From Candidatus Daviesbacteria bacterium (lineage in GTDB: Bacteria > Patescibacteriota > Microgenomatia > Daviesbacterales > UBA10151), in NCBI GenBank assembly GCA_030699125.1, contig JAUYKM010000009.1, positions 204,958 through 268,957 of the forward strand: a DNA stretch of 64,000 nt. Reading direction: 5' to 3'. A program made the position numbers and the translations under genes. Positions 1 through 64,000 of this stretch are shown here, piece after piece (the stretch's first letter is position 1; the number at the start of each line of letters is the position of its first letter). The notes under the pieces are model-generated. The model did no database searches. It saw only the letters and a program-made list of their open reading frames with translations, and was not told where the DNA came from.

Positions 1-829
1 CTCTTTCTTGTTTATTATTTCTATAAATCTTAATAATAAAATCAGTAACTCTCTTGTTTCTATTTTTCAGAATAATTCTTCCTTTCTCGAATTTAAAAAT
101 AAGTTGATGCTTAGAAGTCGTTGAAGAATTACAAGATAGTTGAGCTTGTCCGGTTATACCATGCTCAAATTTTAAAGTAAGATCTGCGCCTACATCACCT
201 CTGTTTAAACTTTTCTTAGAATAAAATATATCGCTATTAATTTTTATAATTTTTCCTGCAAAATATTCTAAGTAGTATAAGGAATGAGAAAAGTAAAAAG
301 ATAATGCTCCACCTCCCTCTCTTGCATTCGATTTCCAGGATGTAATTTTGTTTTTAATATCATAACTTAAAAATAACCATGTCAGTTCAATCTTTTTTAA
401 TGTTCCTAATTGACCATTATTGATTATTTTTTTGACTTCTTTCCACTCTTCAATTTCAGGAAAAATAAAATCTATAGCATGAATAATTTTCTTCTTTTCC
501 GCCAATTTATATAGCTGACGTGCTTGTAATAAGGTGGCTGCCAGAGGTTTCTCAGCAAAAATATGTAGACCTTTTTTAATTGCTTTTTTTGCTATGCGAT
601 ACTGTGCGTTTGGGGTGACTGCTATTGCTAATGCATCTAATTTTTCATTATTGAGCATTAATTGCCAATCTTTGTAAATTTTTTTATTTCCAACTTCAGA
701 CTGATACTTTTTTAATCTGCCTTTATCATTTGCACAAATTGCTATCACCTGGCATTTTTTTATTGAATTAAATGCAGGCAGTAAGCCATAGAGACCAAAC
801 CCAGAACCGATAATCCCAACCTTCACCAT
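1..829 (-). CDS. Gfo/Idh/MocA-family NAD(P)-dependent oxidoreductase (WbpB-like sugar dehydrogenase candidate); 3' end lies beyond the window
   Basis: Reverse-strand ORF with ATG at 829-827. The N-terminus MVKVGIIGSGFGLYGLLPAF is a Rossmann GxGxxG of the Gfo/Idh/MocA type. It is absent from the ORF track because it runs off the window edge. Confidence 0.7.
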   Translation of the reverse strand, partial: MVKVGIIGSGFGLYGLLPAFNSIKKCQVIAICANDKGRLKKYQSEVGNKKIYKDWQLMLNNEKLDALAIAVTPNAQYRIAKKAIKKGLHIFAEKPLAATLLQARQLYKLAEKKKIIHAIDFIFPEIEEWKEVKKIINNGQLGTLKKIELTWLFLSYDIKNKITSWKSNAREGGGALSFYFSHSLYYLEYFAGKIIKINSDIFYSKKSLNRGDVGADLTLKFEHGITGQAQLSCNSSTTSKHQLIFKFEKGRIILKNRNKRVTDFIIKIYRNNKQER

Positions 830-892
830 ATTTATTTTGCAGTATTATACTATACTTAAACATCAAAGGGGTTTATAATCACTAGCAGAAAA

Positions 893-913
893 CCCCGCTT
901 TTTTAAAGCGGGG
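893..913 (-). terminator. Rho-independent terminator-like hairpin downstream of the DegT operon (minus strand)
   Basis: CCCCGCTT-TTTTA-AAGCGGGG gives an 8-bp GC-rich stem. On the minus strand it is followed by TTTTCTG. It lies between the DegT stop (1046) and the next minus-strand start (829). Confidence 0.55.
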
Positions 914-937
914 ATGAATGCTTAAGTGATTACAGTC

Positions 938-1030
938 TTCCGCGGAATGATTGGTGGTATCTGAAGGTAGGGTTTTCTGCAGTTTCTTGTAAACTTTTAA
1001 AGAAAACCGCGGAATTTCAGTCCGCGGAAG
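938..1030. promoter_or_regulatory. Three copies of the palindromic CCGCGGAA / TTCCGCGGAA motif plus a 10-bp long-range inverted repeat
   Basis: TTCCGCGGAA at 938-947. CCGCGGAA at 1007-1014 and at 1022-1029; copies 2 and 3 can pair as a 7-bp stem. CAGAAAACCC (886-895) is complementary to GGGTTTTCTG (970-979). The GC-rich content contrasts with the AT-rich surroundings. Confidence 0.4.
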
Positions 1031-1045
1031 TTTATAAGTAAGGGA

Positions 1046-2173
1046 TTATTTAGTCAAATTTTTAAAGAATTTCTTGAACTTGCTGGCAATGAACTTAATA
1101 TCAGACTCTTTCAAACCCGGGTAGATAGGCAGTCTTAATATTGAATCGGCAACAGTGTTTGTTATTTTAAAATCACTTTTCTTATATCCCAACTTTCTTC
1201 CCATTTTTGAAGAATGAAGTGGAGTATAGTGGAATGCAGTTTCAATATCTTTTGATTTCATAAATTCAATTAGTTGGTCTCTTTTCCTGCTACTTACTAA
1301 TATTGCAAAGATATGCCAATTGGGATCACATTCTGATGGTAATTGCGGAAGGACAACTTCTTTAATACCTCCCAAAAATTCCAAATACAATTGTGCAATA
1401 TTTTTGCGGTCTTGAGTTATTTTGTTTATTTTTTTCAACTGGTTTCTTGCTATTGCACTTTGAAGGCCAGACAAATAATAACTGCTACCCCTTGATACCC
1501 ATTGATACTTTCTAATTTTTTTTTGGAGAAAATCATAACGATTGGTACCGACTTGTCGATAGATCTCTGCTTTTCTAAATATTTTTTTACTATTAGTGAT
1601 AAAAATACCCCCTTCGCCACTAGTGATGTTTTTGGTTGCATGTAAACTAAAGCAGCCAATATCTCCAATGGTACCTAAAAGTTTCCCTTTATATCGTGAT
1701 CCCCAGCCGTGAGAGGCATCTTCTATTATTTTTATTCCAGCTTTTTTGGCAATTTGCATTATTTGGTCCATTTGACAGCTCATTCCAGCATAGTGGACAG
1801 CAATGATTGCCTTGGTCTTTGGAGATAGTTGTTTTTTAATACTTTCAGGATCGATATTAAAATAAACTGGATCAATTTCGGCGAATTTTACTGTTGCACC
1901 TTGGTTTAGAATTGCCGTAGCATCAGAGGGAAAAGTAAAACTTGGAACTATTACTTCATCATCCTGTTTTAGGTTCAAGCTAGCAACAGCTAATTCCAAA
2001 GCCGCTGTCCCGGAAGGTACGGCAATTGCATATTCAACTCCAAAATAATCTTTTAGTTCTCTTAAGAAAGAATTTTCAACACTTCCACCACTGTAAATTA
2101 CTCCAGAATCAATAGTTTCAAGCAAGACTTTCTTATCGTCTTCTTCTAAAAAGGGTTTATGAAGCGGAATCAA
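1046..2173 (-). CDS. DegT/DnrJ/EryC1/StrS-family PLP-dependent sugar aminotransferase (WbpE/PglE-like)
   Basis: 375 aa. The motifs SGTAALELA, AVHYAGMSCQMD and SLHATKNITSGEGG (PLP lysine) are typical of DegT sugar aminotransferases. Confidence 0.85.
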   Translation of the reverse strand: MIPLHKPFLEEDDKKVLLETIDSGVIYSGGSVENSFLRELKDYFGVEYAIAVPSGTAALELAVASLNLKQDDEVIVPSFTFPSDATAILNQGATVKFAEIDPVYFNIDPESIKKQLSPKTKAIIAVHYAGMSCQMDQIMQIAKKAGIKIIEDASHGWGSRYKGKLLGTIGDIGCFSLHATKNITSGEGGIFITNSKKIFRKAEIYRQVGTNRYDFLQKKIRKYQWVSRGSSYYLSGLQSAIARNQLKKINKITQDRKNIAQLYLEFLGGIKEVVLPQLPSECDPNWHIFAILVSSRKRDQLIEFMKSKDIETAFHYTPLHSSKMGRKLGYKKSDFKITNTVADSILRLPIYPGLKESDIKFIASKFKKFFKNLTK

Positions 2174-2174
2174 T

Positions 2175-2720
2175 TTATCCTCCTTTTATCTTTCTGATTG
2201 ATCTGGCTGGTACTCCAGCCACCAGAGTTTTATCAGGAACATTTTTCGTCACAACGCTTCCAGCAGCGACAAAAGATTGGTGGCCTATGGTAACCCCGGG
2301 TAAAATAGTAACTGTTGCGGCAATCACACTCCCTCTTTTGAACAAAACAGGCTTTGTTGATTTTGGGAAATATTTTTGCAAAGGGTGGTCAAAGTAGCCA
2401 ACGTTAAGATGAGTTAAAACTGTCACTCTTTGAGCCAGAGTTACTTCATTTTCCAAAGTAACTGAGCCATATAAATCAATTAATGTCTCATCTCCGATAA
2501 AACAGTCACTTCCAATTACCAGACCTTGCGGTCCTTTGTGATGCCAATTAAAAAATTTAACATTCATAATAATTGAATTACTACCGATCTTGGCGCCCAG
2601 AAGAGTTAGAAAGACCTTTCGTAAGGGAGGTAATATTAATAAACCATAAATAAATTGTAAAATTGCATAGACAATAAATCTAATTGTTTTTTCTACACCG
2701 ATCTCTTCAGTTGCCTTCAT
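2175..2720 (-). CDS. Hexapeptide-repeat (left-handed beta-helix) sugar N-/O-acetyltransferase with N-terminal TM helix
   Basis: 181 aa. Repeated [LIV]-G-x-x-x-x hexapeptides (VIGSDCFIGDETLI, GSVIAATVTILPGVTIGHQSFVAAGSVVTKNV) match the WbpD/PglD/WbbJ-like fold. Confidence 0.75.
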   Translation of the reverse strand: MKATEEIGVEKTIRFIVYAILQFIYGLLILPPLRKVFLTLLGAKIGSNSIIMNVKFFNWHHKGPQGLVIGSDCFIGDETLIDLYGSVTLENEVTLAQRVTVLTHLNVGYFDHPLQKYFPKSTKPVLFKRGSVIAATVTILPGVTIGHQSFVAAGSVVTKNVPDKTLVAGVPARSIRKIKGG

Positions 2721-3427
2721 TCCTTAAAACTTTCTTTAAAAACTAACAATCTTTGTAATTGGCGCCAACTGTCACGCATAAACTTGACTGTTGATTTTTT
2801 CTCAGGGCGTCTTTGAAACAATATGGGGATTTCAACTATCTTTAAGTTCGCAAAAAAAGCTCGGGCTATGATTTCTGTATCCCAGAACCAACCATTGTCT
2901 TCTGTTTTTTTGACAATGGGAAGGATTTTTTTTCTATTAAAAAACTTATATCCGGCCTCAGTGTCCTTAAAAGGCAATAATAATAGTCTTCTCACGAGAA
3001 TGGGATATATTACACTGCCAAGGTACCGGTGAGGTCCAGTAATTTGGAATTTATATGACCTGGAGCCAATTGCAACATCAGCTCCTAAATCAATAGCTCT
3101 AATAAATGCTGGTAGATAATTTTCTGATACCTCAAGATCAATATCAACAAATCCAACTATATCCCCTTTAGCCTTGAGTATTCCCTCTTTAACCGTGCCG
3201 CCGCGGCCTATATTTTCAGTGTGGAATATCGAAAGGATGTTTTTGCTATGATGATGATTTTGTACATTACTTATTATTTTGCTACTGTTATCTTCACTTG
3301 CATCGTCAATAAATATTAACTCATATTCATATTTTGTGATATCCAAAATATTGATAATTCTTTTAGTACTTTCCTTAATTGAAAGTTCGTCATTGAAGCA
3401 TGCAAGAATTAAGCTAATCTTTTTCAT
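2717..3427 (-). CDS. GT2 glycosyltransferase, polyprenyl-phosphate sugar synthase type (GtrB/CsbB/ArnC/DPM1-like)
   Basis: 236 aa with ILACFNDE, FIDDASEDNS, DIDLE and a GRGGTVKEG-like motif. The short soluble GT2 architecture is typical of C55-P-sugar synthases. Confidence 0.7.
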   Translation of the reverse strand: MKKISLILACFNDELSIKESTKRIINILDITKYEYELIFIDDASEDNSSKIISNVQNHHHSKNILSIFHTENIGRGGTVKEGILKAKGDIVGFVDIDLEVSENYLPAFIRAIDLGADVAIGSRSYKFQITGPHRYLGSVIYPILVRRLLLLPFKDTEAGYKFFNRKKILPIVKKTEDNGWFWDTEIIARAFFANLKIVEIPILFQRRPEKKSTVKFMRDSWRQLQRLLVFKESFKE

Positions 3428-3435
3428 ATATCCTG

Positions 3436-4296
3436 TTATTTCTTTTGTGCGAGCAAGACTATTGGCGTTTGGGCATTGAATAAATTTGCAACATGAATTG
3501 CTGGTTTTAAAAGTTTTAAAGTTTTTAAAATTGTGATAATTTTTTTTGCCGATCCTACGGTACTTAACTCAGGAAGTTTTAATTTTGAGACTTTTTCAGT
3601 AAATACCTCTTTACCCCAATCTAATACCAGTAATGGTAGGGGTCGAGTTATATTTTTTAGATCTATTTGATTCACTAGTTGTAATTCATCTAAGAGTTTG
3701 GGGTTTTTGCCCCAAAGCTTAAGGTATAATCTACCCAGGGATTTTGATAAGTAGGGGATCCAAATTATTCCATAATGGCTCTCCCAGAAAGATCCATAAT
3801 TTGGAACTACAGAATATAAATAGCCACCACTTTTTAAAACACGCGTTGATTCCTGAATAACTCTCTTCACGTTTTGAACATGTTCAAGAGTAAAAAATGA
3901 GACAACAATATCAAATGATTCGTCTTTGTAGGGAAGTTTTTCTCCGTCTGCTTGTTTGATTAAATTGGGGTTAAATCCGGATCTTTTAAGTAGCTCTCGG
4001 CCTATTCTTAATGTAGTTTGATAGTAGGGTTGATTAGCCGGTTCTATACCCTTCGCTCTAATGCCATTTTCCAGACAGATTACAAGAAAGAGGCCATAAC
4101 CGCAGCCAACCTCTAAAAGTTTTTTATTTTTTAATTTACCCAATGCGACAGTCAAATCGTCAAAATGTTCACGAGCACGCTGCCATGATAGAAGTGCTTC
4201 TGCAGTTTCTTGGGCAGGCCTTCCGGTTACGTGAGCTAAAGTTTGATCTAAATGTTCAGTTAGCTCATTTTTTAAATCATTTATTTCAATTCTCAT
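3436..4296 (-). CDS. Class I SAM-dependent methyltransferase
   Basis: 286 aa. LEVGCGYGLF is a motif I (GxGxG), with an acidic residue after beta-2. Confidence 0.7.
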   Translation of the reverse strand: MRIEINDLKNELTEHLDQTLAHVTGRPAQETAEALLSWQRAREHFDDLTVALGKLKNKKLLEVGCGYGLFLVICLENGIRAKGIEPANQPYYQTTLRIGRELLKRSGFNPNLIKQADGEKLPYKDESFDIVVSFFTLEHVQNVKRVIQESTRVLKSGGYLYSVVPNYGSFWESHYGIIWIPYLSKSLGRLYLKLWGKNPKLLDELQLVNQIDLKNITRPLPLLVLDWGKEVFTEKVSKLKLPELSTVGSAKKIITILKTLKLLKPAIHVANLFNAQTPIVLLAQKK

Positions 4297-4326
4297 GGCT
4301 TAAAATTCCAATATGACTGATAATTA

Positions 4327-5637
4327 CTAAACTTTTGAATTTTTGACAATTTTGAAATCAGGTAGAGGAATAATGAAGTTAGATTTCAAGCCCCTTTTCT
4401 TTAATTGTTGCATGATTGGAAGTGCATAATGCCAGGCAAGTAGTACTACATAATCCGGTTGATCATCAAATAATCTTTGATTATTAACAACTGGCATATG
4501 TTTTCCAGGTAAGTACATGTTTAGTTTTAAGGATGTTGGCTGCTCAGCTAAGTAAGGAAGTAATTCAGTGTCCACGCCGTAATAATTTAGGAGAGTAGAA
4601 CATCTTCCAGGACAAGAATTTCCCACAATTTTTTTACCTTTTTTTCTTGATTTCATTAAGAAATCCATAAATTTCAGACGGGCATTTCTAACTCGATCTG
4701 CAAATAGCTTGAATGTTTCCAATTTTCCTAATCCAAATTCTTTTTCTAATTTTAATAATTTAGCCACTGATGGATTAATCTTTTTTCCCTTACCCTTTTT
4801 AACGTATATTCGAATATTGCCTCCGTATCTACTTCCTCTTTCTACCTCCACTATTGTAAAATCATATTGATTAAATAGAGTAATAAGAGCTTTTAGAGAA
4901 TACGTTCTTAAGTGCTCATGATAGATTGTATCGAATTGCCCGCCGGCTATTACATCAAGAAGGTAATGAGTTTCGGAGATAAAGATTCCATCGTCCTTTA
5001 ATAAATTGTATGCACCCATTATGAACTCTCCCAGTGTTTGCATATGGGCAAAAGTATTAGTAGTAATAATAAGAGATGCTTTCCCGTATTTTTCCTGAAT
5101 TTTTTTAGCTGTTTTTATTCCAAAAAAGGCTTGAAAAGTGTTTATACCACTTTTATTGGCAATTTTGGCAATATTCGTTGGTTCAACTCCTAATGTTTTT
5201 ATACCCTCTTCTTTAAAGCCTTGGAGTAAGGTACCATCATTTGAACCGACATCAACAATTAAGTCATTTGAATTTAATTTAAATTTTTTTATAATGGATT
5301 TACTTATTTGTTTTTGGTAATCAACTAGCTCTTTAGTGATACCGCTACGGTAAGGATAATCAGGATAATAGATCTCTTTCCCAGCTACACAGTAATCAAT
5401 TTGAACTCCCGTACAATCTTCACACCAAACCATTCTAAGAGGATAGGTTATCTCGGGTTTATCTAATTGCTCATCTGTTAGCATAGCCACACAGGGAGAT
5501 TGGTGACCTAAATCTAAGATCAAATGTAATTTTTTTGAATTACATATCTGGCAGGAAGATATATGGCCAGTTTTAACAAAATGATGCTTTGGATAAGTTA
5601 ATTTCATTTGTTTTTGAGTATAACATATCAAATCCAA
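4327..5637 (-). CDS. NDP-hexose C-methyltransferase-like (TylCIII/NovU family) with N-terminal zinc-ribbon domain
   Basis: 436 aa. An N-terminal CQICNSKK...LDLGHQSPC zinc-ribbon/Methyltransf_13-like region is followed by a SAM-binding motif (VDVGSNDGTLL) and a C-terminal C-methyltransferase-type domain. Confidence 0.6.
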   Translation of the reverse strand: MDLICYTQKQMKLTYPKHHFVKTGHISSCQICNSKKLHLILDLGHQSPCVAMLTDEQLDKPEITYPLRMVWCEDCTGVQIDYCVAGKEIYYPDYPYRSGITKELVDYQKQISKSIIKKFKLNSNDLIVDVGSNDGTLLQGFKEEGIKTLGVEPTNIAKIANKSGINTFQAFFGIKTAKKIQEKYGKASLIITTNTFAHMQTLGEFIMGAYNLLKDDGIFISETHYLLDVIAGGQFDTIYHEHLRTYSLKALITLFNQYDFTIVEVERGSRYGGNIRIYVKKGKGKKINPSVAKLLKLEKEFGLGKLETFKLFADRVRNARLKFMDFLMKSRKKGKKIVGNSCPGRCSTLLNYYGVDTELLPYLAEQPTSLKLNMYLPGKHMPVVNNQRLFDDQPDYVVLLAWHYALPIMQQLKKRGLKSNFIIPLPDFKIVKNSKV

Positions 5638-6659
5638 TATAAATCCTTATTGAGCTTACCCACTTTCATCAAATTTTGAAGATGGGTTAAACGAATAAAT
5701 TTACCATCATCGAAATCCTTTTTGGTAAAATTTTGATTAAGCTTTTTAATCAAATGATGAATTGATTTTTCCAGTGGCCATTTTTGAATTAATTTTGGTA
5801 AGATTTTTTTTATTTTAGAAAAGTCTACTCGATAACTTCTGCTATCTTTACCGTGTTCTCCGGTGTAGATAATTTTACAACTAGGCAAATATTTTTTAAC
5901 GTATTTTACTATATCCTTAATCCGGTAATTACTTTCATCGAATCCCACATTGAAAATCTCTCCATTAATTGCTTTAGAATCCAGAGTTATAAACTTAGAA
6001 ATAATTTCGGATAAATCCTGTATGTCAACAAGTGGTCTCCAAGGACTACCATCGCTTAGGATTCTAATCTCCTCAAATGCAATCGCGGAAGTGACAAGAT
6101 TATTAACAACTAAATCATTCCTAAATCTGGGAGAAAAGCCATAAACAGTTGCATTTCTCAGTAAACAAACACAAAAATTATCATCCCTTAATTTTTTCAG
6201 CTCTGTTTCTACTAAAACCTTTGATTTAGCATAGGCGGTTAAGGGATTAATTGGGGAGTTTTCATTGACCAGGTTCTCTTTAGCGATACCGTAAACCGAG
6301 CAAGAGGAAGAGAAAATAAATCTTTTTACACCCATTTTCTTTGCTTTTTTAGCAAGGGTAATAGTAGCTTTATAGTTTATATCTAAGGTAAGTTTTTCAT
6401 TTAAGGCACCCATAGGATCATTTGATAAGGCTGCCAGATGAATAATACAATCAATACCATTCAATTTCTTTATCTTATCCCGAATATCTGTTCTTTTGGA
6501 ATAATACTTATTTTTATATCTACCAATGGTAATATCCTTAAAATAATCAGTATCCCATCCAATAACTTCAAAGCCCTTTCTTAATAATTTGTTACATAAA
6601 ATAGTACCAATATAACCATTTGCACCTGTTACCAGAATTTTTTTTACCATATTTTCCAA
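5628..6659 (-). CDS. NAD-dependent epimerase/dehydratase (extended SDR), nucleotide-sugar modifying
   Basis: 343 aa. N-terminal VTGANGYIGTIL is a Rossmann motif, and YAKSK is the catalytic YxxxK. Confidence 0.75.
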   Translation of the reverse strand: MENMVKKILVTGANGYIGTILCNKLLRKGFEVIGWDTDYFKDITIGRYKNKYYSKRTDIRDKIKKLNGIDCIIHLAALSNDPMGALNEKLTLDINYKATITLAKKAKKMGVKRFIFSSSCSVYGIAKENLVNENSPINPLTAYAKSKVLVETELKKLRDDNFCVCLLRNATVYGFSPRFRNDLVVNNLVTSAIAFEEIRILSDGSPWRPLVDIQDLSEIISKFITLDSKAINGEIFNVGFDESNYRIKDIVKYVKKYLPSCKIIYTGEHGKDSRSYRVDFSKIKKILPKLIQKWPLEKSIHHLIKKLNQNFTKKDFDDGKFIRLTHLQNLMKVGKLNKDLYWI

Positions 6660-7420
6660 GGAATCTTATCGGAATTCCAGATTTTATTTAGATCTTCGAG
6701 TTCCTTATAAGTATCAACAGCAAACCAAAAATCATCATGTTTAAAGATTGAAATCTGTTCCTTCTCTGCTAAATTTGAAATTACTTGAAGTTCAGAAGAG
6801 CCATCCTCTAAATAATCAAAAAATCTTTGATCAAAAATCATAAAACCTCCATTGACCCAATCCGATAATACAGGTTTTTCTACTATAGCCTTCAGTAGCA
6901 TATTATTGGTTATATCTAGTAAACCATATTTAGATCTTGGGTGAACAGAAACAATGGTGCCGATAGTTTTTTGTTTCTTATGAAATTTAACCTCCTCTTT
7001 AATATTAATATTGGCTACTCCGTCTCCATATGTAACCATAAAATATTTATCATTTTTAGGAATATATTTTTTGCAACGAAGGATTCTTTCTCCCGGCAAA
7101 GTTTCCAGTCCTGTATCAACGAAAGTAATCTGGAAGTCATCATTATCTTTTTGATTTTCCAAACGGAATTTAGTTTTATGGTTCTTTGTATAAAGAGTAA
7201 AGTCGCTCATAAATGCTTTTTGGTTTAAGAAATAATCTTTAATGTAATCTGCTTTATATCCAAGAGCTAATATAAAATCGTTAAATCCAAAATGAGCATA
7301 TATTTTCATGATGTGCCAAACTAATGGTTTATTCCCGACAAGAACCATCGGTTTCGGTTTAAATTCCGTTTCTTCTTTAAGTCTTGTTCCGGCACCACCG
7401 CATAGTATTATTACTTTCAT
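6644..7420 (-). CDS. rfbF: Glucose-1-phosphate cytidylyltransferase (RfbF/DdhA-like)
   Basis: 258 aa. MKVIILCGGAGTRLKEETEFKPKPMVLVGNKPLVWHIMKIYAHFGF matches the RfbF N-terminus almost motif for motif (GGxGTRL, KPKPMV, WHIMK). Confidence 0.9.
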   Translation of the reverse strand: MKVIILCGGAGTRLKEETEFKPKPMVLVGNKPLVWHIMKIYAHFGFNDFILALGYKADYIKDYFLNQKAFMSDFTLYTKNHKTKFRLENQKDNDDFQITFVDTGLETLPGERILRCKKYIPKNDKYFMVTYGDGVANINIKEEVKFHKKQKTIGTIVSVHPRSKYGLLDITNNMLLKAIVEKPVLSDWVNGGFMIFDQRFFDYLEDGSSELQVISNLAEKEQISIFKHDDFWFAVDTYKELEDLNKIWNSDKIPWKIW

Positions 7421-7471
7421 CTTTTTCTGATTCTAATTAGGTAATCTGTAATAGTCAAACCCTGAAAAGAG

Positions 7472-8308
7472 TTAGCCTGGCTGTATTTCCCAAAAACTAT
7501 TGTAAATTGATTGTTTAGAAAGGAATATAAAATTTGATAAAAGATAATTTGGGAGCCTTTTATCGATACCATCCTCAACAAGTAGAACAACCCTTTTCCC
7601 TAATCGTAAAATTTTACTTGCTCCTTGTAATACTTCTGTTTCATGGCCTTCAACATCTAATTTAATGAATATCTCATCAAACTTTGAAAAATACCTTGAG
7701 AAACTATTTAATTTCTCTGCCTTAAGTTTGATTTTTTTGGATCCTGATTTAAAAGTAGTAAACATTTTCATCTGGTCGTTAATATAAAAATCTACAAAGC
7801 CATTTTTATTACTTAATACAGATTGAAATATTCTCACACTTGATAGTTTGTTGATTTGAATATTTCTTTTCAGGAGAGAAAAATTTTCCGGAAAAGGCTC
7901 AAATGCCATAAGTTCCAAATGATCATTACTTTTCCATTTCCTTCCAATGCTGACAGAGTATTTACCAAAACCTGCACCAATATCTACAAACATTACCTTT
8001 TTACGTTTCTTTAGTCTATTGCCTATGAGATTATTCAAATAAACTATATCTGTCCTTTCAAAGGATGGTGAAGCAATGGTTAAATCCGGCCAGATCTTCC
8101 TAATAAAAAAATCACCACACCTTGTTTTTAACAGAATTTTTTCGTTTTGATAGATTAATTTCAGGGAAGGAAAAATGTGTGCGGCAAAATACCCAATTTC
8201 ATTAAATAAAATAGTCAGGCGATAATTATAACATTCTAAGGGGGCGATAAGTTTGTAGAACAACAGATAAACAAAAAAAGTAAGTTTCTGTACGATATTA
8301 AATTTCAT
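7472..8308 (-). CDS. FkbM-family SAM-dependent methyltransferase
   Basis: 278 aa with VDIGAGFGKYS ... FEPFPENFSLLKRN ... LDVEGHE, the characteristic FkbM-domain signature. Confidence 0.7.
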   Translation of the reverse strand: MKFNIVQKLTFFVYLLFYKLIAPLECYNYRLTILFNEIGYFAAHIFPSLKLIYQNEKILLKTRCGDFFIRKIWPDLTIASPSFERTDIVYLNNLIGNRLKKRKKVMFVDIGAGFGKYSVSIGRKWKSNDHLELMAFEPFPENFSLLKRNIQINKLSSVRIFQSVLSNKNGFVDFYINDQMKMFTTFKSGSKKIKLKAEKLNSFSRYFSKFDEIFIKLDVEGHETEVLQGASKILRLGKRVVLLVEDGIDKRLPNYLLSNFIFLSKQSIYNSFWEIQPG

Positions 8309-8324
8309 TTAAAAATATTCATAA

Positions 8325-11045
8325 TTGCTGGATATTGGGAATTATAATATACTTTTTGAAATGTTTATATCTATACCTAAGAGAGATCTATTGCTTTTAC
8401 TCGTTATACCCCTTACCTTAGTTCTAATCTGGTTCAGAAATGGATTAATTATAGGAGGTGGAGAGGAGAGTTTACCGTTTTATAATCTTAAACATACCTT
8501 TGAAATTTCTACTTCAATCTGGGTCGAATACGCCACAGGACTTCCTATAATTGGCTGGCTTCCAAAAGCACCACTTATTTACACCGCATCATTGTTAGCA
8601 AGTATAGGTATCCCTCCTTTTATTCTACAAATGATGACATTTTATGTTTTGATGGTAGTAGGCCTTTTTAGTTTGTATTATCTTATACTGTGCTTCTTAC
8701 AAGATCGGGAAGATAAATTTACCATCGCTTTAATTACAGCTATATATTACTTATTGAATCCATTTACTTTTAGTCAAGTTTGGGGACGTGGTATATCTGC
8801 ACAATACTTTTCCTTTACTCTCTTACCGCTAACTCTTTTGATCTATATGAAGGCGCTTGAAAATAGAAAATATTGGTTTGGGATATTAATTGCTTTAATA
8901 TCTGCCATTTTTGCTGCTGCTTATCAATTTTTAACGTTTATAATAGTTCAATGGGCTGTATTATTCGCATATTCCCTGTATATACTTATCTCATCTAGGG
9001 ACAAACTAAAGCAGCTCGTGTTTATTGTCCCCTTCATGTTACTAAGTTTTACTCTCTGGGTTATTATTAATTCTTGGTGGTTAATTCCCCTTGGTTATTC
9101 AGCTACAAACGTATACTCATCAGGGATTTCCGGGGAAGCAGAAAATCTCGGGACTTTGATAGGTGTAAGCAGAAACTATACCCCGGATATTATTATTCGT
9201 CTTCTGCAAAGAACCTATTTTTACGATGCTTCTGCCTTTAGTCCAATTTATCTATCAATACCGTTTCAGCTTATTAGCTGGATCCCGGTAATATTTATAA
9301 TCCTTGCCCTTTACAAAATTTTAAAAGCAAAACTGAGGCAGTTTCGTTTTCTTGTCATTTTGCTTTTCTTAGGATTAATTATTTCATTGGGAGCAAACCC
9401 GCCTTTCGGAAGTCTATTTATAGAAGTATTTAAAAAATCTTCCATACTCCAAGCTTTCAGAAATCCTTTTGAAAAATTTGGTTTGGTTTATGCCTTAGGT
9501 TACAGTGCTATTTTTGCCTATGGGCTTACTTCATTTTTTAATAACAAGTTTAAGAGCTTAGGTATACTCTTTATATTGGGGTTAACTTGTGGCATTTTTG
9601 CCTGGCCAATGTGGACCGGCAGGGTAGTAGCTGCACCGGATAAAAAAATTGGTGTACTGGTCCCCTCCGCCTATCAGGAGTTGAATAATTGGTTAAATGA
9701 TAAAGGAGATTTTAGATTAATTATGACTCCTCTTTGGGGTGGAGATGGAGCTTTTTATCTTTGGGATGGCCATAGATATCAGGGTTCAGACCCAATGATA
9801 TTTATTGTAAATATGGGCACTATTTCAAACAGCATTAAATTGCCCTACTACTATGATTTTATAAGAGGGATCCATAAGTATAAGGAAAGAATTAATGTAG
9901 CACCTTCGCTCAGTCTACTTAGAGCAAAGTATTTGGTAGATAGAAAGGATGCCACTTTAATCAGTGAAGCAGAGAAACAACATCAAAAATATTTAACAAA
10001 GGTGATATATCCCCCAACTGAATCTATATATAATGTATGTAATGATCTTTACGATAATGCCGGGGCCGATAAAATAGCTTGGATTGTTTGTCAGGTTCCC
10101 CCAGCATATAGTAATTGGCAGGAGATCAAATATCTTCATATCAAAGTTAGAGCGAACGAGAGCGCCCTTTTAGATGTTGCAGTGCAGGACAAAAAGGGAA
10201 TTAGGATTCGCTGGGACGGCAGGATGGATAAAGAATATTCAACCATAGGGGACAGCTGGACTACGCTTATCTTACCAATTAATTACCCGACAGAATACAA
10301 TTACGCAATTGATTTTTCTGCAATTAATTCTTTGGAGATTAAGGCTCACCCTATCGGGAACCCTCTTGATACAGTTTGGGAGGTGAATTTAGGAGAGGTT
10401 AGGTTAGATACAGGTAGAGAAGAGAAAACTGATGCCTTTGACCTAGTGAAAAGTTTTGGGGCACTAGATGTATATGAACCAAATTATTTTGTAGATCCTG
10501 GTGAAGTTAATATGTTATCAAATATAAACTTTGTAGAAGATTTTATCGAATTATTTAATTTAGTCAATGAAGATAGAGAAGTTTTGAATCAAGAAGGCTT
10601 TTTAGTTTATAGTCAGAATCCAGAAAAGAATTCTGATCAACTAGTCATAAAACCAACTCTTAAAATTAAAAATTATAGCAAGATCTCAAATACTCGTTAT
10701 TGGATTCAGACTAAAGGGGAAGGAGAGGGATTAGTTTTATTAAGTAAGACTTTTGACCCGCAATGGAAAATCTTAAAGGGTGTTACTCCTGAAAAACTCT
10801 CAAGCAATTTTTTCAATAATCTCAATCTTTTAAAAGATGTATCACTGAGTGAAGATAATCATTATATAGTTAACGGTTATGCAAATTTATGGAAAATCGA
10901 TGCTGGAGAATCTGATTATGCTATAGTATACAAACCGAGGATCATAGCTGAGATAGGTTTTACGATTTCTAAATTTTCCGCCATTTTTATCTTAGGGATC
11001 GTGGCTATGTTGACGTTTAAAAATTATGTTCAAAGAAAATTCTAA
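8325..11045 (+). CDS. Giant polytopic membrane protein, YfhO/AftD-like GT-C glycosyltransferase architecture (paralog 1 of 4)
   Basis: 906 aa. About 11-13 N-terminal TM helices with an acidic GGG[DE] motif just after TM1, then a ~450-aa extracytoplasmic domain, then one C-terminal TM. It is a paralog of the 21633, 25458 and 29392 genes. The start may instead be 8361 (MFISIPK). Confidence 0.55.
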   Translation: MLDIGNYNILFEMFISIPKRDLLLLLVIPLTLVLIWFRNGLIIGGGEESLPFYNLKHTFEISTSIWVEYATGLPIIGWLPKAPLIYTASLLASIGIPPFILQMMTFYVLMVVGLFSLYYLILCFLQDREDKFTIALITAIYYLLNPFTFSQVWGRGISAQYFSFTLLPLTLLIYMKALENRKYWFGILIALISAIFAAAYQFLTFIIVQWAVLFAYSLYILISSRDKLKQLVFIVPFMLLSFTLWVIINSWWLIPLGYSATNVYSSGISGEAENLGTLIGVSRNYTPDIIIRLLQRTYFYDASAFSPIYLSIPFQLISWIPVIFIILALYKILKAKLRQFRFLVILLFLGLIISLGANPPFGSLFIEVFKKSSILQAFRNPFEKFGLVYALGYSAIFAYGLTSFFNNKFKSLGILFILGLTCGIFAWPMWTGRVVAAPDKKIGVLVPSAYQELNNWLNDKGDFRLIMTPLWGGDGAFYLWDGHRYQGSDPMIFIVNMGTISNSIKLPYYYDFIRGIHKYKERINVAPSLSLLRAKYLVDRKDATLISEAEKQHQKYLTKVIYPPTESIYNVCNDLYDNAGADKIAWIVCQVPPAYSNWQEIKYLHIKVRANESALLDVAVQDKKGIRIRWDGRMDKEYSTIGDSWTTLILPINYPTEYNYAIDFSAINSLEIKAHPIGNPLDTVWEVNLGEVRLDTGREEKTDAFDLVKSFGALDVYEPNYFVDPGEVNMLSNINFVEDFIELFNLVNEDREVLNQEGFLVYSQNPEKNSDQLVIKPTLKIKNYSKISNTRYWIQTKGEGEGLVLLSKTFDPQWKILKGVTPEKLSSNFFNNLNLLKDVSLSEDNHYIVNGYANLWKIDAGESDYAIVYKPRIIAEIGFTISKFSAIFILGIVAMLTFKNYVQRKF

Positions 11046-12693
11046 TTTAGCAATCGCACAAATTTCATCCTATCCTGGTGAAATCTCCGATAACGTCAAG
11101 AAAATTATTAATTCAATAATCAAAGCAAAAAGCATAGGTGCAAAATTGATTATTTTTCCTGAACTGGCTATTCCAGGTTATATGTCGCTTGATTTAATGC
11201 TCTATCCAAAGTATATAGAAGAGAATTTGAAGGCCTTGGATAAAATAAAGCTGTTGACAAAAGATGTAATGGCAATTATAGGATTTATTGATCAGGATAG
11301 AAATAAAATTGGTCCAGATGGTACGGCGATCAGATATAATTCAGCGGCTATTATTTATGATCAGAAAATTGTTGCTATCCAGGATAAAACTCTACTGCCT
11401 AATTACGATGTTTTCTTTGAAAAAAGATATTTTGCTGAAGGAAGGGATAGAAAAATCATCAATTTTCAGGATCTAAAATTAGGTATAGAAATATGTGAGG
11501 ATCTTTGGGATGAAAACTACTCGGTGAAGGTTTCTCAGGATTTAATAAAAAAAGGTGCAGATATTTTAATTAACATTTCAAGTTCGCCCTTCTATCTGGG
11601 TAAAAGGAACGATAGAGAGAATTTGATAAAAAGAATTAGCCTCAAATTTAAAGTCCCGTTTGTCTACGTCAATTGTGTGGGAGTCCAAGATGGTTATGAT
11701 GGCGAGTTAGTTTTTGACGGTCAAAGCATGGTTTTTAATAATAAAGGTGAATTAATTCGTTTGGGTAAAGAATTTGAAGACGATATATTTTATATAAATC
11801 CTGCTGATCTTTGGAATGGAAAGAGATTAACTCCGCCAAGATATAATCAAATTCACGATCTTTATAAAGCGCTTGTTTTAGCAATTACCAGTTATTTTAG
11901 AAGAACAAAGTTTAGAAAAGCTTATATTGGTTTGAGCGGAGGGATAGATTCTGCAGTTGTTGCCTCTTTAGCTGTGAAAGCATTGGGGAGTAAAAACGTT
12001 ACAGGTATTTTAATGCCTTCCCAATTTACAGATAAGGAGAGTATAAATGATGCGAAAAAGTTAGCAAAAAATTTGACAATTGAATATAAAATAATATTTA
12101 TAAATGGTTTATTTAAAAACTTCCAAAAGTCATTAAAAAATTCATTTAAGGAAAAAGGGGTTGATACAACAGAAGAAAATCTCCAGGCAAGAATTAGAGG
12201 AATGATTTTAATGGCCCATGCTAACAAATTTAAAGGTTTGGTAATAAGTACAGCGAACAAAACAGAAACGGCCTTAGGATATACAACGCTATATGGTGAT
12301 ATGTGTGGAGCAATCGCACCCTTGGCTGATGTAAGTAAGCTGCTTGTTTATGAACTTGCAAATTTTATAAATCAAGAACAAGAAATAGGAATAATTCCTC
12401 AAAACATCATTAAGAGAATCCCCACAGCAGAACTTAGGGTTAATCAAACAGATGAGCAGTCTCTCGGTGCACCCTACAGTATTATTTCACCTTTAGTTGA
12501 TGAAATTATTGAAGGAGGGAAAGGATCCAAAGAATTAGAAAAGAAATATTCCAAAAAGGTGGTTGAACATATTACAAATTTAATAAATCAAAATGAATAT
12601 AAAAGAAGACAAGCGGCTCCCGCAGTCAAAGTAACCAAAAAGGCCTTTGGTATTGGACGAAGGATTCCCATTGTCCACCAATTTAAAATTTGA
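11026..12693 (+). CDS. nadE: Glutamine-dependent NAD+ synthetase (CN-hydrolase domain + NAD synthase domain)
   Basis: 555 aa. An N-terminal nitrilase-like domain (FPELAIPGY, catalytic Cys region) is followed by the LSGGIDS PP-loop of NadE. Confidence 0.85.
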   Translation: MFKENSNLAIAQISSYPGEISDNVKKIINSIIKAKSIGAKLIIFPELAIPGYMSLDLMLYPKYIEENLKALDKIKLLTKDVMAIIGFIDQDRNKIGPDGTAIRYNSAAIIYDQKIVAIQDKTLLPNYDVFFEKRYFAEGRDRKIINFQDLKLGIEICEDLWDENYSVKVSQDLIKKGADILINISSSPFYLGKRNDRENLIKRISLKFKVPFVYVNCVGVQDGYDGELVFDGQSMVFNNKGELIRLGKEFEDDIFYINPADLWNGKRLTPPRYNQIHDLYKALVLAITSYFRRTKFRKAYIGLSGGIDSAVVASLAVKALGSKNVTGILMPSQFTDKESINDAKKLAKNLTIEYKIIFINGLFKNFQKSLKNSFKEKGVDTTEENLQARIRGMILMAHANKFKGLVISTANKTETALGYTTLYGDMCGAIAPLADVSKLLVYELANFINQEQEIGIIPQNIIKRIPTAELRVNQTDEQSLGAPYSIISPLVDEIIEGGKGSKELEKKYSKKVVEHITNLINQNEYKRRQAAPAVKVTKKAFGIGRRIPIVHQFKI

Positions 12694-14018
12694 TAACATT
12701 TGCTCCTATGAAAGTTTCTGTTTTAGGACTGGGAAAACTTGGATTACCGCTTTTAGCAACCTGTGCTTCAAAGGGATTCCTTAGTTATGGATACGATATT
12801 AATAAAGAAATTCTCAGCAAACTGGGCAAAAGTATAACTGATTCAAAAGAAACTTCACTAGCAACGCTTATAAAAAAATTTAAAAAAAAGATCATTACTT
12901 CAGAGAGTATTACGGATGCGGTTTTAAATTCTGATATAACATTTGTCGTTACGCCCACACCATCTAAAAAGAATGGCTCTTTTTCTAATAAATATATTTT
13001 TGATGTGGTAAAAGGGATAGCTCATGGACTCAAAGTAAAGAGTAAGTATCATTTGGTGGTGATTGTTAGTACTATTATGCCCAATTCTACTAATCAAGCA
13101 AGAAAAATTTTAGAAAAAAACTCCGGAAAGATGTGTGGCAAAGATTTTGGTTTATGTTACAACCCAGAATTTATAGCCTTGGGTAGTGTAGTCGAGAATC
13201 TACTGAATCCAGATTTTGTGTTAATTGGGCAATCAGATACGAAGTCAGGCGATATTTTAGAACAATTTTATCTTAAATTTTGTAATAATCGCCCCAAAAT
13301 TATGAGAATGAATTTTGTTAATGCGGAACTGACTAAGATCTCTCTCAATACTTATGTCACAACCAAAATCTCTTATGCTAATATGTTAACTGAAATCTGT
13401 GAGAAATTACCTGAAGGTGATGTAGATGTGATCACAAATGCTTTAGGACTAGATTCCAGAATTGGGACCAAATATTTAAAAGGAGGACCATCTTTTGGGG
13501 GTCCTTGTTTTCCCAGAGATAATTTAGCCTTTATTTATTTAGCAAGGAAATTAAAATCAAATTTCCAACTTCCATTAGCAACTCATAAAACTAATCTACA
13601 ACAAACAGATAGATTAGTTAAGATTATAATGCAGTATTCTGCTAACAGTAAGATAGGCATCCTTGGTCTATCTTATAAACCTTTCACAGATGTAATTGAA
13701 GAGTCTTTTGGGCTTATTTTAGCCAAAAAATTATTGCAACAAAAGAAAATAGTAAACGTTCATGATCCTGTGGCTTTAGAAAATGTAGAAAAGGTCTTTA
13801 AGGATCAGGTGAAATATTTTAACAATATTAAAGAATGTATTGAAGAATCAGAAGTAGTTGTTATCTCATGTAATTGGCCTCAATATAAAGCTGTCGATAA
13901 GTTTTTTAAAAGCAAAGCTAAAAAAATATTAATTGACCCTTGGCGGATGATTAACCCCAAATCACTTTCTTCCAGTGTAATTTATGTACCGGTTGGTCAA
14001 AATATTAATTATCAATGA
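12690..14018 (+). CDS. UDP-glucose/GDP-mannose dehydrogenase-family nucleotide-sugar dehydrogenase (WbpA/Ugd/WecC-like)
   Basis: 442 aa. MKVSVLGLGKLGLP is the N-terminal Rossmann motif. GGPSFGGPCFPRD is the catalytic-Cys motif. The real start is probably at M7 (12708). Confidence 0.8.
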   Translation: MITFAPMKVSVLGLGKLGLPLLATCASKGFLSYGYDINKEILSKLGKSITDSKETSLATLIKKFKKKIITSESITDAVLNSDITFVVTPTPSKKNGSFSNKYIFDVVKGIAHGLKVKSKYHLVVIVSTIMPNSTNQARKILEKNSGKMCGKDFGLCYNPEFIALGSVVENLLNPDFVLIGQSDTKSGDILEQFYLKFCNNRPKIMRMNFVNAELTKISLNTYVTTKISYANMLTEICEKLPEGDVDVITNALGLDSRIGTKYLKGGPSFGGPCFPRDNLAFIYLARKLKSNFQLPLATHKTNLQQTDRLVKIIMQYSANSKIGILGLSYKPFTDVIEESFGLILAKKLLQQKKIVNVHDPVALENVEKVFKDQVKYFNNIKECIEESEVVVISCNWPQYKAVDKFFKSKAKKILIDPWRMINPKSLSSSVIYVPVGQNINYQ

Positions 14019-15238
14019 TAAGTCTTAGAATATACATAATAGCATTGGCTGCTCATGGCCAAGGTATTTCAGGTTCTGATCGGATTTTTATTGAGTTTGC
14101 AAAAGTTTGGTCAAGAAGAAATTCTGTGACAATTTATGTTTGGGAGGAAGGGTTCAAGATGTGCCAAAGGCAACATCTTGAGATATCAAATATAAGCAAA
14201 GCTTCCCTTTTGCAAAAACAAAACGTCAAATATCAAATATCAAATATGGGAATATGGAGGAAGTTTGGTTTTGTTATAAATTATCTGGCACGGATTATAG
14301 AAGGAATAAGATTGGGTTTTTCCATTAGATTAGAAAATTCACCGTCAATTATTGTTTACTCTGCTTCTGAGTTTTGGATGGATTCTATACCTGCCTTAAT
14401 TCTCAAATTGAGATACTCAAAAATAAAATGGGTGGCGGCTTGGTTTCAGACAGCACCAAAACCTTGGGTGGGGTTTACGGAAGGTGAAAGAAGCAATACT
14501 TATAAGTTGAGTGCTTTTCTTTATTGGTTAGCTCAACTACCTATAAAACCTGTTATTTCTCATTTTGCCGACTTTATTCTAGTGAATAATGAACAGGAAA
14601 GAAAACAGTTCCCCATTCTTAATAAAAAAAACAGAGTAATTGTTGTTTTAGGAGCTGTAGATTTAACACAGATAAATCAATGGAAAAAGAAATTTAAAAA
14701 TTTACCTAAAATTTATGATGCGGTTTTTCAAGGAAGATTTCATCCACAGAAAGGAGTTGTGGAACTTATTGATATCTGGAAACTAGTAGTTAATAAAAAA
14801 AATGATGCTAAATTGGCTCTTATAGGTGAAGGTCCTTTAATGGAGGATGTGAAACAAAAGATAAACCAGTTGATGTTGCAAAAAAATATCAAACTCTTTG
14901 GTTATGTCTTTGATGGCCCCAAGAAATATAAAATATTTGCCCAATCTAAATTGGTAGTCCATCCTGCTTTTTATGATTCTGGAGGCATGGCAGCAGCAGA
15001 AGCTATGGCATTTGGTATTCCCGCTATTGGATTTAATTTACCTGCATATAAATCATATTATCCAAAAGGGATGTATAAAGTTCCAGTCAATAATTTAATG
15101 GTATTTGCTGATACAATTTTAAATCTCTTAGACAATAAAAAATTATACTTAGAATTGGGAGATGAGTCTAAGCAGATGATTTCTAAAAATTGGTCATGGG
15201 ATAAAAGAGCAAATGAGGTATTAGCTAGATTGTCATAG
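14015..15238 (+). CDS. GT4 (GT-B fold) glycosyltransferase
   Basis: 407 aa. The C-terminal GGMAAAEAMAFGIPAIGFN is an EX7E-type motif. Confidence 0.75.
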   Translation: MISLRIYIIALAAHGQGISGSDRIFIEFAKVWSRRNSVTIYVWEEGFKMCQRQHLEISNISKASLLQKQNVKYQISNMGIWRKFGFVINYLARIIEGIRLGFSIRLENSPSIIVYSASEFWMDSIPALILKLRYSKIKWVAAWFQTAPKPWVGFTEGERSNTYKLSAFLYWLAQLPIKPVISHFADFILVNNEQERKQFPILNKKNRVIVVLGAVDLTQINQWKKKFKNLPKIYDAVFQGRFHPQKGVVELIDIWKLVVNKKNDAKLALIGEGPLMEDVKQKINQLMLQKNIKLFGYVFDGPKKYKIFAQSKLVVHPAFYDSGGMAAAEAMAFGIPAIGFNLPAYKSYYPKGMYKVPVNNLMVFADTILNLLDNKKLYLELGDESKQMISKNWSWDKRANEVLARLS

Positions 15239-15267
15239 ATAATAAGAGATGTCATAATGAATATAAT

Positions 15268-15483
15268 ATGTTGATTTTGATAAGTTTATTATCCATTTTG
15301 TTAATTTTTCCAAATGAAGTAAATGCTTATCTTGATCCCGGATCAGGCAGTTTATTTCTGCAAATGATTTTAGGATTTATATTGGGTGCTTTAATTTCTG
15401 TAAAAGTATTTTGGAAACAGGCCGTAAACTTTATAAAAAATCTTACTCGCAAGAAGGATAAAACTTCAAGTAATGAGCAGTAA
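15268..15483 (+). CDS. Small hydrophobic protein (2 predicted TM)
   Basis: 71-aa ORF with two hydrophobic helices; it overlaps the next gene's start. There is no homology evidence. Confidence 0.3.
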   Translation: MLILISLLSILLIFPNEVNAYLDPGSGSLFLQMILGFILGALISVKVFWKQAVNFIKNLTRKKDKTSSNEQ

Positions 15484-16846
15484 TTTTTCAAATGGTTCTT
15501 TTAGAGATCCCAGCGGACGTGTGTTTTTAGAAAATGGGAAAATTTACAGGACAATAGATTATTCATATAAAGATAATTATGATCAATTAATTAAGTCCGG
15601 TTTGTATGCCAAACTTACCAGTCTAGGTTTGTTGATACCTCACAGGGAAGTAAAAACACCAAATAATACTGTCTATAGAACAATTAGACCTGAGCATATT
15701 CCTTTTGTGTCCTATCCTTATGAGTGGTGTTTTAGTCAGTTTAAAGATGCCGCCTTGACTACTCTTAGAATTCAGAAAATTGCTTTGGAAAATAACATGA
15801 GTCTTAAGGATGCCAGCTCTTTCAATATCCAGTTTTTTAGGGGTAAGCCCATTTTAATTGATACTCTCTCATTTGAAAAATATCAGATAGGTTTGCCGTG
15901 GATAGCATATAGGCAATTTTGTATGCATTTTTTAGCACCTTTGCTTTTAATGAGTCAAAAGAATTTAGAATTCAATAAAATCCTTTCTATTTATATAGAC
16001 GGAGTACCTCTTAATTTGACCAGTACACTATTGCCCAAAAAAACATATCTTAATTTTTCTGCCCTAACTCATATTCATCTCCATTCCCGAATGGAAAAGC
16101 ATTTTGGTGGAAGAAAAGTTGCCTCGGGTGGGAAATCCCTCAGCAAAAAAACTCTCATAGCTCTAGTGGAAAATTTGGAAAAAACCATTCAAAACATTAA
16201 ACTTAAAAATGAAATTAGCCACTGGAGCAAGTACTATCAGGATAATAGCTATTCCTCAAAAGCCTTTTCCCATAAGAAGAAAATAGTTGATGATCTATTA
16301 AAGTCTCTAAATATAAAAACAGCCCTGGATATAGGTTCTAATACGGGATTTTTCAGCAGGCTTTATGCTAAGCGGGGGATAAATACTATCTCCATAGATA
16401 ATGATCATCTCTCAGTAGAAAAAAATTATCTAACTTGCAAAAAAGAAAATATAGATAAATGCTTACCTCTTTGTGTAGATATTACAAACCCTTCCCCTTC
16501 AATTGGCTGGAATAATGAAGAAAGATTATCGTTTATTGATCGAGGTCCTTTTGATCTTATTTTAGCGTTGGCATTGATACATCATCTGGCTATTGGCTAT
16601 AATATCCCATTGGAAAATATTGCTAAAATGTTTAGTAAATTAGGTAGAAATATTATAGTTGAGTTTGTAGCTAAAGCTGATCTCATGGTACAGAGATTGC
16701 TGGCAAACAGAAAAGACATCTTTCCAAATTATACCAGGGAGAATTTTGAGATAGAATTTAGCAAATTTTTTCAAATAAAAAAAGTAATAAATATATCTGG
16801 TTCAATAAGATCTATGTATCTTTTTAAAAATAGAATTGATATATGA
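15473..16846 (+). CDS. Two-domain protein: uncharacterised N-terminal domain fused to a class I SAM methyltransferase
   Basis: 457 aa. The C-terminal half carries LDIGSNTGFFS (motif I) and an acidic post-beta2 residue. The N-terminal ~270 aa (SFRDPSGRVF...) is unassigned. Confidence 0.55.
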   Translation: MSSNFSNGSFRDPSGRVFLENGKIYRTIDYSYKDNYDQLIKSGLYAKLTSLGLLIPHREVKTPNNTVYRTIRPEHIPFVSYPYEWCFSQFKDAALTTLRIQKIALENNMSLKDASSFNIQFFRGKPILIDTLSFEKYQIGLPWIAYRQFCMHFLAPLLLMSQKNLEFNKILSIYIDGVPLNLTSTLLPKKTYLNFSALTHIHLHSRMEKHFGGRKVASGGKSLSKKTLIALVENLEKTIQNIKLKNEISHWSKYYQDNSYSSKAFSHKKKIVDDLLKSLNIKTALDIGSNTGFFSRLYAKRGINTISIDNDHLSVEKNYLTCKKENIDKCLPLCVDITNPSPSIGWNNEERLSFIDRGPFDLILALALIHHLAIGYNIPLENIAKMFSKLGRNIIVEFVAKADLMVQRLLANRKDIFPNYTRENFEIEFSKFFQIKKVINISGSIRSMYLFKNRIDI

Positions 16847-18417
16847 AAAATTTTATAACTAAGCCGATTCACCCTTTCTTATTTGCACTTTTTCCTACCT
16901 TTGCATTTGTTGCTCATAATTTTGATGAGTTAATTGCTGAATATTTAACATATCCCACTGTCTTTCTCACCCTTTTCGTATTTATTTTATGGCTTTTGGT
17001 GTCCTTTTTCATAAGCAATAGACAAAAATCAGCCTTAGTAGTTTCGGCGGTAGCGTTCCTTACCAGTTATCTGATTGACTTTAAAGTTTTTCTTTATGAT
17101 TTTAGAGCCAATCAATTTTTTATTACCAATCAAAAGAAAATTTTATTTTTGGCAATTTTTTTAGTTTTTACAATCTTTGTAATTAGAAAGATTACAGTAA
17201 ACTTTAGAAAAATAACCATACTTCTAAATATTTTTTCCCTCTCCTTTCTGATGATCCCCACCACCCAGATTATTTATAAGCAAGCCTTAAGAGCGCTTAA
17301 TCCGGTTAAGTCTTCAAACATAATTGTTTATAACGGGGATGAAAGTGTGCAGGGGGAACTTCCAGATATCTACTACATTATAGTTGACAGATATGCCAGC
17401 AGGCGAATTCTTGATGAGCTCTATAACTTTGATAACTCAGAATTTATAAATTTTTTGAAAAATAGGGGGTTTTTTGTGGCAAAGACTGCTGCCAATTATC
17501 CTTTCACTGTTTCCTCACTTGCCTCATCTTTAAATATGATTTATCTGGATAATGTTGTTGAACAGGTTGATAGGGGATCTGATAGCAAGAGGCCTTTAAT
17601 AGATATGATACAAGATAGTGAAGTTGCCAGATATCTTAAAAACAAAGGCTATAAGTATTTAAACTTTGGTTTCTCCTGGGAGCATAATGCCAAAAATAAG
17701 AATGCTGATTATAACTATGCTTATGAACCAAAAGAACTTCACTATTTGGAAAAGTTACTAGACGAATTAGATAACAACTCCACCAATTTTTTGGGCAGTT
17801 TTTTAACTCAAACCCTGAAAGATCAGACCTTGGGACAATTAACTGGGGGTGGAAATTACTGGAATTTCATTATCGATCAGATTCTGGAAGTTTCCAGGAC
17901 CACCAAAATAGAGGGCCCCAAGTTTGTTTTTTACCATTCTTTTCTGGCGCATGATCCGTATATATTCGATAGAGATGGAAATCCTCAGGCAACAGATCAA
18001 TTTAATATGAAGGAAGGAGCAAAAAAACTTTATGTAGAGCAATTAATTTTTGCCAATAAGGTCTTGATGAATCTAATAGATACTTTGCTAAAAGATTCAG
18101 AAAAACCTCCGATTATTATTTTACAAGCAGATGAAGGACCTTACCCAAAAAGATTTAGACAGCAATTAGATAAATTTAATTGGAGGACTGCCACCGTAGA
18201 AGAATTAAAAGAAAAAATGAGAATTATAAGTGCTTATTATTTTCCCGGTGGGAAAACTGATCTTCTTTATCAAACGATCTCTCCTGTTAACAGCTTTAGA
18301 GTGATTCTAAATACCTATTTTGGTGAGAATTTACCACTTTTACCTGACAAAAATTATGCCCAAGTCTATTCTGAATTTCCTTATGATGTATTTGAAGTCA
18401 CTAATATTGTTAAATAG
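16843..18417 (+). CDS. Membrane-anchored alkaline-phosphatase-superfamily enzyme (LtaS/sulfatase/phosphoglycerol- or phosphoethanolamine-transferase-like)
   Basis: 524 aa. About 5 N-terminal TM helices precede an extracytoplasmic domain. PDIYYIIVDRYAS (metal-binding D) and HSFLAHDPY resemble sulfatase/LtaS core motifs. Confidence 0.55.
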   Translation: MKNFITKPIHPFLFALFPTFAFVAHNFDELIAEYLTYPTVFLTLFVFILWLLVSFFISNRQKSALVVSAVAFLTSYLIDFKVFLYDFRANQFFITNQKKILFLAIFLVFTIFVIRKITVNFRKITILLNIFSLSFLMIPTTQIIYKQALRALNPVKSSNIIVYNGDESVQGELPDIYYIIVDRYASRRILDELYNFDNSEFINFLKNRGFFVAKTAANYPFTVSSLASSLNMIYLDNVVEQVDRGSDSKRPLIDMIQDSEVARYLKNKGYKYLNFGFSWEHNAKNKNADYNYAYEPKELHYLEKLLDELDNNSTNFLGSFLTQTLKDQTLGQLTGGGNYWNFIIDQILEVSRTTKIEGPKFVFYHSFLAHDPYIFDRDGNPQATDQFNMKEGAKKLYVEQLIFANKVLMNLIDTLLKDSEKPPIIILQADEGPYPKRFRQQLDKFNWRTATVEELKEKMRIISAYYFPGGKTDLLYQTISPVNSFRVILNTYFGENLPLLPDKNYAQVYSEFPYDVFEVTNIVK

Positions 18418-18423
18418 TAAAGC

Positions 18424-19347
18424 TTGATAAAAATGAATAAAAAATTACCGGGAGTATCAGTTGTCATTCCCAGTTTTAACGATAAAAAAAAAGTTTTTAG
18501 ATTACTTAATTCTTTAGAAAAATCAACTTATTCTAATCTAGAAACTATTGTAGTAGTAAATGGCCCAAAAGATACCTTAGATGAGGGAGAGAAGAAATAT
18601 CTTTGGGTTAAATGGATTGATGCCGGTGGAGATAATATTGGACAAACTGGCTGTTATAATTTAGGCTTTGCCTATACAAAAAAAGAAAATCATATTCTCT
18701 ATTGTGACTCTGATGTAGTTTTAGATAAAGACATGATATCTAATTTGGTTAAAGCGACGCAGTCTAATAAAAAGATTGGGATAGTAACTCCAATGATTTT
18801 GTATCTGTCTGATAAGAACTTTGTTAATCAAGCGGGAGCAGAAGTTAATTTAATTACAGGCCAGGTCAAAGTAGGATGGGGGTCCAAAGAGAAATTTTTA
18901 GAAGGTCATGAGGTTCAGAATTCTGGCACATTAATGCTTTTTAAACGGGATGTTGTCAATAAAATTGGAGGAGTAGATAATTGGTTTCTGTGTTATTTTG
19001 ATCCCGATTATTGTTTAAGAGCAAAAAGAGAGGGTTTTATTACTTGGTATGAGCCTTCGGCTAAATGTTTCCATGATCAGTCTAAAGATCCCAATATATG
19101 GAGACCGCGAGTATTAAGCAGGGCGTATCTTTTGGGAAGAAATAGGGTTTTATTTATGAGGAGGCATGGCAATATGTTGACATTTATCTTATTCCTACCT
19201 CTTATTTTAGGATACTATTTTATCGAAACTTTGAGATATAATAATTTCCATAAATTTCTTGAGCTTCTCTGGGGTACTTTGGTAGGATTTTTTTACCCTC
19301 TAAAATCTGCTAATTTTATTCCTCTGCCAAGGGTTAAAAAAGTATAG
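18424..19347 (+). CDS. GT2 glycosyltransferase with C-terminal TM segment
   Basis: 307 aa with VSVVIPSFNDKKK, CDSDVVLDKD (DxD) and a C-terminal hydrophobic helix. It is paralogous to the N-terminal half of the 20042 gene. Confidence 0.75.
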   Translation: MIKMNKKLPGVSVVIPSFNDKKKVFRLLNSLEKSTYSNLETIVVVNGPKDTLDEGEKKYLWVKWIDAGGDNIGQTGCYNLGFAYTKKENHILYCDSDVVLDKDMISNLVKATQSNKKIGIVTPMILYLSDKNFVNQAGAEVNLITGQVKVGWGSKEKFLEGHEVQNSGTLMLFKRDVVNKIGGVDNWFLCYFDPDYCLRAKREGFITWYEPSAKCFHDQSKDPNIWRPRVLSRAYLLGRNRVLFMRRHGNMLTFILFLPLILGYYFIETLRYNNFHKFLELLWGTLVGFFYPLKSANFIPLPRVKKV

Positions 19348-19388
19348 TTTTCCTAAAGAAATCATGTAATAATACAAACTTAAAGTGT

Positions 19389-20045
19389 ATGAAGTTTATC
19401 GATAAACTTAAAACCCTTACTCCATTTTCATATATGTGGTTTCTCAAAAGAAATATTGGAGAAGCCAAGACTATACTAGATTTAGGATGCGAAGATGGCA
19501 GGTTGCTTGAACTTTTATCCTTTGGGGAGAAGTGGCAAGTGACAGGTGTAGATATATATAAAGAGAATGTGGAAAAAGCATCTAGAAGAAATATTTTTGT
19601 TAAAGTGATTAAGGGAGATGTAGTAGAAGTTTCAAAAAAATTTGTAAAATTGAGAAAAAAATTCGATGTGGTTTTTTGTTCGCAAGTGATAGAACATATT
19701 GAGAGAAAAAAGGGAGAACAGTTATTTGATCTTGTTGATAAATTAGCAAGAAAAAGAATCGTGATTGGAACACCGAAAGGATTTATGAATCAACCGCATG
19801 TTTTTTTGGGAAATAATCCTCATATGCACCATAAATCTGGGTGGACTATAGAAGATTTTAAGAATCATGGGTATAAAGTTTATGGGATAGGTTTTTGGCC
19901 TATCTGGAAGGAAGAAGGATTAGCAAGAATAGATAATAAACTACTTTTCCTTACAATGACAATCTTAGGTTATATTTTTTCTCCAATAGTTTACTATTTC
20001 CCTACACTCGGAGCGGGAATTTTGGGTATTAAACAAAAGGTATGA
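19389..20045 (+). CDS. Class I SAM-dependent methyltransferase
   Basis: 218 aa. ILDLGCEDGRLLE is motif I. It is paralogous to the C-terminal half of the 20042 gene. Confidence 0.7.
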   Translation: MKFIDKLKTLTPFSYMWFLKRNIGEAKTILDLGCEDGRLLELLSFGEKWQVTGVDIYKENVEKASRRNIFVKVIKGDVVEVSKKFVKLRKKFDVVFCSQVIEHIERKKGEQLFDLVDKLARKRIVIGTPKGFMNQPHVFLGNNPHMHHKSGWTIEDFKNHGYKVYGIGFWPIWKEEGLARIDNKLLFLTMTILGYIFSPIVYYFPTLGAGILGIKQKV

Positions 20046-21646
20046 AAAAAGCTTTGGTATCAGTAGTTATAGTAACAAAGGATAGAAAAAATGATTTAAT
20101 TGAGTGTACTAATTCCTATATTAAATCAACATATAAGCCAATAGAAATTATAGTTATAGATAATGCCTCAAAGCCTTCTTTATTAACATGGCTACCAAAA
20201 AAATATCCAAAAGTTAAACTTATTACTTCTGATAAAAATCTAGGTGCAGCATCTGGGAGAAACTTAGGATTTGATCATTCGAAAGGTGAGTATATTCTTT
20301 TTACAGATGATGACGCTGTTTGTGATAAAGATATGATTACTCAATTAGTGAAAGTTTTCGAAGATAAAAATGAAGCAGGAATTGTTCAACCGTTAGTCTA
20401 CGATAAGCATCGAAAGAATATGCTGCAAGGTGCAGGTCATGATATTGATCTTACAACAGGAAGGATTAGAGCATCAGGTGTGAAAGAAGTTGATAGGGGA
20501 CAGTATGATGGTTTAAGGGAAGTGCCGATGTGTGGTTGTGTGTGGATGGTAAAAAGGGAGGTCTTTGAAAAGATTGGCAGCTATGATCCGGATTATTTTA
20601 TTCCATATGAAGATTGCGATTTTTCTGTAAGGGCAAGGAATGCAGGATTTAAGCTCTATTGTATATCTTTGGGTAAGACTTGGCATCGAGGCCCTAAGAA
20701 TACATTTGTTCATCCCTGGATAGAATGGCTTGGTATTACTTCCCCCGAAAGAGCATACAGAATTGCCAGAAATAAAATGATATTCATGAGAAAAAATTCA
20801 CCATTTCCTAACAATCTTATTTTTTTCTTTTTGTTTCTTCCAATATATACTTTAGCTCATAGTTTAATTATTCTATTGACGGGAAAGTTCGATATCTTTT
20901 TAAAGTATTGGTTAGGAGTTATATCCGGAGTTTGGTATGCTATAACTTTCCCTGTCAGAGATATTGTTAGATCTAACTATAGGAAGATTGATAAATTATC
21001 ACGTCCTATAAAAATGTTCCTAATTGCAACAACAGATCCTGTTAATTGGGTAATTGATACAAAAAGTGAATCTATTCTGGATTTGGGTTGTGGACCTGGT
21101 AAATTAATGGAATTTATAAAATTCAAAATGAAGGTAAGAAAAGCAGTCGGTGTTGATCTCTTTGCTCCTTATATTGAAGAGGGAAAATTAAGAAAAACTC
21201 ATGATCAATTTATATTGGAAGACGTAAGAAAAGTGAAATTTAATAATAAATCTTTTGATATTGTACTTGCCTCTCATGTACTTGAGCATTTAGGTAAAAA
21301 TGATGCTTGGAAACTTTTGAGTAATATGGAAAAGTGGGCAAAAAGACAAGTTATTGTGGCAACGCCAATTGGTGAACATTACCATCCTCCTGAGGATGGT
21401 AATCCACTACAGCTTCATCATAGCGCTTTCCAGCCTGAAGATTTTGAAAAAAGAGGTTATAAAATACTAAAATATGGCTGGAAATGGTTACTTGGAGATA
21501 AGGGATTAGTTCATAAAATAGATAATGATTTGATCAGAAAAATCATCTATACATTTAATATTTTGATTACCCCCATACTTTATTTATTTCAAGAAAGCTG
21601 TGACTATATTTTTGTAGCTATTAAAAGGGTAGATGAAAAGTTATAA
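20042..21646 (+). CDS. Bifunctional GT2 glycosyltransferase / SAM methyltransferase fusion
   Basis: 534 aa. The N-terminal half (VSVVIVTKDRKND ... FTDDDAVCDKD) is GT2. The C-terminal half (ILDLGCGPGKLME ... VLASHVLEHL) is a methyltransferase. Both halves are paralogous to the two upstream stand-alone genes. Confidence 0.75.
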   Translation: MKKALVSVVIVTKDRKNDLIECTNSYIKSTYKPIEIIVIDNASKPSLLTWLPKKYPKVKLITSDKNLGAASGRNLGFDHSKGEYILFTDDDAVCDKDMITQLVKVFEDKNEAGIVQPLVYDKHRKNMLQGAGHDIDLTTGRIRASGVKEVDRGQYDGLREVPMCGCVWMVKREVFEKIGSYDPDYFIPYEDCDFSVRARNAGFKLYCISLGKTWHRGPKNTFVHPWIEWLGITSPERAYRIARNKMIFMRKNSPFPNNLIFFFLFLPIYTLAHSLIILLTGKFDIFLKYWLGVISGVWYAITFPVRDIVRSNYRKIDKLSRPIKMFLIATTDPVNWVIDTKSESILDLGCGPGKLMEFIKFKMKVRKAVGVDLFAPYIEEGKLRKTHDQFILEDVRKVKFNNKSFDIVLASHVLEHLGKNDAWKLLSNMEKWAKRQVIVATPIGEHYHPPEDGNPLQLHHSAFQPEDFEKRGYKILKYGWKWLLGDKGLVHKIDNDLIRKIIYTFNILITPILYLFQESCDYIFVAIKRVDEKL

Positions 21647-24600
21647 GAGTCTTTTACCGATTGCTATATTTGTCCTACTTTCAACAATTCTGATATTTTC
21701 TTGGTTTAGGTATGGATATTTATATGGTGGAGGAGATGTAGGTATACCTTCATATAATCCGGCAAGGGTTCTAGAATTTGCCAAAAATATCTGGTGGGAG
21801 GCGTCTGCTCCTGGGGCACCTGTTGCACAGGGGTTAACTTCCGTACCAATGCAGTTTTTTCAAACTACTCTTGCAAAAATTGGCTTACCGTATTTTTTAA
21901 TTCAAGCAGTGTTATTTTGGATCATCCTTTTTTCAATGGGGATGGGTATGTATTGGGTGGGACTGACAGTTTTTGGGTCGAAAAATTTAATTCTTGCTAC
22001 TCTCTCTGGCCTTTTTTACATGCTAAATCCATATACAATGATTCAAGTTTGGCACCGCTCTATCTACAATACATTTTTTCTAGCAGCTGCATTTCCATTT
22101 CTTTATATATTCTGGAGTTATTGGATAAAAAGGGGAAAATATTATCTTCTATTGCTATTTCTCCTGGTCAATATTTTGAGCGTTTATATGTTTGGTACCT
22201 TAGGATTTATTTTTGCCATACTTTTTTTACTGTTGTTTGAAAGCTTGATAGAAATTTTTTTGCCTTGGAAAGGAAAAGCTCATTTAAAGACTATCATATT
22301 CAGATCTATTTTGGGGATAATCTCCTTTTTCATTATTCATATTTGGTGGCTTTGGCCAGTTTTTAATATTACTCCTCTAACTGTTTCCCAACAGCATACC
22401 ATTGGTGAAAACTTAGCAGTTTTAAGAGGAATCAGCAGTCAAACTATAATTCCCTATAGCCTAATAGGTATAAATCCTTTCTATCTTTATGAGGTTGCTG
22501 ACTGGGGGGAAATTTTTGACTTTTCATTTTTCCGCTTCAGTCCTTATCTAATTTTAATTTTTTTGATCCCAGGAATATGGAAATCCTTAATAACTCAGGG
22601 TTTAACTAAGTGGGCGTTACTATTTTTTACAGGGATGTTGTTGCTTAAAGGGGCAGCCGCTCCTTTTGGAAATTTATTTTATTTAGCTTTCAGTAACCTA
22701 TTTATTTTAGGTACTATAAGAAATCCTTTTGAGAAGTTGGGAATCTTTTTACCCTTTTCGGCGGCAATACTTTTTGCGCTGGGGGTGGATTGGATAATAA
22801 AAAGAATTAAATTGAAATTTATTGTTTTCCCTGTGATTTTTATAACCTTCTTTATAATATTTGGAATAAATTTATGGCCGATGTGGTTGGGAAAATTGTT
22901 TGACAGTAGGGAACAATCAAGTTTTGTGGTAGTTCCCAACGATTACAACCAGGTTGATGATTTTATAAAAAGAGAAGGAAAAGATGGAAAAATTTTACTA
23001 CTTCCCTTAAATTCCGGTGAATCAGCCAAATATAATTGGTTAAAAGGATACCATGGTTTGGCTCTGGGCCAGCATTTATTTACCTCCCTGCCCTCAATTT
23101 CGCACGGTTTTAATGTAGCTTATGTTGATAATGCTATTGATGCCTTATCTAAATCCTTCAACCCGGATAGTCAGACTGACAAGAAAAAGATTCTCGCTTT
23201 CCTGCAAGCATTTAATATTAGATATATTATTCTACAAAATAATTTAGACTGGCGAGTTAGTAAAACATTGGAACCGAAAAAAATAGAACAACTGCTGTCG
23301 AGTTTAGATTTCTTAGTTCTAAAGGGACAATTTGGTGAATTAGAGATTTTTGAAGTAAAGGAAGATTTCTTTTCTCCAAGAATTATTTTATCTTCCAATA
23401 TTCAGTATTTAAATTTACCATCAGCAAATATTTGGCCATATCTTTTGAAAGAAAAAGACGGTAATTTTATTACTCCTATTAATAAAGACAATGAGGATGT
23501 TAATCCTTTTCAGGTGGGAGAAGTAATACTGGTACCGCAGAATTTTTATATCTATGATTTAACGATACCTCCAATAGAAAGAGCCGTTGGGGAGTTACCT
23601 GCAGCCAGCAGAATTTTACCCAATAACCCATTGTATTTTTTAATTAGTTTAAAAGAGTTAGTGCAGCTTCTACCTTTAGTCTATCAAGATAAGTTTATTT
23701 CACAAATTAACTTTTCCGGAAAAAGACTGATTGAGGCTTATAAGTTACAGGAAAAAGAAAAGTCTTCCATAGTTTCTACAATTAATTCATATAATAATTT
23801 AATTGCTGATATTTTTGAAGGAGATTTCCTAAAGAAAGAATTGAATCTTTCAATAAATCGGGAAAGTTTACTGAATGATGTTTTCAATAAGCACATCAGC
23901 ATTTTAAATTATTTAGAATCTCAGACTGAGGGTCAGGATCAAGAGGCAGTGAAAGAAGCATTTGTTAAGTTGAATAGTTATCTAATTAGCCATGATTTGG
24001 TACCAAAATATTTAACTGATTTTAAACCCTCTTTATATCAAATATCAAACCTTTATATTCCGCAAGACGGTGGATATAACCTTTTTTTAACTAGAGAAAA
24101 CACAGAGTCTATTTATCAGAATCAGTTGAAAGAGTTTCATTTCCTAATAAATGGACAAACGTACAATCTTACGGGAGAGACTCAAGATCAGTTTATAGAT
24201 TTTGGCCAACTTAATTTTAAGAAGGGGCAGTATGAAATTGGATATGAAGTAATTGATTCAGTGAATCTAGTCGGTGACTTGGAAAAAATTAAAACCGAAG
24301 GACAAGTAAGTTATCTCAATGGTGAGTGGGAATCTACATCAGGAGAACACGAACCCTCATATATAGAAATTCCTATAAATCCGGTTAGTCCTCATACAAA
24401 TTATCAAATTCAATTTGATTCTTGGATTAAACTGGGAGATAAATTTAAGATACAGCTAATTCAAGAGACGGATATATTTGATAAAAAAATAAATGACCAT
24501 AAAAGAGATTTCGAAAAGGTAGTATTTAGAAATATTTACAATAATTATTGGAATGAAAATATTTTTATTTTCACACTTGATGAAAAAAGTTCTAAAGCCA

Positions 24601-25133
24601 GTATTCGGATAATTTTGGAACCTTGGGATGATTGCCGAATAATCTTAGTCAATAAAAAGTTATGTGATAAAAAAGATTTTCGCTTCCCCTTTGAACATAA
24701 AAGCTCTATATCATTAAGAGATATAAAGCTGGTCAGAAAACTTAACAATAGATTATTTATCAAATCTACCAATAATGAGCTAGAAACCGGAAGTATTGAC
24801 TCCAATCAAGTAATAAATCTTATGAGTATAAGTCCGACCCTATTTAATGGGAAAATTAAAATAACAAAACCGACATTTTTGATCTTTAAGGAAAGTTATC
24901 ATCCAGACTGGAAATTATCAATTAAAGATGGAAACTTTAATAATAATCACCTGCAGAGATTTTTGGCAAATGGTTACTCTAATGCCTGGTATATAGATCA
25001 GGAGGGTACATATGAGTTTAGTTTAGAATTTACTCCTCAAAAACAGGTTTTGATAGGAATTTTAATAAGCGTTGGTTATTTTATAATAATAATTATCTTA
25101 ACTTTTTGGCAGATTAGAAGGAGAGTTAAATGA
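21633..25133 (+). CDS. Giant polytopic membrane protein, YfhO/AftD-like GT-C architecture (paralog 2)
   Basis: 1166 aa. N-terminus SWFRYGYLYGGGDVGIPSYNP...IWWEASAPGAP. A ~430-aa multi-TM domain is followed by a ~700-aa soluble region. The C-terminal module YHPDWKLSIKDG...NGYSNAWYIDQEGTYEFSLEFTPQ precedes a final TM. Confidence 0.55.
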   Translation: MKSYKSLLPIAIFVLLSTILIFSWFRYGYLYGGGDVGIPSYNPARVLEFAKNIWWEASAPGAPVAQGLTSVPMQFFQTTLAKIGLPYFLIQAVLFWIILFSMGMGMYWVGLTVFGSKNLILATLSGLFYMLNPYTMIQVWHRSIYNTFFLAAAFPFLYIFWSYWIKRGKYYLLLLFLLVNILSVYMFGTLGFIFAILFLLLFESLIEIFLPWKGKAHLKTIIFRSILGIISFFIIHIWWLWPVFNITPLTVSQQHTIGENLAVLRGISSQTIIPYSLIGINPFYLYEVADWGEIFDFSFFRFSPYLILIFLIPGIWKSLITQGLTKWALLFFTGMLLLKGAAAPFGNLFYLAFSNLFILGTIRNPFEKLGIFLPFSAAILFALGVDWIIKRIKLKFIVFPVIFITFFIIFGINLWPMWLGKLFDSREQSSFVVVPNDYNQVDDFIKREGKDGKILLLPLNSGESAKYNWLKGYHGLALGQHLFTSLPSISHGFNVAYVDNAIDALSKSFNPDSQTDKKKILAFLQAFNIRYIILQNNLDWRVSKTLEPKKIEQLLSSLDFLVLKGQFGELEIFEVKEDFFSPRIILSSNIQYLNLPSANIWPYLLKEKDGNFITPINKDNEDVNPFQVGEVILVPQNFYIYDLTIPPIERAVGELPAASRILPNNPLYFLISLKELVQLLPLVYQDKFISQINFSGKRLIEAYKLQEKEKSSIVSTINSYNNLIADIFEGDFLKKELNLSINRESLLNDVFNKHISILNYLESQTEGQDQEAVKEAFVKLNSYLISHDLVPKYLTDFKPSLYQISNLYIPQDGGYNLFLTRENTESIYQNQLKEFHFLINGQTYNLTGETQDQFIDFGQLNFKKGQYEIGYEVIDSVNLVGDLEKIKTEGQVSYLNGEWESTSGEHEPSYIEIPINPVSPHTNYQIQFDSWIKLGDKFKIQLIQETDIFDKKINDHKRDFEKVVFRNIYNNYWNENIFIFTLDEKSSKASIRIILEPWDDCRIILVNKKLCDKKDFRFPFEHKSSISLRDIKLVRKLNNRLFIKSTNNELETGSIDSNQVINLMSISPTLFNGKIKITKPTFLIFKESYHPDWKLSIKDGNFNNNHLQRFLANGYSNAWYIDQEGTYEFSLEFTPQKQVLIGILISVGYFIIIIILTFWQIRRRVK

Positions 25134-25468
25134 AAAAAGGCAAAATCATAAAATTTATTTCGGCGTTTTTTATAATTTTCCCTCTGATATTTTTTGCAAA
25201 TACTACCTCGTTAGCTAATAGTGAAGTTATACTTTTGCAGAATTTAATTTTTTCTGTTTCTTTAGCAAGTCTATTAATTTGGCCGTATCTTAAAAAGTAT
25301 TACCTTATATTGTGCTTAATCCTAATTATTGTAATGGTTTTTTTATCAACTTTTAAATTACTTGAAGCTGCAGATTATGCTGGTAGTACCGCTTTTGGAA
25401 TAATGTTCTTTGTTTTATTAATTTATCTACCTGTATTAGTTAGAAGGGGACATATTAATGAACTATAA
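25130..25468 (+). CDS. Small 4-TM membrane protein, candidate lipid-linked-sugar flippase subunit (GtrA/ArnE-like by architecture only)
   Basis: 112 aa with four hydrophobic helices. Its start overlaps the stop of the preceding giant gene. It is a paralog of the 28909 gene (shared C-terminal YLP.L.R.G). Confidence 0.4.
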   Translation: MKKGKIIKFISAFFIIFPLIFFANTTSLANSEVILLQNLIFSVSLASLLIWPYLKKYYLILCLILIIVMVFLSTFKLLEAADYAGSTAFGIMFFVLLIYLPVLVRRGHINEL

Positions 25469-28400
25469 TCGTTTTAAATCGCCCTTAATTTTTTTTCTTT
25501 TATTTTCCGCCACTTTAATTTTTATCTGGTTTAAACAGGGATTAATCTATGGAGGTGGAGATGTTGGTTTGCAAACTTATAATCCACAGAGAACTTTGGA
25601 AAATGCGCAATATATCTGGTGGGAGGCGGTTGCCCCCGGAAACCCTATTCCCCAAGGGTTAACAGCTGTTCCATTTCACTTTATTTTTTCCAAACTGCAA
25701 CTGATAGGTTTTGGTCCGGTTCTTCTGCAAGCCACGTTATTCTTTTTGATTTTATTTTTTATGGGTTACGGGATGTATAGATTACTTTTATCTATTTTTA
25801 ATGTAAACAAATTTTACGCCATTTTGGGCGGTTTATTCTACATGATTAATCCATATATGATGGTGCAGGTATGGCATAGATTTGTTCACTCGACTTTTTT
25901 TTTGGCAGCTGCACTGCCATTTTTGGTAATTTTTTGGACAAACTGGATTAAAAAAGGTAATTCTTTTTCTCTTTTGCTCTTTTTATTTACCAATCTGATA
26001 GCTGTTTATTTATATGGAACTTTAGCTTATTTATTAACCGTCTGGATATTGCTTTTTCTGATAACTCTTGGAGAAATTATTATTCCCTTTACCAATCTCA
26101 AACATTCAAGTAGGTTGTTAGTTAAATTCTTAATAGGCTTCATTTTGTGGCTGTTAACTAATAGTTGGTGGTTGGTACCTACTTTTAGTGTTGGGCCAGC
26201 AACATTCGCTCAACAACATACAGGTGAAGAAAGTCTTGTAACTTTAATTAACATCAGTAAACAAACGATTATTCCTTACTCATTGCAGCTTGTTAACCCA
26301 TTCTATCTATTTCTCCAGGCAGAATTGGGACAAGTTTATGCAAATGGCCTTATGAGAATAATTCCTTGGCTTTCAGTCATTTTTATATTGATTGGCTTGA
26401 TAAGTGGGTTAAAACAGAAGAAAATTGTGCTTTATTCATTGATATTTTTAATTGTACTACTTTTTGCAAAAGGAGCTGCTTCACCATTTACTTATCCATA
26501 CATCTTTGGCTTTGAACACTTGTTTAGTCTTGGAATTTTAAGAAATCCCTTTGAAAAAATAGGTATCCTTTTGCCATTTGTTGGTAGTATTCTTTTGATA
26601 GCAGGAATAGGATCATTAAGGACATTTTTTTCAAGATTTAACAGAGTCTATTATATTAATTCAGCAATTATACTTTCCTTTGTTGCTTTAATTATTTTTC
26701 ATTGGCCAATGTTTATTAGTCAACCATTTGGTAAACCGAATAATCCGGGTTATGTACAAGTCCCCCAAAGTTATAAAGACACAGATAATTGGATTAAAAA
26801 TGAGGTTAATATAAATTATAAAAGTAACATAGGTAAGATACTGCATCTCCCTCTACCCCTTGGAGAAAGCGTTTCGTATAAATGGAGGTGGGGATATAAC
26901 GGACTTGAATCTTCGGACTTACTATTTAGTTCACTACCCTCAATCTCGCATGGATTTAATATCAGTCGATTAGATGATTCTTTAACTGCATTATCTTTGT
27001 CATTTCTTAATTTCGGTATTAGCAATCAGAATTATATTTTGCGTCTTTTGCAAAATTTTAATGTTAGATTTATCGTTCTGCATAAAGATATTAACTGGCT
27101 TGGAGGAGATTTATATGACCCCACTCTTATTGAAGAAAAACTTAATCAATTAAATTTTCTAAAAAAATCTGCATCATTTGAAGACTTGTTAGTTTATAAA
27201 GTTTCAGATGATAATTTTAAACCAAAGATAAATTTAACGGTTAATTATCAGCTAATATATCCATCAAATAATGGTACGTTTTGGCCTTGGAGTCTAACTA
27301 ATGATAATCTTATGATTACTCCTTCTTTGGATGATCAGATAAACAACGATACGATTGATTTGGCAAATCAAGTGATAGTTTTTCCCGAGTCTTCATTTAA
27401 CTATCCACACTCTGTTTTCATTAATAATTTAGTTGACCAAATTGCTAGTAGTGAAGCATTAGCTCAATCATTAATTTCTGAGATAAGGAAGGTAAAGCCT
27501 ATTTTATTGCAAAACGGTGAGATAAATGCTGAACACATAAATGACAAGTTGATTTCAGCAACTGAAAAGATGATAGTAATGTTGAAAGCTAAAAGAGAAA
27601 ATTCTGAAATTACTAATAGTCAACTAGATGATTATAAGATGGACATGGAAACTATTTTCTCTCAAGACTTAAGAAATTCTAGGTTATTACTTTACATAAA
27701 TGAAAGAGATATGAGTCTCTTTTTACAAGTTCATTTTCATTCATTGCCCAAATTAAAAGAGGGATTAAATCCTAATATTCAAATACAGGTAGATGGAATA
27801 TCCCAGTATCTAAATAACCAATTAATCAGATATAACCTTATCCCGCAGTACTCACTCAAATTAGATACAAAAGAAGGTATAGATAGTCAAAAAGTTTTTA
27901 AATTTAAGATACCCAAAAAGTATCAATATGAAATTTTGATGATAGATATAAAAGGTAGCACCCTCTACCCGACCTTCCTACAAAAGATAAATTTAAGTAT
28001 CAATGGTCAGGTTAAGGAATTAACTGGTCAATTAAAAGAGAATGTTATGTCTTTTGGGTATTATGAATTTGATTCTGGTGATGTGGAGATAGGATACAAT
28101 ATTATTTCTTCATCAAATCTGGCTCAGTCATTTGATAATTTAATTAAGATTGGGAATGTAACTATAGCAGATGGTGTGATAAAGGTAGAATCAATTGGAG
28201 GAATTGGGTATATCGAAAGTTCAATTCCTGGCGCTAGGGGGGGAGATGTCTACCGAGTCAGTTTTGAAGTTATGTCACAAAATGCTAATGGTTTTAATTT
28301 TCAATTGGCTCAAGATATAGACAATATCAATGAAGCAGGTAAGAAAGTACCACAACTGAATGAGTTTATTAATCTAACACCAAACAATTGGCAGCACTTA

Positions 28401-28919
28401 AGGTTTACACTAAACCCGTTAAAGTTAACTACTCAAGAAGCATCAATAAGGTTGATAGTTTCTTCTAACCCACAATCATTAACACAATCGGCTATTTCGA
28501 TAAGAAACTTAAAAATAGAAAAGATATTAAATAATGATATAGTGCTGAAAGCTGTTTTAAATGAACAAAACAGTGAAGATGATGGGGGGCAAATATTGGA
28601 TATATCACAGAAGAGTCCAGTACTTTATCATGGAAAAGTAAAAATTATCAAACCTTCTTTTTTTATTTTTAGTGAGACATTTCATCCGGGATGGAAACTG
28701 ACCTTAAGCGATGGCCACAAGAATTTTTCACCAAAAGAGCACTTGATGGCCAATCTTTATGGTAATGCTTATTTTATAGATCAAATTGGCGAATATGATT
28801 TTATCTTAGAATTTGAGCCACAAAGATTGGTAAATAGGGGGGCTCTAATTGCATTTACAACGTATGTTGGTTTAATTATGTTTATAATTTGGAGGAGATT
28901 TAGAAAACATGAGAGTTAA
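25458..28919 (+). CDS. Giant polytopic membrane protein, YfhO/AftD-like GT-C architecture (paralog 3)
   Basis: 1153 aa. N-terminus IWFKQGLIYGGGDVGLQTYNP...IWWEAVAPGNP. The C-terminal FHPGWKLTLSDG...NLYGNAYFIDQIGEYDFILEFEPQ module precedes a final TM. It is collinear with paralog 2. Confidence 0.55.
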   Translation: MNYNRFKSPLIFFLLFSATLIFIWFKQGLIYGGGDVGLQTYNPQRTLENAQYIWWEAVAPGNPIPQGLTAVPFHFIFSKLQLIGFGPVLLQATLFFLILFFMGYGMYRLLLSIFNVNKFYAILGGLFYMINPYMMVQVWHRFVHSTFFLAAALPFLVIFWTNWIKKGNSFSLLLFLFTNLIAVYLYGTLAYLLTVWILLFLITLGEIIIPFTNLKHSSRLLVKFLIGFILWLLTNSWWLVPTFSVGPATFAQQHTGEESLVTLINISKQTIIPYSLQLVNPFYLFLQAELGQVYANGLMRIIPWLSVIFILIGLISGLKQKKIVLYSLIFLIVLLFAKGAASPFTYPYIFGFEHLFSLGILRNPFEKIGILLPFVGSILLIAGIGSLRTFFSRFNRVYYINSAIILSFVALIIFHWPMFISQPFGKPNNPGYVQVPQSYKDTDNWIKNEVNINYKSNIGKILHLPLPLGESVSYKWRWGYNGLESSDLLFSSLPSISHGFNISRLDDSLTALSLSFLNFGISNQNYILRLLQNFNVRFIVLHKDINWLGGDLYDPTLIEEKLNQLNFLKKSASFEDLLVYKVSDDNFKPKINLTVNYQLIYPSNNGTFWPWSLTNDNLMITPSLDDQINNDTIDLANQVIVFPESSFNYPHSVFINNLVDQIASSEALAQSLISEIRKVKPILLQNGEINAEHINDKLISATEKMIVMLKAKRENSEITNSQLDDYKMDMETIFSQDLRNSRLLLYINERDMSLFLQVHFHSLPKLKEGLNPNIQIQVDGISQYLNNQLIRYNLIPQYSLKLDTKEGIDSQKVFKFKIPKKYQYEILMIDIKGSTLYPTFLQKINLSINGQVKELTGQLKENVMSFGYYEFDSGDVEIGYNIISSSNLAQSFDNLIKIGNVTIADGVIKVESIGGIGYIESSIPGARGGDVYRVSFEVMSQNANGFNFQLAQDIDNINEAGKKVPQLNEFINLTPNNWQHLRFTLNPLKLTTQEASIRLIVSSNPQSLTQSAISIRNLKIEKILNNDIVLKAVLNEQNSEDDGGQILDISQKSPVLYHGKVKIIKPSFFIFSETFHPGWKLTLSDGHKNFSPKEHLMANLYGNAYFIDQIGEYDFILEFEPQRLVNRGALIAFTTYVGLIMFIIWRRFRKHES

Positions 28920-29244
28920 TAAATTGATTTTGAGCATAATTATTTTTATTATTTCATTACCAATTTTTATCTGGTTGGAATCCGGATTTGCCATTAAATC
29001 TGCTACTGATTTTGTAAAACCATTAATATTCTCAGCCTCTTTGGTAATCTCATCAGTAAGATTTTATAAACATTATCTTTTGATTATATCCTTGACTCTG
29101 CTATTTTTGATGGTTATTTTTTATCTTTTTTGGCAAATTCCTACTGCAGATTGGCTGGGTAGTGTTGGCATAGGGATGTTTACTATCTATATTATTGGAT
29201 ATTTACCAGAATTGATAAGAAAAGGGTATGTGGAAAAATTATGA
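28909..29244 (+). CDS. Small 4-TM membrane protein, paralog of the 25130 gene
   Basis: 111 aa with four hydrophobic helices. Its start overlaps the stop of giant paralog 3. Confidence 0.4.
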   Translation: MRVNKLILSIIIFIISLPIFIWLESGFAIKSATDFVKPLIFSASLVISSVRFYKHYLLIISLTLLFLMVIFYLFWQIPTADWLGSVGIGMFTIYIIGYLPELIRKGYVEKL

Positions 29245-29405
29245 TTATAACCTTTATACTTTTTCAAATAGGATTAATAATGGTATTTTTGGTAATTACT
29301 GGTAATCATCCGGGTTTCGCTCAATATCTGGTTAAAATTACCTTCTTTATACTAGTTATCGCTATTATTTTTTATAATTCGAAATTATTCAATGCAAAAA
29401 AATAA
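29241..29405 (+). CDS. Possible 54-aa two-TM micro-protein (not in ORF track)
   Basis: ATG at 29241 overlaps the upstream stop (ATGA), and the stop at 29403-29405 overlaps the start of the next gene. It is entirely hydrophobic. Support is weak. Confidence 0.25.
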   Translation: MIITFILFQIGLIMVFLVITGNHPGFAQYLVKITFFILVIAIIFYNSKLFNAKK

Positions 29406-32061
29406 TTTTTTTTTGATTCTCATAGTTTCTTTTTTAATTTTTTCATTTTGGATGTTTTGGCTACCTGGCTTAAGAGTGGCTACAGATTACCATCAAGCAG
29501 ATCAAAAAGTTATATTGAATATTTCGTTTCCTTGGGTTTGGAGAGAAGTTGGTGTGGCCGATGGTTTGGGAGAATATACAGGTAGCTCTTTATGGTTTCA
29601 ACCATTCCTTTCCCTTTCAGGCCTTTTAACATTAATTTCTATTCCATTTTGGTTACAAACTAAATTATGGGTTTTCTTGATACTGATATTGGGGTTCGTC
29701 TCCCTGAATAAACTTTTAAAATATCTAAGGATTAATTTTTTTGCAAGATATGTTGGGATATTTTTTTATCTTTCTAATTCTTTTTTTCTACTGCTTATTG
29801 ATGGAGGACAATTATCTTTAGCCTTAACTTATGGAGTTTTTCCACTAAACATTTATTTTTTTCTAAAAAACATTGATCAATCAAATTTTAAGAATAAATT
29901 ATATTTATCTGTTTCAATCTTGGTAGTTTCAATTTTAGATATCAGATTTGTTTATCTTTTAATTATTATTTTCTTAATACAATTTTTGATACTTCTATTT
30001 ACAGGCAATTGTCTTAAACTTTTAAAAGAATCTTTTTTTTATGCTTTATTAACATTAATTATTCTTTTGGGTTTTCATTCTTATTGGCTATTGCCAACTG
30101 CATTAAAACCTCCTCAATTACCACAAACATACGGAAGAGCTTCTCAAGTTGATTTTTTAAGTTTTTCTACTCTGGGTCATTCATTATTTCTTGAACAGCC
30201 GCACTGGTATAAAAATGTCTTTGGTCAAATTGAAAATATCAGAGGTGAGTTTGTATTGATACCCATGTTAGTTTTTTTGGCTCCAATCCTAAGGAGAAGG
30301 GACAAAGCAGTTGGTTTTTGGCTGATTGTTGCTATATTGGGAATTTTTTTAAGTAAAGGTTCACAGGAACCATTGGGAAAAGTCTATTCCTGGTTATTTA
30401 GCAATATTCCCGGCTTTTCATTTTTTAGGGATCCGGTTAAATTCTATTTTTTAACTAGCTTGTCGTACAGTATATTACTGGGTATTACGGTTCAAGAGAT
30501 AAATAACTTGAAATTAAAAAAAAATCTTATAGATAGATCTTTAAAATTCCTTCCTTTCTTAATACTCATATATCTTGTCTGGTTGATAAGGCCAGTGTAT
30601 CTCGGTCAGATGACAGGACTTTTTTCCTATCCGATATATGAGAAAGAATTTAGCAATTTAACGGAAAACATAAATGAGGATCAAAACTTCTCCAGAACTT
30701 TTTGGATTCCTACAAAATCACCTCTAGGTATAAGTTCTTTGCTGCATCCATCCGTTGAAGCATCAAGGTTGGTACAAAAAAGACCATTTGCTATTGGTAC
30801 AATTGGCAGTTATGAGACTTTAAACTTTTTGAGGGAAGCTACCTTTATGGGAGAAATTTTTGATGTATCAGGGATAGGCTATATAGTTTATCCTTATCTT
30901 GATCCCAAAAGAGATGATATGCATCCGGACAGTATAAGATATTTTTACACATTTTCTAACCAATTATCAGATTTATCATGGTTAACTAAAGTTGATAAGT
31001 CTCCAATTCCTCTTTGGCAAGCAAAAAAACACCAAGATAGATTTTTTATAACTCCCAATATTTGGTGGGTAATTGGATCAGATGATATTTATAATGAGTC
31101 TACTAAAAGTGCCCAGCTTCAATTATCTAAAAATGCACTGGTTTTCGTTGAAGAAAAAGCCGGCCTGGGCCAGAGAATAGATGAAAATCCGTCAGCAAAA
31201 ATAGTTTTAAACAAGAAGACTCTTGTAGATCTGGCAGCCAGTTTCATAGATGATTCAGAGTTTATTTTTCCAGCAAAGAATTTAGACTTTGACCCAAATG
31301 AGTCAGGATGGTGGAAGAGGGAGGTAGCGGACCTGATTAGGTGGAGGGATTTTTTACAAACAAAGTATGGAATTGATAATTTAGATTTTGATTTAGGTGG
31401 AGGTTGGGCGGTAGGAGAAGGAAGTTTAAAGTTTAAAGTTAAAAGTGAAAAATTTAGTGAAAATAGGATGCTTTTAGCTAGGGTATTGGAGAGTACCAGA
31501 AGTGGGCAGTTAAGATTTTATCAAAATGGTCAATTAATTGGTGAAATAAATACAAAAAAAGAGGGGAATAATATCCGATGGTTTGAGGTGGGGGAGTTGT
31601 CCAGGGATCGTGGTGAATTAAATATTGAGTCATCAGGGGATATTAATGTAGTTAACGCGCTGGCCATTATTGAGAAAAACTTATGGCAAGACGATCAAGA
31701 TAAGGCTAAGCAGTTACAAAAACAAAATCGCATCATGAACTACGATAAGAATAATGTTCAGGATACTAAGACAGAAGTTACCTATCAAAAAATTAACCCT
31801 ACCAAATATAAAGTTACTGTGAGTGGATTAAAAGGCGAAGCTTTTTTAGTATTTTCTCAAAATTATGATGGACTGTGGAAACTGAATGATCAGTTCTCCC
31901 TTCCTATTTATAGCCTACTAAACGGATTTAAGGTAGAAAAGGATGGAGAATATATTGTAAAATTTGAGCCGCAAAAGTGGGTTTATCCGGGATTGATAGT
32001 TTCTTTTATCACGTCGGTATTTTTAATAGTTACATGGGTATTACTACGAAAAAAAGGCTAA
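29392..32061 (+). CDS. Giant polytopic membrane protein, YfhO-like GT-C architecture (paralog 4)
   Basis: 889 aa. An N-terminal multi-TM domain is followed by a C-terminal soluble domain ending DGLWKL...NGFKVEKDGEYIVKFEPQKW and a final TM. Confidence 0.5.
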   Translation: MQKNNFFLILIVSFLIFSFWMFWLPGLRVATDYHQADQKVILNISFPWVWREVGVADGLGEYTGSSLWFQPFLSLSGLLTLISIPFWLQTKLWVFLILILGFVSLNKLLKYLRINFFARYVGIFFYLSNSFFLLLIDGGQLSLALTYGVFPLNIYFFLKNIDQSNFKNKLYLSVSILVVSILDIRFVYLLIIIFLIQFLILLFTGNCLKLLKESFFYALLTLIILLGFHSYWLLPTALKPPQLPQTYGRASQVDFLSFSTLGHSLFLEQPHWYKNVFGQIENIRGEFVLIPMLVFLAPILRRRDKAVGFWLIVAILGIFLSKGSQEPLGKVYSWLFSNIPGFSFFRDPVKFYFLTSLSYSILLGITVQEINNLKLKKNLIDRSLKFLPFLILIYLVWLIRPVYLGQMTGLFSYPIYEKEFSNLTENINEDQNFSRTFWIPTKSPLGISSLLHPSVEASRLVQKRPFAIGTIGSYETLNFLREATFMGEIFDVSGIGYIVYPYLDPKRDDMHPDSIRYFYTFSNQLSDLSWLTKVDKSPIPLWQAKKHQDRFFITPNIWWVIGSDDIYNESTKSAQLQLSKNALVFVEEKAGLGQRIDENPSAKIVLNKKTLVDLAASFIDDSEFIFPAKNLDFDPNESGWWKREVADLIRWRDFLQTKYGIDNLDFDLGGGWAVGEGSLKFKVKSEKFSENRMLLARVLESTRSGQLRFYQNGQLIGEINTKKEGNNIRWFEVGELSRDRGELNIESSGDINVVNALAIIEKNLWQDDQDKAKQLQKQNRIMNYDKNNVQDTKTEVTYQKINPTKYKVTVSGLKGEAFLVFSQNYDGLWKLNDQFSLPIYSLLNGFKVEKDGEYIVKFEPQKWVYPGLIVSFITSVFLIVTWVLLRKKG

Positions 32062-32079
32062 AAAGCATATAATAGCTAT

Positions 32080-33339
32080 ATGCTAAAATCCATACTTTCA
32101 ACTGCCACTTTCCGACAATCCCAAATAACTATTCTTGGAACACTGATAAATGGTGGGCTGGGAGCAGTTTTTTATATACTGCTGGCACGATATTTGGGTC
32201 CCGCGGACTTTGGACTTATTACAATTGCTCTAACTACAATGGTACTATTTTCAGATATTGCAGATATTGGAACCAACACCGGTCTAATCCGCTTTGTCTC
32301 TTCAAATTTAGGGCAAAACAGAGATAAAGCATATCGGTTTTTAAAATTAAGCCTAGAGATAAAACTGTTTGCCTGGGCAATATCTTTTTTAATTATTTTT
32401 TTTCTGGCGCCATTTTTGGCAACTCAACTTTTTCACAAAGCAGAGCTGATTTTGCCCTTAAGACTCACCGCTTTTGGAGTAGGAGGAGCACTTCTTTTTA
32501 CATTTGTTACATCTGCTTTACAAGCATATCAAAAATACTTCCTTTGGAGTATCATAAATATTTTTACCAACTCATTGAGATTAATTCTACTTATTATTTT
32601 AGGTTATTATCTTTTGCTTAATGTTGAAAGCAGTCTAATTGTTTATATTATTTTACCCTTTTTTGGTTTTTTTATCTCACTTTTTATCCTTCCTGCAAGA
32701 AAAATTCTTATAAGTAAAAATGAATTTAGTTTATCCGGAGAACTTTTTAAATATAATATTCCTGTTGCAATATTCACCGTGATTGCTGCCTTTTCGGCAA
32801 GACTGGATACTTATTTAAATGCGATTTTACTTTCCGCCAGAGACGTGGGAATTTATGGAGCAGCGAATAATCTGGTACAAATAATGCCACAACTGATTTC
32901 TGCATTGGGATTGGTTGCCGCACCTAAATTTGCCTCCTTTCAAAACAATACGCAGATGTTAACTTATTTTAAAAAATTCCAATTATTTGTCTTAGGGCTT
33001 TGTCTTTTGGGAATTTTAACTATCCCTCTTTCAACATATCTTATTCCCATACTTTTTGGCGGACAATATCAGGAGGCAGCTTTGCCATTTATATTTCTAT
33101 TTTTGGCAATGCTTATTTTCCTATTTTCTATTCCAGTACATCATAGCGTTATTTTTTATTTTGGCAGACCGGATGTTTTTATCTGGGTTTCAATAGGACA
33201 TCTATTAATAATTGGAGGAGTAGGATATTTTATGATCCAAAATTTTGGTGTCTTGGGCGCATCAATAACTGTACTAGTTGGGACGATCTTTAATTTTCTA
33301 TATCCTTTAATCTGGTTATTAATTAAACTTAAGAAATGA
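32080..33339 (+). CDS. Wzx-like oligosaccharide flippase / polysaccharide biosynthesis protein (MOP superfamily)
   Basis: 419 aa with ~12 TM helices. The N-terminal LGTLINGGLGAVFYILLARYLGPADFGL is typical of PST-family flippases. Confidence 0.65.
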   Translation: MLKSILSTATFRQSQITILGTLINGGLGAVFYILLARYLGPADFGLITIALTTMVLFSDIADIGTNTGLIRFVSSNLGQNRDKAYRFLKLSLEIKLFAWAISFLIIFFLAPFLATQLFHKAELILPLRLTAFGVGGALLFTFVTSALQAYQKYFLWSIINIFTNSLRLILLIILGYYLLLNVESSLIVYIILPFFGFFISLFILPARKILISKNEFSLSGELFKYNIPVAIFTVIAAFSARLDTYLNAILLSARDVGIYGAANNLVQIMPQLISALGLVAAPKFASFQNNTQMLTYFKKFQLFVLGLCLLGILTIPLSTYLIPILFGGQYQEAALPFIFLFLAMLIFLFSIPVHHSVIFYFGRPDVFIWVSIGHLLIIGGVGYFMIQNFGVLGASITVLVGTIFNFLYPLIWLLIKLKK

Positions 33340-34130
33340 AAATTTGGGTAAATACTATTGTTAATAATGAGGAAAACTTTATCTGGTTTGCAGTGATGTC
33401 TGTAGTGGATTATGTTGATAAAATTTTAATTTGGGATACTGGTTCAACTGATAGAACAGTTGAAATTATCAAGGAATTAATAAAGGTTAAGGGTAATAAG
33501 ATTTCATTTAAAGAAGTTGGCGAGGTGGATAAATATAAATTTTCCAAAATGAGACAAGAAATGCTGGAAGAAACTCAAAGTGACTGGATTTTGATTTTGG
33601 ATGGGGATGAAATTTGGTGGGAGGATTCTATAAAAAAATTAATTGATTTTATTAATAAAAATGGGAAGAATTATGAATCAGCAGTTACACCTTTCATAAA
33701 TGCCATAGGGGACATTTATCATTATCAAAGTGAAGAAGCGGGGAAGTATGAATTAATTGGCAAAAAGGGCCATTTAACAATTAGAGCCATGAGAAAAGAT
33801 ATTCCAGGGCTGCATGTTGGAGGTAGTTATGGAATCGAGGGATATTTGGACAAAGAGAATAATCCCATACAAAAAAGGGACCCTAGAAAAATAGCATTTA
33901 TTGATGCACCGTTTCTTCATTTAACCCACCTAAAGAGGAGTAGTATTGATATCCATCATAAATTCAAATATGAATTAGGACTTAAGTTTCCAAAGAATTT
34001 CCGTTATCCCCAAGTTCTTAAAAAGGATAGACCAGACATTGTTTTATCTCCCTTTAGCAAAAGAAATGTACTGTATGAAGTAATAGGTTTATTAAAATTT
34101 CCCTATTTGAGTTTAAAGAGAAATATTTAA
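33336..34130 (+). CDS. GT2 glycosyltransferase (DxGSxD type)
   Basis: 264 aa with ILIWDTGSTDRT and a DGDE acidic motif. It is a paralog of the 39259 gene. Confidence 0.65.
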   Translation: MKIWVNTIVNNEENFIWFAVMSVVDYVDKILIWDTGSTDRTVEIIKELIKVKGNKISFKEVGEVDKYKFSKMRQEMLEETQSDWILILDGDEIWWEDSIKKLIDFINKNGKNYESAVTPFINAIGDIYHYQSEEAGKYELIGKKGHLTIRAMRKDIPGLHVGGSYGIEGYLDKENNPIQKRDPRKIAFIDAPFLHLTHLKRSSIDIHHKFKYELGLKFPKNFRYPQVLKKDRPDIVLSPFSKRNVLYEVIGLLKFPYLSLKRNI

Positions 34131-34133
34131 AAG

Positions 34134-34790
34134 ATGAATAAAATAAAGAATTTTTATGATCAATTTTGGTCAGAAGATAAAGGGGAATTTGGAAGATATA
34201 TCAGGAATTCTTATCTGCCGCAATTTTTTAAAAAAGGGGAACTGGTTTTGGATGTGGGATGCGGAGATGGGGTGATTGCCGATTATTTACAAAGAAATGT
34301 CAATGTTAAGGTTATAGGTATTGATATTTCAGAAGAAGCCATCAAAAAGGCAAGAAACTTAGGGATTGAGGCGAAAGTTTTAAACAGCGAGGATAAATTT
34401 CCCTTTAAGGACAATACTTTTGACGCTGTTTTCTGGGGAGACAATATTGAACATCTTTTTAACCCTACCTCTTGCGCAAAAGAGATAAAAAGAGTCTTAA
34501 AAAAAGATGGCAGATTGATTTTATCTTGTCCTAATATGGGCTACTGGAGGTACAAAATTAAGTATTTAATTTCAGGGAGTTTAGCAGATACTGAATGGAC
34601 AGGACTCAAACCCTGGGAATGGTCGCATATCCGTTTTTTTAATCTTAAGATTTTGAAGGATTTTTTATTTTCTTGTGATTTTGAAAAAATTACAAAAGTG
34701 CTTGGTGTCAGTGAACGAAGACTGGATAAACCTTTTCTTGCAATTAACCCATCCTTTTTTGGAATGATTCTTATTTTGGAGGTAGTATGA
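34134..34790 (+). CDS. Class I SAM-dependent methyltransferase
   Basis: 218 aa. LDVGCGDGVIADYL is motif I. Confidence 0.7.
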   Translation: MNKIKNFYDQFWSEDKGEFGRYIRNSYLPQFFKKGELVLDVGCGDGVIADYLQRNVNVKVIGIDISEEAIKKARNLGIEAKVLNSEDKFPFKDNTFDAVFWGDNIEHLFNPTSCAKEIKRVLKKDGRLILSCPNMGYWRYKIKYLISGSLADTEWTGLKPWEWSHIRFFNLKILKDFLFSCDFEKITKVLGVSERRLDKPFLAINPSFFGMILILEVV

Positions 34791-35470
34791 GCGCCGGTAC
34801 ACAAACGTTAGAAAGTATGAGTCAGGCGGTTTGGTATAACAGATGGACTCTGGATAAATTTAAGAAATATTTGAAAGGTGATATTCTGGAGGTGGGTTGC
34901 GGTATCGGAAATTTTACAGATAGTCTTAATGAATATGGTGAGATATATGCTATTGATATAGACAATAGTTATATTAATAAGGTTAAGGAACTGGTTTATG
35001 GTAGAGCTGGATTTGGAGATATAGAGACTGGCGAATATTTTTTTAAGGATAAAAAGTTCGATACTATTGTTTGTCTTAATGTATTAGAACATATTCAAAA
35101 GGATGAGGTGGCGGTTAAGAATTTATATAAACTTTTGAAGGATGAGGGTCACTTAATTTTACTTGTTCCGGTGCATCCATTTATGTTTGGGAAAATTGAT
35201 GAATCCATTGGTCATTTCAGAAGATATACCAAAGAGAAAATAATTCAAGAGATAAATGATGCTGGATTTAAAATAATTTTATCGAGGAAATTAAACTTTT
35301 TAGGTGCCATTGGCTGGTGGTTAGCTCAGAAAGTTTTTAAAGAAAAAACCATCAAAGAAAGTAATATTCAAATATTTAATATTCTTGCCCCACTGGTTTT
35401 ACCGCTGGAAGATATCATAGAACCTCCGCTTGGTACATCAATTCTGGTAATTGCTCAAAAAAAATTATGA
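34787..35470 (+). CDS. Class I SAM-dependent methyltransferase
   Basis: 227 aa. LEVGCGIGNFTDSL is motif I. Confidence 0.7.
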   Translation: MSAGTQTLESMSQAVWYNRWTLDKFKKYLKGDILEVGCGIGNFTDSLNEYGEIYAIDIDNSYINKVKELVYGRAGFGDIETGEYFFKDKKFDTIVCLNVLEHIQKDEVAVKNLYKLLKDEGHLILLVPVHPFMFGKIDESIGHFRRYTKEKIIQEINDAGFKIILSRKLNFLGAIGWWLAQKVFKEKTIKESNIQIFNILAPLVLPLEDIIEPPLGTSILVIAQKKL

Positions 35471-36198
35471 TCCTCACCATCATCATCCCAGTCTTTAATG
35501 AGGAAAAAACAATCGAAAGACTTTTAAAAAAGGTTGTGGAGGTTAATTTGCCTAAGGGTATCAAAAAAGAAATTATTGTTATTGATGATGGATCAACCGA
35601 TAAAACTCAAAAAGTTTTATCGGAAATTCGAAATTCCCGCTTCGCGAGGCGAGCGAAATTCGAAATTCGAGTTTTAGGACATGATAAGAATAAAGGAAAG
35701 GGTACAGCAATAAGAACTGGATTAAAGTATGCCGAAGGAGATTACATAATCATTCAGGATGCGGATCTAGAGTATGATCCAAATGATTACAATACTCTTC
35801 TAGAACTAGTCATCTCTAAGAAAGCTCAAGTGGTTTATGGAACAAGACTGATAAATTATCCTTTTAAGATTTTGGGCAAAAACAAAACTGTGATGCCTAT
35901 TCATCTATTGGCCAATAAATTCTTAACAACTTTCACAAATTTATTATATGGAAGTAAACTAACTGATATGGAAACTTGTTATAAACTTATTAAAAGCGAC
36001 ATTTTTAAAAAAATTACATTAAAAGCTAATCGGTTTGATTTTGAACCGGAAGTGACAGCAAAAATATTAAAACTAAAGATTCCAATAGTTGAGGTCTCGA
36101 TTAGTGTTAAGCCAAGGACATACAAAGAAGGTAAAAAAATTGGATGGCTGGATGGATTAGTAGCGATCTGGATTCTATTAAAGCATAAATTTAGTTAA
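35467..36198 (+). CDS. GT2 polyprenyl-phosphate sugar synthase (DPM1/Ppm1/GtrB-like) carrying an in-frame GC-rich mini-insertion
   Basis: 243 aa with IIIPVFNEEKTI, IVIDDGSTDKT, NKGKGTA and IIIQDADLEYDP, the hallmarks of the dolichyl/undecaprenyl-phosphate glycosyltransferase family. Confidence 0.75.
   Translation: MILTIIIPVFNEEKTIERLLKKVVEVNLPKGIKKEIIVIDDGSTDKTQKVLSEIRNSRFARRAKFEIRVLGHDKNKGKGTAIRTGLKYAEGDYIIIQDADLEYDPNDYNTLLELVISKKAQVVYGTRLINYPFKILGKNKTVMPIHLLANKFLTTFTNLLYGSKLTDMETCYKLIKSDIFKKITLKANRFDFEPEVTAKILKLKIPIVEVSISVKPRTYKEGKKIGWLDGLVAIWILLKHKFS
35623..35668. repeat. GC-rich 18-nt core flanked on each side by two GAAATTC heptamers; in-frame insertion within the GT2 gene
   Basis: The sequence reads GAAATTC GAAATTC CCGCTTCGCGAGGCGAGC GAAATTC GAAATTC and encodes ...EIRNSRFARRAKFEIR... 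Removing 33 nt (core plus one heptamer pair) restores a family-typical ...EIRNSVLGHDKNKGKG. Confidence 0.5.
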
Positions 36199-36201
36199 AA
36201 A

Positions 36202-37140
36202 ATGAAAATATTATTCTTAAGTAGATATCAAAATAAAAATAAAAGGGGAGCAGAAAGTTTTGTCACAGAACTATCTAAAAAATTAGCTAAAAATCATCAG
36301 GTTTCTATTTTTTCAGAATCTGATTCAGATTCGTTGTCAAAAATTTTACAAGGAAAGTATGATATGGTAATTCCCATCAATGGTAGGTTGCAGGCATTAA
36401 AAGCATCAGTGGGAAGACTAATGGGAGGATATAAACTTTTGATATCAGGTCATAGCGGCATTGGTCGGGATGATATCTGGAATATTGCAGTGGTTAGGCC
36501 TAATGTCTTTGTGGCCCTGACGGAGTTTCAAAAAGAATGGGCCAAAAAATTTAGCTGGGGAACTAAACTAACAAAAATTACTGATGGGGTAGATATAAAA
36601 AAATTTACGCCGGTGGGGGAAAAAATCGAACTTAATCTTGAACACCCAATTATTTTATCGGTGGGAGCACTGGAATGGTACAAATATCATAAACGGGTTA
36701 TTGAAGCCGTTTCCAAAATAGCGGATGTATCGTTATTGGTGGTGGGGGAGGGGAGTATGAAAAAAGAACTATCTGAATTAGGAGATAAACTTTTGGGAAA
36801 AAGATTTAGAATTAAAAATTTTGACTATCAGGATATGCCAATGGTTTATAGAAGTTGTGATTTATTTACCCTACCTTCTTGGGAGAGAGAAGCTTTTGGA
36901 ATTGTTTATCTTGAGGCCATGGCCTCAGGCTTGGGGGTGGTAGCTTCGGATGATTCACCAAGACATGAAATTGTAGGGGATAGTGGAATATTTGTGGATG
37001 TGACCAATCTTCAAAAATATGCAACAGCAATTGAAGAAGCTCTCAAAATTGACTGGAAATCCAAAGCAAAAAAGCAAGCAGAAAAATTTTCCTGGGATAA
37101 AATTGCCGATCAATATAATCAAATTTTAAAATATTTATGA
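36202..37140 (+). CDS. GT4 (GT-B fold) glycosyltransferase
   Basis: 312 aa with the C-terminal EAFGIVYLEAMASGLGVVASD motif. Confidence 0.75.
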   Translation: MKILFLSRYQNKNKRGAESFVTELSKKLAKNHQVSIFSESDSDSLSKILQGKYDMVIPINGRLQALKASVGRLMGGYKLLISGHSGIGRDDIWNIAVVRPNVFVALTEFQKEWAKKFSWGTKLTKITDGVDIKKFTPVGEKIELNLEHPIILSVGALEWYKYHKRVIEAVSKIADVSLLVVGEGSMKKELSELGDKLLGKRFRIKNFDYQDMPMVYRSCDLFTLPSWEREAFGIVYLEAMASGLGVVASDDSPRHEIVGDSGIFVDVTNLQKYATAIEEALKIDWKSKAKKQAEKFSWDKIADQYNQILKYL

Positions 37141-38504
37141 AAGAATCCTTAGGTGTCTACCTAACACACACCTGGTGTGTACAATTATTTATTGGTGGAT
37201 GTTTATTTGTCTCATCAATATTTTTAATTGGTCAAAATTTGGACAAGCCTTTTTGGGGAGAGCATGACTGGAATGGAGTCCGCTACGGCAATATTGCCAG
37301 AAATTACCTAAGGTATGGATTTTTGGAAACAAAATTTGGCCAGGTGGAAAACAGTGGATATTATACTCACTACCCTCCCCTTCTGCCGATATTAATCTCC
37401 ATAAGTTATAAATTATTTGGGATTTTTGAGTGGTCAACCAGACTGATACCGCTTTTGGCTACCTCAGGTATTGTGGTCATGTTATATTTAATTGGTTCTT
37501 TAGTTTGGAATATTAAAACGGGGATATTGGCATCACTTCTGGCTTTAGCAACACCAACAGCTTTGTACTTTGGAAAAAATCCAGTACATGAACCAGTGGT
37601 GTTATTTTTTATTCTTCTATCTTTTTATGGATATTTTAAAAAATATCCCCCCCTTTTTTTAGTAGGGCTAGTATTAGCAGAGATAACAGCATGGGCAGGA
37701 TATTTCATCTTACCTGCTATAACTATTGCATTGGTTTTAGGAAAGGATTGGTCTAGTGTAAAAAGACTCTTACCATATTGGATTTTATCTATAACATTAT
37801 TCTCTTTCCACTTTGTTCATGTGGCAATTCTGACAGGATCAATTTATGGAGGAGATTTGATTAACTCACTACTCCAACGAAGTGGGGTTTTATCCACAGC
37901 GCAGCCGCAGGAATTTACTTTTTTAGGTTATCTAGATAGATTGAGGATCTGGTTTAGTATCCAGTTTAGCCTAACGCTCACTCTACTTACTCTAGTCTGG
38001 TTATATCTTAATCGGACCGGGGTAAGAACTAAATATTGGCCAATTACTACTTTGGGGCTAGTAGGTCTAATCTATTTGATGGTCTTCTCTAATTCAGTCT
38101 TTATCCATAATTATTTAACCTTTTACTTTTTACCCTTTTTATCACTGGCAGGATCTGCAATGATTCTTCATTTAAGGAAATTTAAAATTTTTAAAAAAAT
38201 AAGTTTAATTTTGCCTGTTTTATTTCTAATTATAGTTTTCCTTGAAAGAAATGGTTATCTTAAGGCGCTCAATGAAAGTAATAGAGACAAATTAGCGGTG
38301 GAAATTGGACAGTCAATTAAGGAACAAACCACAGATGATGATGTTATTTTAATCTCTCCTTTGAAATATTCATATTCTGCAGATAATTTTTTAGAATTTT
38401 ATTCAGATAGAAAACTTATTTATTCGGATGATGTGACTGCCGATTATGACGTTTTAGTTTTAGTAGATCATGAAAGAGGGAAATTTGAGATAATTAGAGA
38501 ATGA
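37137..38504 (+). CDS. GT-C glycosyltransferase, PMT/ArnT-like (GT39/GT83-like) polytopic membrane protein
   Basis: 455 aa with ~10-11 TM helices. The first extracytoplasmic loop carries an acidic motif (FWGEHDWNGVRYGNIARNY). Confidence 0.55.
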   Translation: MKESLGVYLTHTWCVQLFIGGCLFVSSIFLIGQNLDKPFWGEHDWNGVRYGNIARNYLRYGFLETKFGQVENSGYYTHYPPLLPILISISYKLFGIFEWSTRLIPLLATSGIVVMLYLIGSLVWNIKTGILASLLALATPTALYFGKNPVHEPVVLFFILLSFYGYFKKYPPLFLVGLVLAEITAWAGYFILPAITIALVLGKDWSSVKRLLPYWILSITLFSFHFVHVAILTGSIYGGDLINSLLQRSGVLSTAQPQEFTFLGYLDRLRIWFSIQFSLTLTLLTLVWLYLNRTGVRTKYWPITTLGLVGLIYLMVFSNSVFIHNYLTFYFLPFLSLAGSAMILHLRKFKIFKKISLILPVLFLIIVFLERNGYLKALNESNRDKLAVEIGQSIKEQTTDDDVILISPLKYSYSADNFLEFYSDRKLIYSDDVTADYDVLVLVDHERGKFEIIRE

Positions 38505-39262
38505 AACTTGATGTAGGTTCTTTTTATGACGATACGGAAAGATTGAAATACAATCCGGAAGGTTCCTTTAAGAAAAGAGGCTTTCTAAAAAGACTGGTAG
38601 CTTTTGATGACAGATTTGTAACTGTTAAAAAGGAATTAGAAGAATTAATCGGACAAAAATCAACTATTTTGGTAAAGATTTTAGATATTGGGGTAGGTGA
38701 TGGTATATATGAAGCAATTTTGGATGAAAGAATAAGAAAAAAATGTGAAATTTATGGAATTGACATAAGTGAAGGACAACTTAAGAGGGCTAAAAGATTC
38801 TTAAAAGAAGTCAAAGAGGTGGACCTAAATACTGAAAAGATCCCCTATCCCGAAAACTCATTTGATATTGTTATTGCTTCGGAAATTTTGGAACATGTGT
38901 TTTACCCTGAAAAAATTTTGCAGGAAGCAGAACGGGTTCTAAAAAAGGAAGGATATATGTTAATTACTATTCCCAACAGTGCTTGTCTGCAACTTAGAAT
39001 GGCGATTCTCTTAACCGGTCATTCTACCCTATTAAATTATCCGACAAATAGGGAGCATATCAGATTTTTTACCTCTAATGATATTAAAAAGATGATTAGC
39101 TCAAAATTAGAAGTAATTAAAGTGCTAGGCTTAAGTTCTTTTTTGTTGGATAAATGGAATTTCTTTATCAGGATTCCCATACCAAGAATAATACAAATTA
39201 CTGGCAATAGATTTCTTCCCAGTTTGGCTTTAGGTAATATGATAATAATAAAGAAAAAATGA
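38501..39262 (+). CDS. Class I SAM-dependent methyltransferase
   Basis: 253 aa. ILDIGVGDGIYEA is motif I. Confidence 0.7.
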   Translation: MKLDVGSFYDDTERLKYNPEGSFKKRGFLKRLVAFDDRFVTVKKELEELIGQKSTILVKILDIGVGDGIYEAILDERIRKKCEIYGIDISEGQLKRAKRFLKEVKEVDLNTEKIPYPENSFDIVIASEILEHVFYPEKILQEAERVLKKEGYMLITIPNSACLQLRMAILLTGHSTLLNYPTNREHIRFFTSNDIKKMISSKLEVIKVLGLSSFLLDKWNFFIRIPIPRIIQITGNRFLPSLALGNMIIIKKK

Positions 39263-39996
39263 TTACAGCAACTATTATTACACTAAATGAGGAAGAACAA
39301 ATTGGTAACGCTTTAAAAAGCCTGCAAAGGATAGCAGATGAGATAATCATAGCTGATTCCGGGAGCGTCGATAAGACTGTTGAGATTGCCAAAAAATTTG
39401 GAGCTAAAGTATTTTTTAGGAAATTTGACAATTTTGCCAGTCAAAAAAATTGGGCTGCCTCAAAAGCAAAAGGAAACTGGATTTTATCACTTGATGCTGA
39501 TGAAGAGGTTCCAGAAGAGTTGGCAGAGGAAATCAGGAATGCCGTCAAAACAAAACAATATGAAGGTTTTCTAATTGGCAGGAGAAATTTTATCTTGGGA
39601 AAGGAAATAAAATATTCCCGATGGAGCCCGGATAACCATATCTGGTTATGGAAAAAGGATAAGGGAAAATGGGTGGGAGATGTCCATGAGGAAGTATTAA
39701 TAGAGGGTAGAGTCGGACAGCTTAAAAATAAAAAAATTCACCATTCTCACAAGAGCGTTGGTGAATTTATCAAATCAAATGACCGATACTCTTCTTTAGA
39801 AGCTCAATCTTTACATTCCGAAGGAGTGAAGTTTTCCTTCTGGAAAATGATTTGGTTTGCAAAATTCGAATTCTTGTTAAGGTTTATTTACAAGTTGGGT
39901 TTTTTGGATGGATTAAGAGGTTTTATTCTATGTTATCTGATGGCAATCTATAAGCTGACAGTCTGGATTAAATTATGGGAACTTCAGAAAAAATGA
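39259..39996 (+). CDS. GT2 glycosyltransferase (DxGSxD type), paralog of the 33336 gene
   Basis: 245 aa with IIIADSGSVDKT and LSLDADEE. Confidence 0.65.
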   Translation: MITATIITLNEEEQIGNALKSLQRIADEIIIADSGSVDKTVEIAKKFGAKVFFRKFDNFASQKNWAASKAKGNWILSLDADEEVPEELAEEIRNAVKTKQYEGFLIGRRNFILGKEIKYSRWSPDNHIWLWKKDKGKWVGDVHEEVLIEGRVGQLKNKKIHHSHKSVGEFIKSNDRYSSLEAQSLHSEGVKFSFWKMIWFAKFEFLLRFIYKLGFLDGLRGFILCYLMAIYKLTVWIKLWELQKK

Positions 39997-41420
39997 TTTG
40001 GCTGATTCTATTTTTGGCAGCCTTATTAAGGTTAATTTCATTGGATCAAAGTTTGTGGTTGGATGAGGCAATTAATGTTTTGGCTGCCAAAAACTATTCC
40101 CTTCTGGGGATAGTAACAGAATATGCTAAAGGGGATTTTCATCCACCCGGATACTTCATAGTTTTGTGGGTTTGGACAAAAATATTTGGTTATACAGAGA
40201 TTGCTGTTAGATTGCCTTCTATAATTTTTGGAATTTTAACAATCTGGATCACCTTTTTGATTGGGCAGAAAATACACTCCAAGAGTTTAGGATTCATAGC
40301 AGCCCTTTTTTTGGCAGTTAACCCGCTACATATTTATTATTCTCAGGAGGCCAGGATGTATTCTTTAGCTGCTTTGGTAGTTAGCATAAATATGCTATTT
40401 TTTTTAAATCTAGTTAAGGGGGAAAAGAGTAATGGGAGGAATTTGGGTTTTTATATATTAAGCAATCTGTTAGTTTTGGTCTCGGATTATGTTTCCTACT
40501 TAATTTTTCCTGCTCAGTTAGCCTTTTTTTTAATTGGCCACCGAACTCGGTTTTTAAAAAAATGGTTAATTGTTTTACTTTTAAGTTTAGGTATTTTTTC
40601 CATTTGGCTGCCGATATTTATGAATCAATTACAGGCTGGACTGGCAGTGTCTTCCAGTATCCCGGCATGGAAAGAGGTGGTGGGGTCTTTTGGTCTAAAA
40701 CCTTTGATTTTAACTTATGTTAAATTTATTATTGGCAGAATTGATCATCCTGATCCATTAATTTATGGTTCATTATTTTTAATCCCCGGACTACTGTTCC
40801 TTTTTTTGATGTGGAGAGGAATAAGATTTGCCTCTGATTTTAACAAAAAATTATTGTCTGTATGGCTGATCATACCAATAGTATCGGCATTACTGATTTC
40901 GCTGACAGTTCCAATTTACAGTTATTTCAGATTACTCTTTATATTGCCATCTTTCATGATGCTAATTTCTTTAGGTGTTTTATCATTTAAGCCAAAATTC
41001 AGAAATTTCCTGATTATTCCGACAATTTTAGTAGAAGTTATTGCTGCAACTATTTATCTGTTTAACTCTCAATTTCAAAGAGAAGACTGGAAGGGTCTGG
41101 TTAGTTTTTTAGGAGCAAAAGGAGACAGTCATGTTTTATTGGAAAGTACAGGTTTATTTGCGCCATTTGAATATTATTCGGAGAATAGAATTGAAGCTGA
41201 TGGGGCTTTGAAAGAATTTCCAGCTGAAATTATTTCGAATGTCTCAAATCTTGAGTTTTTAGATGGGAAGAAAGATGTCTATTTGGTTGATTATTTAGTG
41301 GAGATAAGTGATCCTAAGAGGTTGGTCAGTCAGAAACTTATGGAATTAGGATACCAGAAGTTAGATATTAAAAATTTTAGTGGAGTGGGATTTGTTTATC
41401 ATTATTTCAAAAATGAATAA
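39975..41420 (+). CDS. GT-C glycosyltransferase, PMT/ArnT-like (dolichyl-phosphate-mannose-protein mannosyltransferase family)
   Basis: 481 aa and polytopic. The loop-1 motif SLWLDEAINVLAAKNY is a DE motif typical of GT39/GT83. Confidence 0.6.
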   Translation: MGTSEKMIWLILFLAALLRLISLDQSLWLDEAINVLAAKNYSLLGIVTEYAKGDFHPPGYFIVLWVWTKIFGYTEIAVRLPSIIFGILTIWITFLIGQKIHSKSLGFIAALFLAVNPLHIYYSQEARMYSLAALVVSINMLFFLNLVKGEKSNGRNLGFYILSNLLVLVSDYVSYLIFPAQLAFFLIGHRTRFLKKWLIVLLLSLGIFSIWLPIFMNQLQAGLAVSSSIPAWKEVVGSFGLKPLILTYVKFIIGRIDHPDPLIYGSLFLIPGLLFLFLMWRGIRFASDFNKKLLSVWLIIPIVSALLISLTVPIYSYFRLLFILPSFMMLISLGVLSFKPKFRNFLIIPTILVEVIAATIYLFNSQFQREDWKGLVSFLGAKGDSHVLLESTGLFAPFEYYSENRIEADGALKEFPAEIISNVSNLEFLDGKKDVYLVDYLVEISDPKRLVSQKLMELGYQKLDIKNFSGVGFVYHYFKNE

Positions 41421-42759
41421 GTTAACATTAATAATCTTGGGAATTATTCTAGTATTACATGTTTTTATTTTAACGAAGTTGATTTTTTTTCCATATCCTG
41501 AACAATTTATCTATCCCTACCTTGTTAATAGTGGCTTAAAGCCTTACAGCCAGATTTTAGATCAACATTTTCCCGGGCTAATGCTTTTGCCCATTAATTT
41601 TAATAATTTAGGAATGACAACTCCTGATATTGCCAGGATTTGGCTGATCTCTGTTGTGTTATTAACTCAATTATTGTTGTTTTTTGTATCGGGAAAAATT
41701 TTACAGGATGATAAAAAAGCCCTACTTGTTAATATTTTATATTTAATCTGGCAGCCTTTTTTTGAAGGGTGGGTACTTTGGGTTGATTCTTTTTTACCGC
41801 TAATGCTTTTGCCTGCAGCATATTTTTTGCATAAACAAAAGTATGGTTTATTAGGTTTACTGTTAGGTCTGGTTATTATTTTTAAACAGGTCATGATTCC
41901 TCTTGGTGCAATAATTGCTCTTTATATTTTTTGGGAAAATAAGAAATTAACAAATGTTAAAAATTATTTATTAGGATTGAGTGTTCCGCTATCTTTAATG
42001 GTTATCTATTTAATTAGTATAGAGGTTTTTAAGGACTTTTTATTTTGGACAATTACTTTTAATCTAACAACCTATGCTCAATTAGGACGTGGAGCAGGAC
42101 CTACACTAGCTCATCTTTTCAGAGCAGTGTTAGTCTTTGGTACGCCATTTATTATTTTGTTAAAGATTAAAGAAAGAACCTCTCAGATATTATTGATTTT
42201 CCTCATTGGCAGTTTAATGGGACTTTTCACCAGGTTTGATTTTGTGCACTTTCAGCCAGCTTTACCCTTTGCACTTATTGGTACAGTGATGGGATTTTCA
42301 GTCATTTTCAAAAACTTGGGTGGTAAAGTGTTAATTTTATTATACATTTTAGTATTAGTATGGTGGCTAAATATTTTTTATCAGGGACATATTTCAAATC
42401 AGGTTTTATTCTTTGATAAGAATACTTATGAAGTAGCAGAAAAAATTATGCAGTATACTGATCCCGGAGATAAAATTTTTATTTTAGGAAGTCCGCTGCA
42501 TCTTTATCAGATGACTCAAACTCTACCGGCAGGAGATATATTTGTTTTTCAATTCCCTTGGTTTTTACAAGTGACCCAAAGTCAGATACTAGATGGAATT
42601 AAAGAAGATCAGCCTGAAATTACGGTAGTAGATAGATCAGTGGAAATAGAGGATAAGAGATTGACAGATTTTGCCAGTGAGATTAATAAGTATTTGCAGG
42701 AGAACTATATTAAAATAGATATGGTGGGGACAGCAGAAATATTAAAAAGAAAAATATGA
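41380..42759 (+). CDS. Polytopic membrane protein of unknown function (possible GT-C-like)
   Basis: 459-aa ORF. The likely true start is MNKLTLIIL near 41413. It has about 11 hydrophobic helices and a C-terminal soluble ~90 aa. Confidence 0.4.
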   Translation: MEWDLFIIISKMNKLTLIILGIILVLHVFILTKLIFFPYPEQFIYPYLVNSGLKPYSQILDQHFPGLMLLPINFNNLGMTTPDIARIWLISVVLLTQLLLFFVSGKILQDDKKALLVNILYLIWQPFFEGWVLWVDSFLPLMLLPAAYFLHKQKYGLLGLLLGLVIIFKQVMIPLGAIIALYIFWENKKLTNVKNYLLGLSVPLSLMVIYLISIEVFKDFLFWTITFNLTTYAQLGRGAGPTLAHLFRAVLVFGTPFIILLKIKERTSQILLIFLIGSLMGLFTRFDFVHFQPALPFALIGTVMGFSVIFKNLGGKVLILLYILVLVWWLNIFYQGHISNQVLFFDKNTYEVAEKIMQYTDPGDKIFILGSPLHLYQMTQTLPAGDIFVFQFPWFLQVTQSQILDGIKEDQPEITVVDRSVEIEDKRLTDFASEINKYLQENYIKIDMVGTAEILKRKI

Positions 42760-43784
42760 AAAATATCAGAGTGGGAATGGACATATCTCAAGTAGCTCAC
42801 AGGGGAGGGGTGGCAATTTATACTCAGAATCTCTCTCAAGAACTTTCCAAAAATAAAGGTTTGGAGATGGCGTATTTTTATTCATCTTTAAGAAAATCTT
42901 ATCATGGTCATTTAAAAAATATTAAGAAATACAGGCTTCCGCCTACTTTTTTTGAAATGCTTTTTAACAGATGGAGAAACGTATCTATTGAGCGATTTTT
43001 AGGACCCTTAGATATTTTTCACTCATCAGATTGGACTCAGCCGCCATCTAAGGCCAAAAAAGTGACAACATATCATGATTTGGTGCCTATAAAATATCCC
43101 CAGTGGTCACATCCTAAAATTGTATCTGTTCACAAAAGAAGACTCTATCTAATAGAGCAAGAGATAGATCATGTAATTTGTGTCTCAGAATCTGCCAAGA
43201 ATGATTTGATGGAGGTTTCATCTATCCCTGAGAAAAAAATTACGGTAATTTATGAGGCGCCAACCTCCGAATTTAAAATCCAGCCAAAAGATAAAATTGA
43301 AGCGTTTAAAAAGAAATATAATTTGCCCGAAAAATTTGTCTTGGCAATTGGGGGAGTGGGAGAAAGAAGAAATTTGGCGAGAATTAAAGAAGCTTGCAAA
43401 GATTATCATCTGGTAATTTCCGGATATGATATTCCCCATCTGGAGGATTTAGGGGAGTTGGAGCTACTTTACAACTGTGCTCAGGCATTAGTGTATTGTT
43501 CGCTATATGAGGGTTTTGGGTTGCCAATTTTAGATGGATTTGCCTGTGGTTTGCCGGTTGTAACCTCAAACGTCTCTGCCATGCCGGAGATTGGTGGAGA
43601 GGCTGCCACTTATGCAGACCCATATAATATAGAAGATATGACAATAAAATTAAGATCGGTTTTGGAAGATGAGGATATGAGGAATATTATGATAAAAAAA
43701 GGATTGGAGAGAGTTAAACAATTTTCCTGGAAAAAATGTGCAAAAGAAACAGCAGAAGTTTATAAAAAATTAATGAAGTCATGA
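42756..43784 (+). CDS. GT4 (GT-B fold) glycosyltransferase
   Basis: 342 aa with the LYEGFGLPILDGFACGLPVVTSN motif. Confidence 0.75.
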   Translation: MKNIRVGMDISQVAHRGGVAIYTQNLSQELSKNKGLEMAYFYSSLRKSYHGHLKNIKKYRLPPTFFEMLFNRWRNVSIERFLGPLDIFHSSDWTQPPSKAKKVTTYHDLVPIKYPQWSHPKIVSVHKRRLYLIEQEIDHVICVSESAKNDLMEVSSIPEKKITVIYEAPTSEFKIQPKDKIEAFKKKYNLPEKFVLAIGGVGERRNLARIKEACKDYHLVISGYDIPHLEDLGELELLYNCAQALVYCSLYEGFGLPILDGFACGLPVVTSNVSAMPEIGGEAATYADPYNIEDMTIKLRSVLEDEDMRNIMIKKGLERVKQFSWKKCAKETAEVYKKLMKS

Positions 43785-44908
43785 AGATAGCCATAGACGG
43801 TTATGAAGCTAATGTTTTACAAAGGTTGGGCTCATCACAGGTGGCTTTTGAATTAATCAAAAACCTCGAAAAAATTGATAGAAAGAATGATTACACTATT
43901 CTTTTACCGTCTGCTCCGATGGAGGATTTTCCCAAAGAACGTCAGGGATGGAAATATAAAATTCTAAAACCCAAGATGCTTTGGACCAGGATAGCTTTAC
44001 CCTTGTTTCTATATACATCCAGACAAAAGGTTGATTTGATCTTTTCCCCAACACACTATATTCCCAGATTTTCTTCAGTAAAAAGAGTAGTAACAATATT
44101 TGATTTATCTTTTTTACATTTTCCCGAAAGTTTTCTTAAAAAAGATCTTTGGCAGCTTAAAAATTGGACCAAGTTTTCCGCCCAGGAGGCTGATCATATC
44201 ATCACCATCTCCAATTTTTCCAAAAAGGATATTATCAAACAATATGGAGTAAGCTCTGAAAAAATAACAATAGCATATCCCGGTTTTAATAAAGATATTT
44301 TTAAACCAATAAAAGATAAAGAAAAAAAAGAAAAGATAATTAAAGAATATGGATTAGGAGATTCCTTCCTTATATATATAGGGACAATACAGCCTAGGAA
44401 AAATCTGGTTAGACTTATGGAGGCAATTGCTAGAATTGAGAATTTACAGCTAGTGATTGTGGGAAAAACCAGAGATAAGGGTAAGTCCGGCTGGATGTTT
44501 GATAAAATTTTACAAACTCCTAAAAATTTAGGTATTGAGGAAAGGGTAAAATTTACAGGATTTGTTAAAAGTGAAGACTTGCCCTATCTTATTTCAGGAG
44601 CGAAGGCTTTTATTTTACCTTCTCTTTGGGAGGGATTTGGCATTCCGGTACTAGAAGCTATGGCTTGTGGTGTGCCAACTCTTATATCTAATAACTCATC
44701 GCTTCCCGAAATAACAGGTAAAGGAGGAATAAAATTTGATCCATATTCAGTTGATCAGATTGAGCAGGCAATCAGAACTATTATCAGCGATAAAAAGTTG
44801 TGGCAAAAATATTCTAAAGAGGCTTTGATCCAGTCAAAAAAATATTCCTGGAAAAAAATGGCCAGAGAAGTTAAGAGGGTATTTGAGATAGTTGGAGAAA
44901 TAGCCTAA
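43781..44908 (+). CDS. GT4 (GT-B fold) glycosyltransferase
   Basis: 375 aa with the LWEGFGIPVLEAMACGVPTLISN motif. Confidence 0.75.
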   Translation: MKIAIDGYEANVLQRLGSSQVAFELIKNLEKIDRKNDYTILLPSAPMEDFPKERQGWKYKILKPKMLWTRIALPLFLYTSRQKVDLIFSPTHYIPRFSSVKRVVTIFDLSFLHFPESFLKKDLWQLKNWTKFSAQEADHIITISNFSKKDIIKQYGVSSEKITIAYPGFNKDIFKPIKDKEKKEKIIKEYGLGDSFLIYIGTIQPRKNLVRLMEAIARIENLQLVIVGKTRDKGKSGWMFDKILQTPKNLGIEERVKFTGFVKSEDLPYLISGAKAFILPSLWEGFGIPVLEAMACGVPTLISNNSSLPEITGKGGIKFDPYSVDQIEQAIRTIISDKKLWQKYSKEALIQSKKYSWKKMAREVKRVFEIVGEIA

Positions 44909-44931
44909 AGATAGGTATAATAGATCTATCT

Positions 44932-45534
44932 ATGGCTATATTTCATAATCGGATGGGTCAAGAACTATCTGGGAGGCAAGCATCATCCAAGATTGCCAAC
45001 CGTCTCTATAATTATCTGGCTGATTTTGCCCTTTTTTGTATACAAGTGCTTTCGTATATTCCCTCTCACCATATTCGGAGATTTCTATACAGATTGGCTG
45101 GTGCAAAGATTGGTCAAGGCAGCACGATACATATGGGCTGTAGTTTTTTTTCTTTAAAAAAAGTGAGTATTGGAGAAGATAGCCTGATAGGACGAGGTAC
45201 TTTTTTGGATGGCAGAGCCCCCCTAAAGATTGGTGACCATGTAGATATTGCCTCAGAGGTGATGATTTATAATAGTGAGCATAATATTAATTCCGATGAC
45301 TTTCATGCCACACTTGCCCCAGTTGAAATAGAAGACTATGTATTTATTGGTCCCAGAGCCATCATTTTACCTAATGTAAGGATTGACAAAGGAGCTGTAG
45401 TGGCAGCAGGAGCTGTTGTGACAAAAGATGTTAATGAGTTCGTCATAGTAGGTGGAGTACCGGCAGAGGTGATTGGTGAGAGGAAACTGAAAGATCCAAA
45501 GTACAGATTAGGAAGGGCACGATTGTTTCAGTAG
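44932..45534 (+). CDS. Hexapeptide-repeat acetyltransferase (WcaF/CapG-like polysaccharide O-acetyltransferase)
   Basis: 200 aa with the tandem hexapeptides IGEDSLIGRGTFLDGRAPLKIGDHVDIASEVMIY and IGPRAIILPNVRIDKGAVVAAGAVV. Confidence 0.7.
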   Translation: MAIFHNRMGQELSGRQASSKIANRLYNYLADFALFCIQVLSYIPSHHIRRFLYRLAGAKIGQGSTIHMGCSFFSLKKVSIGEDSLIGRGTFLDGRAPLKIGDHVDIASEVMIYNSEHNINSDDFHATLAPVEIEDYVFIGPRAIILPNVRIDKGAVVAAGAVVTKDVNEFVIVGGVPAEVIGERKLKDPKYRLGRARLFQ

Positions 45535-45539
45535 CCAAT

Positions 45540-45606
45540 TGTCATCCTGAGGGCGAAGCCCGAAGGATCTCTCAACCCATTCGGGTCTGAGTCCCTCAGG
45601 GTCGAA
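45540..45606. repeat. GC-rich structured intergenic element (TGTCAT + imperfect long hairpin)
   Basis: TGTCAT-CCTGAGGGCGAAGCCCGAAGG-ATC ... CCCATTCGGGTCTGAGTCCCTCAGGG. Pairing is CCTGAGGG/CCCTCAGG and CCCGAA/TTCGGG. It lies directly after the stop at 45534 and is unlike the AT-rich flanks. Confidence 0.5.
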
Positions 45607-45613
45607 GACTTGT

Positions 45614-46225
45614 TTGAGACTTGCATTCGCAAGAGATTCTTCGCTAATCGCTCAGAATGACAAAAAAGATATGAAATATTCTTTTATCATTTTTTCTCTA
45701 CTACTTCTAATTTATATGCTCTGGCCCGGGCCCACGAAAATTTCCGATTCCCCCCCTCTTCCAAATTCTGATAAATCCACTCTGGAAGGTGATACTATCC
45801 AAATACCAAACGTCTCAGCATATTTTTCCAACAATTTTAGGGATTTTGCTACCAGCTTTTATCGAAATCATTACCAGAACTCATCTCATTTTCCTTTCCC
45901 ACCACTCACGCTGAATCATCCTCCGGAATATTCCTGGATTGCCATAAAAAGGCACACGGATACCACCTATTTGGAAGAATTTGCTTACCCTCTTAGGGAT
46001 TCCTTGTATGTGAACGGTTTGGAGCCATTTTATGAAGACGGTTCACCTAAATTTTGGGGTGCCACTATGTTTGAGATTGGTCCTGCAAATTTCTTTACTA
46101 AGGTAACATTAAGATTTTATCCGTCAAATATTCTAGTCAGAATTATCGTTTGGTTAGGTGTAGTGGTGTCTATCTGGTTACTTTTTAAATTAGGCAAGCA
46201 AATTGTTTTGCAAAAATATGAGTAG
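45614..46225 (+). CDS. Hypothetical membrane-anchored protein
   Basis: 203-aa ORF. The probable start is at 45671 (MKYSFIIFSLLLLIYMLWPGP), which gives one N-terminal TM and a C-terminal TM. There is no recognisable family. Confidence 0.4.
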   Translation: MRLAFARDSSLIAQNDKKDMKYSFIIFSLLLLIYMLWPGPTKISDSPPLPNSDKSTLEGDTIQIPNVSAYFSNNFRDFATSFYRNHYQNSSHFPFPPLTLNHPPEYSWIAIKRHTDTTYLEEFAYPLRDSLYVNGLEPFYEDGSPKFWGATMFEIGPANFFTKVTLRFYPSNILVRIIVWLGVVVSIWLLFKLGKQIVLQKYE

Positions 46226-47654
46226 ACTCTTATCCATTTATAGTAAATCATTATTTATTCTAGCTGCATTTTTATTTGCTTTTATTCCTCTTTATCCCAA
46301 GTTCCCTTTTTTAAATATTGCAGGAACTTTTGTAGCAGTAAGATTGGAAGATATTCTGATTGCTTTTTTGGCCGTATCTTGGGCAATTTATATTGTTATC
46401 TCTAATAAATTGAGAGATCTCCTCAAAGATAGACTAGCTCAAGTTTTGTTGCTTTTTTTCTTTATTGGGGCTGTCTCTTTAATTTCAGGCATATTTTTAA
46501 CTCATAGCGTCTCAGGGAGTATTGGTTTACTACATCTTTTAAGAAGGGTTGAATATATGATTCTTTTGCCAATTGTGGCCACCCTTATTCAAACTAAGAA
46601 ACAATTTATAATGATTCTAATAACATTGGGGGCTGTTTTGCTAGCAGTGAACTTATATGCTTTAGGCCAGCAATTCTTAGATTGGCCGGTTATCTCTACC
46701 ACCAATTCTGAATTCTCCAAGGGATTGATTTTAAGACTGACTCCTGGAGCGAGGGTCAACTCCACTTTTGCAGGACATTATGATTTGGCGGCATTTTTGG
46801 CAATGGCATTATGTCTACTTAGTGCACTTTTCTTTGCTGTTAATAAAAGGATAAAAATAGTGGTAATTTTATTGTTTGGGAGCTCCCTTTTAGTACTGGT
46901 TATGAGTGCTGCCAGAGTTTCATTTATGGCGGCATTCTTTGGAATAATTGCTGCTCTAATCTTTTCTAAGAAAAAGAAGTATTTAATTTTCATATTCATT
47001 GCATCTTTATTGATCTTACTTTATCCCTCTCAATTAAGGGATAGATTTATTTCAACTATCACTATAAATATTTTAAATTTGGGCCAAAGATATGAAGGAC
47101 AAACGCAAGACCAGCACATCAGAAGCAAACTTAATATACCCACATTGGCAATTAAAACTTCCTCCCGGTCAGCAGAATCTTCAACTTTTGCTTCGCCCTC
47201 GGGTTCCACAGCCACAGATATTACTCCGGGTGAACCGCTAGATACCACACAGCTCGGGGTTTATAGATCTTTTCAAATTAGGCTAAATATTGAATGGCCC
47301 AGAGCCGTAAGAGCGTTTATTAAAAATCCGCTTTTGGGAACTGGCTACTCCTCAATTGATATAGCAACGGATAATGATATTTTAAGATCGTTAGGGGAGG
47401 TGGGATTGTTAGGAACTTTTGCCTTAGGACTAGTATTTATAGAGGTTGGTAAAAGGATCCACTGCTGTTTTAGAGATGAATCCAAATTAATTAAATATTT
47501 TTCTGCAGGCGTGTTAGCTATCATGATTGCCTTTTTGATAAATAGTTTATTCATAGATGTATTGGAAGCTTCAAAAGTAGCCACTCTTTTCTGGATGATA
47601 TTAGGTTTAAACTTGGCAGTATTGTCATTCCCGCGTATGCGGGAATCCAATTAA
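46203..47654 (+). CDS. Wzy_C-type O-antigen ligase/polymerase-like polytopic membrane protein
   Basis: 483 aa with ~12 TM helices. RAVRAFIKNPLLGTGYSS resembles the conserved O-antigen-ligase loop motif. It carries an S/T-rich, GC-rich insert at ~47150-47260. The last 7 codons are contributed by a GC hairpin. Confidence 0.55.
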   Translation: MFCKNMSRLLSIYSKSLFILAAFLFAFIPLYPKFPFLNIAGTFVAVRLEDILIAFLAVSWAIYIVISNKLRDLLKDRLAQVLLLFFFIGAVSLISGIFLTHSVSGSIGLLHLLRRVEYMILLPIVATLIQTKKQFIMILITLGAVLLAVNLYALGQQFLDWPVISTTNSEFSKGLILRLTPGARVNSTFAGHYDLAAFLAMALCLLSALFFAVNKRIKIVVILLFGSSLLVLVMSAARVSFMAAFFGIIAALIFSKKKKYLIFIFIASLLILLYPSQLRDRFISTITINILNLGQRYEGQTQDQHIRSKLNIPTLAIKTSSRSAESSTFASPSGSTATDITPGEPLDTTQLGVYRSFQIRLNIEWPRAVRAFIKNPLLGTGYSSIDIATDNDILRSLGEVGLLGTFALGLVFIEVGKRIHCCFRDESKLIKYFSAGVLAIMIAFLINSLFIDVLEASKVATLFWMILGLNLAVLSFPRMRESN

Positions 47655-47695
47655 TAATATTTGTTAAATGGATCCCTGCCTTCGCAGGGATGACA
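47623..47695. repeat. Inverted pair of GC-rich hairpin units (TGTCAT-TCCCGC-GTAT-GCGGGA-ATCCA ... TGGAT-CCCTGC-CTTC-GCAGGG-ATGACA)
   Basis: Two units lie in opposite orientation, separated by a 19-nt AT spacer. The outer TGTCAT/ATGACA and ATCCA/TGGAT arms are complementary, and each unit carries its own 6-bp GC stem. The pair overlaps the stop of the 46203 gene and the annotated 5' end of the 47668 gene. Confidence 0.55.
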
Positions 47696-49173
47696 CAATA
47701 ATTGAGATGAATATTTTTAAGATTTTAAGAAATGAATATTTTTGGCTAGGTTTAATCTTACTGGCGGCTTTTTTGGTGAGACTATATAGAATCGATGCAC
47801 CAATTGCAGATTGGCATTCCTGGAGACAGGCTGATACGGCAGCGGTCAGTAGAAATTTTATAAAGGAAGGATTTAATCCCCTCATTCCAAAATATGATGA
47901 TATGTCAGGAGTGGCGGAAAAACCCCTGGTTAATAGCCAGGGATTTAGATTTGTGGAATTTCCCGTCTATAATATCTTTGTTTATCCAATGTATCTTCTC
48001 TTTGGAGTAAATGATGCTCTCAGCAGATTAGTTTCAGTATTTTTTTCTTTAGGCAGTGTAATATTTGTTTATCTTATTTCTAAAAAATATTTAGGTATTT
48101 TAACAGCGCTTTTAACAGCTTTTATCTATGCTCTCCTGCCTTTTAATGTGTTTTTCCAAAGAACTACTTTGCCTGAACCAACCTTTTTATTTTTTGCTCT
48201 GGGGATGCTTTATTTTATGGATCGCTGGATTTGGGATAATAAAATAAATTCAGCCTCCTGGGGATTTATTTTTACAACAATTGCCTTTTTGATAAAACCC
48301 TGGGCCATCTTTTTTTATTTGCCGCTTTTGTACTCAGTTTTTACAAAGAGAGACAAACAATTCTTTTTTAAAAAATTTATCCCTTTAACAATTTTTGCAA
48401 TTACCCCATTTGTTCTATGGAGAATGTGGATTTTGCAGCAGCCTCAGGGAATACCTGCTTCTAATTGGTTGCTTAATGGGGATGGGATAAGATTTAGACC
48501 GGCTTTTTTCTGGTGGATCGTATCAGAAAGAATGGGCCGGGAGATTTTAGGGGCTTCAGGTTTTGCACTTTTTATAATAGGAATCTTGGTTAGGCCCCTG
48601 AAAAGTTACTTTTTGCATGTTTGGCTATTATCCATGGTTTTATACTTTGTGGTTTTTGCCACAGGTAATGTCAGACACAATTATTACCAAATAATATTTG
48701 TACCGATTGCCGCAATTTTTATCTCTTATGGTTTTTCCTATTTATTTAATAGGTCGAAAGATCTATTGCCAAGAGTTTGGACGATCCCTTTAGCACTTTT
48801 ATTACTTTCATCAACGTTTTATTTTACCTATAAGATTGATAAAGAATTCTATAAAATAAATAATCCGGCAATTGTGGAGGCAGGAGAAATAGCTGATAAA
48901 ATCTTGCCCAAAGATGCAATTGTCTTGGCTCCTTATAATGGAGATACTGCCTTTTTATACCAGATAAATCGACGAGGTTTTCCAGTTGCTATACTACCTG
49001 CTTCGGAGATGGTATCAGATTATGGTGTGACTCATTATGTTTCTACCACATATGATGAAAAAACTAATTGGGTAAAAAGGCATTTCCAGATTATTTTAGA
49101 GACTCCGCAATTCATGATTGCTGATCTAACTAATCTGACTTCTCCATTAGATACGCTAGACCCTGAACCGTAA
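47668..49173 (+). CDS. GT-C glycosyltransferase, PMT/ArnT-like polytopic membrane protein
   Basis: 501-aa ORF. The likely true start is MNIFKIL at 47707. The first-loop motif is WHSWRQADTAAVSRNF, with ~11 TM helices. Confidence 0.55.
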   Translation: MDPCLRRDDTIIEMNIFKILRNEYFWLGLILLAAFLVRLYRIDAPIADWHSWRQADTAAVSRNFIKEGFNPLIPKYDDMSGVAEKPLVNSQGFRFVEFPVYNIFVYPMYLLFGVNDALSRLVSVFFSLGSVIFVYLISKKYLGILTALLTAFIYALLPFNVFFQRTTLPEPTFLFFALGMLYFMDRWIWDNKINSASWGFIFTTIAFLIKPWAIFFYLPLLYSVFTKRDKQFFFKKFIPLTIFAITPFVLWRMWILQQPQGIPASNWLLNGDGIRFRPAFFWWIVSERMGREILGASGFALFIIGILVRPLKSYFLHVWLLSMVLYFVVFATGNVRHNYYQIIFVPIAAIFISYGFSYLFNRSKDLLPRVWTIPLALLLLSSTFYFTYKIDKEFYKINNPAIVEAGEIADKILPKDAIVLAPYNGDTAFLYQINRRGFPVAILPASEMVSDYGVTHYVSTTYDEKTNWVKRHFQIILETPQFMIADLTNLTSPLDTLDPEP

Positions 49174-49191
49174 AGGAAGGATGAAAGAAAA

Positions 49192-50382
49192 TTGAAGATT
49201 TTAATGTTGACACCATACTTGCCTTACCCGCTTTTAACAGGCGGTCAGACTAGATCCTTTAACTTAATCAAAAGATTATCTTCTTTGGGTCATAGAATAA
49301 GTCTTTTCTGCTTAATAAAAAATGATCACGATAAAAAATATATTGGGGAATTAGAAAAATATTGTGAGGAGGTAAAAGTTTTTAAAAGATCAGAAAAACC
49401 CTGGACAGTTAGTAATATTCTAAGAACCGGATTCTCTTTTTTCCCCTTTTTGGTGATTAGAAATTGGGCCAAAGGTGAAAAAGAAGCTATTAAAGAAAAG
49501 ATTCAACAGGAAAAATTTGATCTAATTCATGCAGAAACTTTTTACGTCATGCCCCATATTCCCAAAACAGATATCCCGATATTATTGGTTGAACAAACCA
49601 TAGAGCACCTTGTTTATAAACATTTTGCAGATGAGTTTAAGATCCCTCTTATTAAACAACTACTTTATATAGATGTTTTTAAAATGAAGCATTGGGAACT
49701 CAAATACTGGCAGCAAGCTAAAAAGGTGGTAGCTATGTCTGATGAAGATTTGAAAGCCATGACAGATGAGGTTAAATCCCTGGATGTAGATACTGTACCT
49801 AATGGAGTAGATATTGAATACTTTGGGGAAAAGGTTACTCGGAGGTCTGAGACTCCAGTCGTCTTATATTTAGGCAATTTTACCTGGTTACAAAATAGAG
49901 AGGCAGTTGATATTTTGGTTAAAAAAATCTGGCCCAAGATTAAGGAAAAATTAGCAGATGCTAAATTATGGATTATTGGAAAAGGCGCCAAGGATTTTTT
50001 CGCCAAATTAGAAACAGATAGTGTCAGAGTTGATGAAGTATCAGATGTAAGAGTAGCCTATCAGCAGGCCTCTATACTGGTTGCTCCCATCTTTGGCGGA
50101 GGAGGCACCAGATATAAAAATTTTGAAGCTTTTGCCTCTGGACTGCCAGTAGTGACAACTTCAATTGGCATCAGAGGTACCGATGCTAAGGATGAAGAAG
50201 AGGTGATTATAAGAGATAGCTCCCAAGAAATTGCTGATGCTGCAATAGACTTATTGACTAACCCAGCTCTTTATAAAAAACTGGCCATTAATGCCAAAAA
50301 TATGGTTAGAGAAAAATATAACTGGGATCCGATTGCTAGAAAGTTGTCTGATATTTATGAGAAATTAGGTGAAGTATCATGA
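49192..50382 (+). CDS. GT4 (GT-B fold) glycosyltransferase
   Basis: 396 aa. N-terminal MKILMLTPYLPYPLLTGGQTRSFNL is a GT4 N-terminal domain. FEAFASGLPVVTT is the C-terminal motif. Confidence 0.75.
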   Translation: MKILMLTPYLPYPLLTGGQTRSFNLIKRLSSLGHRISLFCLIKNDHDKKYIGELEKYCEEVKVFKRSEKPWTVSNILRTGFSFFPFLVIRNWAKGEKEAIKEKIQQEKFDLIHAETFYVMPHIPKTDIPILLVEQTIEHLVYKHFADEFKIPLIKQLLYIDVFKMKHWELKYWQQAKKVVAMSDEDLKAMTDEVKSLDVDTVPNGVDIEYFGEKVTRRSETPVVLYLGNFTWLQNREAVDILVKKIWPKIKEKLADAKLWIIGKGAKDFFAKLETDSVRVDEVSDVRVAYQQASILVAPIFGGGGTRYKNFEAFASGLPVVTTSIGIRGTDAKDEEEVIIRDSSQEIADAAIDLLTNPALYKKLAINAKNMVREKYNWDPIARKLSDIYEKLGEVS

Positions 50383-51497
50383 AAATTGTGATAGATGGAA
50401 GAATGTATGCTGAATCAGGGGTAGGGAGATACATCAGAAATTTAATAACTCAATTGCAAATAATTGATAAAAAAAATGAATATTTTATTCTACTTTTGCA
50501 AAAAGACTACCCTTTCTTAAAAGAATCGGAAAATTTTCGAAAAGTTGTGGCAGAATTTAGATGGTATGGTGTCGGTGAACAAATTAAATTGCCAAAAGTT
50601 TTTAATTCCTTAAAGGCGGATCTGGTGCATTTTCCCCACTTTAATGTCCCACTTCTTTATCGAGGTAAATTTGTTGTCACCATACATGATTTAATCCATC
50701 AACATTTTCAAATGAGAAGAGCCACTACTCTTGATCCCCTAACTTATAAAATAAAACAACTTGCCTATATAAAAGTCTTTAAAAATGCAGTGACTAAATC
50801 CTTAAAAATATTGGTCCCATCAAATTATGTTAAAGAGTTGTTAATTGATGAATGGAGTTTGGGTGCTGATAAAATTGTGGTTACGCCTGAAGCAGTTGAT
50901 GACAATATATTCTCGATCGAGAAGATAATGAATAAAGAGAAAATCGAAAGAGTAATGCGGAAATTTAAAATAAATACCCCCTATATTTTTTATGTGGGTA
51001 ATGCTCATCCTCATAAAAATATAGAAGGGCTAATCAGGGCATTTTTAGAATTGAGAAAAAAATATCCAGATTTATATTTGGTACTTTCTGGTTATGATCA
51101 TTATTTTTGGCAAAGAATAAGGGAAGAATTCCAATATCCAGGTATAATCTATACCGGACATATTAGTGATGAGGAGCTGGTGGCTTTATACAAAGAAGCA
51201 GAATGTTTTGTAATGCCATCCTTTGAGGAAGGTTTTGGTATACCACTTCTGGAGGCCATGGCTTGCGGTTGTCCAGTTGTCTCATCAAATGCCGCTAGTC
51301 TGCTGGAGGTTGGCTTAGATGCCGCCATTTATTTTGATCCACGAAATTCCCAGGAGATGATAGAAAAAATCTTGCAAGTTCTAGAAGATGCAAATTTGAA
51401 AGAGAAATTAGTCAAAAAAGGAAAGGAAAGAATAAAAGTTTTCAGTTGGGAAAAATTAGCCAAGCAAACATTGGAGGTTTATTCCTCATGCGTGTAG
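50379..51497 (+). CDS. GT4 (GT-B fold) glycosyltransferase
   Basis: 372 aa with FEEGFGIPLLEAMACGCPVVSSN. Confidence 0.75.
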   Translation: MKIVIDGRMYAESGVGRYIRNLITQLQIIDKKNEYFILLLQKDYPFLKESENFRKVVAEFRWYGVGEQIKLPKVFNSLKADLVHFPHFNVPLLYRGKFVVTIHDLIHQHFQMRRATTLDPLTYKIKQLAYIKVFKNAVTKSLKILVPSNYVKELLIDEWSLGADKIVVTPEAVDDNIFSIEKIMNKEKIERVMRKFKINTPYIFYVGNAHPHKNIEGLIRAFLELRKKYPDLYLVLSGYDHYFWQRIREEFQYPGIIYTGHISDEELVALYKEAECFVMPSFEEGFGIPLLEAMACGCPVVSSNAASLLEVGLDAAIYFDPRNSQEMIEKILQVLEDANLKEKLVKKGKERIKVFSWEKLAKQTLEVYSSCV

Positions 51498-52567
51498 CCA
51501 TAGTTCATGATGACCTGGTGCAATGGGGCGGGGCTGAGAGAGTTTTGGAAGGAATTTGTGAGATTTATCCCGACGCACCAATATTTAGCTCTGTTTTTGA
51601 CAAAGATAATAAAGATTTAAAAAAAAGATTTGGCAACAAAAAAGTTTACACCTCTTTCCTGCAAAGAATTCCCGGATGGAAAAGTTTATATAAAGCGATG
51701 CTGCCGCTTTATCCGATTGCCTTTGAGCAATTTGATTTCTCTGAATATGATTTGGTGATATCTCATACCACCCGCTTTGCCAAATCAATTATTACTAAAC
51801 CTAAAACAGTTCATATTTGTTATTGTCATACACCCCCCAGATTTTTATGGAATTTTTCCGGGCAGTCTTATCCAATGCTGGAGTTTTTTTTCAAAAAGCT
51901 TAAGCCTTACGATAAAATTTCAGCTCAAAGAGTAGATTATTTTATTGCCGGATCAGAAAATGCCAAAAGGAGAATAAAGAAAGTTTATGGTAACGATTCA
52001 AAAGTGGTTTATCCTTTTGTGGATCTGAAAAGATTTGAAAATATAGAAACTTTTGATGGAGGATATTATCTGGTAATTTCCAGACTTAATAAATATAAAA
52101 GGATAGATTTGGCATTGGAAGCATGTATTAAGTTGGAATTACCACTTAAGATTATAGGGATAGGGCCGGAGTCGGAAGGGTTAAGGGTTAAGGGTAAAGG
52201 GGAAAGGGTGGAGTTTTTGAGAGAATTGGATGATGAGATGCTGGTACAAATTATGGCTGGATGCAGGGCATTAATTATTCCCGGCATTGAAGATTTTGGT
52301 ATGACATCTTTGGAGGTTCAAGCTCTAGGCAAACCCGTTATAGCATATAAAGAGGGCGGAGTTTTAGAGACAGTTCAGGAAGGGAAAACCGGTTTCTTTT
52401 TTGATTATCCTACAGTGGATAGTTTGATTAAAACTCTAGATTTTTTTAATGATTTACATCGTTGGAATAATGCAAAGATTTGCCAAGAGAATGCAAAGCG
52501 CTTTAGCAAGGACCTCTTTTTTACGAATTTTAAGCAAACAGTTGAGCATTTGTTGTACACTAATTAG
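51488..52567 (+). CDS. GT4 (GT-B fold) glycosyltransferase
   Basis: The track ORF starts at 51446. A start at 51488 (MRVAIVHDDLVQWGGAERV), overlapping the upstream stop, is more plausible. The C-terminal motif is DFGMTSLEVQALGKPVIAYKEGG. Confidence 0.7.
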   Translation: MRVAIVHDDLVQWGGAERVLEGICEIYPDAPIFSSVFDKDNKDLKKRFGNKKVYTSFLQRIPGWKSLYKAMLPLYPIAFEQFDFSEYDLVISHTTRFAKSIITKPKTVHICYCHTPPRFLWNFSGQSYPMLEFFFKKLKPYDKISAQRVDYFIAGSENAKRRIKKVYGNDSKVVYPFVDLKRFENIETFDGGYYLVISRLNKYKRIDLALEACIKLELPLKIIGIGPESEGLRVKGKGERVEFLRELDDEMLVQIMAGCRALIIPGIEDFGMTSLEVQALGKPVIAYKEGGVLETVQEGKTGFFFDYPTVDSLIKTLDFFNDLHRWNNAKICQENAKRFSKDLFFTNFKQTVEHLLYTN

Positions 52568-52573
52568 TTACAT

Positions 52574-53207
52574 GTATGATTTTCTAAAAAGGATTATGGA
52601 TATGGTGGGCTCACTTGTGGGATCAATCCTTCTACTGCCGATTTTTTTATTGGTGGCTCTGGCAATTAAATTGGATTCCCAAGGACCAATCTTTGCAGAA
52701 ACCCCCATGCGAGTAGGGCGTGATGGAGAACTTTTTAAGATGTATAAATTTAGATCTATGATTGCCAATGCTCATGGTCTTCTCACGACCGATCCTCGCT
52801 TTAAAAAGCTGTATGATGAGTATAAAAAAAGTAGTTATAAATTAACCAAAGATCCACGCATCACTAGGGTGGGTAAGTTTATCCGTAAGTACTCATTGGA
52901 TGAACTACCGCAACTGATTAATGTATTAAGAGGTGAGATGAGTCTGGTAGGTCCCCGGGCATACTATCCGGATGAGTTAGAAGAGCAACAGAAGAATTAT
53001 CCTGAGACGAAAGAATATGTCAATATTATATTATCCGGTAAACCTGGTATCACCGGAATTTGGCAAGTTTCAGGCAGATCCGGGATTAATTTTGATGAAC
53101 GAGTCAAGATGGATGCTTCATATGTACAGAAACGGTCGATTATTTACGATTTTTGGCTAATTCTCAAAACAATTCCGGCAGTTATTTCCGGAAAAGGAGC
53201 AGTTTAA
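52574..53207 (+). CDS. Initiating sugar-phosphate transferase (bacterial sugar transferase / WbaP-PssY-type small PGT)
   Basis: [36 protein letters not shown] is the Bac_transf signature. The start was chosen at [13 protein letters not shown] (52574) rather than the track's 52449. Confidence 0.85.
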
Positions 53208-53208
53208 T

Positions 53209-55099
53209 GGCTTTGGTTAATTTAACAAAAAAACTAGATAAGATGAACCGCTCATATTCAATGAGAAAACAGAATACGCATAAAGGTCTTAAAAGGCTTA
53301 TTGTTATTTTGGTGCTGTTGGCTGTATCAATCCTTATTCCATCCCTTTTTGCTTATATGGGTTTTAAGGAGACTCTTGTTCACACTAGGGCCTTAACAAA
53401 ATCTTACGAAAATCAACAATTTGATGTAATGAAAAAGGAGATTCAAGAAACTAAAAGCTCTTTGGAAAAGGTTAATATTCCGCTAAACTTCTTATTTTGG
53501 CTAAGAATTGTCCCAATTGTTGGCGGATATTATGCGGATGCCAAAGGTTTTATTAATGCCGGAGTTGAGGATTTAATTGCACTGGAGGTACTCTTTGATG
53601 AGTTGGAAAGCAAGAAAGATGTATTAGGCTTTAATGGTGTTCCAAAGCAGGGGCCGGAAAGGGTAAGCCAGGTAATTCTCATACTCAAAGAATCGCTTCC
53701 CTTTTTTGATAAAATTGAGGCTAATTTAGCTAAAGCAGCAGATTCAGTAAAAGATATTAATACTAATAAATACCCCCAACACTTTGGCAGTTTCAAACTT
53801 AGGCAAATGATGAGTACAGCCAAGAACTTTATTTTAGGAGCATCTTTGGCAGTTTCTGAAAATAGAGACGCCTTAAGTGTAGCTCCCCTGGCGTTGGGAG
53901 AGCCAACTGCCAGAAATTATTTATTGCTTTTCCAAAACGATAAGGAGATCCGTCCCACTGGAGGTTTTATAACTGCTTTCGCCACTCTTAAAATTGACAG
54001 GGGTCAAGTACAAACCACCACCTCCGATGATATTTACAGATTGGATGAAAGACTTCTGGCAACTTGCGAGTCAAAGATCTGCCCTTTAACGCCACCGGAT
54101 CCAATTGTGAAATATTTACCTGAGGTATCAGGTGTAGCTAGGTCCGCTTGGAGCATGAGGGATTCCAATATCTCACCGGATGTGCCCACATCTGCCAAAG
54201 AATTTAGGAGAATGTATGAACTTTTGGGAGCAGGTTTTGCCTTTGATGGAATAATCTATATTGATACACAGGTAGTGGAGGAAATAATTGAGGTGACAGG
54301 GCCAATTGATGTTTTTGGTACCAAATATTCAGCTGAGGTTGATGAACGCTGTAATTGTCCCAACGTGATTTATGAGTTGGAATCATATGCTGAGATTGCT
54401 GCCAAAGGCGAGCAGGATAGGAAAGCAATCTTGGGAGTTTTAATGCAGCAGATTTTAGCCAAAGTTTTAGGAGCAGATATTGCCTCTCTCCCTCAATTCA
54501 TAGAAACAGTGGCTCGGTTGGCCAATCATAAACACATCATGTTTTATATGCATGATGATACAACTCAAAAGTCCCTTTCTAGACTGAACTGGACTGGTGA
54601 AATCAAAAACTATGATGGAGATTATCTACATATCAATGATGCCAATTTTGCCGGAGGGAAGTCTAATCTTTATGTAACACAGGAGGTGACTCAGGAAATA
54701 AAGATTAAGGATTCTAAAGTGATGAAAAAGATTACTGTTGAATATAAAAATGATCAGCCATTTAATACCTGGCTGAATGGAATAAACAGGGATTATGTCA
54801 GATTTTATGTGCCAAAAGGCTCAAAGCTGATATCTTCCAAAGGGTCTGAGGTGAGCGTGACTACTATTGAGGATGATCTGGAAAAAACTGTTTTTGAGGC
54901 CTTTATTCAAGTCAGGCCCCAAAATTCCAGGAAATTGGAAATAGAGTATGAAGTAGCTTACAATCCTAAGGATGAATATAAAATGTTAGTGCAAAAACAA
55001 CCAGGAGCTAAAGATTTTGAGTATAAAATTAAAATAAATGGTTCCCAAAAAGCTGATTTTAAACTAGACCAAGATAAAGAATTTAAATTTGGCATCTAG
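53209..55099 (+). CDS. Large membrane-anchored extracytoplasmic protein of unknown function (DUF4012-like placement next to the PGT)
   Basis: About 630 aa from MALVNLTKK. It has one N-terminal TM (LIVILVLLAVSILIPSLFAY) followed by a large soluble domain. No catalytic motif was recognised. Confidence 0.4.
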
Positions 55100-55118
55100 T
55101 TTATGCTAAACTTCCTTA

Positions 55119-55805
55119 ATGAGAGGGTTTAGGGTTGAAGGGATTATTTTAAAGAGGAGAAATTTTGGGGAGGCGGATCGGATTTTAACTGTTTTTACAC
55201 TCCAGAGAGGTAAGATTTCTGTTTTAGCAAAAGGAGTCAGAAGAATTACCTCCAGACGGGCCGGCAGCGTGGAACTTCTCAATAGAAGCATCCTATATTT
55301 ACATGTGGGGAAGGGGATGCCAATTTTAACTGAGGCTCAAAGTTTGGATACTTATTCTAAGCTGAAAAATGACCTGACACTTTCAACGTATTCTTTCCAT
55401 ATTATAGAGTTGGTTGATAAGTTAACCGCAGAGAACCAAGAAAACAGGATTTTATATGAGCATTTAGTGGAAGTTTTTAAAAGACTGGAAAGAAATCCCA
55501 GACAAATTTTAATTAGAGCATTTGAAGCAAAAATACTTGCCAATTTAGGCTTTATTTCTTTTAAAAACCCGCCACAGTCAAACGTGGCTGGGACGTTTGA
55601 CGTCCCGCAGGTGTCAATACAAATACACCCCAAGGGTGTACATATAAAATTATTAGAAGAGTTGGAGATTCTATCTTGGGACGAAATAGAAAAAATGAAA
55701 ATAAATCAGAAAGAGGCTATAGAACTTGAGCGTGTATTACGCTATCATGTAGAGAGAGTATTAGAAAGTTCACTCAAGAGTAGAACATTTCTGAGGAAAC
55801 TTTAA
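55119..55805 (+). CDS. recO: DNA repair protein RecO
   Basis: MRGFRVEGIILKRRNFGEADRILTVFTLQRGKISVLAKGVRR is the canonical RecO N-terminal OB-fold. Synteny with the downstream glycyl-tRNA synthetase is conserved. No Cys4 zinc finger is present. Confidence 0.85.
   Translation: MRGFRVEGIILKRRNFGEADRILTVFTLQRGKISVLAKGVRRITSRRAGSVELLNRSILYLHVGKGMPILTEAQSLDTYSKLKNDLTLSTYSFHIIELVDKLTAENQENRILYEHLVEVFKRLERNPRQILIRAFEAKILANLGFISFKNPPQSNVAGTFDVPQVSIQIHPKGVHIKLLEELEILSWDEIEKMKINQKEAIELERVLRYHVERVLESSLKSRTFLRKL
55568..55612. repeat. GC-rich nested hairpins embedded in frame in recO
   Basis: GTCAAACGT (55577-55585) pairs with ACGTTTGAC (55593-55601). A nested GGGACG/CGTCCC stem lies inside. It encodes NPPQSNVAGTFDVPQVS. 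Confidence 0.45.
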
Positions 55806-55807
55806 CC

Positions 55808-57115
55808 ATGAATGATTTAATGGATAAGGTTGTAGCTTTATGTAAACGTCGGGGATTTATCTATCCTGGCTCTGAGATTTATGGAGGTTTGGCTGGGACT
55901 TGGGATTATGGTCCAGCCGGTACCGAACTTAAGAGAAATCTTAAGGAATTATGGTGGAAAGAGATGGTGCAATTAAGAGAGGATATTGTGGGGCTAGATG
56001 CCGCCATTATGATGAATCCTAAAGCCTGGGAGGCCTCGGGTCATGTGGAAGCTTTCTCTGATCCTCTTGTAGAGTGTAAAATCTGCCATCAGAGATTTAG
56101 AGCAGATAAAGAGGTGGAGATCAAAGAACATGAAACAACACACAAAGAAGAGAAAGTAGAATGGACTTCTCCAGAGCAATTCAATTTATTGGTCAAAGCA
56201 TATTTGGGTGTTTTGGAAGGAAAACAATCTGAAATTTATCTAAGGGGAGAAATAACTAATGGGGTACATGTTAATTTTAAAAATGTCCTAGATTCCACCA
56301 GAGTTAAAATACCCTTTGGCATTGCCCAAATTGGCAAGGCTTTTAGAAATGAAATAACCCCCGGCAATTTTACCTTTAGATCGCGTGAGTTTGAACAAAT
56401 GGAAGTGCAATTTTATGTTAAAAATGATGAAAAAAAGGCAGAAAAGTGGTTTGATTATTGGAAACAAAATAGGATGGATTGGTATTTATCTCTGGGGATG
56501 AAAAAGGAGAATTTAAGATTCAGAGATCATGCTCCAGGCGAACGTGCCCATTATGCTAAAGCTGCTACAGATATAGAATATCAAGCTCCCTGGGGTTGGT
56601 CTGAGTTTATGGGTATTCACCAAAGAGGTGATTGGGATTTATCCAGGCATCGACAATACAGTGGACAGGATATGAAATATAGAGATCCCCAAACAGGTGA
56701 AGAATATATCCCATGGGATATTGAAACATCAGCCGGGGTGGATCGATCTGCTTTATTTATATTGATTGATGCTTATACAGAAGAAAATGGTAGAGTGTAT
56801 CTTAAACTTCACCCTAAATTAAGCCCCTTCAAAGCAGCAGTATTTCCTCTACTTGCCAACAAGGATAAACTTGTTGAAAAAGCTAAGAAAATTTATGATG
56901 ATTTGAAAAAAGATTTTATGGTAGCTTGGGATGACCGGGGTAATATTGGTAAAAGATATGCCGCACAAGACGAGATTGGCACTCCCTTTTGCATTACAGT
57001 GGATTTTGATTCGCTAAATGATGAAATGGTGACAATAAGAGATAGAGATAGCGCTAAACAGGAGAGGGTTAGAGTGGTTGACTTGAGAGCGTATTTAGAT
57101 GGTAAGATAAAATAA
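55808..57115 (+). CDS. glyQS: Glycine--tRNA ligase, alpha2 (GlyQS) type
   Basis: The N-terminus MDKVVALCKRRGFIYPGSEIYGGLAGTWDYGPAGTELKRNL is the diagnostic class II GlyRS sequence. The C-terminal anticodon-binding domain is present. Confidence 0.9.
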   Translation: MNDLMDKVVALCKRRGFIYPGSEIYGGLAGTWDYGPAGTELKRNLKELWWKEMVQLREDIVGLDAAIMMNPKAWEASGHVEAFSDPLVECKICHQRFRADKEVEIKEHETTHKEEKVEWTSPEQFNLLVKAYLGVLEGKQSEIYLRGEITNGVHVNFKNVLDSTRVKIPFGIAQIGKAFRNEITPGNFTFRSREFEQMEVQFYVKNDEKKAEKWFDYWKQNRMDWYLSLGMKKENLRFRDHAPGERAHYAKAATDIEYQAPWGWSEFMGIHQRGDWDLSRHRQYSGQDMKYRDPQTGEEYIPWDIETSAGVDRSALFILIDAYTEENGRVYLKLHPKLSPFKAAVFPLLANKDKLVEKAKKIYDDLKKDFMVAWDDRGNIGKRYAAQDEIGTPFCITVDFDSLNDEMVTIRDRDSAKQERVRVVDLRAYLDGKIK

Positions 57116-58006
57116 GTGGAAAAATTAAGATTTTGGTTTAGTACACATAAAGTAACTGCTATTTTGGGAATTTTAATCATTTTAGCCTTAGGTGGAGGAA
57201 TATTCGCCTTCCAGAAAATTTCCACAAAACCCAGCGGTCTGGCTCAGGAAGTAGATTTAATCTTTGATGCAGAAGGTCCGTACGCCCTGACTATTCCCAG
57301 AAATGACGGCAATGCCATGATTTTAAATTTGAAAAGGACTTCTTCTTATGATGAGATTTCTTATGAACTGGCTTATACTTCAGAGGCAGAAAAGGTGGCA
57401 GAAAGAGGGGGTAAAGTCTTGGAAGAAGGGGAAGAGGGAGGAGTAATTGAACGGGGAGTGGTAGGAACAATTAATACCACAGATAGAAAGGGTGAATATG
57501 AGCAGGAAATCTTATTTGGGACTTGTTCCAAAAATGTCTGTAAATATGATCAGGGAGTGGAAAATGGTACTTTGACTCTACGTATTAAGAAGGGAAATAA
57601 CGTTTATAAAATGGTGACTCAATGGCATCTGCAAAGGCCGGATATTGCCTTGGGTAAGCTTTCCTCAGGTGATGAGCATTTTAAATATGAGATAGATACA
57701 GATAGGGAAACGCTCTCAGGAGTGGGTTATTCAATAGTAAATGATCTAACCGGGGTACCGAAACTGCCTTCTGAAAAAGAGGTTTTAGGAAAAGTTTATG
57801 CTCTAAATGTACCGATTGCCAAAGATTTGCCAACCGGCCAGGTGACATATGAGCTGGCCCAAGATTCGCCGGAAGGAGCTAAAATCTATGTATTTTATGA
57901 ATCAACAAATGAATGGCAGGAGTTGGATACCAAAGTGGAAGGTAGTAAACTATCAGCCGCAGCCAACGGTAGCGGCATATTTGCAGTATTAGTCCCCCAA
58001 AAGTAA
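57116..58006 (+). CDS. Hypothetical membrane-anchored protein (GTG start)
   Basis: 296 aa with one N-terminal TM (VTAILGILIILALGGGIFAF) and a soluble domain with no recognised motif. Confidence 0.4.
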   Translation: MEKLRFWFSTHKVTAILGILIILALGGGIFAFQKISTKPSGLAQEVDLIFDAEGPYALTIPRNDGNAMILNLKRTSSYDEISYELAYTSEAEKVAERGGKVLEEGEEGGVIERGVVGTINTTDRKGEYEQEILFGTCSKNVCKYDQGVENGTLTLRIKKGNNVYKMVTQWHLQRPDIALGKLSSGDEHFKYEIDTDRETLSGVGYSIVNDLTGVPKLPSEKEVLGKVYALNVPIAKDLPTGQVTYELAQDSPEGAKIYVFYESTNEWQELDTKVEGSKLSAAANGSGIFAVLVPQK

Positions 58007-58056
58007 TATTTTGCCCCTTGACCCTTCGACCCATTCGATTAGTACTCAGGGTCTGC

Positions 58057-58120
58057 GTCCCGCCAAAGGCGGGACTTGACAATTGGCATGAAAATGGCGG
58101 AAAATAGTAATAGATGGTGA
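58057..58120 (+). promoter_or_regulatory. GC hairpin + TTGACA -35-like hexamer + two ATGGnGn boxes upstream of mraZ (candidate dcw promoter / MraZ operator)
   Basis: GTCCCGCC-AAA-GGCGGGAC hairpin at 58057-58075. TTGACA at 58076-58081. ATGGCGG at 58093-58099 and ATGGTGA at 58113-58119, 20 bp apart. Confidence 0.3.
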
Positions 58121-58135
58121 TTCTGCCCAAAATAT

Positions 58136-58546
58136 ATGTTTTTGGGCAGCTATAAAACTTATTTCAGTGGCAAGAATAGATTAATATTACCGAAGAGGTT
58201 CAGGAAAGAATTAGGGAATGAAGATAAGTTTTATATACTTTTGGGGGAAAATGGGGAAATTTGGGGATTTGATACGGGAAATTGGTTTAAGCTGACAGAA
58301 AATGTTTTAGAATTCCCACTTTCCACAGAAGAAGGTAGAGTTAAAAGGTTAAGACTCTTTCCTAAAGCTGAAGAATGTTCGCTAGATTCTCAGGGAAGAT
58401 TTATCTTACCCCAGGAGTTTATGGAGAGGTTAAATTTTAGAAAAGAGGTATTGATAATTGGCGGCGGTGATCATTTTGAGGTCTGGGATTTAAATCTTTG
58501 GAAAAAGCAGCAAGAGAAATTGGAAAATGGGCATGGAAGGTCATAA
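58136..58546 (+). CDS. mraZ: Transcriptional regulator MraZ
   Basis: MFLGSYKTYFSGKNRLILPKRFRKELG... shows duplicated MraZ/SpoVT-AbrB-like halves. It sits at the head of the dcw cluster. Confidence 0.85.
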   Translation: MFLGSYKTYFSGKNRLILPKRFRKELGNEDKFYILLGENGEIWGFDTGNWFKLTENVLEFPLSTEEGRVKRLRLFPKAEECSLDSQGRFILPQEFMERLNFRKEVLIIGGGDHFEVWDLNLWKKQQEKLENGHGRS

Positions 58547-59471
58547 GACCCTGAGTGGGTCGAAGGGGTATCATAGAAGCGTTCTTTTAAAAGAAGTTTT
58601 GGGTGCACTTAATATCCGAGATGCCTGGTATCTAGATTGTACTTTAGGCGACGGAGGGCACACGATAGAAATTATAAAGCGGGGAGGGAAAGTTGTCGGA
58701 ATAGACGTAGACCCGCAGGCCCTTGGGCGAGTGCGAAAGAGGTTTGGAATAGAAGAAATAGATAGAAATAAGTGGAAACTAATTGTAGGGAATTTTAGGG
58801 ATTTGAAAAAATTAATACTAAAGCAGACGGATCTCAAAGATCAAAAATTTGCTGGTGCCAAGTCATACTTGGCTGGGGCAATTTTTGATCTGGGGGTTTC
58901 CAGTTTGCAGCTTGAAACCCCGAGTCGGGGTTTTTCTTTCTCTAAGATAGGACCTTTGGATATGAGAATGGACCCTACTTTAGAGGTAAGGGCTTTGGAT
59001 TTAATTAACGCTGGCGGAAGAAAGCAGTTATATGAATTATTTAAAAATTTGGGTGAAGAAAAATATTCTAAACGTCTGGCTGATCATATGGTCAGCGCCC
59101 GTCAGGTAGGGGTAAAAATTGAGACCACCAAGGACCTGGCGGATTTGGTGGAACAAGTAGTTAGAAAACATGGGAGGTTGCACCCTGCCACAAAAATTTT
59201 TCAGGCGCTAAGGATAGCTGTAAATGATGAGTTGAATGCATTAAAGGAAGGATTGGATCAGGTGATAAGTTTAATTGATAAAAATGGTCACATTATAGTA
59301 ATTAGTTTTCATTCACTGGAAGATAGGATTGTCAAAGAGACTTTTAGAGCTTGGTCAGCTCAAGGCTGGGGTCAAATTTTAACCAAAAAGCCGATTGTAC
59401 CCACTTTGGAGGAAATAAATATAAATCCTCGAGCCAGATCAGCCAAGATGAGGGTATTTGAAAGGAGTTAA
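58527..59471 (+). CDS. rsmH: 16S rRNA (cytosine1402-N4)-methyltransferase RsmH (MraW)
   Basis: HRSVLLKEVLGAL, DCTLGDGGHT and DLGVSSLQL are canonical RsmH motifs. It follows mraZ. Confidence 0.9.
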   Translation: MGMEGHKTLSGSKGYHRSVLLKEVLGALNIRDAWYLDCTLGDGGHTIEIIKRGGKVVGIDVDPQALGRVRKRFGIEEIDRNKWKLIVGNFRDLKKLILKQTDLKDQKFAGAKSYLAGAIFDLGVSSLQLETPSRGFSFSKIGPLDMRMDPTLEVRALDLINAGGRKQLYELFKNLGEEKYSKRLADHMVSARQVGVKIETTKDLADLVEQVVRKHGRLHPATKIFQALRIAVNDELNALKEGLDQVISLIDKNGHIIVISFHSLEDRIVKETFRAWSAQGWGQILTKKPIVPTLEEININPRARSAKMRVFERS

Positions 59472-59474
59472 GTA

Positions 59475-59771
59475 ATGACAATAATACGAAGTTTTGAAAC
59501 AGAAATAGAACCCAAAAAATTTTCCAAAAAATATATTATTCTCACATTAGCTGCCATTTTCGCTTTAGTGATCGTGGAAATTTGGGTAAATAACACTCTT
59601 CTTATCTACGGAGAAAAATTTGATAATTTATCAAATATTGAGAAAAACTTGAAATTGGAAAACCAAATTCTGGAAAATCAGATTGCCAGGGAAACCTCGC
59701 TGGAAAAATTATCCTCAAAATCAGCTGAGCTTGGTTTTACCCAGGCCCAAGATGTAAAATATATTCCTTGA
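59475..59771 (+). CDS. ftsL: Cell division protein FtsL-like (single TM + coiled coil)
   Basis: 98 aa with one TM (ILTLAAIFALVIVEIWV) and a heptad-rich tail. It lies between rsmH and ftsI. Confidence 0.6.
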   Translation: MTIIRSFETEIEPKKFSKKYIILTLAAIFALVIVEIWVNNTLLIYGEKFDNLSNIEKNLKLENQILENQIARETSLEKLSSKSAELGFTQAQDVKYIP

Positions 59772-61468
59772 TGCGTATTTATTGGATTAGGTTACTTTTT
59801 GTAGTTTTCCTTATTGCTATTATTGCCCGCTTGTTTTACTGGCAGATTGTTAAAGCAGAGGAGCTACAGGCACAAGCTGAGGAACAACATTTTACTGATA
59901 CTCGTGTGACTGCCCAAAGAGGGAACATATATTATCTTGATAATCATATTCTGGCTTCCTCAATTCCCTCATTTAACCTTTATGCTTTGCCAAAATTGTT
60001 AACTGATGATGAAAAAAGAGAAACAGCTTACAGAATGGCAAAAGTATTATCTGATGAAGAGAGTGATACAGAAGAAGAGGCCAAAAATATCTGGGATAAG
60101 CTTTTACAAGATCTATATTGGGTACAGCTTAAAAAAAATATTGATTTAGAGACTAAGAAAAAACTGGAGGAGCTCCAAATAGAGGCAATTGGATTTAACT
60201 CCACCAGTATAAGGTTTTACCCTGAAGGTTCATCCAGTGCTCATCTTTTAGGTTTCGTCGGTTCTGACGCAAAGGGAGGAGAGGTGGGTTATTTTGGAGT
60301 TGAGGGATACTATGATGGTGAGCTTAAGGGAATGGAGGGTATTTTAAGACATGAAAGAGATGCTCTTGGTTTACCAATTCTAACTGGAGACTTTTTATCT
60401 ACAGGAGCAAGAGACGGTAAGGATTTAGTACTTAATATTGATCGCTCTGTTCAGTTTATTGTGGAACAGTCTCTAAAAAAGGGGCTTGTCCGATACGGTG
60501 CAAAGACAGCCAGTGCTATTGTTATGGATCCCGAAACCGGTGTAATTCTGGCCCTGTCCTCCTATCCTAATTATGATCCTGCCAAATACACTCAATTTCC
60601 GCCGGATTATTATAAAAATCCGGTGGTGGCAGATCATTATGAGCCTGGATCAACTTTTAAGGTTTTGGTGTTGGCAGCGGCCATTAACGAGGAGGTGGTA
60701 ACACCTGAGACTAAATGTGATATTTGTCAGGGCCCCATATCTTTGGGGGGATTTCTGATAAGAACATGGAACAATAAATACCTTGATAACCCTACTATGA
60801 CCGATGTGATTATTCATTCAGACAATACGGGAATGGTATATGTTGGCAGGAAATTGGGTTTGGATAAATTTTATCAATACTTAAAGGATTTTGGCTTTGG
60901 TAGTTCTACCAATATTGATTTACAGGATGAAGCTTTTGTAGATCTTAGGCCCAAGAGTGAATGGAGGGAAATTGATCTGGCTACTTCCTCATTTGGACAG
61001 GGAATTGCAGTTACCCCTATCCAGATGATTACAGCTATTTCCGCAATTGCCAATGGGGGGTATTTAATGGAACCACAAATAGTGAAAACTATAAAAGATA
61101 ATAATCAAGTTGTGGAAATCAAGCCAAAAATTGTCAGGCAAATTTTAAAGGAATCAACAGCCAAAATTATCACTGAAATGATGGTAAGAGCAGTTGATGA
61201 AGGGGAGTCTAAATGGGCAAAGCCCAAGGGATTTAAAATTGCCGGAAAAACAGGTACTGCCCAAATTCCTATAGCTGGACACTATGATCCTGAAAAAACC
61301 ATTGCCTCTTTTGTGGGGTTTGCACCAGCTAATGATCCCACATTTGTGATGCTAGTGCGCTATGATCAGCCATCCTCCTCCATTTATGGTTCGGAAACTG
61401 CCGCTCCCACTTTTTTTGAAATTGCCAAAGAACTTTTTACCTACTTTAAAATAGCACCCTCCGAGTGA
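59768..61468 (+). CDS. ftsI: Peptidoglycan D,D-transpeptidase FtsI / class B penicillin-binding protein
   Basis: 566 aa with an N-terminal TM and the motifs STFK (SxxK), HSDN (SxN) and KTGT (KTG). Confidence 0.9.
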   Translation: MMRIYWIRLLFVVFLIAIIARLFYWQIVKAEELQAQAEEQHFTDTRVTAQRGNIYYLDNHILASSIPSFNLYALPKLLTDDEKRETAYRMAKVLSDEESDTEEEAKNIWDKLLQDLYWVQLKKNIDLETKKKLEELQIEAIGFNSTSIRFYPEGSSSAHLLGFVGSDAKGGEVGYFGVEGYYDGELKGMEGILRHERDALGLPILTGDFLSTGARDGKDLVLNIDRSVQFIVEQSLKKGLVRYGAKTASAIVMDPETGVILALSSYPNYDPAKYTQFPPDYYKNPVVADHYEPGSTFKVLVLAAAINEEVVTPETKCDICQGPISLGGFLIRTWNNKYLDNPTMTDVIIHSDNTGMVYVGRKLGLDKFYQYLKDFGFGSSTNIDLQDEAFVDLRPKSEWREIDLATSSFGQGIAVTPIQMITAISAIANGGYLMEPQIVKTIKDNNQVVEIKPKIVRQILKESTAKIITEMMVRAVDEGESKWAKPKGFKIAGKTGTAQIPIAGHYDPEKTIASFVGFAPANDPTFVMLVRYDQPSSSIYGSETAAPTFFEIAKELFTYFKIAPSE

Positions 61469-61480
61469 TACCATTTATTT

Positions 61481-62221
61481 ATGGAACTTAAGGGTAAAGT
61501 ATTTATTTTAACCGGAGCAAAAAGAGTTGGTCAGGATGTGGCTAAAGCTTTGGGTGAGAGAGGTGCCAATTTGGCAATTTCCTATAATTCTTCGATAGAA
61601 GATGCTCAAGAATTAAAGAAGGAATGTGAATCTGTTGGTTCCCGCGCCGAAATTTTTAAAGCAGATCTTTCTAAAAGTGAAGATATCGGTCGTCTTGTGG
61701 ATGAGACTTTGAAAAAGTTTGGCGCAGTTGATGGACTTATTCATATGGCTGCCAATTATCCCAAAACTCCTATTGGTGGGATTACATTGGAGGATTTTGA
61801 TAAAACAATGCATATAATTGCTGCTTCTACTTTACTTTTGGGGCAAAAAATAGGCAAAGAAATGCAAGAAAACGAAGGAGATGTTAAAGGAAAAATAATT
61901 TTTTTCTCTGATTGGTCAGTTTTAAGATCCCCTTATCCGAATTATATTGTTTACAATGGGGCCAAATCAGCGGTGGAATCTTTTACCAAAAGTTTAGCAA
62001 GGCAATTTGCTCCATCCATTACTGTTAATGCTATAGCTCCTGGGCCAATCCTTAGGCCCCCTGATTTATCAGATGATGACAATGAGGAAGTGATGAAAAA
62101 AACTCCTCTTCAAAAATGGGGAGGGGGAGACGAGATTGAAAAAGCTGTTTTGTACTTGCTGGATGCAGACTTTGTAACAGGAGTAGTTTTACCTGTTGAT
62201 GGTGGCAGATCAATTGCTTAA
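61481..62221 (+). CDS. Short-chain dehydrogenase/reductase (classical SDR)
   Basis: 246 aa. LTGAKRVGQDVAKAL is a TGxxxxxG-like motif, YNGAK is the YxxxK, and PG follows. Confidence 0.7.
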   Translation: MELKGKVFILTGAKRVGQDVAKALGERGANLAISYNSSIEDAQELKKECESVGSRAEIFKADLSKSEDIGRLVDETLKKFGAVDGLIHMAANYPKTPIGGITLEDFDKTMHIIAASTLLLGQKIGKEMQENEGDVKGKIIFFSDWSVLRSPYPNYIVYNGAKSAVESFTKSLARQFAPSITVNAIAPGPILRPPDLSDDDNEEVMKKTPLQKWGGGDEIEKAVLYLLDADFVTGVVLPVDGGRSIA

Positions 62222-62722
62222 AGAGATCCTCTTTATTTTTCTTTCAAGATACTTTTGTGCTTGTACATTATTAATTGCGTCAAAGGTAAACATGGTTCCT
62301 AAAGCTGCAGCAAGTGGAGGATAAAGTAGTCCTAAACTTAATAAGACTGAATCAATAGCTGCCCACTTTTTACTGAAAACCCCTCTCTCTGTAGGATAAA
62401 GAGAATAAAGTCGGTTACCCTCATAGGTATTATGTTTTATACCAGCTTCATTAGCTCTTATGGCAGTTCTTGATCCGTGAACAGTACTTATTCTATCTGC
62501 CAAACGGCCAATAATAAAAACAGACGCTCCTAAAACATACCCGGGTAAAAAATTTTCAGTAGGAGTTCCAAAAATTTGATCCCTATATAATAATACCTGA
62601 GTAGTAAGTCCTTCTAAGAATAATGGGATTTGAGGAAAATTTCCTTCGATGTAGCTGTAATTAGTTATAAATTTATCAAAAGAACTTTTGTTCTCTATTT
62701 CCATAGTTGTTGAGTATAACAT
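62210..62722 (-). CDS. Hypothetical protein
   Basis: 170-aa reverse-strand ORF with a hydrophobic segment and no recognised motif. It is convergent with the SDR gene. Confidence 0.35.
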   Translation of the reverse strand: MLYSTTMEIENKSSFDKFITNYSYIEGNFPQIPLFLEGLTTQVLLYRDQIFGTPTENFLPGYVLGASVFIIGRLADRISTVHGSRTAIRANEAGIKHNTYEGNRLYSLYPTERGVFSKKWAAIDSVLLSLGLLYPPLAAALGTMFTFDAINNVQAQKYLERKIKRISLSN

Positions 62723-62757
62723 TTGGATAATCCAGTTTTCTACTTCTTTGTAATCGA

Positions 62758-62808
62758 CAAACTACCTACGGCCGTGATAATCTTGAAATATGTATAAAAA
62801 GAAGAGTT
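62758..62808. repeat. Direct repeat copy 1 (about 50 bp, contains the ACGGCCGT palindrome and the start of the PaaX-like gene)
   Basis: AAACTACCTACGGCCGTGATAATCTTGAAATATGTATAAAAAGAAGAGTT is ~80% identical to copy 2 at 63296-63346. Confidence 0.6.
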
Positions 62809-63290
62809 TATCTAACCTCATTTTGTTAGCTTTGGAAAAATCAGTAGATGGTTACGTAAGATTAGAAAATTTTTTATATAACCCTGGATATTATGCTTAT
62901 CATAATGGATGGGATTACCCATTAAAAAAGTCCTCATTTGGACTAGCTCTTAAAAGATTGAGGGAGAATGGTTTGATAGACTTTGTTGGAGATAACGAAT
63001 TAATTATTAGACTTACTGATAAGGGAAGGGGGAAAACGCTAATGCTGAGCTTACTAGAAAATAATGATAAATGGGATGGTAAATGGAGGATAATTATCTT
63101 TGATGTTCCAGAAAAAAGAAGAATTGCAAGGGATTTATTAAGACAAAAATTAAAAGGGTGGGGATTTACTCCATGGCAGCAAAGTGTTTGGGTTACAAAA
63201 AAGAATTGCACAAAACAATTGAGGGATTTTATTAAGAATATTGGAATAAAGGATTGGGTAAAGGTTATTGAATCAGACAATGTTGATTAA
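62790..63290 (+). CDS. PaaX-like C-terminal-domain protein (putative small transcriptional regulator)
   Basis: 166 aa. WDGKWRIIIFDVPEKRRIARDLLRQKLKGWGFTPWQQSVWV matches the PaaX-family C-terminal signature (W-DG-W, [VI]-x-[YF]-D-[IV]-P-E, SVWV). Confidence 0.5.
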   Translation: MYKKKSLSNLILLALEKSVDGYVRLENFLYNPGYYAYHNGWDYPLKKSSFGLALKRLRENGLIDFVGDNELIIRLTDKGRGKTLMLSLLENNDKWDGKWRIIIFDVPEKRRIARDLLRQKLKGWGFTPWQQSVWVTKKNCTKQLRDFIKNIGIKDWVKVIESDNVD

Positions 63291-63295
63291 TGCTT

Positions 63296-63346
63296 CAAAC
63301 TATATACGGCCGTTAATAGTTTGAAATTTGTATTATAAGGAGAGTT
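63296..63346. repeat. Direct repeat copy 2 (upstream of murE)
   Basis: AAACTATATACGGCCGTTAATAGTTTGAAATTTGTATTATAAGGAGAGTT. Its ATG-equivalent is TTG, followed by a degenerate (L)YYKES versus MYKKKS. Confidence 0.6.
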
Positions 63347-63379
63347 CTGATGATATAATTAACGGCGGCAAGTTACTAA

Positions 63380-64000
63380 ATGAATTACTTGAAACAATTA
63401 TTGCGGGGATTTTTTCCTCAAAATTTTATCAATAAATTTTACCATCTTCCCATGGCCTTTTTGGCCAATTTATTTTATGGGTTTCCCACCAGAAAACTGA
63501 TTGTAATTGGGGTGACTGGTACTGACGGAAAAACCACCACCACCAATATGATTTATAGGATTCTAAAAGCCGCAGGCAAAAAAGTATCCATGGTATCAAC
63601 AGTTAATGCATATGTGGGGGGTAAAATTTATGATACTGGTTTTCATGTTACTTCTCCTGATCCATTCATGGTACAAAAATTTGCCGGAGCAGCAGTTAAT
63701 CACGGTGATAAATATCTTATTTTGGAAGTGACCTCTCACAGCTTGGATCAAGTAAGATTTTGGGGAGTAAAATTTAAAATCGGAGTGATTACCAATATTA
63801 CTCATGAACATCTAGATTATCATGAAACTTTTGAAAATTACAAAAATACAAAATTATCTTTACTAAAAAACGGCAGTTTTGCAATTATTAATGATAATTT
63901 AAAAAAAGATGTAGCAGGAAAAACTAAAGCTGATATTATTACCTTTGGTCTCTCTTCCGGGGACTTTAATCAAAAGGAGATTAACCTTAAGCTAAAGATT
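63380..64000 (+). CDS. murE: UDP-N-acetylmuramoyl-tripeptide synthetase MurE (N-terminal part; continues beyond the window)
   Basis: VIGVTGTDGKTTTTNMIY is the Mur ligase P-loop. ITNITHEHLDYH is a Mur ligase motif. It sits in the dcw cluster after ftsI. Confidence 0.8.
   Translation, partial: MNYLKQLLRGFFPQNFINKFYHLPMAFLANLFYGFPTRKLIVIGVTGTDGKTTTTNMIYRILKAAGKKVSMVSTVNAYVGGKIYDTGFHVTSPDPFMVQKFAGAAVNHGDKYLILEVTSHSLDQVRFWGVKFKIGVITNITHEHLDYHETFENYKNTKLSLLKNGSFAIINDNLKKDVAGKTKADIITFGLSSGDFNQKEINLKLKI

Follow-up and report, generated by a model that had tools for sequence, protein, structure and literature searches.

A recurrently remodelled slot between ftsI and murE in Candidatus Daviesbacteria, and a half-size PaaX-like gene bracketed there by matched palindromes

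The dcw cluster often serves as the textbook case of frozen gene order. In a Candidatus Daviesbacteria MAG (a tiny-genome groundwater bacterium; locus tags Q8P92_0234x) the canonical adjacency of ftsI and murE is replaced by 1911 nt carrying three genes. The window, that is, the whole 64-kb stretch of DNA analysed here, contains mraZ, rsmH, a small ftsL-like gene and ftsI in succession (Table 1). A preliminary description had placed a short-chain reductase gene (SDR, +), a hypothetical gene (-, here hyp170) and a PaaX-like gene (+, product here called mini-PaaX) between ftsI and murE at 63380, and open reading frames and domain matches confirmed that order.

Table 1. Features at and around the ftsI/murE junction, with positions in the window
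Feature	Position	Strand	Evidence
mraZ	58136-58546	+	PF02381, 2.6e-27
rsmH (mraW)	58527-59471	+	PF01795, 2.8e-85
ftsL-like small gene	59475-59771	+	Assigned by position; 30-53% identity across relatives; no Pfam match
ftsI (class B PBP), left slot border	59768-61468	+	PBP_dimer + Transpeptidase
PTR1/FolM-like SDR reductase (putative)	61481-62221	+	adh_short_C2, 4.5e-43
hyp170, predicted small membrane protein	62210-62722	-	Remote homologues; family unannotated
hyp170 promoter-like site, TAGAAA-18-TATACT with TG	62713-62742	-	Consensus scan only; geometry read off sequence
O1: own promoter of PaaX-like gene with palindrome core ACGGCCGT	62754-62789	+	Repeat and promoter scans
mini-PaaX (PaaX_M gene), 166 aa	62790-63290	+	PF20803, 1.7e-23
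O2: 32-nt palindrome TTCAAACTATATACGGCCGTTAATAGTTTGAA	63294-63325	.	Repeat search
TATAAT, candidate murE -10 box	63353-63358	+	Read off sequence
murE 5' part, right slot border; runs past window end	63380-64000	+	Mur_ligase_M, 3.9e-36; murE models, 1e-48 to 1e-50
Segment exchanged relative to L112/L113	62210-63418	.	blastn breakpoints and alignments

The source is a MAG, and public data contain close strains that differ in what the slot carries, so that the junctions ftsI-SDR or PaaX-murE might have arisen by chimeric joining of different strains or genomes, but the probability of such an artefact is negligible. An independent Logan contig (L019, run SRR13727534) was 100% identical to the window over 59055-64000 (4946 nt), crossing every junction and continuing into murE-murB; a contig from a different run (L020, SRR26726065) agreed at 100% identity over 62452-63361, which covers the hyp170-PaaX junction; and each pairwise adjacency (ftsI-SDR, SDR-PaaX, PaaX-murE) was found again in other genomes. 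Misassembly of the ftsI-murE region, which the preliminary description had raised as a concern, is excluded by the identical Logan assembly.

Synteny comparison recovered 13 related genomes, among them the outgroups L010-L012 and L018, in which ftsI is followed by murE without any slot gene, across a gap of 23-124 nt in 12 of the 13 and of 432 nt with one small ORF in L001; direct adjacency looks to be the ancestral state. Elsewhere the junction is filled in several ways: by the PaaX-like gene alone in L021 (complete genome CP066688) and L118, by SDR and PaaX-like genes in L110, by SDR and a gene for hyp231 in L112/L113 (independent assemblies in agreement, counted as one), and by SDR, hyp235 and NUDIX genes in L114, with no Pfam domain in either hyp231 or hyp235. 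SDR orthologues with 62-89% amino acid identity stand directly after ftsI in L110, L112/L113 and L114, PaaX-like orthologues with 66-77% identity stand directly before murE in L021, L110 and L118, and the distribution of slot contents does not follow the FtsI tree, the FtsI of L112 being 98% identical in amino acid sequence to that of the window. The ftsI/murE junction in Daviesbacteria is thus a recurrently remodelled, variable slot, and it lies at an operon boundary because murE has its own candidate -10 box, a TATAAT that most relatives have 7-8 nt ahead of the murE start. The earlier suggestion of an insertion stands in so far as the arrangement is derived, as the 13 relatives without slot genes indicate, but not as a single event that brought three unrelated genes to this genome only: SDR and PaaX-like orthologues recur singly at the same junction in other genomes, and it is the full trio that was seen in the window genome only. 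Nor is slot composition foreign, at a GC of 0.31-0.40 against 0.33-0.43 in the flanks.

Recurrence of the individual genes could also mean that SDR, hyp170 and the PaaX-like gene were all present in the Daviesbacteria ancestor and that the empty genomes represent losses. This would fit the presence of SDR in the slot even of the distant L114 (62% identity), the occupation of the slot by the PaaX-like gene in four genomes, and a clear deletion of hyp170 in L110, where a remnant of ~75 nt of the gene is kept. We nevertheless consider an ancestral trio rather unlikely, as the more distant Microgenomates (L010-L012, L018) have ftsI directly beside murE, and SDR homologues of other CPR genomes (57-61% identity) sit in unrelated contexts, for which reason we also rejected the SDR as a general CPR dcw gene. 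Moreover, SDR DNA is much more similar between lineages than ftsI DNA (89-93% compared with only 58-78% identity between L112 and L110), which argues for transfer and not for vertical retention.

Blastn searches and alignments of the window against L112 gave 94-99% identity on both sides, as far as 62209 and from 63419 onwards, with unrelated sequence between these positions, so that the breakpoints fall within the 3' end of SDR and the 5' end of murE, with the first ~13 murE codons belonging to the exchanged segment; the window murE N-terminus is 79% identical to that of L118. The SDR DNA is itself a mosaic, with a divergent patch at 61543-61692 in the window, though the relatives are metagenome assemblies and mosaic patterns could partly come from strain-mixed assembly. 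A replaced segment with breakpoints inside the flanking genes, together with a mosaic SDR, argues for exchange by homologous recombination at an operon boundary, whereby slot contents would be reshuffled between lineages with ftsI/SDR and murE serving as homology arms. One dcw junction would then be a recombination-exchanged slot even between ~95% identical genomes, which bears on how operon boundaries, rather than gene function, decide where very small genomes tolerate plasticity. Among Firmicutes, the B. subtilis dcw cluster (pbpB-spoVD-murE) likewise has an extra gene between its ftsI homologue and murE, and the two cases are alike in that this junction accepts additional genes within an otherwise conserved cluster. 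The B. subtilis gene, however, is a duplicated PBP of related function that is fixed in the lineage, whereas the Daviesbacteria slot holds unrelated and varying genes.

What the slot carries in the window is best approached through mini-PaaX, for which we found 521 homologues. Residues 93-164 match PF20803 (PaaX_M, Cas2-like; 82.9 bits, cut-off 24), and the AF2 model (pLDDT 78) has E. coli PaaX (PDB 8a39; 165 aligned columns) as its best Foldseek match, followed by MarR wHTH and Cas2 structures, with MarR/PadR wHTH matches also returned. Residues 7-75 were modelled as H-E-H...H-E-E (pLDDT 59-85) with no match to the Pfam PaaX N-domain, and profile searches gave weak MarR matches (E 0.07-0.5); the N-terminal half is a predicted winged helix. 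PaaX is a phenylacetyl-CoA-responsive repressor of E. coli and Pseudomonas, composed of Pfam domains PaaX, PaaX_M and PaaX_C, and mini-PaaX resembles it in the predicted order of an N-terminal winged helix and a Cas2-like PaaX_M domain. The protein ends at residue 166, has no PaaX_C match and scores 30.7 bits with TIGR02277 (cut-off 264.55), so that, unlike PaaX (~305-316 aa), it is half-size and has no counterpart of the C-terminal helical domain, the presumed effector-binding part. Paa genes, too, are absent from every mini-PaaX locus examined; the gene is accompanied by ftsI, SDR and murE in the window and by dprA, pepN, efp and rpmG at other loci, and the family, unlike PaaX, comprises many paralogues per tiny CPR genome, each beside a housekeeping gene. 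With Cas2 the C-terminal half shares a ferredoxin-like fold in the model and a conserved Asp where beta1 ends (FD[IV]PE), but it differs in falling below the Cas2 thresholds (PF09827, 17.4 vs 23.8 bits; TIGR01573, 18.6 vs 24.5 bits), in the absence of cas1 or a CRISPR array, and in being fused to a predicted DNA-binding domain.

These weak Cas2-domain matches, the difference in content between close strains and a match of the L114 NUDIX gene to the PADLOC candidate PDC-S07 might be taken to indicate a defence or phage-derived island of Cas2-like, NUDIX and similar genes. Such an origin is very improbable, as SDR, hyp170 and hyp231 have no PADLOC or PHROGs match, sub-threshold similarity to Cas2 is what PaaX_M would be expected to give, and the 64-kb window has no CRISPR repeat array, cas1, integrase or tRNA; searches in and beside the slot found no transposase or integrase genes.

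The role of mini-PaaX is better indicated by the DNA on either side of its gene. A 51-nt repeat occurs at 62758-62808 and 63296-63346 (78% identity between copies). In O1 the palindrome core ACGGCCGT lies within the spacer of the promoter TCGACA-16-GATAAT, whose -10 box ends 8 nt before the mini-PaaX ATG, so that the mRNA is probably leaderless; O2, in the second repeat copy, begins 4 nt past the stop codon, and no exact match to the core was found in the 64-kb window beyond these two. This anatomy is conserved across the family: the O1 layout is common to 65 of 66 loci, with its centre most often at -18/-19, and a downstream copy of the palindrome is present in 53 and not recognisable in 13. 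Upstream and downstream flanks matched at >=16/20 in 73% of the 66 loci, compared with 9.5% when the two flanks came from different loci. The core changes in step in the two copies, being ACGGCCGT twice in the window, L021 and L118, ACGATCGT twice in L110, L030 and L031, and ACGGTCGT twice in the Amesbacteria genome L016, and protein clades coincide with the type of operator as well as with the gene that lies downstream (dprA, pepN, efp, murE). In the dprA clade the downstream copy retains a -10 box and equal spacing to the dprA ATG. As judged from these sites, mini-PaaX would most likely be an autoregulated local repressor.

Two known types of system offer a comparison. The binding site of E. 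coli PaaX is TGATTC-N27-GAATCA, and the protein represses its own promoter Px by steric hindrance (PMC9493321); the mini-PaaX locus appears similar in that a long palindrome with inverted arms at its outer ends, the putative operator, overlaps the promoter of the gene itself, but different in the additional CG-rich central core and in the second copy right after the gene. Dual-operator repressors (lac O1/O2, gal OE/OI looping) likewise have two matched sites a few hundred bp apart (538 bp here) with one at a promoter; unlike in lac and gal, looping at the mini-PaaX locus is purely conjectural, and in some paralogues the second operator clearly serves as promoter for the gene that follows.

O2 might instead end the PaaX-like transcript as an intrinsic terminator, or be a REP-like structural element, its similarity to the promoter region being incidental. 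An RNA hairpin is possible at some loci (-12.3 kcal/mol, z -2.0, in the window; -18.9 kcal/mol, z -5.7, in L028), but L021, L110 and L025 have a weak hairpin or none of significance (z -1.4, 0.0 and -0.7, respectively), and the terminator scan did not call O2. Complementarity is high at the core and in the distal arms (72-100%) and reaches only ~50% in mid-stem, mismatches show no excess of G.U over A.C (44 vs 46), and the downstream copy of the dprA clade shares non-palindromic promoter sequence as well as the -10/ATG spacing. With the scan negative, energies inconsistent across loci, poor mid-stem complementarity and no G.U bias, we rejected the terminator, to which we leave a small chance.

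Repeated palindromes that bound a gene precisely in dozens of genomic contexts, some of them adjoining tRNA genes (L025, L102), could also be the ends of a small selfish mobile cassette (IS200/RAYT- or integron-like), mobilised by a Cas2-like nuclease in which the Cas2-type Asp D105 is invariant. We judged this quite unlikely, for no two paralogues are nearly identical (differences of >=25-35%), and their positions are stable within the orthologous dprA, pepN and murE clades. There is no second copy or orphan site in the 64-kb window, where tblastn searches with the three slot proteins found no paralogues, and we found no precise pair of empty and filled sites and no target duplication, the breakpoints between the window and L112 lying inside flanking genes; the upstream copy, for its part, is a functional-looking sigma70 promoter.

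We regard as probable the joint reading of a variable slot exchanged by homologous recombination and holding a mini-PaaX repressor with two palindromic sites. Gene content, variability of the slot, recombination breakpoints, the modelled fold and the paired sites with their conservation across the family are what the analysis shows, whereas from site anatomy alone we infer that mini-PaaX binds DNA, and repression, a ligand and any effect on murE are likewise inferred. A mini-PaaX dimer would bind the ~32-bp palindrome through the distal arms CAAAC/GTTTG and the core; at O1, placed between the promoter's -35 and -10 boxes, it would occlude RNA polymerase and so bring about autorepression, and O2 might act together with O1, through looping or as a roadblock. 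O2 might also affect transcription that passes into murE and the mur genes beyond it. It sits 43 nt upstream of the murE -10 box, but the distance from its centre to the murE start varies over the four murE-slot loci (~38, 59, 70 and ~141 nt) and O2 overlaps the murE -35 region in L110 only, which makes a direct effect on murE doubtful here, and control of murE by mini-PaaX is accordingly the weaker proposal.

CPR bacteria have not been cultured, and few regulators can be recognised in them. In our literature search no paper linked PaaX with CPR or Patescibacteria, and no Daviesbacteria paper bore on this locus; the slot draws attention to a large family, so far undescribed, of half-size PaaX-like proteins in Microgenomates. 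Tentatively, and with the odds against it, mini-PaaX genes might be Microgenomates/CPR-specific, self-contained regulatory cassettes (promoter-operator, 166-aa repressor and second operator) that have been duplicated and lodged before the core genes murE, dprA, pepN, efp and rpmG, with the truncated Cas2-like domain acting as a sensor or providing a second activity. If so, such cassettes could be a principal layer of transcription control in TF-poor, host-dependent bacteria, and the one described here would couple peptidoglycan precursor synthesis (murE and downstream mur genes) to a signal. The operator code of the family, which ties protein clade, palindrome type and adjacent gene together, is clear and testable; with its putative binding sites and targets legible in the DNA, the family would provide a direct handle for EMSA and DAP-seq and for interpreting metatranscriptomes.

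Of the two companion genes, SDR starts 12 nt after ftsI and is probably co-transcribed with it. Its product carries the motifs LTGAKRVGQDVA (Rossmann, TGxxxxG-type) and YNGAK (YxxxK, catalytic), and is like the PTR1/FolM short-chain reductases both in these dinucleotide-binding (TGAxKRxG) and catalytic motifs and in having pteridine and dihydromonapterin reductases as its best NCBIfam models. It differs from them in that all scores lie under the equivalog cut-offs (best match, pteridine reductase NF006598, 184 bits vs cut-off 288; adh_short_C2, 148 bits) and in that no folate/pterin genes are nearby. It would be a putative NADPH reductase whose gene has been joined to the ftsI transcription unit at its 3' end and is an older resident of the slot. 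An Rfam scan of 57000-64000 gave only sub-threshold matches, to a ylbH leader (28.9 vs 50 bits, within the SDR coding sequence) and a group II fragment, both of which we treated as chance.

Hyp170 matched only itself in a word-indexed search and had no Pfam, PADLOC or PHROGs match (Pfam on 24 family members gave noise only), and an exhaustive HMMER search returned 37 remote homologues (E<1e-3) with conserved residues D76/E101/P135; because of these homologues and conserved motifs we take hyp170 to be a real gene. Its ORF spans 170 aa and the NCBI annotation 164 aa, the true start likely being Met7 at 62704. The -10 box of its promoter-like site lies 8 nt from that ATG, and the predicted small membrane protein may be transcribed divergently from a promoter of its own.

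The gene order and strands given in the preliminary description were matched exactly by the ORF list and domain scans (see table), and the window assembly is sound: Logan contig L019 (SRR13727534) is 100% identical to positions 59055-64000 in the same gene order, extending past the window through murE into a murB-like gene, and the junction of the hypothetical gene hyp170 and the PaaX-like gene is matched at 100% identity by L020, a contig from a different run (SRR26726065). The window proteins (NCBI locus tags Q8P92_02340/02345) belong to a Candidatus Daviesbacteria MAG (CPR/Microgenomates group; 360-kb contig), in which GC content at the ftsI-murE slot (0.31-0.40) shows no clear difference from its surroundings.

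Features around the ftsI-murE slot in the window and in comparison loci (L handles); positions without a handle are those of the window
Feature	Position or locus	Strand	Basis
mraZ	58136-58546		ORF list and domain scans
rsmH	58527-59471		ORF list and domain scans
ftsL-like gene, 98 aa	59475-59771		ORF list
ftsI	59768-61468		ORF list and domain scans
SDR	61481-62221	+	ORF list and domain scans
hyp170, 170 aa	62210-62722	-	ORF list
PaaX_M/Cas2-like gene, 166 aa	62790-63290	+	ORF list and domain scans
murE	63380 to window end		ORF list and domain scans
-10-like boxes near starts	62776-62790; 62704-62718 (-); 63353-63380
-10-like boxes at murE starts	L002-L009, L021, L110, L112, L118
Conserved ~70-nt element	L001 9711-9800; L003 3465-3560; L009 9699-9790

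An FtsI scan of the genome collection returned 18 loci, 13 of which hold both ftsI and murE, and in none of these 13 do the SDR, hyp170 or PaaX-like genes lie between the two, the gap being 23-124 nt in 12 loci and 432 nt, with a 75-aa ORF, in L001. Because more distant Microgenomates are among the 13 (L010-L012, L018 (Chisholmbacteria)), direct adjacency of ftsI and murE is likely ancestral. A homologue look-up of the slot genes found that other Daviesbacteria also have a filled slot, with different contents: the PaaX-like gene only in the complete genome CP066688 (L021; 72% identity to the window) and L118 (77%); SDR and PaaX-like genes in L110 (85% and 66%); SDR and hyp231 in two independent assemblies, L112/L113 (SDR 87%); and SDR, hyp235 and a minus-strand NUDIX gene in L114 (SDR 62%). 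The proposed insertion of three unrelated genes between ftsI and murE is real, but composite and recurrent rather than a unique foreign event. A remaining stretch of ~75 nt in L110, ~90% identical to the hyp170 3' end, indicates that hyp170 was once present there and later deleted. Slot content does not mirror the FtsI tree: FtsI of L112 is 98% identical to the window's, yet its cassette is different. Extra genes at this junction have precedent in spoVD of B. subtilis, and the slot is a variable one at a probable operon boundary, a variation on a known kind.

Blastn of L019 against L112 gave 94% identity over ftsI and SDR, ending at window position 62209, and 94.5% in murE from 63419 on, with no homology between these positions (1209 nt in the window, 815 nt in L112), placing the left breakpoint in the last SDR codons and the right one ~13 codons into murE. 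By sliding identity the SDR gene is mosaic, window versus L112 falling to 73% at 61543-61692, and L112 and L110 share 89-93% identity in SDR but only 58-78% in ftsI; the murE N-terminus of the window is nearest to L118 (79% amino acid identity). The breakpoints, the mosaic SDR and the murE similarity are signatures of allele and cassette replacement among Daviesbacteria lineages by homologous recombination, for which the conserved slot flanks would serve as homology arms. No integrase, transposase, tRNA or CRISPR was found near the slot.

Most relatives carry a TATAAT box 7-8 nt 5' of the murE start, so a separate, possibly leaderless, transcription unit probably starts at murE, which would explain why the junction tolerates insertions. 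Several genes have no Shine-Dalgarno sequence and a -10-like box (TATAAT, GATAAT or TATACT) whose end is 7-8 nt upstream of the start codon, which suggests that Daviesbacteria may often make leaderless mRNAs.

The SDR is a classical short-chain reductase (motifs TGAKRVG and YNGAK) whose nearest models, pteridine and dihydromonapterin reductase, score below both cut-offs. More than 1299 homologues occur across CPR, and since those at 57-61% identity sit in unrelated neighbourhoods, linkage to the dcw cluster is specific to a Daviesbacteria subset. Starting 12 nt past ftsI without a promoter-like site, SDR is probably cotranscribed with it. A sub-threshold Rfam ylbH leader match inside its coding sequence (61800-61910; 28.9 bits versus a gathering score of 50, E 0.004) is probably chance. 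Though without a match in Pfam, PADLOC or PHROGs, hyp170 is a genuine gene and no spurious ORF: in an exhaustive HMMER search it had 37 homologues (25-41% identity; 107-347 aa, most 130-200 aa) with common motifs GRLAD..ST, E.N and FPP.G and hydrophobic segments, and Met7 at 62704, 8 nt from a promoter-like TATACT (62718-62713), is a start that agrees with the NCBI 164-aa call.

In the PaaX-like protein, PF20803 spans residues 93-164, and the AF2 model (mean pLDDT 78) best matches E. coli PaaX (8a39, 165 columns), followed by PaaX-like 3kfw and 3l09, MarR/PadR-type winged helices and Cas2. We name it mini-PaaX because it has roughly half as many residues as PaaX and lacks the PaaX_C domain; the effector domain of PaaX is absent. 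It is a truncated PaaX-type regulator, a variation on a known kind, and the literature searched appears to contain no description of a mini-PaaX family with duplicated operators.

A 51-nt direct repeat (78% identity; 62758-62808 and 63296-63346) brackets mini-PaaX, and nowhere else in the 64-kb window is the repeat's exact core, TACGGCCGT, found. At the upstream copy (site O1) there is a sigma70-like promoter, TCGACA-16-GATAAT, whose spacer contains the palindrome core and whose -10 box stops 8 nt short of the ATG. The downstream copy (O2) is a near-perfect 32-nt palindrome. This two-site layout surrounds mini-PaaX homologues in every context examined, including an Amesbacteria homologue only 36% identical (L016; core ACGGTCGT on both sides). 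Across 66 nonredundant loci, a locus's own upstream and downstream flanks match at >=16/20 positions in 73%, versus 9.5% for different-locus pairs, and the sites are constrained in position, with upstream centers mostly -18/-19 from the start and downstream centers +14 to +21 from the stop. Within the palindrome the core (offsets 1-4) and the distal arms ACAAA/TTTGT (offsets 13-16) are highly complementary, the stretch between them only ~0.5; mismatches in the 66 loci show no G.U excess, and RNA-fold energies of the downstream palindrome are inconsistent across loci. Such a pattern is better accounted for by a protein-bound DNA operator than by a transcript hairpin. From one orthologous locus to another the core also varies jointly in both copies (the window, L021 and L118 have ACGGCCGT, L110 has ACGATCGT). 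Clades of the protein tree, in which the window pairs with CP066688 as its sister and L110 is close by, correspond to operator type as well as to downstream gene: CAAACT...ACGGCCGT at murE-slot loci, CCTCCGATCGTGG in the pepN/efp clade, and CTCGATCGAG in the dprA clade, whose downstream copy retains the -10 box and ATG spacing. In E. coli, PaaX recognizes distal inverted hexamers, TGATTC-N27-GAATCA, and represses its own promoter through RNA polymerase occlusion (PMC9493321); the candidate mini-PaaX operators likewise have distal arms, and O1 lies at the mini-PaaX promoter.

The best-supported reading of these sequence patterns is that mini-PaaX would act as a dimeric local repressor, binding O1 to shut its own leaderless promoter and also occupying O2 just beyond its stop codon. 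For the dprA clade, the next gene evidently has O2 as its promoter/operator. Across the murE-slot loci O2 lies at differing distances from murE (~38, 59, 70 and ~141 nt) and O2 overlaps the murE -35 region in L110 only, so control of murE in the window genome, which might act by roadblock, looping or upstream binding, is plausible but not established.

The mini-PaaX family is multicopy per ~0.8-Mb genome, as paralogues share a 113-kb contig (Ga0209541_10000198; L036 and L081, ~16 kb apart) and CP066688 (at least two copies, L021 and L025). Some cassettes lie directly between or beside putative tRNA genes (L025 5880-5960 and 6590-6700; L102 ~5520-5570), with minus-strand tRNA-like sequence visible in the flanks. 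One clade (L026/L039/L040 4070-5938 and neighbours) lies between mreC-mreD-mrdA and dprA or EamA-dprA; mrdA, the elongation PBP gene, is thus the second gene for a cell-wall transpeptidase, with ftsI in the window, to have a family member after it.

Three empty-slot genomes share a ~70-nt conserved noncoding element (…AAATCCGCAGGTGTnAACnTATTCCACCCCAAGGGTG…) between ftsI and murE, perhaps a small RNA, a leader or a relic of another cassette. The L001 ORF (9879-10106; MRKMQNVASAIDHLKTHQTYPATKAQLVAECNN…), presumably DUF2795-like, is a fourth kind of slot content. Hyp231 (L112 2526-3221) and hyp235 (L114 5761-6468), 39% identical and without Pfam domains, follow SDR in two distant genomes and may be a functional partner of SDR absent from the window. 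A 296-aa protein without a Pfam match lies between glyS and mraZ (57116-58006) and is kept there, at 30-69% identity, in almost every related locus. At only ~403 aa, MurE begins directly with Mur_ligase_M without the N-terminal Mur ligase domain (63380-64000; L019 4326-5537), and the adjoining murB-like gene encodes only 194 aa, with FAD_binding_4 alone and no MurB C-terminal domain (L019 5530-6114); both short forms recur in L021, L110 and L114. In several public MAG records (L002, L007, L008, L013, L014, L017, L012), the title of which reads 'uncultured Gammaproteobacteria bacterium' or else 'Nevskiaceae bacterium', the dcw loci match the Daviesbacteria locus (FtsI 47-70% identical, same gene order); these labels look wrong.

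Follow-up and report, generated by a model that had tools for sequence, protein, structure and literature searches.

A small PaaX-like regulator gene of a Candidatus Daviesbacteria bacterium is bracketed by two similar stretches of DNA, which raises the question of whether these repeats are the footprint of an inserted or duplicated single-gene cassette or a pair of operators recognized by the encoded protein. The gene was studied in its genomic context, a stretch of 64,000 nt referred to here as the window (GCA_030699125.1, contig JAUYKM010000009.1, positions 204,958-268,957 of the forward strand; all positions below are window-based). Within the dcw cluster, it lies between ftsI and murE, and its neighbours are ftsI, an SDR gene, orf170 and murE (Table 1). 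The window also contains mraZ (58136-58546), and paa genes are absent from the neighbourhood of the regulator.

A self-repeat search of the window returned exactly two stretches, 62758-62808 and 63296-63346, which are 51 nt long, lie at a spacing of 538 and align without gaps at 40 of 51 identical positions (78%). The initial annotation, which had reported direct repeats of ~50 bp with ~80% identity and had called for a self-comparison in search of further copies, was accurate in this respect: the window holds these two and no more, and their identity lies above the 60% below which the similarity would have been put down to generic AT-rich promoter features. Its description of the copies agrees with the sequence as well, in that copy 1 covers the start of the regulator gene, from the ATG at 62790 through its sixth codon, while copy 2 begins 6 nt past the TAA (63288-63290) and carries a TTG (63328-63330) in register with the ATG. 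Both occurrences of the core ACGGCCGT in the 64 kb fall within the repeat pair, and TACGGCCGT is found 2 times against 0.03 expected. The generalized core ACGRYCGT is likewise confined to the pair within the 64 kb, and a 30-nt box pattern for which 3 mismatches were allowed retrieves nothing else from them (0.00 matches expected from shuffled sequences). Two independent Logan assemblies (L095 and L096) are identical to the window at each base across the whole repeat region, which is thus not an assembly artefact.

The repeat consists of two layers: a ~34-bp palindromic box that is present throughout the regulator family (U box in copy 1, D box in copy 2), and a further ~20 nt that are restricted to the lineage of the window. 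Copy 2 is in itself a good palindrome, with 16-nt arms that are 88% complementary; copy 1 is a poorer one.

Table 1. Coordinates of the regulator gene, its flanking boxes and the associated promoter elements in the window.
Feature	Position	Strand	Remarks
-35 hexamer TCGACA of the regulator promoter	62754..62759	+	extends into the left arm of the U box; promoter scan
U box, ~34-bp imperfect palindrome CGACAAACTACCT-ACGGCCGT-GATAATCTTGAAA	62755..62788	.	candidate operator in the promoter spacer
Palindromic core of the U box, ACGGCCGT	62768..62775	.	unique-core counts
-10 hexamer GATAAT	62776..62781	+	directly after the core; ends 8 nt before the ATG
Regulator gene, 166-aa wHTH + Cas2-like (PaaX_M) protein	62790..63290	+	Pfam, AF2, Foldseek
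D box, palindrome copy CTTCAAACTATAT-ACGGCCGT-TAATAGTTTGAAA	63293..63326	.	3 nt past the stop codon; candidate second operator
Palindromic core of the D box, ACGGCCGT	63306..63313	.	unique-core counts
Lineage-specific extension of the repeat, TTTGTATTATAAGGAGAGTT	63327..63346	+	in register with 62789-62808 (ATG, first codons)
Extended -10 TGATATAAT in the separate promoter of the murE-like gene	63351..63359	+	TGnTATAAT kept in L083, L081, L084, L004
murE-like Mur ligase gene, 5' part	63380..64000	+	Pfam Mur_ligase_M 3.9e-36; exceeds the window end

The start of the regulator is given by its N-terminus, MY(K/R)KKS, the conservation of which among homologues identifies the ATG at 62790 as the start codon. 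Residues 93-164 match the Pfam family PF20803 (PaaX_M) with 82.9 bits (cut-off 24), and the same domain occurs in 120 of 120 homologues among the matches listed. An AF2 monomer model (pLDDT 80.7) consists of a wHTH, a long helix and a ferredoxin-like domain, with an H-b-H-H-wing arrangement at residues 7-75. The best Foldseek matches are E. coli PaaX (8a39), Rv0674 (3kfw) and 3l09; the N-terminal half resembles the wHTH of MarR/PadR and the C-terminal half resembles Cas2. In a profile search, the N-terminal part gave weak MarR matches (E ~0.1-0.5), and the Pfam model of the PaaX N-terminus found no match in the regulator. PaaX_C is not matched either, and the protein stops at residue 166, right behind the Cas2-like domain; the alignment to 8a39 spans 167 columns of a 305-residue chain. 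The designation as PaaX-like thus holds at the level of domain and fold (PF20803, Foldseek) and does not extend to PaaX orthology, as the equivalog model TIGR02277 scores 30.7 bits against a cut-off of 264.55 and PaaX_C is missing.

The promoter scan places the U box within a σ70-type promoter of the regulator gene: TCGACA and GATAAT, separated by 16 nt, match 10 of 12 consensus positions, and the palindromic core lies in the spacer. This layout recurs in a comparison set of 80 related loci (81-82 genes). A core of the form CG[AG][TC]CG is found at most 90 nt upstream of the gene start in 81 of 82 family genes, and 39 of 81 have a perfect TTGACA -35 (6/6) at the corresponding position. The start codon follows 13-17 nt past the core, and 5-10 nt past a -10-like hexamer, in 65 of 81 genes each. 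The 14-nt gap before the start lacks a Shine-Dalgarno sequence, and the regulator mRNA of the window is probably leaderless, because the -10 hexamer ends so close to the ATG. Among orthologues, the U box is kept, while the DNA further upstream is not. Across the ftsI-regulator-murE orthologues, the two boxes, the -10 hexamer and the promoter of murE are the sole conserved parts of the intergenic DNA, a phylogenetic footprint that favours the operator reading.

The family itself comprises 160-190-aa wHTH + Cas2-like proteins of Daviesbacteria/Microgenomates and is multi-copy, with at least 4-6 members per genome; one complete chromosome in the set measures 820 kb. Since single-linkage clustering at 58% identity merged nearly all regulators, orthologous groups were set by shared neighbours. 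The arrangement of U box, gene and D box is common to essentially all family members. In at least 64 of 81 genes, the D box agrees with the U box of the same gene at 20 or more of 34 positions, and within genes the identity of U and D exceeds background at positions -14 to +19 around the core only, the flanks being at background level. The boxes share an ACGRYCGT centre and CAAA/TTTG arms, and they are symmetric, with 8.7-8.8 of 14 arm pairs complementary compared to 3.6 in random 34-mers; complementarity of the arms exceeds the expectation from column composition at almost all positions. The arms vary among paralogues, whereas the U and D boxes of one gene agree: the arm match is 20.1/28 within the same gene, but 11.7/28 between different genes and 11.0/28 between paralogues of the same genome, and for 54 loci, the gene's own D box is among the three best matches out of 64. 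The initial reading of the palindrome as an operator is therefore supported, insofar as a symmetric 34-bp box of conserved position that co-varies by paralogue across the 80 loci, with U in the promoter spacer, has the features of a candidate binding site. Linkage and co-variation suggest that the box is bound by the encoded protein. When alignment columns of the protein were compared with positions of the box by APC-corrected mutual information, the wHTH was not enriched, in an analysis that phylogeny confounds.

Further box sites were searched for in the 64-kb window, in the 2.9 kb past its end and in flanks of ±4 kb, with a single exception (L071, see below) to an otherwise empty result. 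A box-pattern scan of JGI metagenome contigs yielded 10 matches, all in unrelated DNA (GC 0.36-0.61) and none beside a homologue, the sole low-GC match lying inside an rsmI-like ORF. The idea that D is the "ideal", more palindromic site holds in the window and was rejected for the family (8.81 versus 8.73 of 14 arm pairs; Wilcoxon p = 0.98), where the three outermost positions alone are more symmetric in D than in U.

The D box belongs to the regulator and is anchored to its stop codon, whatever gene lies downstream. Across the family, the D core is mostly found 11-14 nt after the stop codon, several subfamilies have the box within the 3' end of the coding sequence, and D is present with 26 convergent as well as 55 co-directional downstream genes (81 loci). 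The D box is kept in orthologues of the regulator, and promoter hexamers are poorer at D than at U (-35 6/6 in 4 versus 31 of 64 loci). D is a direct rather than an inverted copy of U in 50 of 64 loci, which means that shared descent or gene conversion adds to the similarity of the two boxes and that selection for binding is not the sole force behind it. Over the lineage-specific extension, which covers the start codons, U and D of the window are identical at 16 of 21 positions, compared to a family mean of 6.4/21 (P ~1.6e-5, or 0.001 corrected for 64 loci), and the extension is absent in the closest orthologues (L083, L081, L084, L004 and L007). This ~20-nt similarity is probably a gene-conversion patch, secondary and lineage-specific, that was copied from U to D and would lie outside the functional site.

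Together, the most probable explanation, to be taken with some reserve, is that the repeats are two copies of a symmetric ~34-bp operator private to the enclosed regulator, which would act locally and repress itself, with D as an auxiliary site. The protein might bind as a symmetric dimer, with contacts to the invariant ACG/CGT core and to arm positions farther out, ~10-13 bp from the centre. From the U box, it would occlude RNA polymerase and switch off its own leaderless transcript, a negative autoregulation comparable to that of PaaX at Px. D, with the same specificity as U, could serve for looping with U across the ~540-bp gene, or as a protein roadblock. In the roadblock variant, the module would be insulated from its neighbours, which here would concern transcription running on into murE from the upstream dcw genes or from the regulator. 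The spacing of U and D (507-570 bp) has no preferred helical phase, an observation that is uninformative at such loop size. If the operator model is true, a change of the core from ACGGCCGT to ACTTAAGT, or a change of the CAAAC/GTTTG arms, would impair binding.

The initial annotation had also offered a shared operator, by which the regulator would control murE in addition to itself. With D as the operator of the murE promoter, such control is compatible with the autoregulatory operator pair as an added, lineage-specific function, but is considered unlikely. The local geometry is suggestive, as the D box ends 24 nt before TGATATAAT and is centred 44.5 nt ahead of the hexamer, at about -55 from the likely transcription start site; moreover, the downstream gene is co-directional at the majority of loci, and orthologues of the regulator retain the position between ftsI and murE. 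The N-terminus of the murE-like product (MNYLK...) is conserved in L081 and L084, and the full gene is contained in L095. However, a protein centred at about -55 would leave the core murE promoter unoccluded, and the distance from D to this promoter ranges from ~20-25 nt in the window, L083 and L081 over ~80 (L084) and ~140 (L007) to ~260 nt (L004). As D is fixed relative to the regulator stop and equally present in front of convergent genes, control of murE is not established.

More speculative, and rather improbable, is the suggestion that the U-gene-D units are autonomous "punctuation" modules, i.e., a dedicated, expanded family of mini-PaaX proteins in Daviesbacteria, each of which would mark a single place on the chromosome by its private site pair, with the complexes of protein and DNA serving as programmable transcription insulators or terminators in core operons (dcw, dnaB, dprA, efp). 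This reading would place them in genomes in which canonical terminators are scarce. In a radical version, the modules could be selfish cassettes whose Cas2-like domain acts on the boxes as they spread; if so, the chimeric box of L071 and the U-to-D conversion tract of the window would be traces of this activity.

The cassette reading of the initial annotation, in which an insertion or duplication of the gene with one box left the direct repeats as a scar or as recombination sites, is improbable as an explanation of the locus. It accounts for direct repeats around a single gene, for a family that is multi-copy in very small genomes, and for the longer, lineage-specific tract of identity between U and D in the window, and the C-terminal domain does have a Cas2-like, nuclease-type fold. 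At L071, a third box combines the left flank of U with the right flank of D, as expected of recombination between U and D or of an unoccupied site. This solo box is the only hint of such recombination. Against a cassette, each paralogue resides in its own conserved neighbourhood across many genomes, such as PBP-regulator-murE, regulator-M1 peptidase (9 loci), regulator-DprA (6 loci), a divergent GH1 gene (8 loci) or an upstream DnaB gene (5 loci), and the boxes are private to each paralogue, with no shared element end. The gene is present, at the identical position, at every orthologous ftsI-murE locus examined, down to 72% identity. No recombinase adjoins the regulator gene in the window, and relatives of the regulator were not found among IMG/VR viral contigs and GenBank phages. 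A recent insertion of a single-gene cassette is thus not supported, given the constant position and the box pairs across paralogues; what stands of the proposal is that the two copies are related by duplication or gene conversion, as the predominance of direct copies and the lineage-specific extension indicate. The recurrence of the U-gene-D layout across paralogues makes it look like a self-contained autoregulatory module rather than an insertion scar.

Even less credit is given to an effect at the RNA level, by which the D palindrome would form an mRNA hairpin at the 3' end, as terminator or stabilizer, with an incidental likeness to U. The D region of the window can form a hairpin of -12.3 kcal/mol (z = -1.98), D does lie at the 3' end of the gene, and canonical terminators are rare behind family genes (6 of 82). 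Yet no U-tract follows the box, the profile of D being A-rich past +19, a terminator scan found nothing at 63290-63380, and in several subfamilies the box is part of the coding end. With 8.8 of 14 arm pairs complementary on average, the mismatches (50 of GT type, 34 of AC type, 248 others) show no bias towards G-U, and hairpin function would need no arm-for-arm match to an untranscribed U box; an Rfam search of the window gave no match. Chance, or a promoter/RBS consensus common in the genome, has a negligible claim and was ruled out: the U box is partly promoter (-35, -10) and the genome is AT-rich, but the GC-rich core is unique to the pair in 64 kb, the 51-nt copies agree at 78% of positions, shuffled sequences yield 0.00 matches, and the two-box layout with co-varying arms recurs in at least 64 related loci.

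Among known systems, PaaX represses its own promoter by steric hindrance at a long site of inverted half-sites, TGATTC-N27-GAATCA (PMC9493321). This motif has no match in the window, and the candidate site of the regulator is a 34-bp palindrome with a central ACGRYCGT. The likeness to PaaX (E. coli, Pseudomonas; 8a39, 3l09; also Rv0674, 3kfw) consists in an N-terminal wHTH followed by a Cas2-like central (dimerisation) domain, whereas the regulator, at 166 aa, is without the C-terminal helical domain that provides the phenylacetyl-CoA site of PaaX. Unlike PaaX, it is multi-copy with private sites, has no paa genes nearby and possesses a second site past its stop codon. Literature searches that combined PaaX with Cas2-like found nothing, and for PaaX with Patescibacteria or CPR, PaaX appeared in none among the matches listed.

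Two candidate operators of like specificity that lie hundreds of base pairs apart (538), one of them overlapping the promoter, are reminiscent of looping repressors, such as lambda CI at OR and OL with cI between them, LacI at O1, O2 and O3, or GalR at OE and OI. The regulator gene is enclosed by its sites just as cI is in lambda; unlike in the classical looping systems, the second site keeps a rigid position relative to the stop codon, recurs across paralogues and is unphased in its spacing. Roadblock repressors, such as CcpA, CodY and PurR, have sites within or after transcription units. The D box resembles these as a candidate protein site downstream of a promoter, in the path of the polymerase and with no canonical terminator after the gene, but differs in that it follows the regulator's own gene. 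Integron cassettes with their attC sites, and other repeat-flanked single-gene cassettes, are usually promoterless. They share with the present units a single ORF, imperfect palindromic direct repeats and many copies per genome; here, in contrast, the upstream repeat is a promoter, the repeats are alike for each gene and differ between genes, one protein family is found throughout at syntenic positions, and there is no integrase. MraZ, finally, is likewise a small DNA-binding protein that is encoded in the dcw cluster and autoregulated (as predicted for the regulator), but has an unrelated fold; its binding sites are direct repeats in front of mraZ, where the cluster begins. The regulator, in contrast, has palindromic sites and lies between ftsI and murE.

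The locus is of interest since the genomes of CPR/Patescibacteria are tiny and very little of their transcriptional regulation has been characterised. Each paralogue displays a readable, private candidate operator in two copies, beside core genes (PBPs, MurE, DnaB, DprA, EF-P, M1 peptidase), and the family thus offers a natural experiment in the co-evolution of regulator and operator, in which dozens of protein/site pairs might disclose a recognition code of PaaX-type wHTH domains. The promoters are exceptionally clear, with starts that are probably leaderless, and could serve as reference points for modelling promoters of uncultured CPR bacteria; a literature search for leaderless transcripts in Patescibacteria found nothing relevant. 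A testable question is whether the second site, an obligatory companion of the stop codon, serves looping, roadblock or insulation. If D is merely an auxiliary operator, the design would be neat but ordinary autoregulation.

The C-terminal fold also invited the identification of the regulator as a CRISPR-associated Cas2, which was rejected. Cas2 models stay below their cut-offs (TIGR01573, 18.6 versus 24.5; PF09827, 17.4 versus 23.8), those of PADLOC reach E-values of 1e-4 to 3e-3 at best, and TRF detected in the 64 kb one 2-copy repeat with a period of 23 nt and nothing array-like. Family members are misnamed "Cas2" or "hypothetical" in public annotation, and one of them bears the name Cas2 at NCBI.

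A repeat search recovers the ~50-bp direct repeats with which the initial annotation had bracketed the PaaX-like regulator gene, at the same coordinates (see the table below): the two copies are 51 nt long, align without gaps at 40/51 identical positions and lie 538 nt apart, the second starting 6 nt past the TAA of the ORF. An assembly artefact is excluded by two independent Logan assemblies of other sequencing runs, which agree base for base over the repeat region. The 64-kb window holds no further copy: TACGGCCGT occurs twice (0.03 expected), the looser core ACGRYCGT is found only at the same two places, and a 30-nt box pattern with up to 3 mismatches gives no additional site (shuffles 0.00). 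A metagenome scan with the box pattern returned chance matches only. The regulator sits in the dcw cluster, between an unknown minus-strand ORF (orf170) and a murE-like gene.

Coordinates of features in the window and of domains in the regulator model
Feature	Position	Strand	Remark
Tandem repeat	21496-21541		sole one in the window; 2 copies, 23-nt unit, 78% matches; near 3' end of ORF 20042-21646
mraZ	58136-58546		first in listed dcw order
rsmH	58527-59471		dcw cluster
ftsI	59768-61468		dcw cluster
SDR gene	61481-62221	+	dcw cluster
orf170	62210-62722	-	170 aa; no Pfam, NCBIfam or PADLOC match
-35 TCGACA	62754-62759		regulator promoter
U box	62755-62788		upstream palindrome copy
Repeat copy 1	62758-62808		holds ATG (62790) and first six codons of the 166-codon ORF
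-10 GATAAT	62776-62781		16-nt spacer from TCGACA
Regulator ORF	62790-63290	+	166 aa
D box	63293-63326		downstream palindrome copy
Repeat copy 2	63296-63346
murE-like gene	from 63380		next after regulator
Winged helix	residues 7-75		AlphaFold2 model
Long helix	residues 77-93		AlphaFold2 model
Ferredoxin-like beta-alpha-beta-beta-alpha-beta domain	residues 98-163		AlphaFold2 model

The U copy forms part of the regulator promoter, with ACGGCCGT occupying the 3' end of the spacer. Since the -10 hexamer ends only 8 nt before the ATG, and no Shine-Dalgarno sequence precedes this start codon, the arrangement suggests a leaderless regulator transcript. On its own, the D copy forms a good palindrome (TTCAAACTATATACGG/CCGTTAATAGTTTGAA, 14/16 positions complementary).

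This layout of U box, gene and D box is conserved. With one genome scanned per species, 117 relatives were obtained and the best 80 kept; their sources are Daviesbacteria, other Microgenomates or unclassified Patescibacteria. Among these best 80 of 117 the family is multi-copy, with at least six members in the MAG CAZYPW01, at least five in JACOYE01 and at least four on the complete 820-kb chromosome CP066688. On the latter (CP066688.1; L068, L011, L030; L007), three of the four members found fall in a stretch of about 50 kb (~536, 567 and 583 kb). On locus L054 two paralogues sit 3 kb from each other, and L058 contains, in addition, a degenerate fragment (7595-7879, 35% identity). Counting the 80 loci, the window and the second copy on L054 (82 genes), a U core CG[AG][TC]CG is present within 90 nt upstream in 81/82, commonly in the order TTGACA, spacer with ACGRYCGT, TAnnnT, start codon. 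A perfect TTGACA stands at the -35 position in 39/81 genes; the start codon lies 13-17 nt past the core in 65/81, and 5-10 nt past a -10-like hexamer, likewise in 65/81. A D core follows within 60 nt of the stop in 63 genes and precedes it by 10-16 nt, within the last codons, in seven more. A D box identical to its own U at 20/34 or more positions was found in 64/81 genes (window -40 to +70), and several of the remaining genes have recognisable D boxes with a degenerate core. In core-aligned comparisons of the same gene, U-D identity is raised from -14 to +19 only, which defines a 34-bp box; outside it, identity is at background (roughly 0.3).

The boxes are symmetric and co-vary with the paralogue. 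Over the 28 arm positions, leaving out the 6-bp CGRYCG core, the two boxes of one gene agree at 20.1/28, whereas U and D of different genes share 11.7/28 and paralogues of one genome 11.0/28 (maximum 19). For 54 loci the own D is in the top three of 64 matches, the other close matches presumably being orthologues. Arm pairs are complementary at 8.7-8.8/14 versus 3.6 in random 34-mers, and complementarity exceeds the prediction from column composition at nearly every pair (e.g., 0.91 versus 0.51 at -11/+16, and about 0.58 versus 0.29 at -3/+8), a pattern that would suit binding of a symmetric dimer. All paralogues share the ACG/CGT core, and the arms are paralogue-specific. Of the components, just the intervening gene varies along with the site, and from this we infer that each regulator recognises the U and D boxes next to its own gene. 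An analysis of mutual information aimed at specificity residues singled none out and is affected by phylogeny.

The regulator scores 82.9 bits against Pfam PaaX_M, the model of the Cas2-like domain in the middle of PaaX, but stays far under the PaaX equivalog cut-off (30.7 versus 264.55 bits) and under the Cas2 cut-offs. An AlphaFold2 model from 30 homologues (pLDDT 80.7) retrieves E. coli PaaX (8a39) as the top Foldseek match in the PDB, followed by Rv0674 (3kfw) and 3l09; its N-terminal half resembles MarR/PadR and its C-terminal half Cas2 proteins. The protein, an identical copy of which is on record from a Candidatus Daviesbacteria MAG, ends where the C-terminal domain of PaaX would start, i.e., the domain that responds to phenylacetyl-CoA (PMC9493321). 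At the level of domains and fold it is a truncated PaaX-like protein and not a PaaX orthologue: the ligand domain is absent, the genomic context differs, and so does the operator type, the PaaX operator TGATTC-N27-GAATCA having no match in the window. One family member (P0082) carries the NCBI name "CRISPR-associated endonuclease Cas2", probably a misannotation that could propagate, because the family falls under all Cas2 cut-offs and the window contains no CRISPR-like array, only a single two-copy tandem repeat.

In the mechanism that we propose, the protein would bind U as a dimer and block RNA polymerase, resulting in negative autoregulation of the leaderless transcript; PaaX likewise represses its own promoter (PMC9493321). 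D would act as a second operator. Ranked first is a role in cooperation with U via a ~540-bp loop, and/or as a roadblock that might insulate the module from read-through, since canonical terminators (hairpin plus T-tract) are scarce, with 6/82 family genes having one within 120 nt past the stop, and the module often lies within operons. Ranked second, and for the window only, D could influence the adjacent murE promoter; its centre lies about 55 nt upstream of the probable murE start. The U-D spacing (507-570 bp, unphased) does not tell these roles apart. In its two-site logic, the pair of U and D is similar to classical auxiliary-operator systems such as lambda CI, LacI and GalR, or to roadblock repressors. 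No description of the regulator family or of its layout was found in the searchable literature.

The initial annotation had considered an operator shared by the regulator and murE. The symmetric, promoter-overlapping box agrees with an operator, but the murE part fares less well: D is anchored to the stop codon at a nearly fixed distance (mostly 11-14 nt to the core), with co-directional (55 loci) and convergent (26 loci) next genes alike, and a general tie to the next gene is rejected. Among the ftsI-regulator-murE orthologues (protein identity 89% for L083, 77% for L081 and L084, 75% for L004 and 72% for L007) the D box is kept, and between about 20 and about 260 nt separate it from the conserved promoter of murE (TGnTATAAT). 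L004 has an extra ~250 nt between D box and murE (L004:4560-4780) with several strong hairpins, e.g., CCCCGCTTTCTTAAAGCGGGG, a stretch that neither the window nor the other orthologues have. As a promoter, D is weaker than U, with a 6/6 -35 in 4 versus 31 and TAnnnT in 31 versus 45 of 64 loci.

The alternative reading, the footprint of a cassette insertion, was not borne out as a recent event. Across genomes, each type of paralogue is found in a neighbourhood of its own. The downstream neighbour is an M1 aminopeptidase at 9 loci (often with DnaB on the upstream side, 5), DprA at 6 and EF-P at 3; a PBP upstream goes with MurE downstream in the window, L004, L007 and L081, a divergent GH1 glycosidase lies upstream at 8 loci, and further types exist. 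The paralogues are therefore old and positionally stable, and searches of IMG/VR and GenBank phages brought up no relatives. Cassette-like behaviour is hinted at solely by a third, chimeric box at L071 (58 nt of it match the U region at 98% identity, among them 18 nt from the left flank of U; its right end carries D's right flank), which the orthologous locus L072 lacks and which resembles either a product of U x D recombination or a site left unoccupied. This box (3059-3124; U box 3914-3979, D box 4500-4547) lies 855 nt upstream of the U box and precedes a 221-aa gene.

Two observations argue that U and D are related by descent or conversion, rather than by selection alone: at 50/64 loci the direct orientation of D gives the better match to U (the inverted one at 5), and the window has a lineage-specific identity tract. 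There, identity extends about 20 nt past the box (16/21, the highest of 64 loci; family mean 6.4 ± 2.7 of 21, P about 1.6e-5), where the closest orthologues have unrelated sequence. Accordingly, the duplication of the gene's start region is best read as a lineage-specific patch, for which gene conversion between the direct repeats, running from U to D, is the simplest origin.

D as a canonical terminator is rejected: no T-tract follows the D boxes, about 5/14 arm pairs are mismatched without G-U bias, and the hairpin is weak (window D: -12.3 kcal/mol, z = -1.98). Judged by eye, paralogues L063, L066, L068 and L076 are apparently followed directly by tRNA genes; the window contains no tRNA and no Rfam match.

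In the window, the SDR gene and orf170 separate ftsI from the regulator; they appear to have been inserted into the dcw cluster of this lineage, because the regulator directly follows ftsI in L081, L004 and L007. A promoter-like site for the divergent orf170 (TAGAAA-18-TATACT, 62742 to 62713, minus strand) lies downstream of its annotated ATG (62722), and its position would suit translation of a leaderless mRNA from Met7 (ATG 62704-62702); the organism may often use leaderless starts. An extended -10 of the form TGnTATAAT is conserved ahead of the murE-like gene (region 63351-63382 in the window; L081:3213-3232; L083:725-743); the start codon lies 8 nt past the hexamer in orthologues, suggesting a leaderless murE there, and 20 nt past it in the window. 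A public gene call (L095, a Logan assembly of the region) places the murE start 72 nt further downstream; the N-terminal MNYLK... is kept in L081 and L084.
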